DNA of 64,000 nt from assembly GCA_000934665.2 (NCBI GenBank), contig JYFJ02001671.1:1-64000 (forward strand), written 5' to 3'. Of the stretch, positions 1 to 64,000 are shown in pieces. The stretch comes from Catajapyx aquilonaris (Eukaryota). Positions within the stretch are counted from its first letter, which is position 1; each line of letters opens with the position of its first letter. The translations under genes and the position numbers were made by a program. A model generated the notes under the pieces. That model ran no database searches and had not been told where the DNA came from. It saw nothing but the letters and a program-made list of their open reading frames with translations.

Positions 1-740
1 TTGATAGACTGCGTTGGAAAGCTCAAAAAAAGCTCATAAATATGGACACGAGTATGATTTTTGAGCTCAAAGTGGCGGTGCTATCTTCACGGACCTAAGA
101 AATTGACATGAAATGGGACAAACAAACTTTGCTTTTTATATACAGGTAGAAGATTGATTGATTGATATTCACTTGTTTGTCCCTCACACAAATTCTATTG
201 AGCTTGTCAATGCTAAGATTGTTACAATAAAATATCGTTTTTATCTTATAAAATTTTTCAAATTTTACGACACATGCTAAGTACAAAAAAAGGGTTAATA
301 TTGTTTAATGTTGCCAACCCACATTACGGTTGACCACCCTCCTAAATTTTTGTCCGTGTCAATGCAGTACACAGTGTACATATACGCGTGTATGTGTAAA
401 CTACAGTGTATATAATCCGTCCCGACCAGTGCGACCGCACAAACTCATCAACATTATTGCCCGCTGTGTAATAACTCTACGCAAATGCCGCACACATTAA
501 TAGACACCGGTTGTGGAATCGGTTTGTAATGTTAATACAATCCAAAATAGTGGGGGTACCAGGGGCTTCACTCACTGTGCTCGGCTGCGATATCATCATA
601 TTCCAATTTAAATCCCCCCCCCCCTCCTGCTCTTATTCCAGCTTACTGTCATCACCCCGACTGCTTTATTATCACGCCAATTTTTTAAAAAAAAAATATC
701 ACCTCGCCAAAAAATTTACTGTACGGTTTTCTACTTTCAG

Positions 741-807
741 ATTGGCGACACACCTAATCCGGAACTGAGGATAATTACGGCCCTCTTCAACCAAGTGTTT
801 CATCGCG
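741..807 (+). CDS. CARP internal exon (IGDTPNPELRIITALFNQVFHR-G)
   Basis: ctactttcag|ATTGGC...CATCGCG|gtaagt; 67 nt, phase 0 to 1; joins in frame to exon 22508. Confidence 0.85.
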
Positions 808-3800
808 GTAAGTGTTACAGATATTATTCTCTGGATGCAGTAAACGCGTCATATTGGCGCTCCATTTTGGCGCATCAGGCAGAATGCGGCGCATTATTTG
901 GCGGTTAGCGGCGCTGATAACTCTTAAATGCCGATATTTTCGCGCCAGAATATTCATCAGAGGTGCAAAACCCGATAGTGCCGGACCACAAAGCCCAATA
1001 TCGGCAGCCTGCATATATAGGGAGTGGGGGAATTGTTGAATAGGGAGATGGAGGGGGGGAGAGAGGAGTTTGCAAAAATTTTGTGCGAATTTAGGGTTTG
1101 GATAGATAGCATGTTGGGAGGGCAGTTCCGTGCGGTTAATTTTTTAAATTAAGTGGGTATTCCACCCATTCAACCGACGCTTTTAGTTATCAAAATTTGG
1201 ACGATAATGGCATGGCTGTAAAGTTTTAACTGCCTCTATTCATGGCATGAATGAATGCTGCTCGCCTAACATTGGAAGCATATATATTTTTTTTAATTAT
1301 TTATTTTACTACGCCCCCTCCCCCCCACCATCTCGATATAATGAATACGACACACATTTGCATACGTTTAACCTCGAAGTACTCAGAAATTGTCCAAAAA
1401 CACAAAATAATACTTTATTATTATTATAAAACGCAAATTTTGTTTGATTGTTTGTCCAGGTTTCCATGGCCATGTGCGAAGAATAGGTACTGCTACTATA
1501 CATGTGCATTTTTTAAAGAGCGCAACCGAGTGCGCACCCAAGTTTACGTAGGTGGCAAGGTTGGCATTATCAATGATAGACTCTGGTAAGCTATCTGTAT
1601 GGTGGGTGTACTGGTAAATAAGCGCTACGCTTATTTCCAACGCTACGCTTAAGGGGGCCGACGTTTGCGACGTTGCCAAGGCTATGGAACGAACCTCGAA
1701 GGGTGCGGATGGGAATTGTTTTTTTTGGCTCCTGCGGATAGTGATGTTGAGGTGCAGGTCGAAATGTCCGGAACATTTTTCGGGGTAATGTTGGGATGGA
1801 CACATTTTTGAATGCCCTTTTTCGCACCCCTTCCACCAGCATCCACCCTGCACAATTATTTTGACACGTGTCGACATTTCTGACACCGGGTATGATGACC
1901 CGTGCTTCATCCGCACACATCCGTCGCACCTGTTGGCCAGAGACCAGGAGACGGCCGGCCGTTTTCAACGTCCATGAATGATTGAGAAGCACCTGCTGAC
2001 CAAACACTCAACTGCGACCACAAAATTGTTATTCCATGAAGCGACTGGGCCTGGCTCTAAACGCTGTTTGAAAGCCTTCTCCCGGATTTGGCTTCGAAAA
2101 AAGAGAGAGAGAAAAAAGGAAAATGGAGGCCACTTGAAAATTTGGTTCGTGTGATTTTAGCTAGCAAGCCACCCCCCGTTTGAACGCATCCTGGCCACTC
2201 TGCACTATGAATAAGGCATAGGGGAGGCCCCTGTATAAAAGCGGACTTGCGCAACCTGCTGCCGCCGGTACACAACGGTATACACATGCATTGGATGTGT
2301 TTGAACCCCCCACCGCTCGTGGCCCAGGCTTAAAAGAGGCCTTTGCATCAATCCCAAACCGGATCCGGGACTTGGAAATTGCTGAGCGAAACCGACTCCC
2401 ATTTTTAATCCGTTCTAATTGAAATTTTTGTGCCTTGCCATTACTGAGGGTAAGCTTCTTTTTTTTACGCCACGGAGCCCCCTTTGTCTAATACCCTCGC
2501 TTCTGCGCCCCCTCCTAAAGCCTCAGGGGCTTGGAAGAACTGAAGACGTGACGTCGACAGCGGAGTTTCACATGGACAATTTTGTACTCACAGGTTCAAA
2601 AAAAAAGTCCTCAAAAATACCAATGAAATGCAGAGCTGGTGCTACGTTTTAAATTGTAAAAATATCAGCGATCAAAATAACGTATACGTTAAAATAGCAG
2701 TGACTAATCGCAGCGACAAAAACAGCAGCGATTTCATTCTAACTAGTGGGGCCGAAAATATCGGTTACCAAGATAACATTCATTCACTCACGGCACATTC
2801 CCATCCATATGGGGTAACCAGCGATGATCAGGGTACCAAGATAACGTATATTTAAATATCAGTTGTTAATCGCAACGACAAAATACCACCGATTTAGTTC
2901 CAACTAGCGGGACCGAAAATATCTGCCATCAAAATACGTACACGTTAAAATAGCAGTCTTTGATCGCAGGGGCAAAATAGCGATATCATTACAGCCAGTA
3001 GGACCGAAAATAGCGGGGATAGAAATAACTTACACAATAATGTAGCAGTGAATAAGCGCAGCAACAAAATAGCAGTGATTTAATCCTAATAGTGGGGCCT
3101 AAAATAGCGGCGATCCAAATGACTCATACGTTACAATATAGGCGACTAATCACAGCGACAAAAATAACAGCGATTTCACACCACCTATAGTTTGGGCCGA
3201 AAATAGCGGTGATCGGAATAACTGCTTTCTGTCACTGTTATTGGTCACAACCACTAAAGATTATTTAGTCGGTACGGTATGGTTGCGTAATAAATATAGG
3301 CTGACTTTGAAAAAAAGCGATGGAGCCAAAGTGTTGAGTCACAATTCACGGTGGAGTCTTCCTGTCTCGCAAGGGTTGCCAGGTGCGGAAATGGGGCGCG
3401 TTCTAATCTAATTGTTTGCTGAGCCTGGTGCCTGTGGCAGCAGCTTGCCTGGCTTGGCTTTTCCAGGGTGTGAGTTTAGGAAGTGCCTGGAATATATTTC
3501 CAGGCCCAGGGAGCAGCCAAGTCTTCTTGGTTCGTCCCAATCGCCATATCTCTTTTGCCCCCCCCCTCTCCCCTCTCGGAAAGCTTAGACTGCTCTTTCC
3601 CCCATCCCACCCTCCTCCCCCATCCAAAACTGGCTGCTTGACAAGCTTGGCCCCTCGCCAGCAGCTCGAGCAGCAGCCAGGCAGCCAGGCAGCCAGCTGC
3701 GATTTGCATTATATCTCCCTAGACCCAGTCCCAAAAGCCTCCGGAATTTGCCCCCGAAGCTTCCACACGGGATCCCTGGGATCAGGCTCTTCCGCCGCAA

Positions 3801-4517
3801 GAACACTCCTAGTCTTATAATTTTCTTCCCCTGTCACCACTCCGCTGGGTCTGGAACGACTGACGCGGGGGGGAACCCTCGTTTTTTCCATCCTTGTTTT
3901 TCAGTCTCTCAGCTGCGAGCGCGACATTTTTTAAATCCAAAACTGGACCTGCGACTATCCAATTTGCGCCTTGTCCCGGTATTTCTCAGGTGATATGCGC
4001 CAGAGTGTGTAAAGTAGTTTTAGAACATTAAAAACTGGAAAAAATTGTGACACTTCAGAGCAGGCCGTTATCTCTAGCATAATAGCATATTAAAATAGCC
4101 GTGATCATAAGTATCAGTGATTAGTAGCAGAGATTACATTCGAAAAAGCAGTGATTGCATGATAGAATGATTTTGTTTAAAATAGCAGTGACCAGAAATA
4201 GCAGTGAAGAGTAGCAGATATGCCACTCGAAACAGCAGTGATGAAATGTAGCAGTGACGCTATTCAAAATAGCGGTGTAAACTAGCATCTATTGCCACAG
4301 CAATTGCATTCAAAAATAGCAGTGATACTGTTCAAAATTGTTTGGAATATGAAGTGATTAGTAGTGATTAGTAACAATCGAAAAATCATGGAGTGTTTTT
4401 GTTCAAAATAGCAGTGAATAGAAATAACAGTGATTAGTAGCAGATAAGGCATTCGAAAAGCAACTATTACATATGGGAGTGATTCTGTTCGAAATATCAG
4501 CGGCCATAAATAGCAGT

Positions 4518-4572
<55 letters not shown>

Positions 4573-7500
4573 TCTTATACCCCGTTATCAGCCTTTTTCG
4601 GCTCTTTAGGGGGGATTTTTGTTTTGTCTGGAACTCTTGGCTTACATGTTAATTTTTTGCTTTTTGGAATAGGATAGGGAAGGAAGGAGGCGGCTGTGGC
4701 TTTTTAATTAGGAAGCAACCCCGGAATTCTCCTGGAGGGACCGTGGGAAACCACAGAAAACCACTGTTAGAGTTGCCGGCCCCGGGGCTCGAACCCAGGA
4801 CCTCCCGATTAGCAGTCGGATCCTATAGCCACTCCACCAAACTGCTTCGGGGAAATAGCAGTTATTAGTAGCAGTAATACCATTCGAAAATAGTGGTGAC
4901 GTTATGCAACATCAAAATAACGGTGATTATTAACACTGACAGGAATAAAAATAGCAGTGATGCTGTTTAAAGTGACGGTCAGAATAGCCGTGATTTATGT
5001 AGCGGTTACGTAATAATAGCAGCTATTTATCGTTACTTAACGCAAAAAGATAGTCGTTTGGTTTCCACGTAACTGCTATGCTGCCATAAAGTGTCCTGGC
5101 GGCAGCCCTAGTGCTCTCTGCAAATGTAAGACCGGATTTTCAGATATTGGGAGGCATAAGAGTTGATGGATGACTTTGTGCCCGACCAGAAGCCTGCTCT
5201 TAGCCAATCCTAGAGAGCAATTTGTCGGTCCTAATCAGGCTCCAAAAATGTCTCCGACTCCATTCAAAGCCACCTTGTCTGCCTGAGCCCACCTTATAAG
5301 GATTACGAGTCACTGTCCAAAAGCCTGGGTCCCTCATTACAAATTATTGTACTTAAGATATACTCGAGAGTCCCCAGGTGCTAAGCTATCCCCCTCCGAA
5401 TAATTCACTAATTAACCAGTCGTTTTGTTTCGCCAGCGACTCCCTGGAACAGACTTCATTGGGTATATAGTGGGGGGTAATCTCTGTGATGTCACTTTAG
5501 GACCCCAACTGCATGGGAGGTAGAGAGAGGCCTATGCATAATTTGAGCCGCTTTTGCCCACCGCCTAGCCATTTACCCCTTGTTTGCCCTCCAAATAAAC
5601 CTAATGGACATACCCGAGCTTGTGTTCAAGAGGTCACTTTTCCAACCCGCAAACACCTCCTGTACATACGGACGGAGTCGGGTTTGCGTCAATATCGGCG
5701 AGTAAATAGGGGGGATGCTGGAAAAATACTGCGGCTGGAAAGTCACCAGAAATCAGCACGCATGGTTGGCAGGATGACTCACCCCGGACAAATATCTGAT
5801 TATCACTAGTGGAGACAATCAAATGATTCTGTGACTGGATCCATCAGCTTGAAGAAGAAGAAAAAAAAAGTCCAGATGACTTAGCGGGCCAGTCAAAATT
5901 TATATAGGGGACGTGCGTGGTAATGCGTGGTGTTGACAAGCCAATTAAGACGTCAGACCACTTAACCCGAGTCATGAACCGAGGCTCACATAATCGGTGC
6001 TGGCAATGCACTCGCCTACAATCAGCTTCCAACACATCAAGCTCTGGGCCCAATGCCATTAACTTCACCGCCTCAGAATATTACAAACGTGGCTTTATAC
6101 TGATGTTCCGCCTGAAATTTTTCCAGTTTTTAATAATTTTTTTAAAATGCGCAGAAACTAAGTGATAATGCCTGTTTCCATTTCAGAATGAAAATATTCG
6201 TAATTCATAATCAAAGATTTTTTTCAAAAAAATTGAGTTGAGTTGGTTCGGTTGTATGGAAGTAAATTAGGGAAAAACTTCAGTTGTAGCCAAACCTGGA
6301 CAAACGGACGAACTTTGCCTTTTACATAGAGACAGGCGAGGCTTTATTACTTATCCTTTTAAGGCCCATTCACACAGGCCGTCGACGGTTTTGGTTTTGG
6401 TTTTGGTGTTGGTTTTGGACCATCAGAGTGGGCCCTCACGGTAACCATGACGCGTTGTTTACGTGAGGGCCCGTTCTGATTGGTCCGTGGCGTCGACGAG
6501 ACCAGAAACCAAAACCGTCGACGGCCTGTGTGAATGGGCCTTTATACTTTTCTAGCATCGGACCCCATTCTTTGCACGACCTGTTGTCACGGTAACCGTT
6601 GTCATTGACAAACAAACAAACAAACTTTCGCTGATACGATGTAAGATTACACTTTATTTGTCTTTGTTTTCATACTTCATTTACGAGTATTCGTCATCTC
6701 TTCAGGAAGTCTAGTCTGAGCAATAGAAGTAACTGACCCTATATATAGGGGAGTAACCATAGTTGAAGTTGGTTTTGTAGATATGGCACCGTTAGGCCTT
6801 TTAACTGCCAGTTAAAAAGTTGGGAGACACCTGGCACACAGACAAAGTCAGCTGTTTTGCTCGCCTGGACCTCCACTGGACTTGTATAACTCCGACTCTC
6901 TCTTTCTCTGCTCTCTTGATGTACTTGCTTCATCTGCATGGTGGGAGATATCTCGTTGTCACTTGGTCTAGCTCACCAGGTGAGATGGAGAATGAAGCTG
7001 GCTGGCTGGTATGGAGTGTCAGATTTGAGTTGTAATGAAGGCCCCGGTTGGCTTGGTGTAACGGCCTTAATAAACCGCCAAGGAAGTCTTGTGCGGACAT
7101 AACCCCGCCGGCTCATTGCCCCTTTTAGGGCCCTATTCCTACGGCTACGCGCTTTGTTTGCTCAACTCCTGCCAACTGCCTTTGCTTATTCTGTTACTCT
7201 TTTTTTATATTTAAAAATTATCAGTATGTATACGGCCGTTATTTGCGTGCCCTTTGATCTGAACAGACTGTTTACACGGCTTGATCTGGACGGTAACGCT
7301 GACCGTAAAGTGTCGAGGCTTTAGCTATTACCGGCACTTAACGTGTAATTAGGCGTTGCCAGTGCGTCTCTTTGCAGCTCAATTAGGGTTCAAGGGTTGG
7401 GCCTGTGTGTAGCTGCCGGTTTGTACAGTGCAAATCGGGGGGTAACTCCTGCGCACTGCACACAATTTGGGACCTAATCAGACCAGCCCCAATTTTATTA

Positions 7501-10500
7501 CCGCCCCCTGTTTAATCTACATTTTCACCCGAGCAGAGGAGGAGACCCATGCAGGGGGGTGTGCTATCAATTTTCCGCGTGTCAGATTGCGTCTCGTCCT
7601 GCCTCTGACATCGATCCGGGGACACTGGACAAAAAAAACGAAGATGGAGAAAAGGGGGACAGAAAAAAACGACTCTTTGACATCGAAAGGAATGAATCAA
7701 TGTGAGACGAAGGTTTCACCACGTGCGACACCTTTTTTCCCCCCCTTCTGCTGGTCTGGGTCGAGAGAGAATCTGAATATTATTTAGTCATGCGGTGCGG
7801 TTTGTTTGGACAAGAAAGGATTGCAGTCGTAATGATCCGGAGCAGCGATCGCGAATTCAGAGGGATATCCTGACAGTTAAGAGCTACCAATCAGGCTCCT
7901 CTGATGTACAAAAAGCCTAACTAGCAGGGGCCCAACTTGCTTCCAGAAAAGTTAGGGTCCTACGGGAACATTAGGCTTGGTCAGGATAGATAAAAATGTG
8001 CTGGAAGGTGAGAGTAGTCTTTGGTTGGTGCTGCTGGAACATTAGAGAGCGGGAAAGAACAAGAGGGCCATTGAAAATTCGGCTGTTTCCTCCCTCCAGC
8101 CACCGGATCACAAAGGGAAGCCTTAAATTGCCCCCCATTTACATTTTTCTCCCATCATGCAAATCATGGGCCCACCCAGCCACCCACCACTTGGGAGTCA
8201 TAAATTGCGGTTTTTCGGGGTGGCCCAGGCACAAATTTTCCGCTCTGTAGACTAGTCTTAAGATCCCCCTCCTGGGCCTGACACTTTCTCGACGACAAAA
8301 GCCCTGCTGTTTACAGGCCGACACGAGCTTAAACGGTTGGTGCCAACAAGGCTTTACACTGCTTCAAACTGAGCTAGTACTGTACCTTACTTCACTCATA
8401 GATGGCGCGTATGATACACCAACTCTGCACATTTCTGCCACCAGAGGCAGTGGTACTATAGGCAGCGACCCTCAGAGAATGCATATCTGGCACCTCCCAC
8501 TTTTCCCACGCATGCTCCAAGTAGTGAGGGTACCAAGTGAAGCGAACATTATCTCATTAAAAGCATTTCACCGACAAATGAAATATTACTCGGGTGCATG
8601 TCCTGTCCATTTGTAAATTGATATTGAGATATGATATACCTGTACTTCTGTATGTAATCAGTGTTTTATAAAGTAACAAGATTCTTTCAAAAACGTCACC
8701 ATCTGGCAACCTGGGGTCCTTCACGGAAATCTGAAAAGTGGGAGGTGCTAGAACGTGCATTCTCGGAGGGCCGCTGCCTATACAGTGTGTTTCGCCTTTT
8801 TTGTCCGAACAGTTATCGGGAAATTGCACGTAGCTGCTACTTTGTAAGCAGTGACTTGCTACCAGCGATTTGTCGGAGGAATGGAGAATGGGGAAAAAGA
8901 GGATCACACATCCCATGGCATGTTTCCAGGCTTGACCCTCAATTTTCCTACCTACTATTCGCAGGTAATATTCCCCGTTTCTCCGAAAAATCACAGTTTG
9001 CAAGTCACTGCTTACAAAGTAGCAGCTACGTGCAATTTTCCGATAACTGTTCGGACAAAAAAGTTGAAACACCCTGTACATGCACCTAAGTGAGCGGAGA
9101 TGACTCGCCCTGGACAAACAGAGGCGCAGACTCCAAATCTGATGCTCTGAAGTTCATGTGTCTAAATCAACGCAACTTATTACAGGGTGTCCCAACATTC
9201 CGTCCACTATTTAATTATCGAATCGTAACTTGCAGGGCATCCCCCGTATTTTATTAACCGGAATGACCCGTGAGTGTTCTCATCGTAGAAAAACACTTAT
9301 ATACGTCCCTGCATTTTAGACCGGACAGTCGGAATGGAGTGTTTTCCGGGCGCGAGTTAGTCGCGTGGCTACGTCCTTATTAGATCCCCCCCCCCAACCC
9401 TTCCCCTTCCATCCCCCCCTTCCTCCTCTTTTCCTGCTTTTCTCCGGACTATTCGTGTAAATCAGACGGGGAAATGGGTGGGTGCAGCCACGCCTGGAAA
9501 CACGTCCGCAGTCATTTCCACGGGTTATATCTGTGCACCCTCCCGGTCGAGGTTTCCGGGTTGGGGGAGAGAATTCCACCACCGACTCTCTCTCTTCCTC
9601 GATATATATATACACGGGGGCTCCCAGAAGAGAGAGAGTTTCAAAATATCTGATGTCCAGCCAGCGATAACGAGATGTTTACTTTCCAACGCTTCCGAGG
9701 CATTTCCAGGACTATGCACGTGCCTTTAGATAGAGAGAAAATGAAAAAGAAAGAGGCTGGAAAGTAGCCAGCAAAATGCATCCAAGATGGTGGAAATTTT
9801 AGTCTGGTTGCCAGGAATTGTTAGAAGGGTAGATATGAAAGTGTCTGTGATGTTTGAGTTATTTTTGTTGTTTAATATTTTAAATATTTTATGAGCGAAT
9901 CAATTAGCACAGCTAACAATCCAACTACTGTACACAAGTATCCTACATATAGATATACAGGGTGGTCCATGTTCAAGTGTCGTTTTATAACGGCGATTAA
10001 TGGAAGCGCCTAACGATGACGTAGCAGAGACGTGTAAAATTGCCCACTTCGATTGCGCCGAAGATGCGCCGAAGTGGGACATTTTACGCGTCGCTGCTAC
10101 GTCATCGCAAAATCACTGCTATTAATCGCCATTATAAAACGACACTTGAACTTGGACCACCCTGATATAGATATCTTAACTTACAGGTAGCTGACTCGTG
10201 GCAAATATTGGCGCCACTGCCCCCCCCCCCTATCTTGGACGTAGTACGATATGCCACAACAGTTGGCGCATAGGCTGTCCCTCTTACTGCTGTGCTTATC
10301 AATGACAATGTTCCCATCAGTACAGGGTGATCCCAAAAGTGTAAAATCAGTTCCGTCCCATAAGAGGAAACGCCCTCCACGTGTAACCTGCAAATTAATT
10401 TTCGAAGAAAAAAAAGTGGGGAGGGCCAAAATCCTAAGGGCATATTTTTGGGGGGGTTTTGTTGTAACCCTGGTGCTTGCCTTTTCCCCTCCTATAATGT

Positions 10501-13500
10501 GGAATAATAGGTAGTCTGTGAGCCAAGGGACCAAATGAATGCTCATGCTTTATGGGGCAGTAAAATCTTGGGAACATGTCCGGCAGAATTGTACGGCAGC
10601 AGTTTTGTTCATTACTGCCCATTAGTCTCACAATAAAGCAAAGGATACACTTCCCAAGTGAAATTATTTGGGCCCCCCCTCTGAATAAAGCGAAAGGGGG
10701 GGGGTTACTTTTTTTTCTTTCCAAAATCGACCCCCCTTGTGCCTTCCTTTTTTATAACCACGAGTTTCATGAATTTTAATTTGCGGAAGAGCTTCCCCGA
10801 GACGCTACAAGGCTGCTTTTATTCACACTTCCACTTAGTCTACGACTGATTATGACCCCACCCTAATTGTTTCCTATTTCCAAGATTTTTTTTTCTTCTT
10901 TTTTTTCCTGAAGGGAAAAGTGGGCTGGGCACCGGGGACTGAATTGAACTGGGTGGTGGTTGGAGGTAGGGGGGGAAAGGTCCATCTATCCATCGGGTGG
11001 TAATGTGGAAATTGGTGTAATTACACTAATGCTCTTGTGCTGTAATGCGGGAAGAAAAATGGAGGCGCGTGTCGGGATGGGGTCAGCCGCAACATACTAG
11101 GAGGAGGCGAGGCACGTGCAAACCCGACATGGGACTTGGGAATTGGGGAGTCTGCGTATGCGTGTGAAAAACACACACACGCATATGTACAGGGAACACA
11201 CGAATTTAGGTAAAAATGACACAAGTGGAAAAAAATAGCCGGAAATGGCAACGGGTTACCATGGCAAAATGGCAAAGCCACAATAACGTTCGTTGGCCTG
11301 CGTCATACAAGACGGACATCATTGTTGACCTACACAAACCCAGTGCCCAGATCGCTGACGCACGACACTAATTAAAATTAATAAAAATAAAATAATTGAA
11401 TTAATAATAAGTATTATTATAATTCATAATAATATAATAGTGAATATAATAATGCATATAATAGTGAATATAATAATGCATATAATAGTGAATATAATAA
11501 TGCATATAATAGTGAATATAATAATGAATATAACAATGTATATAATAATGTAATGATATTATAATTAATATAATAGTGAATATAACAATGTATATAATAA
11601 TGTAATGATATTATAATTAATATAATAGTGAATATAACAACGTATATAATAATGTAATGATATTATAATTAATATAATAGTGAATATAACAATGTATATA
11701 ATAGTGTAATGATATAATAATTAATATTATAATAATTGATATCATAATGATGGTGAATATTCTAATAAATAATACTATAATGATGATGATGAATATTCTA
11801 ATAAATAATACTATAATAATGATGATGAATATTCTAATAAATAATACTATAATAATGATGAATATTATAATAAATACTACTATAATAATTAATATTATAA
11901 TAAATAATATTATAATATAACAATAGGAATACAATTTAGTATAATTATCACATGTTATAGTTATTATTATAATTATATAATGATGAATAAAATGTTGTTG
12001 TTGTTAGATTATTATTGTTAATGTTATTATTATGCGACGTACTGTATACCGTGCCTGACATGCTGGCCCCGGAGAGTACTGATGCGGTCACCCAAAATGC
12101 CATGCAGATAACACCAGCGACACAAATCACCTCTCCGCCCCGGGGCTGCCCATGAGTGCAAAAATTCTGCCCCTGTAAAAAAAAAGTAAAAAAAAAAATG
12201 AAGGACCAAAGACCACAACGACAACGACAAGCGTGTGAATCCGAGCTTATACGCTGCGAGTTTCATCTGACTTGCAGTGATTAATGCTTCTAGAGAGCGG
12301 AACTTCCAATCTTTGAATCCGTTTTTTTTATATGAACAAGCAGACTTTGATGGATATGCGCACCCCCCACTGAAGGATCGCATCCCAATTCAATCCCGCC
12401 CCAGAAATAGATAGAAAAAAAAGCCTACACGCACACGTCGAGATGCATTTTTCTTCCAAGGGGAGCGGCTTGTTGTCTTTTGAAAGAAGACGGTCGTGTC
12501 AGAAAAGGGCGCGGTGAAGCTCATCCGACACTTTACAGGCATGTTGAGACGATTTACAAGCAGCTGGAGCGCACCTGAAGGGCATGCTTTAGAGCTGTGA
12601 AGGCGGGGTGTGTGACACACACCCAAAATTGTGGTGGGTCTTGGGGTTGGTGTGTGTGTGTGTGTGGCTTGGAGGAAAAGCAGCCAGAAGCCGACTCCAA
12701 CCTTTGACTATCATTTGGAGCCCAGGCCTCAAAGGCCAGCCGCAAATTGAACTTCATTTCCACTGCGAATAAGCTTATTACCTTCCGCTCTCTCTACAAG
12801 ATTGCGGGGTCTGGATCCGGACTCACAACTCTTCAAAAACCGGCTTTATTTTTTTTTTTCTCAAGGAATCTTTTGGACTTTTGTTGTTGTTAGGAATGAT
12901 GTTGAGATTCTTTTCAGAGACTAGATAACAATACTTATATAGCCTTGGAGACTCATACCTGGACTTCTCCAAGGCCGATTTTTATATTTGGGTGATTTGT
13001 GGCTCACCCTGTACTTGCCGTGCCTGCCAATATTAGAACTAAAGGGAAGCCTGCAATATTAGTGTCATGTCCGGCAATATTAAGGGCCGACTCGCTTTGC
13101 TCATTTAAATACTTGAAGCGGTTCCGAAATCAATACCCGCCAGTTTTTTTTTAAGGGGAGGGGGGTCCCATATAGAGTGTTGGGCCTTTCGTTTACAGAT
13201 TTATCTGGTATTGGACTAGTGCGTTAAACAAGGGCGGGACTAATCCTAATGAGTGAGCGTAATGAGATTTGGCCAAAAACCTATAAAAGCCTATTAGTTA
13301 TTCTGCAGAAACGTCAGGCAGGTCAAGCCCTCCTGGTTAATGTCCCAATGAATGACCGGCTGACCACCCTATGTAGTCCTCAGCCTGCGATTTAAGCCCG
13401 GAAGCTGAGTCACACAAAAAAACGAGAGAAAAAGTGTCCTGTAAAACCAGTTGACGCGTGTGGATGGGGGAGGAAAAAAGAGGTTGATTTATTCATCAGG

Positions 13501-16500
13501 AACAGCATCGATTCAGATTGGTTAATGAGTGTACTTAACGTACTGCTGGGTGGTACACTGCCCAATATCAAGTTTGGCCCATAAACACGAGTCTTTCCGT
13601 CTGATGTTTGTCCGACCTGGTAGTACCTCACGCGACCGTGAATGGCAGTAGTGCGCATAGAGGGACGATGCGCCATCTATTGAGGGTACTACTGCTTATA
13701 AATTCGGAATGCGCACATTTTGGCAGCAAAGTGGGTGTGATATCTTGAGCCGGAGTGTCCTTTTCTCCATTTCCAAGGTGCAAAAAAGGGGGGTGGTGTA
13801 GGAGAAGGGTGTGCCTCGGGGGCTGAGAAGCCGTGATATCGGCTTGGAGGGCCAACTTATTTGACGCTATTCATACCTCGCAGCTTTGAAACGTGCTCTC
13901 AACCTAGGGGGGGCCTTAGGGGGGCTTGGGAGAGAGAGAGAGAGAGAGAGAGAAGAGAGAATTAATTTTTTTTTCCTCTTCCAAAAGCCTAGGTCGAGGT
14001 CACGCGTTTCCAACGCCTCGGTACGCTGCATCTGTATAGACATCAAGGGAACCTGCTTATACGCCCTTCATTTTTCTATCAAGTCAGAAGTTGCTGAGAC
14101 GTCAGTCGGAACTAGATTCATACCGATGTAGTTTGCAAAAATTTATCGTACTAATCTGCTTACTTTAATCAGACGTTTACTTTGAAAGTCACTTTCAGTA
14201 GTGCCATCTATGCGTGAAGAATAGTACTACGTGGTAAATTTGCGGGCCATTTCATTAAAATGGTTTGATTATTATCACTGTCATACTGATTGTAGGTTTT
14301 GCCAAATTTTGGCAACGGTTTCACTCGTTATATTGAATTTGCTTGAGCCTGTGCCTCTGTTTGTCCAGGGTGAGTCATCGTAACCACTCAGCTAGGTGCA
14401 TGTATAGTACCATTACCCATCGCAAGACCCTGAGAGTGGCAAGCCATCTGTATGAGTCACAAGTGGAAAAATAGGTAAAAATGACATTGTCAAAGCCACA
14501 ATAACGTTCATTGGCTTATGGAGACAGTTTTGCCACGTTTTGGCAAGGGGTTAACTAGTAGTTTGAAAAGAAATGTGGGTGGGTATATTCTGAAGTAAAA
14601 TGGCACATGGAGGGTTACATTTTATGGGTCGTGGTGTAAAGTCATTCAGGTCTCTGCTAGGTAATAAACCAGTATCGAGTCAAATGCATGGGGCCAATTT
14701 TTGTCCGTCGCACCTTTTGCCTTCTCCTTTTCATCAGTTGTAACAAAAATGTATTCCCTCCCATTGGCCCCCTACCACCACCCCGTCGTGTCCTAGTGAT
14801 CGATTGTAAAGCCTTTCCAACAAAGCCATTTTCCTGGCCGCGAAATTGGTTCTTCGCGGACAAACCACCAGCTCCAAACCATTTTATAAGGTCGAATCGG
14901 GCGAGCGAGCAAAGGCGCGACCCTCTCCATCCAACACTCTTCCGCCTTCTTAGTATAGTGAGCTGGAGAAAAGAGAGAGGCCGCGCCTCATTGGCTGGCA
15001 AGTCGACGGAAGTGGTTCCGGAAACAAGATGGACGACCATCTGATGCCGCCTTAACCGCCTCTTTAAGGATCCTCGCAATAAATATCGCGTTTTGGGAAG
15101 GATGCATATTTCACCTGCATGGAAATTGGGCTTCGGTTACACCCCTCTCTCTCCAAGGGGGGTGGTAGAAAAAAAACTACTTGGGGGTGGGAAGGGAGGG
15201 GGGTGTTATAGACCTATTCCTTCTGAGAGGAAAGAAAAAAATCAGGGCAAGTTTTGGGTATATAACAGACTGGGAAAGGATATTGCGACATTTATCACAA
15301 GCACTTGTACTTCAGATATGGTTAGGTCGGAATGAATTTTCGCCTTGCCATACACTCAATTTCGGCAACGTCTCATCCCCCGAGAGAAACAGCCCTTTTA
15401 ATAACTGCTATTTCATTCCCCAGTTATTATTCTTCAGTTAGTACTGTTCAGTAGCTGTTGTGTTATTTTCGTTGCCTATTATGCTTGGATTCTATTGTTG
15501 ATAACTATTGTGTTATTGTTCGATGCCTATTGCTGTTATTTGATGACTGGTTAGTGTTAATATTCGATGACTATTATTTTCTTTATCGCATATCTGTTAT
15601 TTTCTTTTCAACAAATGCCATTTTATGCCTCAGTAACTATTATGTTATTATTCAACAACTATTATGTTTTTGTCTTTTTTAAATACCCCGTGATAGGGCG
15701 GAGCCCTCTTAGGGAGGAATGGGTGGTTCCCAAGGGAGGGCGCTGTAATTTTTAGTCATTTCTGACTTTGTGAAATACACCATACCTTTTCTCCTGGCCC
15801 TGGGCAGAGTAGGGAGTGCAATTCTGCCCCGGCATGTCGGGTGAAAAGCGGAAAAAGACCCGACCAAGCTGAGGTGACGGGGACGGGATTTAAACCCCGG
15901 CTTCCCGCTTGTAACCACTAGACCACCATGCCTCCCTTATAACAACTATATTATGTTATTATCAGATAACTCTTGGTATCATATGTCATCAATCTCATCA
16001 TCGATAACTGGTGTTGTTATTCAATGACTGTTATCTTCTCCATCAGATATCTGTTATTTTCTTCAAATGTGTCATTTTATGCAGCTTTAACTGTTATTTG
16101 TCATTCAATGGCTGTTATTTTCTTCGTTTATAACTGTTACTGGCGGCTAATATTAAAAATATCAACGTCATTATAGGTCATGGCTGTGGTCGAGGCGATG
16201 GAAGTGTCTGACGTTGTCAGACTGTATCATTATGACGTTCTCTTTGAGTAGCATATAATGTTTCGGTAACAGGGCTTCTGCGCTAAGACCTCCGCATAAA
16301 GTATGTACTCTTTAGGCTCTGGTATTGGTTGACTTGGACCGGTTTCCAAGGCAGGCTCCGACAACTGAGAAAAAGAGTTGGGAACAGCAAGAGTGCATTA
16401 GCGTTCCGGGGAAGAGTATCCGGAAGAGAATGCGGGGGTTTGGCTTCTCCGGCCTTTCTCTTACGGGGAGGGGGGAAGCCCCGGTGATTTATCGCCAGCT

Positions 16501-17523
16501 GCGAACCTTCCGGGTAAAGCCTGACGTCCGGATGAACCACCATCTCCAATGGATATAACATGGTGCGACCAAACGGGCGCAAACTGGAACGTGCCGGACC
16601 GATCCGGGTAGGTTAGGTTTGATCAATACAGTGTGATCATACTTTATGTCGTTACTTGTTAGCATTTTCTGGTATGATCATTCTTATTATTTAGCAGCTA
16701 CCTTTTAATATTAGGTCGTAGCATTATAGGTTTAATGAATTATGACAAAATGGCGACAAGTGAACCGTTCCACTTTGTTCCCGGCGTTTGTTTGCTGATT
16801 TCTTGTCAGGCAAATGTTCCTAATGGTCCTCGCTAGGCGTCTCCCCAGCAGGATTAAAAAAGGAGTGCGTGACGTGATGAGGGAAAAGCTGAGTCGAGCA
16901 AAGATTGGGTCTCCTTTCTTGTGCTGAGGCCATCAACTACATCACCCCTGGAGGGGCGGGGCTGGCTCTGGGGACCATGGGGAGGGAAGGAAGGGCTCAT
17001 TAGGAGTGATAAATGTCGTGCTGGACTTCACCTCTTTTCCCTTCTCTCCACTATGCTCACACTTTATTTACCTTGACCGACTTGTGGACTTGTGAACCGC
17101 ATCGCCCCTCGTATACGCACAATATTTTATAAACTGCTGGACCACTTTACGGTCCAGAGGTCTCCAATTATGGCCAGAATCCCATGGATTCCAATTTAAT
17201 TTTACTAATCTTTTTTCCAAGCCGATCCTAATCATGCTGCATTCACCTAATCTAACCCATCTTAATTAGGCCCAAATTAATCACTATTTTTTGCGGTTAA
17301 TATGAATATTAGATTGGCAGCTCTGGACTTCGCATTTTTCGTTATCTCCTGGACCAAAAATCCAGTGATAGGCTTATATTGTCCTACAATATTATGAAAC
17401 ACTGGGTGGAGTTTTTGTCCCACTGCTAGTTTACTGCTAACTTAGCAGTAGGCTACCATTGCCAACACTGGTACTGCTAAGTTAGCAGTAACTAGCAGTG
17501 GGACAAAAATTCGACTCACTCAT

Positions 17524-17602
<79 letters not shown>

Positions 17603-17867
17603 TTCCTTTCTTTATTTATTTCACTGCCCCATGATCAAACCCTTGGTGTAATTACGCACACTCCATTTTACATAATTATACATTTATGAAAATAATATGG
17701 CGATGTCATATTCTCTATTACATATCTTAAAAGGCAAAGTTTGCTTGTTTGTTTGTCCAGGTTTGGTTTCCATGGCAGCCTGTATCCATGATCAATAATG
17801 ATTGATTGTTGTCGATTACATTTCCCTGGAAACAGGCCGTGCTAAGAATAGACCCAGATGATGCTTA

Positions 17868-17918
<51 letters not shown>

Positions 17919-20900
17919 ATCTTGCATAATTAAAATAAAGGGAAAGTTTGTCGGTTTGTCCCATTTCCCACCCCCTCCCCGCCACCCCCCCCCCCCCGCC
18001 CCTCTATACCGGCCATGGCAACCACGCTACGTCCATGGCAACAGTGTTACCGATGCAACGGGATTCTTCAATATTATTCCCGTGCGAAGAATGGGTATAC
18101 TGCTTGTGAAATTATAAATAAATAAATAAAACGGTATAGGCCTAATAATAAATACCCTACGGTGCATACTAATTTGTTTAGCGAGAAAATAATTATCATC
18201 GGAAAGGCATAATTTCGTTACCTACAGATTTTATCTATTATTATAACCAATGCTACGAGCATTTCGAGATATCCTGCCAGTTTTATGGGCATTAATTTAT
18301 TTTCCAACAAAAAAAACACTGCCCCTTTTCAACAGCGGGTGTGTTCATTTAATCTTTTCCCCTTCCAAAATACTCTGAACCTCGTTAAACGCAAAATATT
18401 TATGAATCCATGAATAATTGCTCTGTTTTGGACCCCCACAGCCTCGTTTTTTCCCTCCATCATGTTAAGAGCCGCTTCCTCGTGAAATATTGTTGCCAGA
18501 AACCTTCTCTTTTTTTATATGGTGGGGAGGGAAAGGGGGACTGCATAATTTAGAAATATGTAGTCTGGAGTGAAGTGGATGTCCAGCGGTGCCAGGAGCA
18601 GACGTGGGGGAGGGGCCTGTAAATGTGTTTGTACTCGCTGACTCAGCCTCTTCTTGGCCCCGTGACGTCGTCGTCTGCTGGCTGCTGCTGGAAGAAGCGC
18701 CCCCTCCCAGAATCTTTCTCCTTCAACTCCCTCCACCCCACCCACCCACCCAAAAGCCTTTTGCCTTTTTTGGTCAATAAGGACCCAGTCAGCAAAGATG
18801 GCTAGCCCTGGTTTCCACACTGCATTAATTCTGTTTGGGTGGCGTCGAGGTTTTCAGCTCTTCCTTCTCTGGAAAACCCTGCTGACGGCCAGCAAAATTC
18901 TGCTGGAGAAATGGAGTGGGCTAGAAGAGAGGGGGGGCGGTTATGTCCTCCCCTCTCCCTCACCCCCCAAAAAAGAGGGGAACCGTGGAGCCATGAAGAA
19001 CCCTAGTCCGAGAGATGAATGGGATTCTTCACCCACACACACAACGTGGACACCAGATTGTCCAGGACTGACCCAGCACTCTGGAGTGGCCTACTAAAAT
19101 TTATAATCGGGTTTAGGTGGTGTGTACAGGGTGCTCGCTCACAAATATCGGAAGATCTTTACTACGCGACGACGGCGACGTGGCAGTAGTCGAGGGGTGG
19201 AGGCGTGGGGCAGTTCAGAGAAATGGGTGGAGCGAATGCATGTGACGTCAAAGTGGCAAAGCCACAATAACGTTTGCGGTTAGGTTACCAACATTGCTCG
19301 AAGAGCGAATCGAAGCAATGTTGGTAACCTAACCGCAAACGTTATTGTGGCGCACCGGCGCCATCAGTACTGTACTAGACGAGTGTGCCACCCTGTAGGA
19401 AATATATAGGGTTTGTGCGGCGTCTAGTGGGCGCCACTCTGGGCTGGCTAAGTGACCATTAAAGGCTGCTGCAGCTTTAAGCAGGGGGACAGAGGTGGAG
19501 CTTATGCCGCATTAGCTGCCAAGCGCACTTAGGGCTACACTTAACCGCTTTAAGACCCAGCCTCTCTCGCTCATCACTCCGGGGGCGCACTTACAGACTG
19601 TACAGATCACTGCTAAGAAGAAAAAACTAGACTAAAACTGGTTGTAAGAAGGAATCAGGAAAAGGCTGCGTCATTTCACGCTCCTTGAGCTGCATCCTTG
19701 TCCTGAGAGGGAATCTGTACAGTACTTATGGAGTTAACCTCAGTTAAGTAGTTTGGGAGAGCAAACTTCTGGAATATCACTGAAGGAGAATTTTATGCAT
19801 CCCGCGAAACCCCGGCGACATGTTTTACCTCCATCCGGGGGATTTCTCCTGGAGATTGTCGATTGGCCCATTCTCTCAGAGCTAGAGTTTCACCTTCTCC
19901 AACTGTGGAAATTGTTCCGTGCCTTGGAGCAATCTTGCGCGCTTCTCACACTTTAACCAACTGCACGGACTCCGCAGCACGTATACATCATCATCATCTG
20001 CCTCCCAGCCCTTTTAAGATAGCGAAGAGGACTATTCACTCAGCAAAAGCAGCAGAAACAGTATCAACTTTGCTTATAAGAAGCGACAAACTTAATGACA
20101 AAGCTTATTCGCTCAACACTGTCCACAAAGTACCTTACTTCGCTCATAGATGGCGCACCCTCTCTGTACACTGCTGCCTCTCTCAGGTGGAGGAAAGTGG
20201 CACTACATGCTATAGCAACCATGTAGTACTTTACTTCGCTCATAGATGGCGCATCCACCCTCTCTGCACACTACTGCCACTTCCACTGCGACGGATAGTG
20301 GTACTACAAAGGTTGTATACTGCCAGCAGTATTGTCCGAAGCATTATTTTTAACCTAGAGTACTTCTGAGCTGACTTATTCCACCTGGTGTGTGCCAACT
20401 CAGTAGGGAATTGGGGCTCAGGGGTGTCCAACCAGCTGCATTGCGATAATTCTCCAGGGTCCCCTGCATATATAGAGGCAGACTGTGGCCAGACAAATCT
20501 CATGGAGTAGTGATGTTTCACTTGGAGTGAGGGTGGGTAGGGGGCAGAGGGGGGTTGTAATTAGTGTGGAATTGGCATTAGCAGGGCGAGTTGTACACTG
20601 CAAATCCAGGCAGCATAGGGGGGTCCCAGTGTCTATCCCCGGCGGAATCTGAGCGGTATAGTGTCACGAGGCTAAAAATGTTGCAGCACAGAGTTTGTCT
20701 CCTGCTAATCCCCGGGTCGATGGGAAGCTAATGTGGGAATAATGCAGCCTATAAACTCTATGGGATTGCGCTAATGTCTTTTAGGCGGCAGGGATCATAC
20801 ACCATTTCAATTTGCACTGCTACCCATCCTCCCTCTCTGGTCCACACCACAATCCCTAACCCCATTTTTGTCAAAATGGCAACATAGAAGAGGGAAAATG

Positions 20901-22085
20901 TAGGGTATTGCTTTTCTCAATAAACTAGTGAACATTATTATTTTCTCTCCATGTTCGCCGTCCACGTCCACGTCTCCGGATGTTCGCCCAACCAGAAAAT
21001 ACCGCGCTGGTGGCCGATTTATCACTTATTTCTGTTCTTCACGCATAGATGGCGCGCCCTTTCCCTGCATATACTGCTGCCTCTCTAGTCGTGCGGGAGA
21101 AAGTGGTACTATCAGGTCGAACAATATCCGACGAAGATAATAAGCCGATTAGAAGAAAGATATGTTAGACTCTTCTAGTCCCGCCGACTAAATGTTAGAC
21201 CCCACTAGTCTCACCCACTAAGTTAGACCCAACTAGTCTCGGCGACTTAATAGTTAGACCCAACTAGTCTCGGCGACTTAATAGTTAGACCCAACTAGTC
21301 TCGGCGACTTAATAGTTAGACCCAACTAGTCTCTGCGACTTAATAGTTAGACACAACTAGTCTCGGCGACTTAATAGTTAGACCCAACTAGTCTCGGCGA
21401 CTTTATAGTTAGACCCCTCTAGTCTCGGCGACTTAATAGTTAGACCCAACTAGTCTCGGCGACTTAATAGTTAGACCCAACTAGTCCCGCTGACTAACAG
21501 TTAGACCTCTCTAGCCTGAGTTCCTGAATACTCTAGTATAGTAACTTCAATGCAAATGCTTGGGCTTAAACCAGTGCAATATCTTTCCATTGAAATATTA
21601 TCTGCGCCATTAACCGCGTTCCGTGCAGCAGTGAACCAAACGTACCCCCCTGATCCGGACCCAGCCCTCCATAAATCTGCTGCATGTTTGGAAGTATAAA
21701 GTAGTGAGAGTGCGGTGCACTTGTGACACTCCTCCGGTATGATTAAGGTACCTCTTCCATCTCTTTAGGGAGCATTGATTGCCCCAATTAGGTCCATAAC
21801 ATGATTTTAATCAACGGCGGAGCATTCCCCGGGGGCCATTCCTGTCAATGTAATGTATTATTACCTGCAAGAGTACCATTACAAGAGGGGCTTATATCCA
21901 TGTAAATGCCGGCTTTATTACCTTGATGAGACCCGGGATGAGACATCAAATTTTGTTAGTGTTGGGATTCCCCTTCTCTTACCCGAAAAAAAAAAATCTT
22001 TGTATGGAAAGGAAAATGGCCTGAATCCAGTTGCTGATTCTGGGATCAACTTAGGCGCGAATTACTTTTTTGGCTGGTTAGGACA

Positions 22086-22150
<65 letters not shown>

Positions 22151-25100
22151 AGGGGACTAGGCGAGAGAAAGGCGACGCTTTATTTCATTAGGGGATAAAT
22201 CAAGTTTTGTGCATTTTTAGCAGGTTTCCCTCGCTCTTTACCTTTGCAAATACACTCCGTTTAGGGCATTCATTTGAGCTGTGCAGAATGGTATCCGCAG
22301 GCGTAAAAGCAACGCAGCACGGAAGCAAAATTGATTCACAATTGGAGCTACAAAATTGGGAAAAACACAGGGTGGTCCAATGCAAAGGCCGAGACGATGG
22401 AAGTAACGTAGACTGTATCCGCTTCATATGACATTGCATAATGCCTTTATTAACTATATGTAAATGTGTGTTGCGTTTATCAAGTACCCTTATTTTTTGT
22501 GATTCAGGTAAAAGCGTGGATGTCCACCACATGTCCCTTCGAGAGCTGCTGCCGGACACGGAACATTACTTGACGTACGAGGGGTCAACCACTCATCCGG
22601 GCTGTTGGGAGACCACCACTTGGATCCTGATGAACAAGCCCATCTACATCACCAAACAGGAAGTAAGTACCCACCGAGTCGCGCATTGCAATCCAACTCT
22701 AATTAAACTGAGGGTGGAGACTGTAAATTGTTGCATTGATTAGCATTTAGTCGTTACAGTGCTGTTCTCTGAGACCATAATTATATGGATGGCCGTTACG
22801 GAAAAGTTGATCATTCCGCGACTCAATGCGTAAGTCGAATATTACGTAACTCGGAGCCATGCTTGCAAGATTCCGAAACCACAACACTTTTGCTGGGTCT
22901 CGGTCCCAAGTCCCCATGCACTGGGAAAGGAACTGGGACCAGAAAGTGTTGTGGTTTCGGAATCCAACGTTGCTCCGTAAATCACATATATTTATTACGC
23001 ATATCGGAAATTTTTACGTAAGTCCGGATCTACATAAGTCGAGGCTACATAAGTCGGGATCTACGTAAGTCGAGTAAGGTCGGTATCTGGTAGAGTCTAC
23101 GAAAGTCGGGATTTAGTCGAGTCTGCGTAAGTCTGGGGGTGCTTGTATATTCTGATTTAAGCAAGGAAATGATTGGGTGGAGGTTCCTTCTGCAGTGGAG
23201 AAGGAGAAGAAAAGGGGGGTTGTGCAGCAGGCAAGTTGGTCCTGGCAGGAGAGTCATTTGGCGGCAAAGACTCGTGAGCTCCGCCACCCTTGACTGAAAT
23301 GAAAGAGCCTCGTCGGATTAAACTGCAAGATGGAGTTCTGCCCAACTCCCTCCTTACACCACTCTTTTCAGCCCTCAGGAAGGAGAGGAAACGAGCAAAG
23401 GAAGTCGAGGGAATTGGGAGGCCCCCGCCACCGTTGATAAATTTCCACCCTCCCCCCCCCCTTTTTTTCTAACCCCAGTCATATTTTTAAAAACCATGCT
23501 TAAATGTAGGCCAGGATGGACTAACGCAGGGAAGCTTCTCAATATTTCAAAATGATGAACGAAACATTAAGCTCTAGGATGCGTAAGTAAAGAGTAGTCG
23601 CCAACTTCATAACGCAGAATGTGCAGCATCCTCCACAAGCCAAGCAAAAGTTGTCCAAATGGACCCCATACATTCTGGGTCGACAGAGGCTGTCACCAAT
23701 ACACTCTGGAAGAAGGAAAAGGGAGGGTAGGGGCTGGGAAATAAACGGCCTGCGTCGCCTTGGCATTGTGTCCCTTTCCGATGGAGAGACTTGAGTGATG
23801 GATGCTGCTTTGCTTTGCTCTCCAAGAACTAACTCCCCGCCGACTTCTCTCCCCAAGATGCACTCGCAGAAGAGAAGTTTCCATTGCACACTTCAACCCA
23901 CCTCCCCCTTCTCTCCATCTAGGCCCAAATCACACCCACCTACTCACAAGCTTTTCTTCCTGACACTCTAACTGATTGCGCTTTGTCTTAGCCTGAAGGA
24001 GGGATGTCCTCTCAGCTGAAAAAACTCTCTTTTGTCTCTCTTTACTAAGAAGGACCCCCCTTCCCTCTCTCTCTCTCTCTCTCTTTTCCTTTTTTGGTGG
24101 AAGAGCAAGCATCAGTCCTCAGGATTGTTTGTATGGAAGACTAGAGGGAGGGCTGCTTCTCAAACTCATTCCCTCTTTGTTCCAACTTTTGTCTAATGTT
24201 TGCTCACAATGGACGGGGCCGCCCGACGGCTATCAATTGAGAAGACGGGAGGTCCATTTGAACCTCAGGTTGCACTAGTGGAGACCCCCCCCCCCCCCAA
24301 ACTGGACAATAATCCAACTCAGATTGTTCAACATAATGTCGGGTGATTACCACCAACTAAAGATGATAAAGTGTGAAGCTTTTCCTTGGAAGGTGGGGGG
24401 CGAAGTAAAGTGTCTCTTCCTAACCACCTTTTCCCAACTAGTTCCCAAAGCAGGAGGATGTGCCTGCCTCCTTCTCCTCCTGCTGCCTTCCCATAAAAGC
24501 GGTGCCAATCGGCTGAAAAGCGCCATCACGCTTTTCCTCCCCTCCTTGCGGGTAATTCCCAAGCTCTTCCTGCCGCTTTAATTCATTTTAAGATCGAGTT
24601 AACGCAGTCTGTGCTCCCCGATTAGGATCTGGAGAGAGAGTTGGCCCACCCCCTCCTCTTGAATCGATCTCAACCACCCCTACCATTTTACTCTCAGTTC
24701 TCACCCTCTAAGGAGCCAGCCGGTGGGAAAAGGAAGCATCGTGTTGCTTGATATGGGACACATCATGATTTGGTTTAAAAATTTTGGTTCATACCCTATA
24801 CCTGCAAGCAGAAAACCAAAACAGTTATGTAACTGATAAAGTAGGGCCAGTTCTCCCCAGCTATATACCTCATCGTGGCTATGTACTTTTTAAGCCAAAT
24901 AATATTTCAATGACACATAGACACTATGTTTCAGGAATACACAAAAGCATTTGTCTCTGGGGGGCATTCTGAACATTTCTTTGGCCAAGTGTGGAAAAAC
25001 CCTTGTAATATTTGGACAGCAGATTGTGAGCTTTGCTGGTAGGTAAGAAGGTGACCCGAAAATCTGTCTGTGACCATGAATATGAAGCAAGTTCTGTCGT

Positions 25101-28100
25101 CTAGCTAGGGGAGAGCTGAATTATCATATTGAGAACTCTCTCCCTTCCTCCCTCCCTCCCTCCCCCACCTCCCCCTTTTTTCCTACCCACCGAGGGCTGT
25201 GATTTAATTTTTGGCTGCAGATTTGGACTTGTGCTGGCGTCGGATTTGCCAGGGGTTAAAGCTGTCATGTTATGCATTGGAAATGTGTTTCTCAAAGGTA
25301 AAGCTTTTTCCTCGTTGCCAAGATGCCGTTGAAAAGAGGGAATAAAGAGGAGAGACTCGCTTACGTTAGCTTCGAGATTTTTTTTCTCCTCCTTTGCTTC
25401 TTTTTTTGGCGGCAGGTTTGTAATGTAAAACGCAGCGTTTTCTGAATCTGACACTGCGAAATGCGTTCGGAATATTTTCGAAACGTTACTATAGAAGCAG
25501 GTTCTGGTAATGCGGGACAGAAATGTTGAACTATTTGTGAACAAGTACAATAATAATATTGAAGGTTTGCTTTCTTATTTACAACCCTTCATGTGAATCA
25601 GCCAATGAGGACAAAACCGTTTCAGACAGCTTTGGTTGGAAGATTTTGGGATATATTTTCGTAAAATGTGGGATAACCACTAGGTTATGTTAGATTAGGG
25701 TAGGGTATGGATATGTTAGGATAGGTTAGGATAAGGTATGTATAGGTTAGGATAAGGTATGGACAGGTTAGGATAGTGTATGGATAGGTTAGGATAGGTT
25801 AGGATAAGGTATGGATAGGTTAGGATAGGTTAGGATAAGGTATGGATAGGTTAGGATAGGTTAGGATAGGGTTATGTACCGTTAGAATAGGCAAAGCTGG
25901 GCACAGCTAACCGAAAAATCAGCTTCTCTAACAGCTGATCAGCTAACTATAAAAAACTGGATTTGCTAAATAGCTAATGCTAAATGGCTAGAAAATTAGT
26001 TAGAGCTAATAATGCTAACAGCTAACAGCTAACTTCGTCTATTTTTTTGCTCCATGACCCTTAAAAACCAGACCTGAGCCGATAAAGCCTAGGGAGCATT
26101 GCTACACATACGCCTTATTTAGTTATTTACTGTTCCATACAAAAAGTAATACACAAATCCAAATAGGAAAAAATGTTTATTTGTCTCAGAAGAAAGCTCC
26201 AAAGACAGGCAATGCAAAATTTGTATTTAAAAAACTGGTAGCTATAATGTAATCCGCGCCCCAAAGTGATCGGAAAATAAGTTTTGGCCAGGTAGACAGG
26301 AACAGAATTTACAATCCGGCACCTAGCCCTGTAATATGAGTACAATGTACGGTACATCGGCGGCGGCAAAAAAGGAAGTTTTAAACAATAATTCCGCACA
26401 CCGCAGGGATAGTACCTGATAGTACCAAACGGCTGGCAACACATAGTAGGTGGGCATACAAACAGGTAAAATAGCTGAATATGTGCGTAAAGAAAAAAAA
26501 ACAGACAAAAAGACAAAAGATTTGTATAAGACAGATTTGTACACTACTCACTATCTCAGTACGTTGCGAGCGTATTTACAACCAACAAACACTACACAGA
26601 GTTCCACTCAGAGTTCCGGTTGGTTAGTTTGTATTAAGATGATGTTGATTAGCCTTCAAAAAAATTAGCCTCTCAAAATTTTCATCAGAGAGGTTGGCTC
26701 TCTTGGCCCTCGAAATGTCCAAAAGCGGGGGCTAATGGCTCTCCCCCCAGCCTATACCCCTTCGCCCCCTGTGTTTAACCTGAGGAAATGCAGATGTTTC
26801 ACACCCACANCCCCCCCCCCCCCCCCCCCCATGCTACACTTCTTCATATTTTCCCTGACTGGATCGACTATTGCTATTGGTTGACTCACTTGGCTGGTTC
26901 ACCACATTTTTGGACATTGAAAGAAAGACGTTCAATTTTCGTGCGTCACCAGTGGGCGGGAAAGTGGCCTGCATACCACCCTATGACCCGGATCCTCTGA
27001 CCTTCACCTTACCCTTTCGGTCTTCCCAGATTCCACCATAGGGCCTTGAAGTCCCCCACCCTGGCCACTCATAAACTGGTCTATATTAATCCCTGCCTGG
27101 AGTGGAAACAATGCAACTTAAAAAGTAACAGACAGCGACACAGGAACACGAATTAATTTTGTTAGCTGATTGTATTTAGCTGCAGTGCGGCACTAATTTA
27201 GTGAGAGCTAATTAGTCAGCTAGCGACCTGAAAAGTTAGAGGAAGCAGCTAATCAGCTAGCGGAAAGTTAGTTCAGCTATTAGCTGTTAGCTGATTAAAG
27301 GAGCTAATGCCCACCTTTGAGAATAGGTTAGGTTATGGTTAGGTAGGGTTAGGACAGGTTAGGTTATGGTTATGTAGGGTTATGATAGGTTAGGATAGGG
27401 TTAAGTACCGTTAGGTTAGGTTATGGTTGTGTAGGGTTAGGACAGGTTAGGTTATGGTTGTGTAGGGTTAGGATATGTTAGGTTAGGTTATGTGGCTGCC
27501 GAAATATCAAGTCTATGAATTTTGTAGCTACTTTACAACTGTAATTCACAAAGTTTGGCAGAGTTTGAGCTCAGCCAACACTTTAAAAATATAACAGTTT
27601 TCGGATTCGCAGCACCAGCTTTTTCTGTAACAGTTCCGGGCAGCACCCCAACGTCGTAAATGATGGAAGAGGGCCCGGGTTGATATCGGATTCTGGCTTT
27701 TGGTAGGAAGGGGAGGTAGAGCTGACATGTGATTTAGGCGAAAGCTTCCGGGGGCCCAAGGTCCCTTGCGAATACATGCTCACGTTCCCGCAGGTGTAAA
27801 TCTCCGCAGCGGATTTAAAACCGGCTGTTTAAAAATATATTATGCTACCCAAGCCCCCCCCCACCCAATTTTTCAGGAATTTGGTTCGAATCCGATGACT
27901 TTTAATTAGGGCTCAAAAACCTCACTCTTTCATCTGATACGTGTAAGGAGTCACTCGTAATTTTTTTCGTGACTGTAGATTTTTTGTTCAAAAATATTTT
28001 TTTTCTAGAAGTGTAGAGGGCCAAAAGGGCCAATCAAAGGGCGTCGATCGAAAGAGTCGGATTCAATCTCCCGCGAACTGGGCAGTTGGCCATTCTGTCG

Positions 28101-31100
28101 CCTCTCACGGATTTCCCACCAAAATCCAGATTTGGAACCGGGATCATGACTCCAAAGCGGATTTCCTGCTCAGGTCCGCTTTTTTTAAAAAACTCTCTCC
28201 CTAGTGACCTACCCCTCTCACTATTTTTTTAGAGGGAATAAGGGGGATGGAGCGTGGGAAAATTTCAAGTGTTCGCCCCCCCCCTGTCGATTGGGAATGT
28301 TCAGAAAGATAAACGTAACCGACTTTTTTCCCCATTGCAAATCAATCGATATTCCGGGGGTGCTATATTAAACCGATTTATATTTTCCTCCGGATCGTAC
28401 GGATTATATTACGGGAGAATATGTTTCGATCAAGATTTTGGGTTGGGAGGTCGATACAGAGCAGAAGAAAACACTGACAAGATTTCCAATAAATTCCCCC
28501 AGGGGTTTACCCTTCCAAACTGCCAAACACCGCCATTTTTTGCGATTTTTTTTTCTGTTTCTCTGAAAAGCGTCTCGAACGCGTCTACTTCCTGCTCAAA
28601 AATAAACATGTTGGTGCATCATAAATTGAAATTTTTATCCTGGGGTTTACTTTATTCGCATGCAGAATTTATATTTTCTTTCGCAGTAGAGATTTTTCCG
28701 GTCCCATCAACCCCCATCCATTCAGTGCGGTTTGGAAGCCAGCGACTTTAATTTGATTCGACGCGATAAATATATAAACCTCCCCGGATAAAATTATTCA
28801 TGGAAGTTCGATTCGATGCCTGGATGCCCTGGACGTAGTCTCCCGGATTCTCCGGAGTAAGGAAGAGGGGAAGCCCACACCTGCGTCACTTGGCTCCGGA
28901 CATCCTTTCCTCATCATCCAGGATGCACCCTAAGGAAATTGGGAGAGATTTACCTCCGACAAGCATTATGCAGGAACCTAGCATCCGGATGATCCGGGGA
29001 TGTTTTTTTTGGCTATTTTTGTGCGTTCAGACCACATCTGGGACTAGAATTTGCCAACGAAATGTGATCAGGAAAAGTGCACTTCATAGATGTGTAATTA
29101 CTGGCTGAAGCAGGGACGTACGGAATACTACATATAGTGGGCCAATCCTAGGCAAAACTACACGTAGTATTATATCCCTAGCACAGATGGCGCATATCTG
29201 CCGTCCCAAGGAGAAATGCCCTATCTACAAAACATTGTCCTTACTGGTTTTGGAGATAGGGCATTTCTCCTTGGGGCGACAGATATGCACATTCTCAGGG
29301 TCGCGGTACTACTGAATCTAGCTAATGATAACCTCGGACAAACAGAGGCACAGACTCTAGCCAATTGTACATAGTACATAATTATAGTACAATACCTAGG
29401 GGCTGAATTTGCTTCGTGTATTATCACCAAGTGTAGCCTTAACTTTACAGTGTGCAGTACACTTCGAGCCGATTTTAATCAGTATAGTTAACGCTGGATA
29501 AACACAGGCCGTTAATATGAGCTCCGGTTAATTGCTGAACGAGCAGTTAAAAAGGGACGTAACTTTTGAGCCCGAAGCCTTTTCCAAACCCTTATCTCAT
29601 ATGACGGCCTCGTTTACTTTACCTGAAGGCCCTTTTGTATATAACTCAGGGTCCCTCTCTCCGTAGTACCAACATGCAGAAATCAAACTTGCAAATTGGC
29701 GAGGGCTTAATTAGCTCCTGTTTCTGGCAGATACGCAACTTGAATGATGCGTCACGCCTTCTGCGTAACGGTTTCCGATAGCTTGTCGATACTGAGAACT
29801 ATATAGTAGGCTGCTTAGCGTGACTTACTGTTAGCCGAAGAGGGAAAAGTGATTATCATTCTGCGCATGCGTGTTTTGATAGATCCTATGCGCATGCGCT
29901 GACTGAAAATGTGAGCATGCGTGTTATTGGTAGCCTCTATGCGCATGGGCTGACTGAAAATAGGCGCACGCGCACAGGATATCCCAATGGTAATAACGCG
30001 CATGCGTCCTCCTACCCAAGATGATGCGCATGCGCAGGATGGACCGCGTTATATGCGCATGCGCAGAGTGAAACACGTGACTTTCCCCCCGCCCTTCTGG
30101 TGACGTGTGGACTAGAGCAGTGTTTAAGTTACTCCACGTTTAGAAGTTAGTCAGCTGTCTCTGAATTCCGTCCTTAGTGTATATGTACAGGCTATATTTA
30201 AGGGGGGCTTAGCTGACTCCCTGGGTGTTGTGAATCGGGCACCTGTTGCGAACAGAGTGAGTTGGGGGAGGGGCCACCAACCACTCTCTCCGGAAATTCC
30301 GGCGCTTCTCTTCATCCCTGCCCGGATTCCAGCATCCATTGTCGGTCCCCCCTCCCCCTTTATACCTCCCGGAGCGCAGGGGGGGACCAATCGATGCCAT
30401 CGGATGCCAGACTTAACAGGTGGCTGCCGGCTTGCCTTTATATACACCCCTCTCAGTTCTTTACCGACTTCCGGTCTACAGATTGTTCGGTCCAGCAACC
30501 GGAACAATCCCGAGATTCGTCAGGGCCAGGTCATTGTTGGGAAGATCTTTCCTATACGCGACTAAGCGACGGGAGTTGAAAGGTCGCGTCCGAATGCACG
30601 TGGAAAAACCACAATAACGTTCGTTGGTCCGCAATTTTTGCGGCTAATTGTTCGTCTCTATTGTTACAGCTGTACGTGTTGAGGCAGCTGAACCAGGGTC
30701 CGGAGGACATGCCCAAGGCGCCTCTGGGCAACAATGTGAGGCCAATACAATCGCTGCACCATCGCACCGTCCGAACCAACATCGACTTCAACCACAGAGA
30801 GGTATTTGTTGGTGGCACTTACCACCCCCCATGTCATGCTCTGTCACACTTTGCATCACTCCCCCTCGAGTTGGGCCATTACATGATGCTGCTTCTTCCG
30901 CATCCTCCGGATGCTGGGCGCCGGTCCAAACTCTCAGCAGGCATAATCCTGCAAACAAAACTTTCCCCTTCTGACCAACCCCTGTGCACACCTCTCTTAC
31001 TCTTCTAACTGCGACATAACTCAGTTGGAATTGCTCAAGTTTTTCAAAACTCTCCCTCCCCTTCTTTCCTTGCTTCCTTTTTTGGTCCCATCCAGTTGAT

Positions 31101-33573
31101 TCACCCCCTCCCCATTTCCCGGAGCAACAACAAACTTTTGAGAAAAGAGCTATTGGCCAGCGGCTGCTGAATATACACTACCAACCAACTTCACTTCCGG
31201 CCCCGAGGAAACTTGCCCCGCTTTTTGTGCATGGTAGCCTCACCCCTCCGGATATTTCCGGGTGTTTCCGGGCTACCCTGGACGTTGATAACGTCCGAGC
31301 GCTTCCGACATGTCTATGGCCATTTATGCACTCTCTATATGTAATGTTCTCTTTACAGGGAAAGGCCTGCCCCACCATGTACAGGGAGATGTATTACAAG
31401 GGTAAGTCATTCGCAATTCATTTACTGCAAAACGTGGCAACACTGCCTGAACGTAGTACCATATCCCTCACATAGCTGGAGAAGCCAATTCGATTGATAA
31501 ATCCGGATTTTAGACTGAGCTCCAACTTTATTTCTTAACTCACGATTTGGTATGGAGCACCTCATCCGGTATTGCTTTTTTTTGTGTTGCCAGAAAATAA
31601 GTGAGCAAACTTTCCATTCCCGCAATGCAGTCACCCCCCTCCCTCTTCCCCCCTTTCTGTATACTCTCTTTTTTCCCCCTAGTTCGTACTCGGGAGAAGC
31701 GGCGATTTATTCCTATCGTCTGCATGTAGATGGATGACTATCGAGAGGAGCTTGGCACCTATTTCCTCTTATGCGAAGGAGGGGGGTAGGAAATCGATCT
31801 AAAAACCCAACACTCGCTTCCTCACTCCATTTGTTGATTCCATGCACATTCGCTTCACTCACACTTCGGCAGATTTGCCAGGGAAAAAAATGTGTATACA
31901 TGTTGCGTAAGGGCCGAATGTATAGCAGCGATTTGTCGCCGCGACTGTAAACCATCGCTTTCCACTGATGTCAAGTAGCAGTGATTTGTCACGGCTGCTA
32001 CAAATCACTGCTTTCGAATAACTGTGATTAGTAGCAATGATTTGTCACTACTGCTTTACAGGCCGAATGTAGCAGTGATTTGTCACGGCTGCTACAAATC
32101 ACTGCTTTCGAATCACTGTGATTAGTAGCGGTGATTTGTCACCATACTGCTTCACAGGCCGAATGTAGCAACGATTTGTCACTGCGACTACGAATAACTG
32201 CTATTCACTGGCAGTGTCAAGTAGTAGCGATTTATCATTGCTGCTTTACTGGGCTGAATGTAGTCACGATTTGTCACCGCGACTGTAAATCACTGCTTTC
32301 GAATAACTGTGATTAGTAGCAGTAATTTGTCACTGCTGCTTTACTGGCCGAATGTAGCTGCGATTCGTCATCGCGACTGTAAATCACTGCTTTCCACTGG
32401 CGGTGTCAATCAAGTAGCAGCGATTTATCATTGCTGCTTTAGGACCGAATATAGCAGTGATTTGTCACTGCGACTTCAAATAACTGCTACTCACTGGTGG
32501 TGTCAAGTAGCAGGGATTTGTCATGGCCGCTTTAGATCCGAATGTAGCAGTTATTTGTCACTGCGATTTCGAATAACTGTTATTCACTGGCAGTGTCAAG
32601 TGGCAGTGATTTATCACTGCTGCTTTACGTGCTGAATGTAGCCACGATTTGTCACCGCGACTGTAAATCAATGCTTTCCACTGACGGTTCCAGTAGCAGA
32701 GATTTCTCACTGCTACGTCAAATTACTGCTATTCACCGACGTTATCCAGTAGCAGCGATTTGTCACCGCGACTACAAATTACTGGCGGTGCCCAGTAGCT
32801 GCGACTACAAATCGCTGGTTTCTGCAGCCAAGAAAGCGGAACAATTGGCCCCAGAGAGCCGAACTTTTCCTTGCAAAGTTGGGGGCATGTAATTTGGGTG
32901 TGGTAGGACAGTCTGCGTGGTTTTATACGACTCTATAATAATATATATATCAGCGGGCGTCGGTGGCGTCGGATTGGAGCTGCCCCCGGCGCCTCCACTT
33001 TTATTAGTCAAGATGCTAATTCGAGTAATTGGATCGTCTCCGGCCCCTCGCCCTCTTGATTTCTTGGGGGCTTTTAATTTGGGCTGTTGCGGCTGCCTGG
33101 GTTTCCATTCCCCATCCTCCCCGCCTCTCCCCACTATCCTCCTCTCCCCCCTCCCCAATTCCTGGATCATCCCCTCGTTTGCATATTTATTATGCTGAAA
33201 CCGGGCAGCTCTCCCGAATGTCTCTGCACTCTGCCTGTGCAATACTACTTCATTAACATACCCTCTTTTTTTTGTACCAATCTCCCTAGGAGAGATGGAA
33301 ATTCATGTTCATGCTATGCCTTCTATAGGGATGTCGCCATCTTTCTTTCATTTCGAATCTGGCCCCTGCAGCAAAAATGTTTCGGACAAGTGGTGCATAC
33401 TTTGGGACCATGTTTGTTGTACATTTCTGAGGCGAAATTGCTCTAGTTTATTCTGGCCATTTCGGCTTCGCTACTGAAATAATAGCATAGGGCTCATCTT
33501 GCACGTTAGGCGACACGATTCTAATTTGTCATTTCTTGCAGCCAACCAGTGGCCGATTCCTGATGGACTTTGA
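741..33573 (+). CDS. CA10: Carbonic anhydrase-related protein (CARP, CA10/CARP-X-like), 3' part of a multi-exon gene; 5' exons lie upstream of the window
   Basis: Exons 741-807, 22508-22662, 30670-30801, 31359-31401 and 33542-33573 all have AG/GT boundaries and compatible phases (1,0,0,1). Joined: IGDTPNPELRIITALFNQVFHRGKSVDVHHMSLRELLPDTEHYLTYEGSTTHPGCWETTTWILMNKPIYITKQELYVLRQLNQGPEDMPKAPLGNNVRPIQSLHHRTVRTNIDFNHREGKACPTMYREMYYKANQWPIPDGL* (142 aa). The YEGSTTHPGC, NxRPxQ and CPTMY motifs are typical of invertebrate CARPs. Confidence 0.9.
2655..3225. repeat. Degenerate tandem repeat (AAAATAGCAGTGA/AGCGA-rich)
   Basis: Recurring aaaatagc(a/g)g(t/c)ga and cgcagcgacaaaa units; related arrays at 4075-5035 and, reversed, 15400-16140. 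Confidence 0.65.
4075..5035. repeat. Degenerate AAATAGCAGTGA array interrupted by a SINE
   Basis: Many aaatagcagtga/tagtagcag units on both sides of 4521-4852. Confidence 0.65.
4521..4852 (-). mobile_element. tRNA-derived SINE with (TTA)n tail
   Basis: Minus-strand A-box-like TGGTGGAGTGG and B-box GGTTCGAGCCC at the head; (AAT)n 4519-4572 as tail; flanking direct repeat AAATAGCAGTTAT at 4508-4520 and 4853-4865. Confidence 0.75.
6362..6541. mobile_element. PIF/Harbinger-type MITE (180 bp)
   Basis: TIRs AGGCCCATTCACACAGGCCGTCGACGGTTTTGGTT / AACCAAAACCGTCGACGGCCTGTGTGAATGGGCCT; TTA duplication at 6359-6361 and 6542-6544. Confidence 0.85.
8783..9076. mobile_element. Tc1/mariner-type MITE with ~75-bp terminal inverted repeats
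   Basis: TA|CAGTGTGTTTCGCCTTTTTTGTCCGAACAGTTATCGG...GTGACTTGC mirrored by GCAAGTCAC...CCGATAACTGTTCGGACAAAAAAGTTGAAACACCCTG|TA. Confidence 0.8.
9958..10164. mobile_element. Tc1/mariner-type palindromic MITE, 207 bp, copy 1
   Basis: TA|CAGGGTGGTCCA...TGGACCACCCTG; almost entirely palindromic; near-identical copy at 49548-49754. Confidence 0.85.
11370..12030. repeat. AT-rich low-complexity/minisatellite tract
   Basis: Repeated taatagtgaatataataatgcata and aatattctaataaataatact units. Confidence 0.85.
15684..15937 (-). mobile_element. tRNA-derived SINE (second family, similar 3' end)
   Basis: Minus head GGTGGTCTAGTGG...GGGGTTTAAATCCC; 3' end CCCTAAGAGGGC...CACGGGGTA resembles the tail of the 4.5-kb SINE and a fragment at ~51160-51212. 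Confidence 0.6.
17403..17519. mobile_element. Short palindromic MITE family (TTTTGTCCCACTGCTAG...CTAGCAGTGGGACAAAA)
   Basis: Inverted termini; related degenerate copies at ~38285-38440 and ~49435-49542. Confidence 0.6.
17522..17603. repeat. (TTTA)n microsatellite; complementary (AAAT)n at 17867-17919
   Basis: Directly visible. Confidence 0.95.
19127..19395. mobile_element. Degenerate Tc1/mariner-type MITE containing a perfect 38-bp inverted repeat
   Basis: TA|CAGGGTG...CACCCTG|TA termini; internal arms 19261-19298 and 19314-19351. Confidence 0.55.
21165..21512. repeat. 31-bp minisatellite (TAGTTAGACCCAACTAGTCTCGGCGACTTAA)n
   Basis: Period 31 (units at 21251, 21282, ...); about 8 near-perfect copies plus degenerate edge copies. 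Confidence 0.92.
22069..22148. repeat. (CT)n microsatellite
   Basis: Directly visible. Confidence 0.95.
22508..22662 (+). CDS. CARP internal exon (KSVDVHH...YEGSTTHPGCWETTTWILMNKPIYITKQE)
   Basis: ttcag|GTAAAAGC...CAGGAA|gtaagt; 155 nt; alpha-carbonic anhydrase GSxTxP motif. Confidence 0.92.
25681..27492. repeat. Degenerate (TTAGG/ATAGG)n pentamer array split by the hAT-type insertion
   Basis: ggataggtta/ggttaggtta units at 25681-25891 and 27320-27492. Confidence 0.8.
25892..27319. mobile_element. Non-autonomous hAT-type DNA transposon (1428 bp)
   Basis: TIRs CAAAGCTGGGCA / TGCCCACCTTTG; exact 8-bp TSD AGAATAGG at 25884-25891 and 27320-27327; sub-terminal AGCTAA/TTAGCT repeats at both ends; no transposase ORF. 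Confidence 0.85.
30670..30801 (+). CDS. CARP internal exon (LYVLRQL...NNVRPIQSLHHRTVRTNIDFNHRE)
   Basis: ttacag|CTGTAC...AGAGAG|gtattt; 132 nt; NxRPxQ motif. Confidence 0.92.
31359..31401 (+). CDS. CARP small exon (GKACPTMYREMYYK)
   Basis: ctttacag|GGAAAG...TACAAGG|gtaagt; 43 nt; CPTM tail motif of CARP-X-like proteins. Confidence 0.85.
31912..32822. repeat. Degenerate tandem repeat (TAGCAGTGATTTGTCAC...AAATCACTGCTTTC)
   Basis: More than 15 recurrences of agcag(t/c)gattt(g/a)tcac. Confidence 0.8.
33542..33573 (+). CDS. CARP terminal coding exon (ANQWPIPDGL*)
   Basis: atttcttgcag|CCAACCAGTGG...TGA; completes G|CC (Ala) from the phase-1 upstream exon; AATAAA signals near 33929-33940. Confidence 0.7.
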
Positions 33574-34027
33574 GGAGGACTGTATTCTTCGTGAGACTAT
33601 GCAACGGACGCCATCGAGCTGTGAGGATGGTTTGTCTGCTCCTGATGGACAGTTTTGAGGTGCGATGGTGGCGGGTGGTTTTGGTGGTTTGATGGTGGCG
33701 GTGGTGGTGGCGGCGACGCCTTTTTGTTTCCTCGGGACGGACGCAGCCAAACTTCGGAAAAACAACTTCGCGCTTCAGTAGTGATTGGGATGTGTCGACG
33801 ACATTTACACGAACATACAACTACACACAACACTTGCTAACTAAACATGGCGCCTTTCCCGCGCAGCTCAACCTCCCTGGTCCCCACATTCCCCCCTTCC
33901 AGCCCCCTCCCTACCACCCATCCCTTTAAATAAATAAAAATAATTTAAAAAATAAAAAAACTCATCGCAAGCAACGACCTAACTCGGGAAGGCTTCACTG
34001 CGCAGGTCCAAAGAGGTGGAACCTTCG

Positions 34028-34102
34028 AGTGACGTCAATCGACAGAAAGTGACGTCAATCGACAGAAAGTGACGTCAATCGACAGAAAGTGACGTCAATC
34101 GA
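34028..34102. repeat. 20-bp tandem repeat (AGTGACGTCAATCGACAGAA) x ~4
   Basis: Period 20; each unit contains TGACGTCA. Confidence 0.9.
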
Positions 34103-35789
34103 AAAGGAAATTAATAAGTGGGCGAAAACTCAGATAAAATTACATCCATTTACATTGGAAAAGTCACAGACGTGAATACGGATTAAAAGTAAATAATACA
34201 TATGCTGTTAGTGCAAACCAGAAATTGTGTTATGTAATCAAGTTTATAATTTTGCTCTGATGTTTTCATACCAATTAACTACATTGATTGGCTGAAAGTG
34301 ACATCAGAAGGTTCCACTGCAGGACAGTTCCCATACCTATAGTTGGAAAGTGTTTTAACTCATCGGTTTAGGCACACACTCGACGACGTTATTTTTGTGC
34401 TATTCGAGAGAGAGAGAAGGGGATTTTGAGGAGAAATAATAAACGAGAAAGGTGGTGCGGAAAATAATAATAAATAAATAAAAATAAAGCTAATAAAAAA
34501 GTCGATAGCAAGAGAGTGTGTGTGGTGAACACACGAAAAAAGAGAGAGAAAAAAATGTGTGGCCCGTTGGGTACATTGCGGACGTGACCGACACAGCTTT
34601 TTGTACTGTGCGTTGTCATAACAATTATAATACTGTGTGCTTCGTGCTGGACTTAAAAAGTCTCGAAATAACTGCAGTAGAGAAGAGAGCGCCATGTGGA
34701 CATAGTTAAGGACGAAAAAAATAATTAATAAAAAAAATATATTTGTTGCCAATATCTGGAGTTGAGACTGTTTCACTTTCAGGTCCTGCAAACGGTAAAG
34801 GTTTGTTGCATGGCATGCATTTTACTACTTATGGTACGCTCGCATAGATGGAGTAGCCTCCCTCTCTGCACACTGCTGCCACTCTCAGCTGTGCGAGGGG
34901 TAGTGGTACTACCAGGTCGGACAAACATCAGAAGGAAAGTAGCATTATAAAGAGCTTGATTGTGGCTTACAATGCAGCTAGCTCTTAACTGCTCGTTAAA
35001 AAACCCGTCATGTAGAGTGGTAGTTAGTGACGTTAGTTATCGTCCGGCGGTGTGGTCCCAAAGGCCCAGTTTTCTTTGGTGGTGGAAACCCGCATGGTTC
35101 CCTTCAGGGGCCCGTAAGAAAAGCCGCGATATGGCTTAGTGCCACTGGGCTCCTGCCTCATTGATAAGGCCCCTTTTTGTTGTCCACTCTCTCCTAGCTG
35201 CTTGTGGATCCAGTCTCAAAAATGCAGCTGCAGGCCCACCCCAGCCAGTGCTGGTTGTGTAGTAGGAACCAGACCCCCCTCCCCAAACAAAGGACCTCCT
35301 TTGTTGACCCTCCTAGACAAAAAGGAGCACCACCAGCAGCACCCATTTTGACCTGCAAAATGCGAACACTGCTTATCTTTTGTTTCCTGCAAAAACTCTT
35401 TTTCCAACATCATGCACTGTTGCTGGAGATAAGAAAGGAACCCGGTTTGTGTCCCGGGCCCGTGTAATTAACGCTGAGGACAATGCCGGATCTATTACGC
35501 TCTCCAATAGAGCATGTGACGGGCTTCACATAGGGGGTTTATCTGCCTAACTGGCCAATGGCGATACGGATGCATGGGGACCAAGTCCCCTTTTGTCCCA
35601 ACAAACTACCAGTGTTGCTAAGTAAAAAAAAAGAGGTCATGTTGGCAATGCCCCTTAGGTCAACTTGCACCTATAGTTGTTGGAAAGTCATATCCTATAA
35701 AACATGTCGTGCCGCTAAAGAATTTCATGAAGCAGCATCTACTGACTTCCTTCCCAATTCTTCCGAGGCCGTTATAATGGACATTGATG

Positions 35790-36050
35790 ACTAGTGAAGC
35801 CATTGCCAAAATTAGGCAAAACCTATTACCAGTATGATAGCGACAATCAAACAGCTTGGCTCGCCGATTTACCACGTAGTACACTTCTTCGGTCATAGAT
35901 GGCGCAGACTCCCTCTGCACACTCCTGCCACCATCCTCGTGCGAGAGATATCGGTACTATCAGGTCGGACAAACATCCGACGGAGAGAATAAGTCTATTA
36001 GGAAACCTAGGTTGGAGTCTGTGCTTCTGTTTGTCCGGGGTGAACCAGGT
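35790..36050. repeat. Dispersed repeat family carrying CATAGATGGCGC and GGACAAACAGAGGCACAGACTC motifs (most complete copy)
   Basis: Related fragments at ~8385-8460, 9078-9135, 13600-13690, 14200-14405, 20130-20305, 21030-21135, 29160-29360 and 34835-34930. Confidence 0.65.
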
Positions 36051-39000
36051 GCGACAGGTTCCACAGTTTGTTCCCCTTTAGTAAGAAGACACAAAGAAAA
36101 AGTATAATTTGGGCAATATGACAGTGGCGTGAGTATGTCCGAGATGTGCATGTGACCCCGCCCACCCCTTCGAGGGCTATTTTGTGACCACTTTTTTTTG
36201 TAGTTTCCTAACCCCGACCCCAATTAGAGAGTCCAGCTGGATGAGAGAGAGAGAGAAAAAAAAAAGTTGGGCCAGCACTCGCTGTAATTGGTCAGGCCAC
36301 GTGGGTCATCCACCCACGCATGTGTGCGTGACATGCCAAAAAAAAGTGCGTCGCGAAAAAATTGGTGAAATATTGGGATGAGTTATCAGAAATCAATTTT
36401 TAGGCGGGGTCAATGCAAAACTTATTACGATTATTAGTCGACAGGGAAATGTGGGGAAATGATCCTATGAAGTTGAAGGCAAAATGAGAATTAATCGAAC
36501 AAAACAATTTCGCACAATATTTTCACAAAAAAATCACAAAATTATCGCACAAAATATTTTCACAAAAAATTGATACTATTATTGCACATTTGCACAAAAT
36601 AATTTAACAAAGTTCGCGCAAAATAACTTGCCAAAAACTTGCACAGAAATATCACAAATGTGCATACTTTTGATTCCTAGGCAGTCAGCAAACTGAGAGG
36701 TTATTTTTCCGCAAATTTTTGTGCCAATAATCCCCATGTCTTTGTGTTTTTGGCTCAGGGGCTTTTCTTCTTCTGTCGTATCTTTGACTTCTCTTTTTCT
36801 TCTTGGGTTTTTTTTTTGGGTGGGTGGTGTATATATATTTTTTGTTGTTGTGTGGGGGAGGATGAGGAAAAGTCCCCCTCTTTTCTGTTGGCGTGTCCGG
36901 ATCGATACTAAACGGGGGAGGCTTTCTCTACCCTGCTTTTCTCCGGGGGATTGGGAGACACTAAAACTCAATTAAAATCCCGCCAGTCGCCTAGGGGCCA
37001 CACCCTCTTTAAGAGACGCTCATAAATGGGACAGACTCTGAAAAAAAAAGGTTAAAGGATACGATCCACCTCTTTTTTTTGTCAATTTTTGAGCACCGCG
37101 CAGGTGCCTAGGATATTGCTACCGGTCTTTTCAGGACGTCTATAGGAATCAATTTAAAGCCAAGGCGTGATTTTTATAGATTGGATCTGCATCATTAAAT
37201 TATCCTCACAAATATGACAAATTCGTTGCGAATTATTTAATTCATTTATGGCAAAATAATTGCTCGAAGCACGTTTTAAAAGTGGAATTGTATTCAAAAT
37301 TAGTACCTTACAATTACGAGGGTAAGCAAACAAATGACACAAAGCAAAATTAGCCCAAGAAGTTTGCATAAGTTGTAAAAAAAAATCATTACCAGTATTC
37401 AAGGTCGTCAAAGTTGACCTTGAAATCAGTATAATTGTGCCAACCTGCCGCGCATGTGAACTGCAAGTCCGAACTATTTGTTGCTCTGTTTTAATTCAAC
37501 CGGAAAAAAATTGGACATTTGTGGTCCCCAGGAAAGTGGACTAAAAAAAAAACAAGTCCCGCGGGATGTGTTTCGGGAGCATAAATAATCTGCATATTCT
37601 GCGGGATTGGCACTTGGCCCTGGTGTTTTTCGGCTTGTTTATTCATAGGTTGTAGGATGGTGAGAGGGGGGCCTGGGCTACAAATGATGCAATCCATTGG
37701 ATGTCAGCCCACGGGCAGCCCCGGGGAATGACCCAAGCATTTAGACTGGAGGGCAAAAAGAAAACAAGGGTTGACAGATTTCATGCATTGTTTAAAAATA
37801 AAGCATATTTTTAGTCTGCATTAAAATGAGTAAAAGGAGCTGTTGGCTGCAAGATTTTTGATCTTTTGGTAGGTCGTTTAGTGCAGGTATTTAATCATGG
37901 TGTGAGGGCGGGGCCAACAACAACTTTTATTTTTTTTAAAAGAGAGAGAGAGCAAAGTGCACTTTCCCTCCAAGTGAATGATGGATGGAAAGTTGGCAAT
38001 CTGTCACTCGGTGGGGCGTGAGAAATGGGGGTGGGTCTCTTGCTCAGGGAGGCTAAAGCGAGGATTTGCAACTCCTTTCATCGCCTCAACTTCTAACATC
38101 ATCTTCATTCACCTCCGTCGCGACGACGACGCCCCCAACACCCCTCCCCCCCATTTGCTACAAGATTGCTCATGCCTATTTGCTGAGTGTGGGCCAAAAT
38201 GGGCGGGGAGGATTTCCCGAGGGAGGACTAACCAGCAGGATACCCCCTATACTTCCATCCAGCAGGATATTCGGGTAGGAGAGATTGAGTCCCACTGCTA
38301 GTTACTAACTTACCAGTAGTTGGAACTGCTACTGCTAAAATGCACGATTTGAGCCTCTGTCGCACGACCAAACAATTTGCGACCGAGGCTAAACAGGCCT
38401 TGAGTTAGCAGTATGTAGAGGTGGGACAAATGTCTACTCCAGCAGCGACCCGTTAAGAAGTGTCTAAACATGCCCGGTTTAATTGTTGATTACTGGTCTT
38501 TGGTGTGAACAATCTTTTGTGTTCGTGCACATTTTTACCGTGCGGTAATATTGTTGCGCGAGTTCGTTTCCAATGTGGGAGAAGGCAGGAAATTTTTACG
38601 GAGTGTGCGTACCTTCCACTAGTTGGAAGCACGGGGCGCTTGGTCGTTTAGAGTGCTCCAGTCTGCCAGGAGATGTCTCCTCAATTTTCGATGTAACTAA
38701 CAACAAATAATGGCGGTATGTGCATTAGCTAAAGTACATTACGGAAGTTAAGGTATGGCCGTAAACAATCTCATTATTTTTCTCAATGCATGCTTGATCA
38801 GTCATGCTGGGAAGGAGTGTCGTATGGTAGTACTCAAATGTGTGTTTAAATCAAAGTTTAATGCAGTACGGTAGTACTAAAAACGATACGGGTCCAAGAA
38901 AACCATTCGCCGCATGCGAAAATAATACATGAGAAAATCTGTTTTAAAAAAATTACAAAAAAGCCCGCCTGCACAATAAGTATGGGGAGGTAGAGATGTG

Positions 39001-39150
39001 TCCAACTTCACCTATAGAAGACGGCACTGGTCGGATAGATCCACGAGCTTCTCAATGTGGCTAGGGAGTGTAGGGGGAGGCTAATCTCCTGGTAGAGATG
39101 CAAATTCCAAGATAACTGCTCCGCCACTGGTTTACGTTCATTTATCTTAA

Positions 39151-40216
39151 TCTATATTTTAGTTCGTTTGTGAGTTTGTTTGTGAGTTTATGAGTTTGTT
39201 TGTCCCTTATAGAAATCCAGGGGAAGGTCCCTACACCGCCTTCAATAATTAGCATATCGGGGGTTACTTTTTCCAAGGAATCTAACGCCGCATGTTTCAG
39301 CTTCCGAAAATGTACCTAACTCCCACAACACACATATTCCCTAATCTTCTCACTTCTCGAGCCTCAACAATTAACTTACATCAATAACAATATATCAATT
39401 TGCATTCCCATGGAAGTGCAAATTTCAAAATATGGCTATTTACCTCCCTGGATCGTACCGCAGGGAGGGAACCTTTATTTCGTCTTGATGGAACCTTTTT
39501 GACGTAGCGCCCGGGCCCATGCAATTCTCAAAGGGTACATTTTGTGAACTCCCCCCGGGTGGATTAGTCTGAGGAGATTCCACCCGAAACGAAGCCAGAG
39601 ACGACCCAACTCTGCACGAGATGAAGAGGGGAACCCCGGGCTGGGATCGAACCCGGGACCTTAACATCCGTGGGCACATTTCCGCAGCGCCACTTCGTCT
39701 CCCCTACGAAATGCCCTTATGCAACAATACCTAGCAAGTTAAACCAGCGCCGTAAATTCAACGCATCCACCAATTACGCTAATTGGCCACCTCATGTGAG
39801 TTCGTATCTTATGGTAATTCTGGGATTTTAATATCACAAAATCCCGGAATTACCATAAGATACGATACGATAAGATACGAAGAGGATTTTAAAGTAGACT
39901 TCCAGACATGAGTAAATACAATAAAATAATACAGTATTTACAAATATTATTCCGTGTTGAAAACAAAATTTTCCACCATGCATCTGTACGTAGTACGTAC
40001 ATTTCTAAAGTTCTTTAGAGCAAACATGTGGAAGGAGGTGGGGGTGTGATTGTAACTTATAAAGCATATTTTAAGACATACCGAGTTTCGAGTGTATGAA
40101 AGGGAAATTTTTACAAACAAACACACTTCCTAATATACTGTATATGCATGTACTACCCCTACCTTTACCAGCACCCCAACATACCCGGGCAACGCCGGGT
40201 GACCTGCTACTGCTAG
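39151..40216 (+). mobile_element. Non-autonomous Helitron-like element
   Basis: A|TCTATAT start followed by a (GTTT)-type microsatellite; 3' hairpin ACCCGG-GCAACG-CCGGGT at 40183-40200, then CTAG|T at 40213-40217. The 5' boundary is approximate. Confidence 0.65.
39437..39705 (-). mobile_element. tRNA-derived SINE-like insert nested in the Helitron-like element
   Basis: Minus-strand B-box AGGTCCCGGGTTCGATCCC at ~39643-39661; boundaries approximate. Confidence 0.45.
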
Positions 40217-41699
40217 TAATACATACTTATTCGATCGAGACTTATTTTGTCACAATATTACGGCGTAGGCTATATAGAGCAGGTTCAGACAAACACAATT
40301 TCCGAGCACTTTTACCTCACCATGATTGATGACCCATTGTCTCTTAACGCCCCTTTTTATACTACTTATGATGACTATGACTATGACTATGAAACACTAT
40401 GATATATTGTGACTGTTGCTGAGCAAATATTTGTTAAGTTTCAAGATAGGTCTATGTTCCTCAACTGCATAAAAATTGAGATCAACAGATTTTAACCTGC
40501 TTGTTACATTCCCTGTGATTAGCCTACTGTTTCTCTCTCAAAATTTAAAGAAATAGGCAGCATGAATGGCCTGCCGTTTATGCAATCATCATGTGATTTG
40601 TTCCACATCTTGCATTAAAATAATTATTGCAGTGACTTCATGCAACATTATGACTGTTTCCAGGCGCCTTACCAACAATGTTACAACCAGCTTATGGTTA
40701 TGATAACTCAGTTTTCAAATTAGCAGTAACTTCAGAACCACCCATTGTTCTGATAATGTCAATTAATTTGACAGAGTTACAAATAGCATGCACATCAAAT
40801 TACTTCAGGGCCCAGGGTGGGTATATGTGCAAGGGTATGTAAAGAATATAGGGAGACGAGGAAAATCAACAATACAAATAACAATGATAATGAAAACCGA
40901 CGATCAGAATTTTCCACTCTCTTGCTTCTGCTCCGAAGCCTGACATCTGAAAACAATCATAATTATACTGGCAGCGCCATACCAGATTGCAATATCATAC
41001 GACATGTAGATGTAGGATTAGCTCGAGCAACTGGAAAATATGTGTAAATATGCAATAATCGCTTAAAAAGGAAAAACAGATCACGATTGTAGCTATAGCA
41101 TAAAAGCAATTACAAGGAAACATTTTCTAGCAAGAGATATCACGTGCACATAATGACTTGGTACACTGAGAAGCACCAACACTTCTATTATTAATGCCAC
41201 AGAGTTGTATTCATTCATTCATTTGTTTGTTTGTGTCAGTGTGCGTTCGAGGAAACAATACTCAATAAATATTATGGCCTTTAGCATTGTCCAGCATCTT
41301 CACTTTGTAAAGTGCACATCTCTTTACTTTCCTGATGAATGTGATGATTCCCTACACAAATACTTTCTGCTTCAACTATGTGATATTACAGCCACTTGTG
41401 AAGCATTTCCATTAATGGCACTGTAATAATAAGTTACATATGCCATTACGACAACAAGACAAACAAAGTGAACGTCAAAATTAACGACTATAATTAACAA
41501 GAGTCATTTTTGACTGATACCTAACACGAACTTTTCTGTTGGCAGATAAATGCGGTATAAAAACACAGCATTTAAATAGTGGCAAACAAAACACCTCACA
41601 ATAACATTTCATAAGACACAGAGAAGTGCCCCCCAAAGATGCGGCCTACCCGCTGCGACCTATGACCAAAACCAGTCCCCGATATGCTTGGATTTCCTC

Positions 41700-42439
41700 A
41701 CACTCTGCCGCCATCTTGCAGTCGCCTGGCTCCGGGCCAACATGGCTGACCCGGAGAGAGAAAAAAAAAGAGGGCAGGACTATCATCATTGCCCTGAGGC
41801 GCTTATTCCAACATACCCCCCGATGCCACTACTGCTGCCCACCTGCTCCCACCTCGATCATTTCGGGCAGTAAAAGCCCGCCAAATATCCGCCATCTTGT
41901 CCAGATCGGCCGCCGTCTTGCCTCTACTCTAGCCTCGCACTGGGTCCACATTTCCTCCCCCCTCCATTTTTAGCCCCAAAACCTGATGTGCCCTAACACT
42001 TATTGTCGCATACCCTCCCGACAATCCCTACTCTAGCAACCACCCCCAACCCCAAGCACACTCTTGGCCCCGAGGCAGGTCCCGGGTGCCCGTCACACCA
42101 TGACACCAACACCGGCGACATACACCTCCAACCTGTACCGTGCATCCTAAAATCATGGCTACACTGCGGTATGGAGGGGAAAAAGCGGTGACCTACTTAC
42201 CGCTGTTAATTGGCCCTCGCAGGTGGTCGACCTCGTCGCGACTAGTGCCCCCGGTGCAGAGCTGGCGGAGCCAGGGGTCAGTGACTGAGCCAGGGTCATT
42301 GAACCAGAGAGGACCGCGCGCGTCCGATCCGCAAGACACTCCACGGAAAAAACGAGGGGGAAGAAGGAAGCTTCTCGACTTCAGGAGGCTGGACGCTGGA
42401 GGGCGCTGATTGGCTCAAGCGGGCTGAAGCTGAATTGGC

Positions 42440-42440
<1 letters not shown>
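41700..42440 (-). promoter_or_regulatory. GC-rich promoter-like island with a minus-strand first-exon candidate
   Basis: Minus-strand CCAAT boxes near 42408 and 42433; minus-strand donor CAGCG|GTAAGT at 42201/42200; YY1-like CAAGATGGCGG at 41708-41718 and 41889-41899 (minus). Confidence 0.4.

Positions 42441-42515
<75 letters not shown>
42440..42515. repeat. (AAT)n microsatellite
   Basis: Directly visible. Confidence 0.95.
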
Positions 42516-42516
<1 letters not shown>

Positions 42517-43650
42517 TATCGATGACACCGGTCGACATCTAATGCAGCTCTTGCAGTAAGGTTGAAAAGTGTGACAGCCATCTTTGATTATCCATGATTT
42601 ATTATAACATCTTATGCCCATACCGTGTGTAATTAAAATTATGTTAAATTTCAAGCTACTGTACCTTCCTATGTGTAAATGCACTTTACTGCCGATTAAC
42701 CGGGTGCGGATTATCCGTGCGTCTGATGGAATTCCCATATACGTACATCCATACAAATCGAATCTACGAAAGTGGCATTTTCTCGGGAATAGGGTTCGGC
42801 ATTCGGCAACCAGCAACACTAATATTCAAAGTTTTCTGCTTTCAATGTGCCTATAACGCACACTATTGATTAATGAAACTATCCGCAAAAATTCAAAAAT
42901 TAGCTCACACAAAATTAATGAGACAGGACGAAAAAAAAATGTAATTTTCTGAACACAGGACATGTGTTTCTCAACTTGAGGTGCAAAACTTGCGAGTATG
43001 AAGCTTAAATCAGTGACAGATGCGAAAATCACCCCGGCTCCAGTAGTATTCTCTGCCTTCCTGCCCGTGGGAAAGGAGAAGATGAGTATAATCAAAAGCA
43101 GCCTCTGTTTCTATACCGAGGGGCCAAGAAATGGTCTGTTAAAGCCGACGTGAGATGAAAATGAGTATGTTATATCAGGAGTTTAAAAAAAATACACAGC
43201 GCCTTATGGAATATGCTGGGGCAGGCCTTTCGAGACGGTTACAACCGGATTCAACTATAGGTATTAGCAAGTTATGCAATTCTCTGAATCTTCTGTGGGA
43301 AAGAAATGCACCGATGTTATTTCTTTGCAGTCACTGTTTTGGTCATGTTCTGTTGTGCCCTTGCTTTGGTAACCATGCTTGTTCTCCCGGGTTCCCATCA
43401 GCAATGACATTTTTGTTGGCTACTTTTCCATCACAATTTTTTGAAAAAACCGAGGCGCTGCAGGATAAAATACCCGAGCGCCATCTGAGAGATCTCGTTT
43501 GGAACTGAGGAGATTCGTCTCCCCCTTATTGGCCTTATACTTCCTGATGTGGCCGCCAGATGTCTTCGGTGTCCAGAAATGGCGGTCTGTTGTTCATGCG
43601 ATCTGGTCACCTGAAGGTCAAAGTTCAACCAGGACACAGCACAAAGCCAT

Positions 43651-45340
43651 ATGGCGGTGGTCAGCAGGGCAGCCGTCAACCTTGGGCACAACCTCGTCGC
43701 CGCCTCCAGCAGACTCACAGTTCAAACCACCCGGATCAGTCAGCTGATGCCTCTTAGGATCAGCCAGGTCAACAGGCTGCTGGTTAAGGTCATTAGGTCA
43801 ACCACATGCCGGGTCAGGCCGGCAGGAAAGGTCATGCTGGGTGCAGGGCTGTGGTCCATGCTCAAGTGGGGGTCAGAGGAGACCCAGAAGATGACCACGG
43901 ACGAGGAGAAGCTGGTCCACCTCATCAAGCTTGGGGTCAAAGCAGTGCAGGTCAGTATAATATGGCACAGGTCACACCACAGTTATTAATACGGTACTGT
44001 AAATTAATATGACTTAACTAATCATTTAACCAATAATAAAACAAAAAATTATAACTGATAATAATACAAGCAATACGATATATTAATGAGACAACCGATA
44101 ATATGTAGCAAATAGCATAGCATAATGTAGCTATTATTGTGGCTAATATAAACAATGACCTTAATAACATAACCAATGATGTAGCTAATAACATAACCAA
44201 TGATGTAGCTAATAATATAGCCAATGATGTAGCTAATAATATAGCCAATGATGTAGCTAATAATATAGCCAATGATGTAGCTTATAATATAACCAATGAT
44301 GTAGCTAATAATATAGCCAATGATGTAGCTAATAATATAACCAATGATGTAGCTAATAATATAGCCAATGATGTAGCTAATAATGTAGCCAATGATGTAG
44401 CTAATAATATAGCCAATGATGTAGCTAATAATGTAGCCGATAACATGAATATAACTAATAATATGAATAATTAATAATTTATTTAAATGACTTGGGGGGA
44501 TTAGGATGGTGAAACGAAGAAGGCGGAGCAGCTGTTGCATCTTGCGCTACGTACAGCGCAGGAGATTCAGTCGAGCGATGGGATTACGTACATTTACGAC
44601 CTGCTGGCGAACATTGCGTACGAGGAGGGTAATGTGGTGAAGGCCGAGCGGTTGTTTCTGGACGTGATGCGTCGCCTGTTCGACTCTGGGAAGGCGAACG
44701 ATTGCAACGAGGTGGTGCACATCAGCCTGAAGCTTGCGTCCATGTATGCGCAGTCGGGGGACTTTGTGAAGGCGGACGAAGGGTTCAGGTTCTGCGTGGA
44801 GACCCAGCAGAAGAAGGTGGACCAGGGGGTGAGGGACGAGGACACCATGAACCTCTGGGCGCTCAGTATGGACAGCTTCGCTCACTACCTGCTGGGCCGC
44901 AGAAAGGTAAGTCGTCGCATACGTTACATCATCAGTACGTGCTCTAACATTAAATGTAATCGCAGATTGAAGAAGCCCGGACGTACTTCCAGAAGGCATA
45001 CGATGTCTGCAAGTCCGTTCGGGGTGACACCGACGAGCAGACACTGATACTGCTGGGCGACCTTGGAGGTGTCAGCTCGATGCTCGGAAAGTACGAGGAG
45101 GCACAGGACTTGTACCAGGAAGCGATCAAGCTTGGTAAAGAGAGCGAGTGTACAGTACTGGGCTCCCTGTACGTAAACTCGGGTGTGGTGTACGTACACC
45201 AAAGGCGAATGAAGGATGCGGAGGACGCATGTACGGAAGCGAGAAGACTGGGCAGGCTCCGGAACGACAAGGAGGTGGAGAAGGAGGCTGCGGACTGCCT
45301 GCAGGAGATCAAGAAGATCCTGCTCGCCACTCACAAATGA
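43651..45340 (+). CDS. TTC19: Tetratricopeptide repeat protein 19 homolog, mitochondrial (complex III quality-control factor)
   Basis: Exons 43651-43950, 44505-44906 and 44966-45340 with GT/AG boundaries, all phase 0; about 358 aa. Basic, acid-poor N-terminus (MAVVSRAAVNL...) resembles a mitochondrial presequence. KAEQLLHLALRTAQ, ITYIYDLLANIAY, KAERLFLDVMRRL and HISLKLASMYA match TTC19 TPR helices. Confidence 0.88.
44160..44445. repeat. 24-bp minisatellite (CCAATGATGTAGCTAATAATATAG)n in TTC19 intron 1
   Basis: About 11 copies; gives rise to the spurious ANNIANDV/IISYIIGY ORFs. Confidence 0.92.
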
Positions 45341-45682
45341 TGTATTAAAATGTGATAATGGGAGATCTGCACTAGTCAAATGTTTATAATATCAGCATAT
45401 CTTGCCATGGCAAAGCCACAATAACATTTGTTGGCCTACAGCACCACGAACATACAGTAGTTTTTGTGTCATATAAAAGGCAAGGTTTGTTGGTTCGACC
45501 ATGGAAATGGTTGTTTGTCCATATGGCAAGTTGTCTGTTTGTCCATTTCCAAGGAAACAGGCCATGTGAAGAATGGGCATTGCCACTAGCTAACAATTAA
45601 ATTTTTATTATTGAGCAGCTGTGGGCTATCCAATTCCTTTCCAAGTGTTCATCAAATGCTTTATTAAACATGTACAAAAATA

Positions 45683-46785
45683 TCAGCAATCATCACCCTC
45701 GGTCACCACAATTACGTTTACAGCCACACGTGCCACCAGGGCACCTTTCTTATCCTCCTCGATGGACCATGCACTGTTCAGAATGTCTTCAGCCAGCTGA
45801 TCCGGATCAACCGGCTCGCTCACACTGTCCGCTGATGCTGTGAAGATCAGCACGGATCTTCTGAATGGCGCATCATCATCGTTGCAATAACCGTGCAGCA
45901 AAAGCGCTGCATCACGATTGAGCCGGTGTATCCCATAAATTATGGCGACATGACCCGTGTCCAAGCTCATCTTCAGTTGCGAATCTAGCTTGACACCTGA
46001 CAGTCCGCTGGAGAAGATCGGACTAGGAGGCGGCTCTTGAAACGCGGCGGCAACAACCACAGCCAGATCACGGGCCAAGCAGCGGCTCGTCGACTCGCTT
46101 CCAGGCGTACTGATCAGAAGCAGCACACTCGGTCTGGGTGGATCCTTCCGAAAAACTTGCTGGATACTGGACCCCAATGTGTTCCAGGAGCGGCGTGGCT
46201 GAGCCGCATACTTGGCCTGAAGCTGGCGGTACTCCCCCGTAAAAAACTCCCGCATCTCCGCTCTCTCCCGAGCCGCATCGTCGCAAACACTGAGTGTCCA
46301 ATTGCTGCAGATCATATCCAGTGCGGTCGTGCTCATCGCTAAGCACGCTACAACCGCACCAATTACGCCAAGCAAACACACCATGTTACGACAACAGTTG
46401 CTTTTAACTGGTCTAATAGACTGTTTAGGTGGCGAGGACGCACGCTTGGTGACCTTTGACTTGAAGCGTTTTGGCGTCTCCGCTTCATCCGTCTGGCTCT
46501 CTGATGAAGCGTCGCTGGACCGCCAACCTCCTTTCACATCATCATTTGGCAGCACCTGAAGTAAGTGCATCAGTTAATTGCAGTACTTCTACTAGTGAGG
46601 AGATCCAGAAGATCATGCTCAGTGCTCGGTATTAAAATGTGATCTGCGCAAGCCATGATAGCTGCATAATCTTGCCATGGCAAAGCCACAATAACATTCA
46701 TTGGCGTGAGCCGCCACAAAAACGTATATTACAGCTAGGTGCATACCAGGGTTGGCGGCGTGTGGTCTCCGTCGGCGTCTGGCAT
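45683..46785 (-). CDS. TOR1AIP1: Torsin-1A-interacting protein-like (LAP1/LULL1 family), single-pass nuclear envelope/ER membrane protein
   Basis: Main exon 46555-45683 after ttacttcag acceptor; probable upstream exon 46785-46747 (MPDADGDHTPPTL|gtatgc), phase 0; about 303 aa. Hydrophobic segment VCLLGVIGAVVACLAM, then an AAA+-like luminal domain with PSVLLL, RCLA, LHGYCNDDDAPF and DKKGALVARVAVNVIVV. The start exon is less certain, and the sequence cannot distinguish LAP1 from LULL1. Confidence 0.8.
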
Positions 46786-48360
46786 CCTGTGACCCCCTGT
46801 CTATCCCCAGATTAAAGCTAGATCATGTTATCTATTTATCTATTAACTATCATAGAACTAGCCGCACTTTGAACGGAACAAGTCATGGCGATGGCAAATA
46901 GTGTCGATTCGGTCGATATCATAGCATGCAGTCGATAGTCGATACTAGTAGACGGTTGCGATACGATCCTTTTTGGAACGGATGCTGCTCCTACATAATA
47001 TTATTTATTAATTATTAATGATGTGTTATGTAGGCTTTTCTACGTACTGTAGGGTAATATTTCCGGTATTACAGAGAAAGTGAGCGTACTTTCTCTGTAC
47101 TTATTATTATGCCCGTACTTTCACTGGCGGATATGTTATTACGATACTGTACATTATACACACTCTTGGTTCATTTCGAGCCACATTTCGAGTGACGGGT
47201 TCCGGATCGGTTTCAGAACAATTCTGGCCCAGTTCTGGACCGGTTTCAGATCGGTCAGCGCTCGGGTCAGCTCCAGCCATGGCAGATCAGGCCGCCTTGG
47301 CCCTATACAGTCGTACATCTCTCATGACGTCCTCATCCCTGTGAGGTCATCCCTGTGAGGTCATCGAGCTGTGAGGTCATCGAGCCACTTGGGAACCTCA
47401 TCAAGCCCACCACCACTGTACGACTAAAGAGAATTTCATTGTACTTTGTGATCACCTGTTCTAATTCAGATTGTTTTTTTTTTGACATAAAATTAATTAT
47501 TATATTAACCCAGATATTCCGGGAAGGGTTTTTTGTTTACTTTTTGAACTTTTTTCGTTTCTGTTAGTTTATATTACTAGTTCCTGAAACACAAAAATCG
47601 AGATAATAAAGCATTTTTCTGAATGTTTGTTTGCGAGAAAATGGGGTGTTGCCTATATAATTATGGGATGCTAGGAAAATGTAATCTAGTATGGCGGTTA
47701 CATTACCATACCAACAGCGACATACAGCAATATCCCATAGGTTCATAATATTCACCGATGATTGATTGTTGCCGATTGCATTACCAACGGAAACAGGTCG
47801 TGCAAAGAAAGGGTTGTGATTGAGTCACAATCGAGCATTGTTATTGCCACGGTTGCCATGTTAAACTGCCGTCAAAAATATTATTATCGAAGACACACAA
47901 AACAAATCAGAACTAAAAGTATTTTTATTCGAATGAAAAACAGTTGCTGGAAAAGGCGCAACTGTTGACACAATAAAATAATGCTGATGGAAAAATCTAA
48001 CCACTTGTAACAATATCTGTTCTTGAATGCTGCACTCTTTTCTTTTCTTTTCTTTATTTATTTTACAGGAAATCTTTTAGGCCAATGTGAGGTTATAATA
48101 AGTTCCTTGGAGGTATCTCTGCATACAGTTTTGCACTTCCTGCTCCTGGCTCGGGACCGGTTCTGGATCGGTTTCAGATTGATTTCGACGCAGTTCCGGA
48201 CCGGTTCTGGAACGATTCAAGATCATGTTTCAGATTTATTTCGACCCAGACCCGGTTCCGGACCGGTTCCAGATCAGTTTTAGATTTTGATTTCGACCCG
48301 GTTCCGGACCGGTTCCAGATCGGGCTCCGGTCCAGTTCCGATCCCATGTGAATGCCTTGG

Positions 48361-48720
48361 TGACGTCAAACTCAAACTGGTGCCACTACACAGCGCATGC
48401 GCACTGTCCCCGCTCGATACCCTCTCCTACCCCCCCGTGATTGGCTCGAGCTCCAACATGGCCACACTCTGATTGGCCCTGAGCTCCAACATGGCCACCA
48501 GGACACCGCACGCAATGCACTATGGGTATGAAGTCGGCCATCTTGCTGCTCCCTGACATCGATTGGCTTCTGGATCAAATCGCGGGCTGTGATTGGTATA
48601 GAGAGCGGACGACCCACCCGCCCCCTTCCTTCTAGAGAGCCCCGTTGCATTATGGGCCTCCCCTCCCCCCCCACTCTGGCTGAATCATCCCCCCTCCCCC
48701 TCCAATCAGTAGTGTTCGGG
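48361..48720. promoter_or_regulatory. GC-rich promoter region upstream of dynamin with clustered CCAAT boxes; possibly bidirectional with the TOR1AIP-like gene
   Basis: GATTGG at 48439, 48471, 48561 and 48591, CCAAT at 48702, TGACGTCA at 48361, duplicated gagctccaacatggccac; 120-480 bp upstream of the dynamin ATG. Confidence 0.55.
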
Positions 48721-48838
48721 GAGCAACCCCCTCCCGTCGAACGTTGTGACTTGTCCTCCTCTCCTGTGGTCTGGTCGTTTCCCTTCCATCGCCAGTGGGT
48801 GTTCCTCGAAGACAGCCGGTGCAACACACAGCCTGGCC

Positions 48839-51800
48839 ATGGCGAACTCGGGGAACCAAGGCATGGAGAACCTCATCCCGATCGTCAACAAGCTCCAGGA
48901 TGCCTTCACGCAGCTGGGCGTGCACATGCAGTTGGACCTCCCGCAGATCGCAGTCGTCGGAGGACAGAGCGCCGGGAAGAGCTCCGTGCTAGAGAACTTC
49001 GTCGGGAGGTCAGTCAGTCTCTCTGTTCATATACAGGGGCCGGGGGAGACGGGTTTATTAAAAAGAGAAGAAGAGGAGTTGGTGGGGGTAAGAGGGGGTG
49101 GAGGGGTAGGGGGAGGAGGAGAGGTGAAGGCCATGATTGATCCGGAGAAATGTGATCAATAAAGGGGCTGAAAAGAAGAGAGGAGGAGGAGGAGGGAGGG
49201 CACACAGCATGTGTGCTTGCGTGGGAGGGTGCGTTTTAAGGTCACACACACTGCCCTCCTCATGTACGATGCTCATGTACCACCCCTTGCGGGACACACC
49301 GTTCAATGAAATAAAAGGTGTCCCCCGGTCGCCCCGGACAAGGCATTCCGCACTCTATTTACTTAGTGTTTCATCAGGTCTTACGTAATTAAATTTATAT
49401 AATCTATTGTATTTCATCTAGTTAAAACTTTTATTGGGTTGAATTTTTGTTACTGCTAACCGCTGCTAACTTAGCAGTGACATGGTCAACACTGGCACTG
49501 CTTCGTTAGAAGTAACTAGCAGTGGGACTAAAATTCCGCCCATTATACAGGGTGGTCCAAGTTCAAGTGTCGTTTTATAACGGCGATTAATAGAAGCGCT
49601 TAACGATGACGTAGCAGCGACGTGTAAAATTGCCCACTTCGATTGCGCCGAAGATGCACCGAAGTGGGACATTTTACGCGTCGCTGCTACGTCATCGAAA
49701 AATCACTGCTATTAATCGCCGTTATAAAACGACACTTGAACTTGGACCACCCTGTATTTTTCTAATTGAATGGCCCGCTGGAACAAAAGCCCAAGTCCAG
49801 TCCAAGAAGTGGGTGGGCACGAAGGAAATATTTTTTTCCTGGGAATGGCAATGAGTCCTAGGCATTTGACTTCGTGAGACAGGCCCATAAAGGCCGCCCT
49901 GAATATAATATGGCGAGATTCCCGCATCGATACAACAATCAGTGGAACCGTATTTTGCAATTTACATATTTGGACTTGGACTTTTGTTTTGTTGGGAATG
50001 ATCGACTTGAGCTTTTGTTCCATAGGAACGTGGACTGCTGAAAAGGAATTCTGTTGAGTGGCTGCTAATATTTGCAGTTTGTGTGATGAAGCAACATTAT
50101 GCCGTACCAATATTGCTTTCACAGGGTCAAATATACGTGCTGTACATCCCTATATGGTACTCCCAGAGGACCATTCGACAACAGTTGATATTCTTTCTTG
50201 CTGCATTCCTATGAGGTCAGTCAGACACCAAGAGGCGTGTACTGGCCGAGGCCGTCTTGAGTTGAACTCGAGGATGCGACTCTACCTGACGTTAAAATGA
50301 CGTATGCTGGGCAAGCAATCAACACCCAGCACACGTCATTTTGACGTCAGGTAGAGTCGCATCCTCAAGTTCAACTCAAGACAGCCTCGGCCAGTGTACG
50401 CCTCTTGGTGTCTGACTGACCCCACATGAATGACATGCCCGCCAGTGCAACACGAGTATGCAGCAAGAAAGAATATCAACTGTTGTCGAATGGTCCTTTG
50501 GGAGTACCATAAGCATGTACAGTACGTATATTTGACCCTGTGAAAGCAATATTGGTACGGCATAATGTTGCTTCATCCCGCAAACTGCAAATATTAGCAG
50601 CCACTGAACAGAATGTGTTTTCAGCAATCCGCGTTCCTATGTAACAAAAACCCAAGTCCATCATTCCCAAAGGAACAAAAGTCCCAAGTCCAAATCAGTA
50701 AATTGCAAAATTCGGTTCCCCTGAGAGTTGTATCGATGCGGGAATCTCACCATATAATTATACGGGTATCTCACCATATAATTATACGGGTGGCCTTTAC
50801 GGACCTGTTTCACGAAGTCAAATGCCTAGGGCTCATTGCCATGTCCAGGAAAAAAATATTTCCTTCATGCTCACCCATTTCTTGGACTGGACTTGGGGCT
50901 TTTGTTCCAGCGGGCCATTCAATTTAATTCGCTGTAGGCTATTTACCTTATTCATTTAATATATAGTACTTCATCTAATTAATTTTTTGTTATTTAATAC
51001 GTTATGGCATCAAATAGTTAATTTTGATATTCCGGACATGGCAAGGCATTACGTACTTATTTACTTTTCCACATATTACTTATCTGATTTAATTATTTTT
51101 ATATTTGATGTATTTGTGTAATTTATTTCATGGGTTATTTATTATATTATGGTACAGTACCCCCTAAAAGAGCTGTGCCCTGTCACAGGGTAATAAATAA
51201 ATAAATAAATAAGTATTAATGTACTCTATGTTGTTAAATCAATTAAATTTAATACCCAGAGTACATACGTGGCAAGACATGTACTTTTTTATTATGTAAT
51301 TTCAATTCCCCCGACATGGCATCTTTATTTATTATAACACCCTGGATATTATGGTAAAACATGTACTTATTTGTTTACTTATTTTAAGACATTGGGCATG
51401 ACATTACGGGCTAATTCAACCAATTAGGCTGTACGTGACAGGCGTCTTAATGATATTGGGTGCCATAAGTGTGGCATACAACGCCAGGAAGGCCTTGCGA
51501 CGAAACCCACTCTTCTATCAGTAGATTGCGATTAGGTAATCACAGGATGAGATTAAATGTTAACGTCACCTGCATGTTGAGTCATGCTGTATTTTTATAC
51601 AAATGTACAAATGTTTTTGTTGTGGTGGTTAATTAAATGTATGTTTTCAGGGATTTCCTGCCTCGTGGAAACGGGATTGTCACAAGACGGCCGCTCATAC
51701 TGCAGCTTTACAACAACCCTTCAGGTGAGGATCCCCTGCAAAAATCCTGACCTACCCTGCGACTCAGCAATCACGGCCAGCCGGGGGAAGGCTATTTGCC

Positions 51801-54800
51801 TCCCAATTTGCAGGCCATAAATCTCATTAGCCTCCAGCTCCCCTCCATCCACCGCCTCCCTTCGCTAAAGCCAATCCGTCTCTCTCTCTCGCACCTCTCC
51901 CCCTTAACCGTTTATTTGATGATGAGCTGATAATTAGATCCGTGGTTGCAAATCCAGAAGTGACATGTTTTTCTACTGAGTCGACAATCACTTCAATTTA
52001 CAAGTGCGGGCAGTTGCTATTTGAGGCGCCCGCTTTAAGCTTGTGATGACATTAAAGCACTGTCACATGCCATGTTTTTTTGTTGTTGCAGAGTACGGCG
52101 AGTTCTTACACTGTAAGGGAAAGAAGTTTATGGACTTTGATGAGATCAGGAAAGAAATCGAGGCTGACACGGATAGACTGACGGGAACCAACAAGGGGAT
52201 CTCCAATGTTCCAATCAACTTGCGAGTTTACTCTCCCCACGGTGAGTTACTTCACACATGTATTGGTAACCTGCTGACTGATCTTAAAAGGAATTTACTT
52301 TTCAACAATGTTCACTGCGAGTGAAGTGAGCCCAGGGCGTGTACCTTACGAATTTTTTCTGTGCCCGTGAATTCCTTTACATCATGCGCCGTGGTGTGTG
52401 GAGTTTGACCACGATTATTCTGATTCAATTGCAATGAATAATTAATGCAGCGGTGACTCAGATCGCGGGCAATTAAATCAGGAATTGGTATGGGTCATCA
52501 CGAGTGGTGCAGCCACATGTCACTTTTTTTTAACCTCCCTTCCACTTTCTATGTCGCAAGTATTGTGTAGCATGTGACTTAATGAGGTGGTTGCGGAAGC
52601 AGCATTACATATGTCGCGGTTGACTGGATGCTGTCTTCCTTTCCCGTCATTGTCATGGTAAATCATTGCGGAATCGGATGAAAGCGAAATAACTTCCTCA
52701 AAATTTAGTAGGGCAGTTGTGCCAGGTCATGATCGTCATATTGCCATTGTGATGTCGAGTATGAAAGGTCAGGTAATCATTAAGTGATATATGATGAGAA
52801 TGTTATCGAAAACACAGTTGAACGGCAAATAATTATGAGCTGCTCTGTGATGAACTTCTGTAAACATATTAGTCAGATTAATGTCTCTTTTTCATGAAGC
52901 GTTGACAAATTTGAACAAGCATATCTTCAGTGGACAATTCAGTTGAGTGATTTTAGAGATCACGTTCACTAGACTCAATTGTCCACTGAAGATAACACTT
53001 GTTTACGTGGGATATGCAAGAGAATGCTAGCGACATCGTAAGTGTTCCTTGTGTTTCTGGAGGCGATAAGATGGTATTGTGTGTGTGAAAAGCTTTTCTT
53101 TCAGCTTTCCAACTTTCCTGGTCAGACGAAATGCAATTTTAAAAAGCCATGATGATGTCGCATTTGTTAATGCAAAAGAAATTAAACTTGCATTCATGAT
53201 GGTTCATGTGGAGTACAAATAATTAACATGAGCCCCTGGGGCCGATGTTTCTTTTCCCCTTTTCCATTCCAATCCTCTCCGTTTTGCGAAACAGTTCTGA
53301 ACATCACGCTGATCGACTTGCCGGGTCTGACCAAAGTCCCAGTTGGTGACCAGCCTGTGGATATTGAGGCACAGATCAGGGACATGCTCATGCAGTTCAT
53401 TACCAAGGAGACTTGCCTTATTCTGGCTGTCACTCCTGCCAACACTGACTTGGCCACGTCTGATGCCCTCAATCTGGCCAAAATGACGGATCCTGATGGT
53501 AAAATAGGACAAGAAGCAGTCAGGGGGGCGGTTTTCGTTTTGCATGAAGATCAGTGTTGCGTACATGTTTCCCTTTGATGTTTCCGCACAGTCAGGTTAC
53601 GTTAGCATTGTCAATGCCTGACGTCTCGAAGAGTTATTTTACTCGCACAATTGTATTTTTCGTTTGCTGTGCCACCAGCTTGATACATTGTCTTATTTTT
53701 TGTTCGTTTTTTTTGTTTCTATTGCTTTTCAGTCCTGAGCCTGACCCTCATTGACCTCCCAGGCATGACCAAAATCCCTGTAGGTGACCAGCCTGCCGAC
53801 ATAGAGACCCAGATCCGCAACATGATATTGCAGTTCATCAAAAGGGACTCGTGTCTCATTTTAGCCGTGACCCCGGCCAATGCCGATCTGGCCACTTCCG
53901 ATGCCTTGAAAATGGCCAAGGAAGTTGATCCGCAAGGTATCTCTTTGCTTTTATTTTTTTGAACAATAAGGAAGAGTTTGAAAGGAAATATAATAGTCAG
54001 ATCACTAATTTAAAGGCAAAGTGAGACACTCTAATATCCCAATTGCGTATTCACTCGCAACTAACCGATCTTTTTCATGCCAAAGTGTAGTGTGAGGATA
54101 ATGGTGATGTATTATTTACCCCCGCTTTGCATGAATGTCTCAAATTGCATGCTTTTAACACTTGAAGGGTCGCCCCAAATAATGTTGTAAGTGATTATTG
54201 TAACCCATGTCACTTACAACAGTATTCGGGGCGACCCTTCTTGTTGATGTTTTTATTTGTTCTGGGGTTGATTTCACGTCCGTCATGAGTTGTTGCCGGG
54301 ATCGACTGACTTTGTGTCTGTGACAGGTATGCGGACCATTGGTGTGATAACCAAGCTTGATCTTATGGATGAGGGAACGGATGCCAGGGATATTTTGGAG
54401 AACAAACTGCTCCCGCTGAGGAGAGGTTACGTAGGAGTTGTCAACAGGAGCCAGAAAGACATTGATGGTAGAAAAGACATTAAGGCGGCCTTGGCTGCGG
54501 AAAGAAAGTTTTTCTTGAGGTAAGTCGTACATCAAATTAAGATTTTCTCGAGTGTAATATTGTGCATCTCTCTCGCCTTTTAGCCACCCATCGTACAGGC
54601 ATATGGCGGACAAGTGCGGCACACCGTACCTGCAGCGGGTTCTGAATCAGCAGTTGACCAATCACATTCGGGAGTGCTTACCCAGCCTCAGAGATAAACT
54701 CCAGAAGCAGTACTTGCAGCTGGAGAAGGAAGTGGAACAGTTCAAGTATTTTAGGCCGGACGACCCTGCAATCAAGACTAAGGCTATGCTGCAGTAAGTT

Positions 54801-57800
54801 TTGTTTGGATCCGATGTTATGACTGTTGCAACCATGAGCACTGAGGATTGCCCTTTCCCTTCAACACAGGATGATCCAGCAGCTCCAGTCAGACTTTGAG
54901 AGGGCCATCGAGGGATCGGGCTCGGCCAACATCAACACGAACGAGCTGTCGGGTGGAGCCAAGATAAATCGCCTTTTCCACGAGCGGTTCCCGTTTTTGA
55001 TAGTCAAGACAGAGTTCAACGAGAAGGAGCTGAGGAAGGAGATTGCCTTTGCCATTCGCAACATTCACGGTATCAGAGTCGGACTGTTCACTCCTGACAT
55101 GGCCTTCGAGGCCATCGTCAAGAAGCAGATAGAAGGCCTGAAGGAACCAAGCCTCAACCTTGTAGATCTGGTCGTTATTGAGCTGTGCAACGTAGTCCGG
55201 TTCTGCACAGACAAGGTAATGCTATGACCTTCGTATGACCTTCAAGTGAACTATGAATAGTTAGGCGTTTATTAAATCATAAGTGCCTTTCGTGGGCATC
55301 ACTTCTCATGAAATCTTCCCTCTTAGATGGCAAGGTATCCCCGCTTACGGGAGGAGACCGAACGCGTCATAACGACACACATCCGCGAAAGGGAGCAGAT
55401 CTGCAAAGCACAGATACTTCTGCTCAATGACTGCGAGCTGGCCTACATGAACACCAACCACGAGGACTTTATCGGGTTCGCCAAGTGAGTAAACCGCCCT
55501 TTTTTCCATTTCCTGTCACTTTTTTATATATTCAAAGAGCATGCAGTTGTCGTTTTAGGTCATAGATCTTGTAGACGTGTATTGGGTTCGGGGGCAAAAT
55601 TTTGGTAAGGATTTCAATGTTTTGCCATGGGGTTCAATCTAGTGAGTGATGAAATGGTCTGCCTCACCATGCCATCACGAGATTGTTATGGCGTTTATTT
55701 TTTTTCAGTGTTACCATTTTTAACCGTTCCACCCCCCACTTTATAGGTACGATTTATTTGAGCCTGATACGATGGGGCCGGGGAAGATGACCAGGCAGGC
55801 CAGTTGCACCGGGTGACTAAAAATAGATCTTAAAAAAAATAAACGAGCTCGTGTTTTGTGATAATTAAAAAGCTTGTTGCCATCCCCTCACTCACTAAGA
55901 TTGACTTTGCTGCTAACCCCGTATAGCCAAGCCTCATTACGGCTTCTATTTATTTTGGTGTGCAAGTATGAAGTGAAAGGGGGTGTGAAACGAGGGAAAA
56001 AAAAAGAAAGGTGTGCCATGCTGACATCATTAATCAAAAGATTTGTAATTTCACAGTACCAAAGAGTTGCTTTTATATAATTTTTTTAGTAGTTATGTGT
56101 GGTTTTTTTTAGTGCATGGAGGAGTATTTTATTGGGTACAAAAATGACAGTTTGCTTTCGAGTGTGTCCGAGTGAAGGAACACTAGCGGCTTACATGAAT
56201 ACACCATTTATTTATCTGCTCCAACATGTGAACGCGTCGAGTAGTTTGTGATTCCGCAAGATAAATACCGACCATTTGCTCCCCAAAATGCTCCTGCACA
56301 AAAAATATTTTAAAAAGGTATCGTGGCAAGATTAATGATGGTAACTTTAAGACTTGAGTTGCATTATTCCCAGTTAATGCATGACACATCTATTTTAAGT
56401 AATATACCCTCATTGGACATTTGCTTTTTTTTTAAATTAAAAAAATAATAATAAACATACATCTCCCATTATTTTAAAACCCAAGACTTTTTTTTGGGGG
56501 GTAGGCTGGGTTTGGATTTAAGATTTATCCACTGAAGTTTTATCCACAAGTTTTGTATACACCTTTGGGGGAAATGGTGTAACGAGACTGTATCGCATTG
56601 TAAAGTAATGCTTTCACTTTAAAGGCTGCAAAGTTTCCATCCGGCGGACAGAACAGAACGGTCAGTTTACCCAAAGACCTCCTCTAGTCCAAGCATTTTT
56701 AGTTCTGCACAAAACTCTCATATATATTATAAACTATATCGAAAAGTCATTTGCTACTTGACTTTTTTCAAAAAAAGCACGAGGCAAGTTGTTCAGGACT
56801 GACGGCCATCCCATTTTTTTTTTTTTTTTCTCTCTCTCGCTCCTCCCATCCTTTTCGCTTCTTGATCGTTACGGAACAAACCCTGCCTCAGTGCCCAGCA
56901 GAGCAGTGAGAACGCAGCAAAAGCAGGCCGCAAGCTTGGCAACCAGGTGATCCGCAGGGGCTACATGTGCATCCACAACCTGGGGATCATGAAGGGTGGA
57001 TCCAGGGACTACTGGTTTGTTCTCACCTCGGAGAGTCTCTCCTGGTTCAAGGACGAAGAGGTCAGTTGGTCACGTATTTTTAATTGCACACTTGCGCTGG
57101 GTTAAGATTTTGGCAATTGCCCGGACCCCTCCGCCACGCTCGCTTCCTCTGCCATGAGGTTGCAAGTGCCAGTTTATGAACTCGAGGGGAAGATTAATCG
57201 CCTCTGTTAAGGAAGCACCTGATTTCGATTCAGATGGAATGTGGGTGTGCCGTAAACAGTGGGACAGATCAGGCACCTCTTATGTCTCGGTGTGAAAAGT
57301 ATGATTCCTTTTGGGAGACATGAAGTAATACTTTTTTTTACCGCGTTTGCAGGAGAGAGACAAGAAGTACATGCTTCCTCTTGATGGCCTTAAATTAAGA
57401 GACATCGAGCAAGGGTTCATGTCTCGAAGGCACACATTTGCCATTTTCAATCCAGAAGGGCGAAATGTTTATAAGGTAAGAACCATTTTTGCCGCCCCCA
57501 CCTTTTTAAAGTTACGACTTAAATGCAACGTTTGAAATTTGCAGGACTACAAGCAACTCGAGCTCAGCTGCGAAACTGCGGAAGATGTCGACTCTTGGAA
57601 AGCTTCGTTTCTCAGGGCTGGCGTTTATCCCGAGAAGGCTTCGGATCAGCAGAACGGAGACGAGGTCAGTTCGAAATTATCGCTTGGCAATGAAAACCAG
57701 GGTTTGCAAAGTCCTGTGTTGTTTATGACAATGTGCGTAACTAACACCTTGTCTCTTTGCCCTCTTTTGTTATAGGGAACGGTAAGTGTTTAAAAATGGG

Positions 57801-60800
57801 GAAACCTAACTCCAAACAGTTACGACCTAACCTCCCTCCCCACTCAAAAAAGAAAAGGTGAGGTTGATCAGATCCAGTTTGTAGTTGCAATTTTAGTTCT
57901 GTTTTTTTTGGCAGGCTGGAAACCTTATCCTCTTGATACAGTATTGCTGGGCTCAGTTTCGTTTTGCAAGGGGAGTGGTGTTTGGTTGCTTTATTTTCCC
58001 ATGTATCTTTGCGTCGTACATTTTGGTTGGGTGCTCTTGATTTACTGTTACACATTGCTTTACTTAGTTGGAAGCGATGCAGTCCGACTGGCTATTTTTT
58101 ATTTACGTTGTTGCACCTCACTATTGCCTGTGTACAAAATAAGTGCACCACATTGTACTCGAATTGATGATCAATAGGTTTTGAATATAACTGGGTAAAG
58201 TTAAACGATAGTTACTCGATCACTGCGGCAGACCAGATTGAATTGAGCGATGTTATGCCATACTAATGCGGAAATAGGTCACGTAGTTGTTGATATTTTT
58301 CTATGGCAGTGTCTTTACATGGTTTGCAGCAGTATTGCAGCTGCATTGTACTCAATAACTTCGTACAGTTTTGCTCTTTGAACTTGGGGAAAGGGGTTGC
58401 TGCCCTCATTCCGCAAACATGATGAAGATATTAATTAGTGCGAATATGCCAGAGTTGATGGAAGGAGGGCAGTGTGTGCCACGGTGTCCTTTTGTGTACA
58501 TACAAATATTTTCACGCCTGATGAGCATCGAATGATGGGAGTGCGAGCTACTTGTCCCTCCCTGATCTTCGATGCTCCTTGCAAATATGTTTTTGTGTTG
58601 TTTTTTTCCCTTCAATGTGCTTTCCCTAAACCATGTTTCTTCTTTCCAAAAATGGCCAAAAATGCTGGTTTCTACAGAATGAGGTGTGTTCTGCTTAAAT
58701 GAAATTATTGGTGCATGCAGTGCATTTTGATTTGTGTTTTCTTGCTGCCTGTGCACGGATCTCTTAGCGAGTACCTCGGAGCTTAAATTGTGCAACTCAC
58801 ATTTGCTGCGTCTGTGTATTTTTGCAGCCGATTTTACACCTTTGTTTTTATCACACGAAACAAATTTTAAGTAGTAGGAAAACGGGAATTAGCTCTTTTG
58901 TTGCATCTGTCAATAACTACAATTACCTGCCAGTTTCTTCGAGAAATATTTTTGCCAAATTGTAAGTCACTTTTCGAACTATTGCGATAATGTTTGATGA
59001 AGGTTGTGTTCCAATCCATCCTTTACCCTGGAGTGCGCATGAAAGTAGCCTGTGTTGAGAACCTTTGCACTTGCAGTTGGTTGACATATACTTCCCATGA
59101 GCTTACTTGATTACCGCTGGGATTAGTCCGCTGCCTAATCGCAGGCTGGCAGAAATTATGTGAAAGTGACGCATGGACTATCGATTAGCAGTCGCAGTAC
59201 CAAGTAAGATTTTGCGGAGGTATGTTAGTGCTCATTCAACACTGGATGTGAAATAGCGTGTTAGGCATACACTGTCGTGTGAGTGTATTTTATCTGGTGT
59301 GCCTTCTTCTCCACCTTTCCCTTTGCCTTTATCGACTTTCTCAGTACATTTGGCGTAGTTTGCATGGATGGGAAGCCTAATGGAAATGCATTTTCTTTGC
59401 GCTCCCAACCACCCAAAGCAGAGTGGCGGGGACACGTCATCCCTGGATCCTCAACTGGAACGCCAGGTGGAGACGATACGCAACCTGGTGGACTCTTACA
59501 TGAAGATTGTGACCAAGACCACCCGTGACCTGGTGCCCAAGTCAATCATGAACCTTGTCATCAACGATGGTAAGGACTTCATCAACGGGGAGCTGCTGGC
59601 CCAGCTCTACGCCACGGGCGACACGGTCAGTAGCGTCACTTTGGCCTGAAGCTAGGAGAAGCCTGACTCAATGGGGCTTCACTCTTTCAGCAAGCGATGA
59701 TGGAGGAGAGTCAGGAGGAGGCGCTTAAGCGAGAGGAGATGCTGCGGATGTACCATGCATGCAAGGAGTCTCTCAGAATCATCGGGGACGTCTCCACGGC
59801 CACTGTCTCCACCCCACTGCCGCCTCCAATCAGAGGAGGAGACGACCAGTATCTTAGGACAGGTTCAGAGAGTCCCAGGTACGGTAGAGGTTTGCAGATT
59901 GCATCGTGTCGGGCATGACTCCCATTAGCATCAATGCGTTGTTGTGGATGCTGCTTGGTTCCCACTAAAGAGAGGCAGTTGATTCTGCGGCTATGCTTAT
60001 TCCCTGATAAGAAAATTGCAATTCATTATTGAAACACCTGTAAAAAAAATTTGAATAGTTGATATCCGCATTTTTAGAGCCACCAGTGTTTGGGAAGACG
60101 AGAAAGCCTAAATATTATCTGCATGTCTTGTCGCTTTTGGTGTGTAGTTACATTTGTCGTTTTTTTTTCTCTCCCCCTCCCTTACCAACTCTCTCCGCAT
60201 GCCCATTGTCGCCCTGTTCTCCTGCTTTTGGTTTTCCCGTCTCCTGTACCCCCTAACCGTATCCAGTCTCCCCAGGCAGCCTCCGTCGTCACCTGGTGGC
60301 CCAAGGAGGGGCCCTCCTCCCACGGCTCCTGCCGCAATGGCCCCAAGCGGAGGTGGGAGGGGCCCCCCTCCAGTACCACTCACCAGGCCTGCTCCGTCTG
60401 TGCCCAACAGGCCCACAGCAGGGGCCCCGCAGGGTGGTAGGCCAGGGGTAGGACTGCCCCCACCGCTCATCCCTTCGTAAGTACACTTTGTAACATTGCA
60501 TGTTGTGTTTAAGGAGGTTAGAGGTACAACCAAAGGTACGACCATCTGTAAACGCAAACCAAATCATTGGCCGCAGTCATTAATTCATCAAGTGTGTATA
60601 GATGGTCATACTTTTCGTGTAGGATGCGTAGTGCTTTGGAGAACAAGTGTTTTGTGCATTAACCGTGGAAAGGTGCTTAGAAATTGTACGAGCCAGCCAG
60701 CGTTTAGAACACAAGTACGTAAGCCGAAGTGACGTAAAGTCCATCCAATCATCAGTAGTGGGAAGTACATGTAGATTGAACTTATCCGCACATTTTTGGA

Positions 60801-62828
60801 CAATACCATTTGGCAAGTGTGATCAGAGTTTGTGTTAATCTTGTGTGGAAACATGTCTGCTGCGAAATCTGATAGAAATGTAGTTAATGTGGTTGTAGAG
60901 TAGTTATTCTCTGTCTTGATGATGGAGGCAAATTTGATATTAGCTTTTGTCGTAACCCGTGTGATAACAGGCAAAATTTTTAACCAGATTTGGAAAAGGT
61001 GCAGTTCCATTTTGTGTAATGCTTCCCGATTCATCTAGTTGTGATTTTATTTGCAGGCTTGTTATTCATGATCCGTCTTACGTTGCCCATAAGAAAAACG
61101 CCACGGTGTGATGTTTTGGCGGAGAAGTTTGTGGCTGGTTTTTCCAAGCAGCACAGAGGCTCGTTATCGTGGCCCTAATAAAAACCCACTTGTTTTCCCG
61201 CGCACTATGCATGTCATTAGACATAATTACCGTACTCTATCAGCAAGTGGACCTTTTTTTTTTCTTTTCCTATTTTGTATGATCTCAATTCCTTCGAGAT
61301 TGTCACCTCTGCACAAAATAACAATATTTAAACCCCTTCCCGAACTAAACAATAATAATAATAATTGTTTACTTCTAGAAGGGGTTTCAATATTGTTATT
61401 TTGTGCAGAAGTGACAATCTCTCACTTTTCGGGTGTTTCTTTTGCCCTTCGAAAAGTGCGAGCGCAAGATGTGACTAGTGAAGGTTCCTTCACTAGTCAC
61501 ATCTTGCGCTCGCACTTTTTGCAGCTTTTGGAACCTATTGTTGTTCATTCAGCTCCATTGGTGCATGGCACTAACTTTTTTTCCGCATTGGGGGATATCA
61601 CAGTGTTAACGCAATGCACCACTGGTCCAGTTTATATTTTTTGGTGTATTAAACGAGAAGTTGTCTTCCATACCTGGAGATCAGAGTTGGTTTTTTTTTT
61701 TACTCCTGTGTTTTTTGGTGTGCTTTGGAACAGGATGCTTCGAAAATAGTGTACTGGGCATCTCTGAATTGTTATATTTTGTACTGTCAAATTTGTGGTA
61801 GCGAGGCATCCTGCTACAGTCCGTCACACAGTAAATGCTTTACTGTGTGATGGACTGTAGTTGCTTGTTTTTCCGCGGTCATGTTAGACCTGGGACGTAG
61901 CCAATTAACATGAACTTTCGTAACGATTAACCAGCATGCGAGTGTCCCAGATCTAATGTGCCCCGTGCACGTGATGCTTTCCGTAGAACTAGTGAAAGAT
62001 AAACAGTGGTGCATTTTCCAGTGCATTAAAAAAAAATTACATGCTTTTTGCTTTTTTTTGACTTCTTCCCCCAATTGGGTGTGTTCATATAATTAATTCC
62101 CATTATTGCCCCCAACAAAACTGGTGGACAGGGTTTTGGCAAAGCCTTTATCTTTAATCTTCTTTTCTGTCGTCTCCTCCCCACTTTTTTTTTGTTCGTT
62201 CTCTTTCGCCAACTTGAAACAACAAGGCGCACCTCGCCCCAACCTCGTTGAGTGTGCACAAGGACAAAGCGGACTTGTTCTAGGTTTAGGTTCCACTTGG
62301 CACTTGATTGTAGGAGAAGGAGGAGGAGGAGGAAGGGGGGATTAAAAAAAAAAAGAGTAACAAAATGAGAAGAAGTGTGGCTTATATAGTTGTTTAAGAA
62401 TCTACGAATCAAGCTCTCTCTTGGTCTCTCTCGTGTTGTTGTTAATTGCTACTAATCGCTGCAATAATGTCAAGTTTGGCAGCACTTTTCCCGGGGGAAA
62501 GGAAGCTCCGAAGGGGGGCCACAGTTTGCAATGTCGACTGCCTGGGGCCGTTGTTGTAAAAGCGGCAGTGGAAATTGCAAGCTGCTCGTACTGTGTTTTT
62601 TTTGGCCTGTTTGCCGTTATAGATGTTTGCAAAAATAGTAGAAGAGAGAGGGGTCCAAATAATGTGGGTGTCAAAATGTGGAGGCGATAACTATTGTCAA
62701 ATTGGGCCATTTGCAGCCGGCAGGGGGGAATGCCCCCAATACCACAGCGGGTGCAGCAAGCCATGGGACAAGCGGTGGCCAATGCAGCGGTGAATGAGTT
62801 AATGGACATGTTCGGCAGTCATAAGTAA
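48839..62828 (+). CDS. shi: Classical dynamin (shibire ortholog): GTPase, middle, PH, GED and proline-rich domains
   Basis: Exons 48839-49008, 51651-51724, 52092-52241, [53295-53498 or 53733-53936], 54327-54519, 54584-54793, 54870-55215, 55327-55484, 56892-57060, 57353-57475, 57545-57664, 59422-59625, 59691-59878, 60267-60476, 62717-62828. All are GT-AG and phase-compatible; about 876 aa. Motifs: GGQSAGKSS (G1), VTRRPL (G2), DLPG (G3), TKLD (G4), PH-domain YWFVLT and [31 protein letters not shown], and PRD. Confidence 0.97.
49548..49754. mobile_element. Tc1/mariner-type palindromic MITE, 207 bp, copy 2 (dynamin intron 1)
   Basis: TA|CAGGGTGGTCCAAGTTCAAGTGTCG...CGACACTTGAACTTGGACCACCCTG|TA; same length as the copy at 9958. 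Confidence 0.88.
49764..50924. mobile_element. ~1.16-kb foldback (long inverted repeat) element in dynamin intron 1
   Basis: Arm 49764-50311 mirrors arm 50325-50924 (AATTGAATGGCCCGCTGGAACAAAAGCCC... / ...GGGCTTTTGTTCCAGCGGGCCATTCAATT) with scattered substitutions and indels; 13-nt central spacer. Confidence 0.85.
53295..53498 (+). CDS. Dynamin exon 4a (mutually exclusive candidate)
   Basis: aacag|TTCTGAAC...CCTGATG|gtaaaa; 204 nt, phase 1-1; [68 protein letters not shown]. Confidence 0.88.
53733..53936 (+). CDS. Dynamin exon 4b (mutually exclusive candidate)
   Basis: cttttcag|TCCTGAGC...CCGCAAG|gtatct; 204 nt, phase 1-1; [68 protein letters not shown]. Confidence 0.92.
55747..55812 (+). CDS. 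Candidate 66-nt dynamin cassette exon between stalk and PH domain
   Basis: Pyrimidine-rich ...cccccactttatag|GTACGAT...ACCGG|gtgact; phase 2-2, stop-free, encodes (K)[21 protein letters not shown](G). Confidence 0.5.
57776..57781 (+). CDS. 6-nt dynamin microexon (Gly-Thr) after the PH domain
   Basis: Branch-point-like taactaac, long pyrimidine tract, ttatag|GGAACG|gtaagt; phase 0-0 matches the flanking exons. Confidence 0.7.
61452..61519. repeat. Perfect 33-bp inverted repeat with 2-nt spacer
   Basis: AAAAGTGCGAGCGCAAGATGTGACTAGTGAAGG-TT-CCTTCACTAGTCACATCTTGCGCTCGCACTTTT. Confidence 0.95.
62227..62251 (+). CDS. Candidate alternative terminal exon of dynamin (S-RTSPQPR*)
   Basis: Long pyrimidine tract ~62150-62210, then aacaag|GCGCACCTCGCCCCAACCTCGTTGA; phase 2 fits exon 60267-60476. 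The AAG acceptor is weak. Confidence 0.35.
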
Positions 62829-64000
62829 GCCCACCCCAGTGTGTCCCCCCCTTCAAAAAAATGCAATACAATCCAAATCCCCAAATCCCGTCCCCAAGAA
62901 CGAAGCTCTCTTTAGTTGGTCTGTGTCTAATCAACTCTAAAAAAAAGAAATTCCGGGGAAACTGAGAAAAAAAGTGTGAATAACTTCCTAACCTCCCCCC
63001 GATTGTGTTGTGGTTTTTTAGTCAGTTTAAAACAAATAATCTGCCTTAGGCAGGAGCATGCTGGCTTCAGTGTTTTTGGGAAAGAGCAAAAAAAAAAAAG
63101 GCGGACACTGCAATGTAAGAGCTTTGTGGTGAGGGATCTTTCTCTTTTTGCGGTAGAGCTCATGCCAAACATCTCTCGCACTCAAAATTTTTAATTCCGA
63201 TCAGTATTTAAATGCCGAGCTTGGCAGTTGCTTTTTTTTGGGGGTTTGGTTTTGTCCGTGCAGGCTTTGGGGATTTGTTAAAATGCAAGTGCGGGAAAGC
63301 ACAGGTGTAATTTTAGTGCTCTCTATTGTAATGTGTATATAATAATCGGTATGTATAATGGACAAGTAAGACAACAACTCAAAAAAAAAGAGCAAAAAAA
63401 AATGGAAAAATATTTGCCTTGCACCCGTTGTTTTTTCTTTGTCCGCTAATTAGTAACATCAGTCAATTATTAACCCAAGTAATAATGCACCTGTGCATTA
63501 AGTAGTTTTCACAATGTCATATTTATATTTTACTGTTGTAGATATTGTTAAATAACGTTAATGGTTAAGTGAAAAAAAAAGGAGACGTGGTTATGTAACG
63601 AGAGGCCCTCTCTCGATGTTAACTCCCCAAACGTTGATGTAAATTTTAAAAAGAAAAAAAAGCTTGTTGACTAATTAAGTGTGGGGGATGATGTTGAAGA
63701 AATTTATTGCCGTTTGGTTTTTCTTTGCGATTAACCGAAGCGAATTAAAACATTCCAGCTGTGTTGTAGCCTCTGTGTTTTAGAGAGAAAAAAATAAAAA
63801 AAGTAAAATATGGGAAAACGGATAATGTGAGTAGCAAGTTTAAAAAGCAAAAGGCGTCTCGCACACAGTCTAAAATAGGCTCTTAGACTCAGTATTCATT
63901 CCAAGTTTTTGTGATGCGTGTTTGCACATGATGTCTTAGGTCTGGTGATCGTTACAGTTTTTAAATTACGGTTTTAATTATTTCAGTTACCATTTTTAAA

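Follow-up and report, generated by a model that had tools for sequence, protein, structure and literature searches.

A probable mutually exclusive pair of exons in the G domain of dynamin in Catajapyx aquilonaris and other arthropods

The 64,000-nucleotide stretch of Catajapyx aquilonaris DNA that we analysed (the window) contains two adjacent versions, 4a and 4b, of one exon in the arthropods' single classical, shibire-type dynamin gene. Together they are a real and ancient pair of alternative exons, of a known kind, in an unexpected and mechanistically central place. Very probably the two exons are mutually exclusive and arose by an ancient tandem exon duplication. In the mechanism that we propose, the donor of exon 3 would have two possible partners. 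One is 4b, the apparent default, with its strong, T-rich acceptor; the other is 4a, whose acceptor is weaker and interrupted by purines and which is probably the regulated choice. The chosen exon would then be spliced to exon 5, and the protein would receive exactly one 68-residue segment. The choice between 4a and 4b may be regulated by tissue or stage. The swapped segment comprises G3/switch II (DLPG, Lys142 and Gly146), helix α2, strand β4, the trans-stabilizing loop with Asp180 and the next helix, and 4a and its relatives (the a-type) differ from 4b and its relatives (the b-type) at the conserved flanking positions 132, 158, 166-168, 183, 188, 192 and 196.

All exons and introns described here lie on the forward strand. 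The constitutive exon 3 (52092..52241, 150 nt) is defined by a same-organism spliced contig and is bordered by AG at 52090-52091 and GT at 52242-52243. Its donor reads ACG/GTGAGT, and its final base (G, 52241) opens the codon that is split with 4a or 4b. The intron between exon 3 and 4a (52242..53294, 1053 nt) contains a near-perfect hairpin at 52922-52994, and it closes with an acceptor tract that looks weak and is broken up by purines (...GCGAAACAG). Exon 4a, the a-type alternative exon (53295..53498, 204 nt, phase 1-1), has the donor ATG/GTAAAA and carries the arthropod-specific a-type signature I132, D158, K166-E167-T168, T183, N188 and D196. It is separated from 4b by a 234-nt intron (53499..53732) that ends in a T-rich acceptor tract, TTGTTTCTATTGCTTTTCAG. 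Exon 4b, the canonical-looking b-type alternative exon (53733..53936, 204 nt, phase 1-1), has the donor AAG/GTATCT. The intron between 4b and exon 5 (53937..54326, 390 nt) contains a second near-perfect hairpin at 54164-54240; this hairpin has a weak Rfam match to MIR847, with 30.6 bits against a gathering score of 184, and is not a member of that family. Constitutive exon 5 (54327..54519, 193 nt), placed by the joints of the spliced contig, begins with the GT that completes a split Gly codon. The G4 motif TKLD and the first part of the middle domain are encoded here, and the exon matches Pfam Dynamin_M (PF01031). The PH and GED parts of the dynamin gene in the window were seen as open frames only.

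Both 4a and 4b are preceded by AG and followed by GT, and the 4b sites are used in the same-organism contig. In each exon the sole open frame is the one that starts at the last base of exon 3, and the split codons are completed alike, with G/TN giving Val and G/GT giving Gly. The two exons are identical at 49 of 68 residues, counting the split first codon, and at 141 of 204 bases. Among the 67 whole codons, 48 encode the same residue, and 27 of these 48 do so with a different codon. DLPG, TKxPVGDQP and ANxDLA are common to both; the C-terminal ends are NLAKMTDPD in 4a and KMAKEVDPQ in 4b. Rereading the sequence thus bears out the initial annotation, which had described two tandem 204-nt exons of phase 1-1 with intact splice sites and no stops, this residue identity with many synonymous differences, the conserved motifs and the divergent end of 4a. 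Pfam Dynamin_N (PF00350) matches 4a and 4b above the cut-off at the same positions (102-156/157), with 57.1 and 57.2 bits. The likeness of the two exons is far above chance: a tblastn search of the 64-kb window with either peptide returned these two exons only (E 1e-40 and 8e-31), the next match having an E value of 0.6. This search revealed no third or decayed copy of the exon in the window, and a translated self-comparison of 48000-64000 revealed no other coding duplicate on the same strand.

One spliced contig of 2569 nt from the same organism, aligned to 51600-55300, matches with 0 mismatches and has five GT..AG joints, located after cut shifts at 51724>52092, 52241>53733, 53936>54327, 54519>54584 and 54793>54870. 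It runs from exon 3 through 4b to exon 5 and skips 4a. The boundaries 52241, 53733, 53936 and 54327 given in the initial annotation are all confirmed by this contig, and the junctions 52241>53733 and 53936>54327, which had been named there as worth counting, are both present in it. The 4b form exists as spliced RNA in Catajapyx, as seen in a single public run whose library type is not on record. This contig is the sole transcript evidence from the species. The region 53212-53707 is covered by no contig of the same run; contigs drop rare variants, so this gap does not bear on the use of 4a. Catajapyx probably uses 4a as well.

The contig would also fit a reading in which the pair is ancient and 4a has become an unused relic in Catajapyx, with this lineage now splicing only 4b and 4a heading towards decay. 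The splice sites of 4a point in the same direction, as its acceptor is interrupted by purines and its donor is off consensus at +5 and +6. Several observations nevertheless make a relic improbable. Exon 4a has no stop or indel, and its AG and GT are intact. Its terminal branch in the tree described below is very short (0.034, versus 0.14 for 4b). It shares 62-63 of 67 residues with a-type exons of other genomes even though synonymous divergence is saturated. Finally, the a-type exons of three metagenomic loci (L004, L006 and L008) have the same weak acceptor.

The history of the two exons is consistent with a functional pair. The initial annotation had proposed a dN/dS-type comparison of 4a and 4b; run as pN and pS, it gave 0.173 and 0.745, the latter being saturated. 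The intron flanks of the two exons, compared over 60 nt, are only 38% and 27% identical. The saturated pS, the low pN, the codon differences and the unrelated flanks show that the duplication is old and that both copies stayed coding, and both are under strong purifying selection. Measured by residue identity, 4a is far closer to an exon of other arthropods than to 4b. Its best database match is 94% identical, and Halyomorpha X4 and Rhodnius X4 are 91% identical, versus only 72% for its neighbour 4b. The best database match of 4b is 87% identical. Against eight a-type exons from metagenomic genomic loci, 4a has a pN of 0.057-0.106 and a pS of 0.54-0.88.

In a tree of 60 segments and 68 columns, in which many forks are without resolution, 4a falls in a 23-row a-type clade with support of 98/96. 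The clade includes the first copies of Blattella, Gryllus, Daphnia magna, Notodromas and the centipede Strigamia, isoforms of Hemiptera, Periplaneta, Schistocerca and Daphnia carinata that contain the a-type alone, and both copies of the copepod Tigriopus. Holometabolan proteins and non-arthropod dynamins fall with the b-type copies in a grade that the tree leaves unresolved. Since a centipede, insects and crustaceans share the a-type clade, the a-type is at least as old as the last ancestor that myriapods and pancrustaceans have in common. These comparisons indicate that 4a is a working alternative exon.

The two acceptors differ in strength. In the 18 bases before the AG, 4b has 15 pyrimidines and is T-rich, versus 12 for 4a, which ends in GCGAAACAG. 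The a-type acceptors of L004, L006 and L008 end in GACAG or AACAG, and the b-type acceptor of L008 ends in TTTCAG. Because the a-type exons of these three loci share the AACAG/GACAG ending, the weak a-type acceptor seems to be conserved for regulation and not a sign of decay. The 4b exon is probably the default choice and 4a the activated one. As co-inclusion and double skipping both keep the frame, exclusivity must be set at splicing. Frame shift followed by nonsense-mediated decay was rejected as the route to exclusivity, 204 being a multiple of 3, and steric blocking is unlikely with an intron of 234 nt. Incompatibility of U2 and U12 sites was considered for the 4b donor GTATCT and rejected, as the donor, judged by eye, is off the U12 consensus, GTAGGA is the b-type donor at L008, L011 and L013, and an ordinary CTGAC-type branch region lies at the end of the downstream intron. 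Both introns look U2-type. A search for complementary intronic elements found nothing standing out, the best arms between introns being 21 nt at 76%, and in a crude test the duplex energies of whole introns fell within those of shuffled sequences, at 16, 18 and 22 of 60.

The exchanged segment corresponds to residues 129-196 of human dynamin-1. The initial annotation had placed it over G3/switch II and the trans-stabilizing loop, and this placement is right; the loop spans approximately residues 176-188. DLPG, Lys142, Gly146 and Asp180 (column 52 of the segment) are identical in 4a and 4b. As described in the available excerpts of two reports, Asp180, a residue of the trans-stabilizing loop, makes trans bonds with Gln40 and Ser41 in the P-loop of the partner and with switch I, and the D180N substitution severely impairs assembly-stimulated activity (PMC3561337, PMC3747075). 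The G interface takes in both switches and the trans-stabilizing loop, according to excerpts of two further reports (PMC5084822, PMC4774019).

We compared the columns of 17 a-type, 16 arthropod b-type and seven non-arthropod rows; the a-type and b-type rows were picked from the tree and the exon order, and the diagnostic columns are hence partly circular. The a-type has Ile at position 132 in 16 of 17 rows, versus Leu in 16/16 of the b-type. Position 158 is Asp in all 17 a-type rows and variable (Ser, Gly, Asn or Ala) in the b-type. At positions 166 to 168 the a-type has Lys (16/17), Glu (17/17) and Thr (17/17), and the b-type has Arg (12/16), Asp or Glu, and Asn or Ser. Thr183 is found in 15 of 17 a-type rows, where 12 of 16 b-type rows have Asn. 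Position 188 is Lys in every b-type row (16/16) and a residue other than Lys in 15/17 of the a-type. At position 192 the a-type has Gln, Ser or Met, with Glu in 3/17, and the b-type has Glu in 14/16. Position 196 is Asp in 16 of 17 a-type rows and Gln or Ala in the b-type. At 132, 168, 183, 188, 192 and 196 the non-arthropod rows side with the b-type; therefore, the b-type looks ancestral and the a-type derived. The differences between the two types flank the catalytic and trans-acting residues, which both copies share. The two G domains may differ in the regulation of GTP hydrolysis or in partner preference, the initial annotation having suggested different kinetics or dimer preferences.

The identity of these catalytic and trans-acting residues would equally suit a neutral alternative, in which the exons are used non-exclusively or noisily, make no functional difference and are held by drift. 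Such neutrality is unlikely given the invariant residues of the a-type, with D158, E167 and T168 present in 17/17 rows and I132, K166 and D196 in 16/17. Moreover, the a-type is more conserved than the b-type (mean pairwise identity of 87.6% in the 17 a-type rows versus 81.9% in the 16 b-type rows), which is unexpected for a neutral duplicate that predates the split of centipedes and pancrustaceans.

The same architecture is found in other arthropods. In nine named gene models two neighbouring copies are merged, the first at residue 130 and the second at residue 198 (209 in Notodromas). These are the models of Blattella, Gryllus, Tigriopus, Darwinula, Notodromas, Daphnia magna, Armadillidium, Strigamia and Stegodyphus. 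A partial two-copy model is present in Cordylochernes, and there are five read-through frames with both copies. The two-copy models surface at about double the score when longer proteins are searched with either exon. Double matches in Tetraodon, Saccoglossus, Steinernema and the mite Medioppia were rejected as tandem exons, as their copies lie hundreds of residues apart; other parts are repeated too in these four, which points to fused gene copies or assembly duplications. Scanning metagenome contigs yielded 80 loci. Nine of them are genomic loci with two or three tandem copies, each of 204 nt with AG and GT (L004, L006, L007, L008, L011, L012, L013, L018 with three copies, and L020); L006 and L007 are near-identical, as are L008, L011 and L013.

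The 291 database proteins fetched that have the full segment comprise 100 with the a-type only, 164 with the b-type only, 11 with a single ambiguous copy and 16 with two copies. Database isoforms exist with either type alone. RefSeq isoforms with the a-type alone, which as X-isoforms are model predictions, come from bugs, locusts, cockroaches and water fleas. Named a-type isoforms overall are found in Hemiptera (bugs, aphids, whitefly, leafhoppers and scale insects), Orthoptera, Blattodea, Collembola and Cladocera. From the 80 metagenome loci we also picked 19 mRNA-like ones, with an open frame of at least 300 and up to 870 residues through the exon, which were taken as spliced solely from their uninterrupted frames. 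Exactly one exon copy is present in 19/19 of these contigs, and 12 of the 19 are at least 76% identical to 4a and have the a-type signature. A pair of a-only and b-only mRNAs from the same organism occurred 0 times among 196 and 206 rows (fetched proteins and contigs), and no spliced contig reaches 90% nucleotide identity with any of the genomic loci. The initial annotation had considered that similar duplications may already be annotated in other arthropods, and the database isoforms and the nine two-copy gene models bear this out. Its proposal of mutually exclusive alternatives is well supported by the comparison with other arthropods; within Catajapyx, only the 4b form has been seen.

That 4a and 4b are both included, to give a dynamin with a duplicated 68-residue segment, would keep the frame (204 being a multiple of 3) and would match the tandem copies in the nine database models, but it is extremely improbable, as one copy is present in the Catajapyx contig, in all of the mRNA-like contigs and in 275/291 database proteins, the two-copy entries that were readable are genome-annotation models, the one of Notodromas retaining 11 intron-derived residues between the copies, and a doubled strand β3, switch II and β4 would be expected to misfit the Ras-like fold.

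The mutually exclusive pair, which remains our preferred explanation, has an uneven distribution. The combination of T183 and D196 occurs in 0/81 fetched holometabolan proteins (beetles, moths, flies, wasps and a lacewing), all of which are b-type only, with one mosaic, Leptinotarsa X1. Two lice are also b-type only. The a-type was likely lost in Holometabola; this conclusion is weakened because the protein database is clustered at 90% identity, and a-type isoforms may hide behind b-type representatives. The chelicerates Stegodyphus, P0014 and Cordylochernes also have a tandem pair, with the divergent copy second, outside the a-type clade and on a long branch.

The dynamin G domain is usually treated as an engine of one fixed form, the known splice variants affecting the stalk and the tail only. 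Full-text searches of the literature turned up no description of an alternative G-domain exon in any dynamin, although supplementary tables of genome-wide surveys of mutually exclusive exons could list the pair. RefSeq isoform records already show the pair, and several genome annotations merge it by mistake; automatic models wrongly fuse the copies in Blattella, Gryllus, Tigriopus, Daphnia magna, Armadillidium, Strigamia and others. Two versions of the core of the engine, switch II and the partner-activating loop, have stayed separate over some half a billion years, and so offer a natural experiment in the tuning of G-G pairing and of assembly-stimulated hydrolysis.

A broader and distinctly more tentative proposal is that arthropods outside Holometabola make from one gene two dynamins whose sole difference is in the catalytic core. 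The a-type core would be an arthropod invention that predates the centipede-pancrustacean split and tunes hydrolysis or pairing. The a-type changes beside Asp180 (179, 183 and 188) and on the two flanking helices might tune assembly-stimulated GTP hydrolysis or bias the pairing of G domains across the rungs of the dynamin helix. If this is true, there could be separate dynamin pools, for instance neuronal and general, a role for which vertebrates use three paralogous genes. Fifty years of shibire genetics would then have missed the a-type because flies, moths, beetles and wasps have apparently lost it.

The closest known system is the pair of exons 10a and 10b in vertebrate dynamin-1 and dynamin-2, which belong to the same gene family and likewise are tandem homologous exons with one included per transcript. 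The papers that we found on mutually exclusive splicing in dynamin concern this vertebrate pair, as far as their available text goes (PMC3923563, PMC5740500, PMC2916854). According to these excerpts, competing RNA structures control how the dynamin-1 pair is spliced (PMC3923563, which cites Suyama 2013), and a mutation in one copy results in an isoform-specific disease (PMC2916854). The vertebrate pair is located in the middle/stalk domain, whereas the Catajapyx pair encodes G-domain residues 129-196, and no duplicate of the middle-domain exon was found in the window. The two pairs are independent duplications.

Within arthropods, the closest counterparts are Halyomorpha halys X4, Rhodnius prolixus X4, Periplaneta americana X5, Schistocerca X3, Bemisia tabaci X8 and Daphnia carinata X2, in which the a-type is the sole copy, with 88-91% identity to 4a. 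These hemimetabolous and cladoceran isoforms are annotation records, with Catajapyx not among them, and by their sequences they are orthologues of the 4a isoform. Dscam1, 14-3-3 zeta and Mhc are mutually exclusive clusters of arthropods, as described in part of a report on such splicing (PMC3923563). Like 4a and 4b, they consist of tandem homologous exons of equal length and phase that have long been conserved. The 4a/4b cluster differs in having two exons only (three in L018), and docking/selector pairing of the Dscam1 type is not above shuffled controls.

Drosophila shibire is the orthologous gene, in which a single exon presumably occupies the position of 4a and 4b. Its isoforms differ at the C-terminus, and the shi-ts2 allele is G141S, as given in the accessible portion of PMC10926519. 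The shi-ts2 glycine corresponds to column 18 of the segment (VPVGDQP) and is kept in both 4a and 4b. Moving G-domain alleles such as shi-ts2 into non-holometabolan arthropods would mean handling two copies of the target codon.

Crustaceans repeatedly remodelled the cluster of alternative G-domain exons to which 4a (a-type) and 4b (b-type) belong. In the copepod-like genomes (metagenome-contig loci L004, L006, L007, L012 and L020, and the Tigriopus protein P0002), the a-type exon is the copy closest to exon 5, and the upstream copy is an extra sequence of the a-type clade that has diverged further. No b-type exon lies between the copies at these six. The copepod-like copies are each seen in mRNA-like sequences (L021, L022, L024, L054 and L056 versus P0025 and P0031). 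A further locus, L018, carries three tandem copies of the exon.

Segments with residues of both types are found in leaf beetles. In isoform X1 of Leptinotarsa decemlineata dynamin (P0255), the segment is a mosaic that combines Ile132, Thr168 and Gln188 of the a-type with Asn183, Glu192 and Gln196 of the b-type (human dynamin-1 numbering). Gln188 also occurs in other leaf beetles (Diabrotica, Diorhabda and Phaedon), where it is combined with b-type residues at other positions; part of their entries are labelled ‘dynamin-like’.

Both exons of the window encode the glycine of the VPVGDQP motif at exon column 18, with its codon at 53346-53348 in 4a and 53784-53786 in 4b. It corresponds to Gly141 of those dipteran proteins in which residue 124 is the first of the segment, and Gly141 is the site of the classic shi-ts2 change, G141S (PMC10926519). 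Animals with a pair of the 4a/4b type have two copies of the codon for the glycine at the shi-ts2 site.

The introns around the pair contain two near-perfect hairpins of the same geometry. In the one before exon 5 (intronic, 54164-54240), arms of 31 nt match at 94% around a 15-nt loop, and the z scores are -10 and -11. Contigs from the X1 sequencing run of the same organism agree with its arms and then diverge into differing sequence at either side; the arms therefore recur elsewhere in that organism, and the hairpin is MITE-like. Its match to the Rfam family MIR847 was far under threshold and was rejected. The other hairpin (52922-52994), in intron 3 about 300 nt 5' of 4a, has arms of 29 nt that match at 90%, separated by a 15-nt loop; its minimum free energy is -38.8 kcal/mol on the forward strand and -42.3 kcal/mol on the reverse strand (z scores -7.7 and -9.5, respectively). 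It has no further copy within the window, and an unspliced 223-nt X1 contig covers 52906-53128, which spans it. This hairpin may represent a foldback element or the precursor of a small RNA.

Translated self-comparison also revealed a large inverted repeat in intron 1 of the dynamin gene (49545-50923), in which ~49765-50430 pairs with ~50205-50923 on the opposite strand at up to 80-100% over stretches. Elsewhere in the window, open frames on both strands of 44018-44546 contain short tandem peptide repeats (for example, ISYIIGY on one and NDVANNI on the other), a pattern suggestive of tandemly repeated DNA and not of a gene. It is adjoined by forward-strand open frames that resemble a helical-repeat protein (44505-45340), and a reverse-strand open frame of 296 residues lies nearby (45683-46573).

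The window contains no duplicate of the middle-domain exon. The copepod-like proteins P0025 and P0031 differ sharply in one middle-domain segment directly after the conserved IRNIHG motif, and the sequences flanking it are similar. The variable segment is located in the same place as the mutually exclusive 10a/10b pair of vertebrates, a hint that dynamin of some crustaceans has a further cluster of alternative exons.
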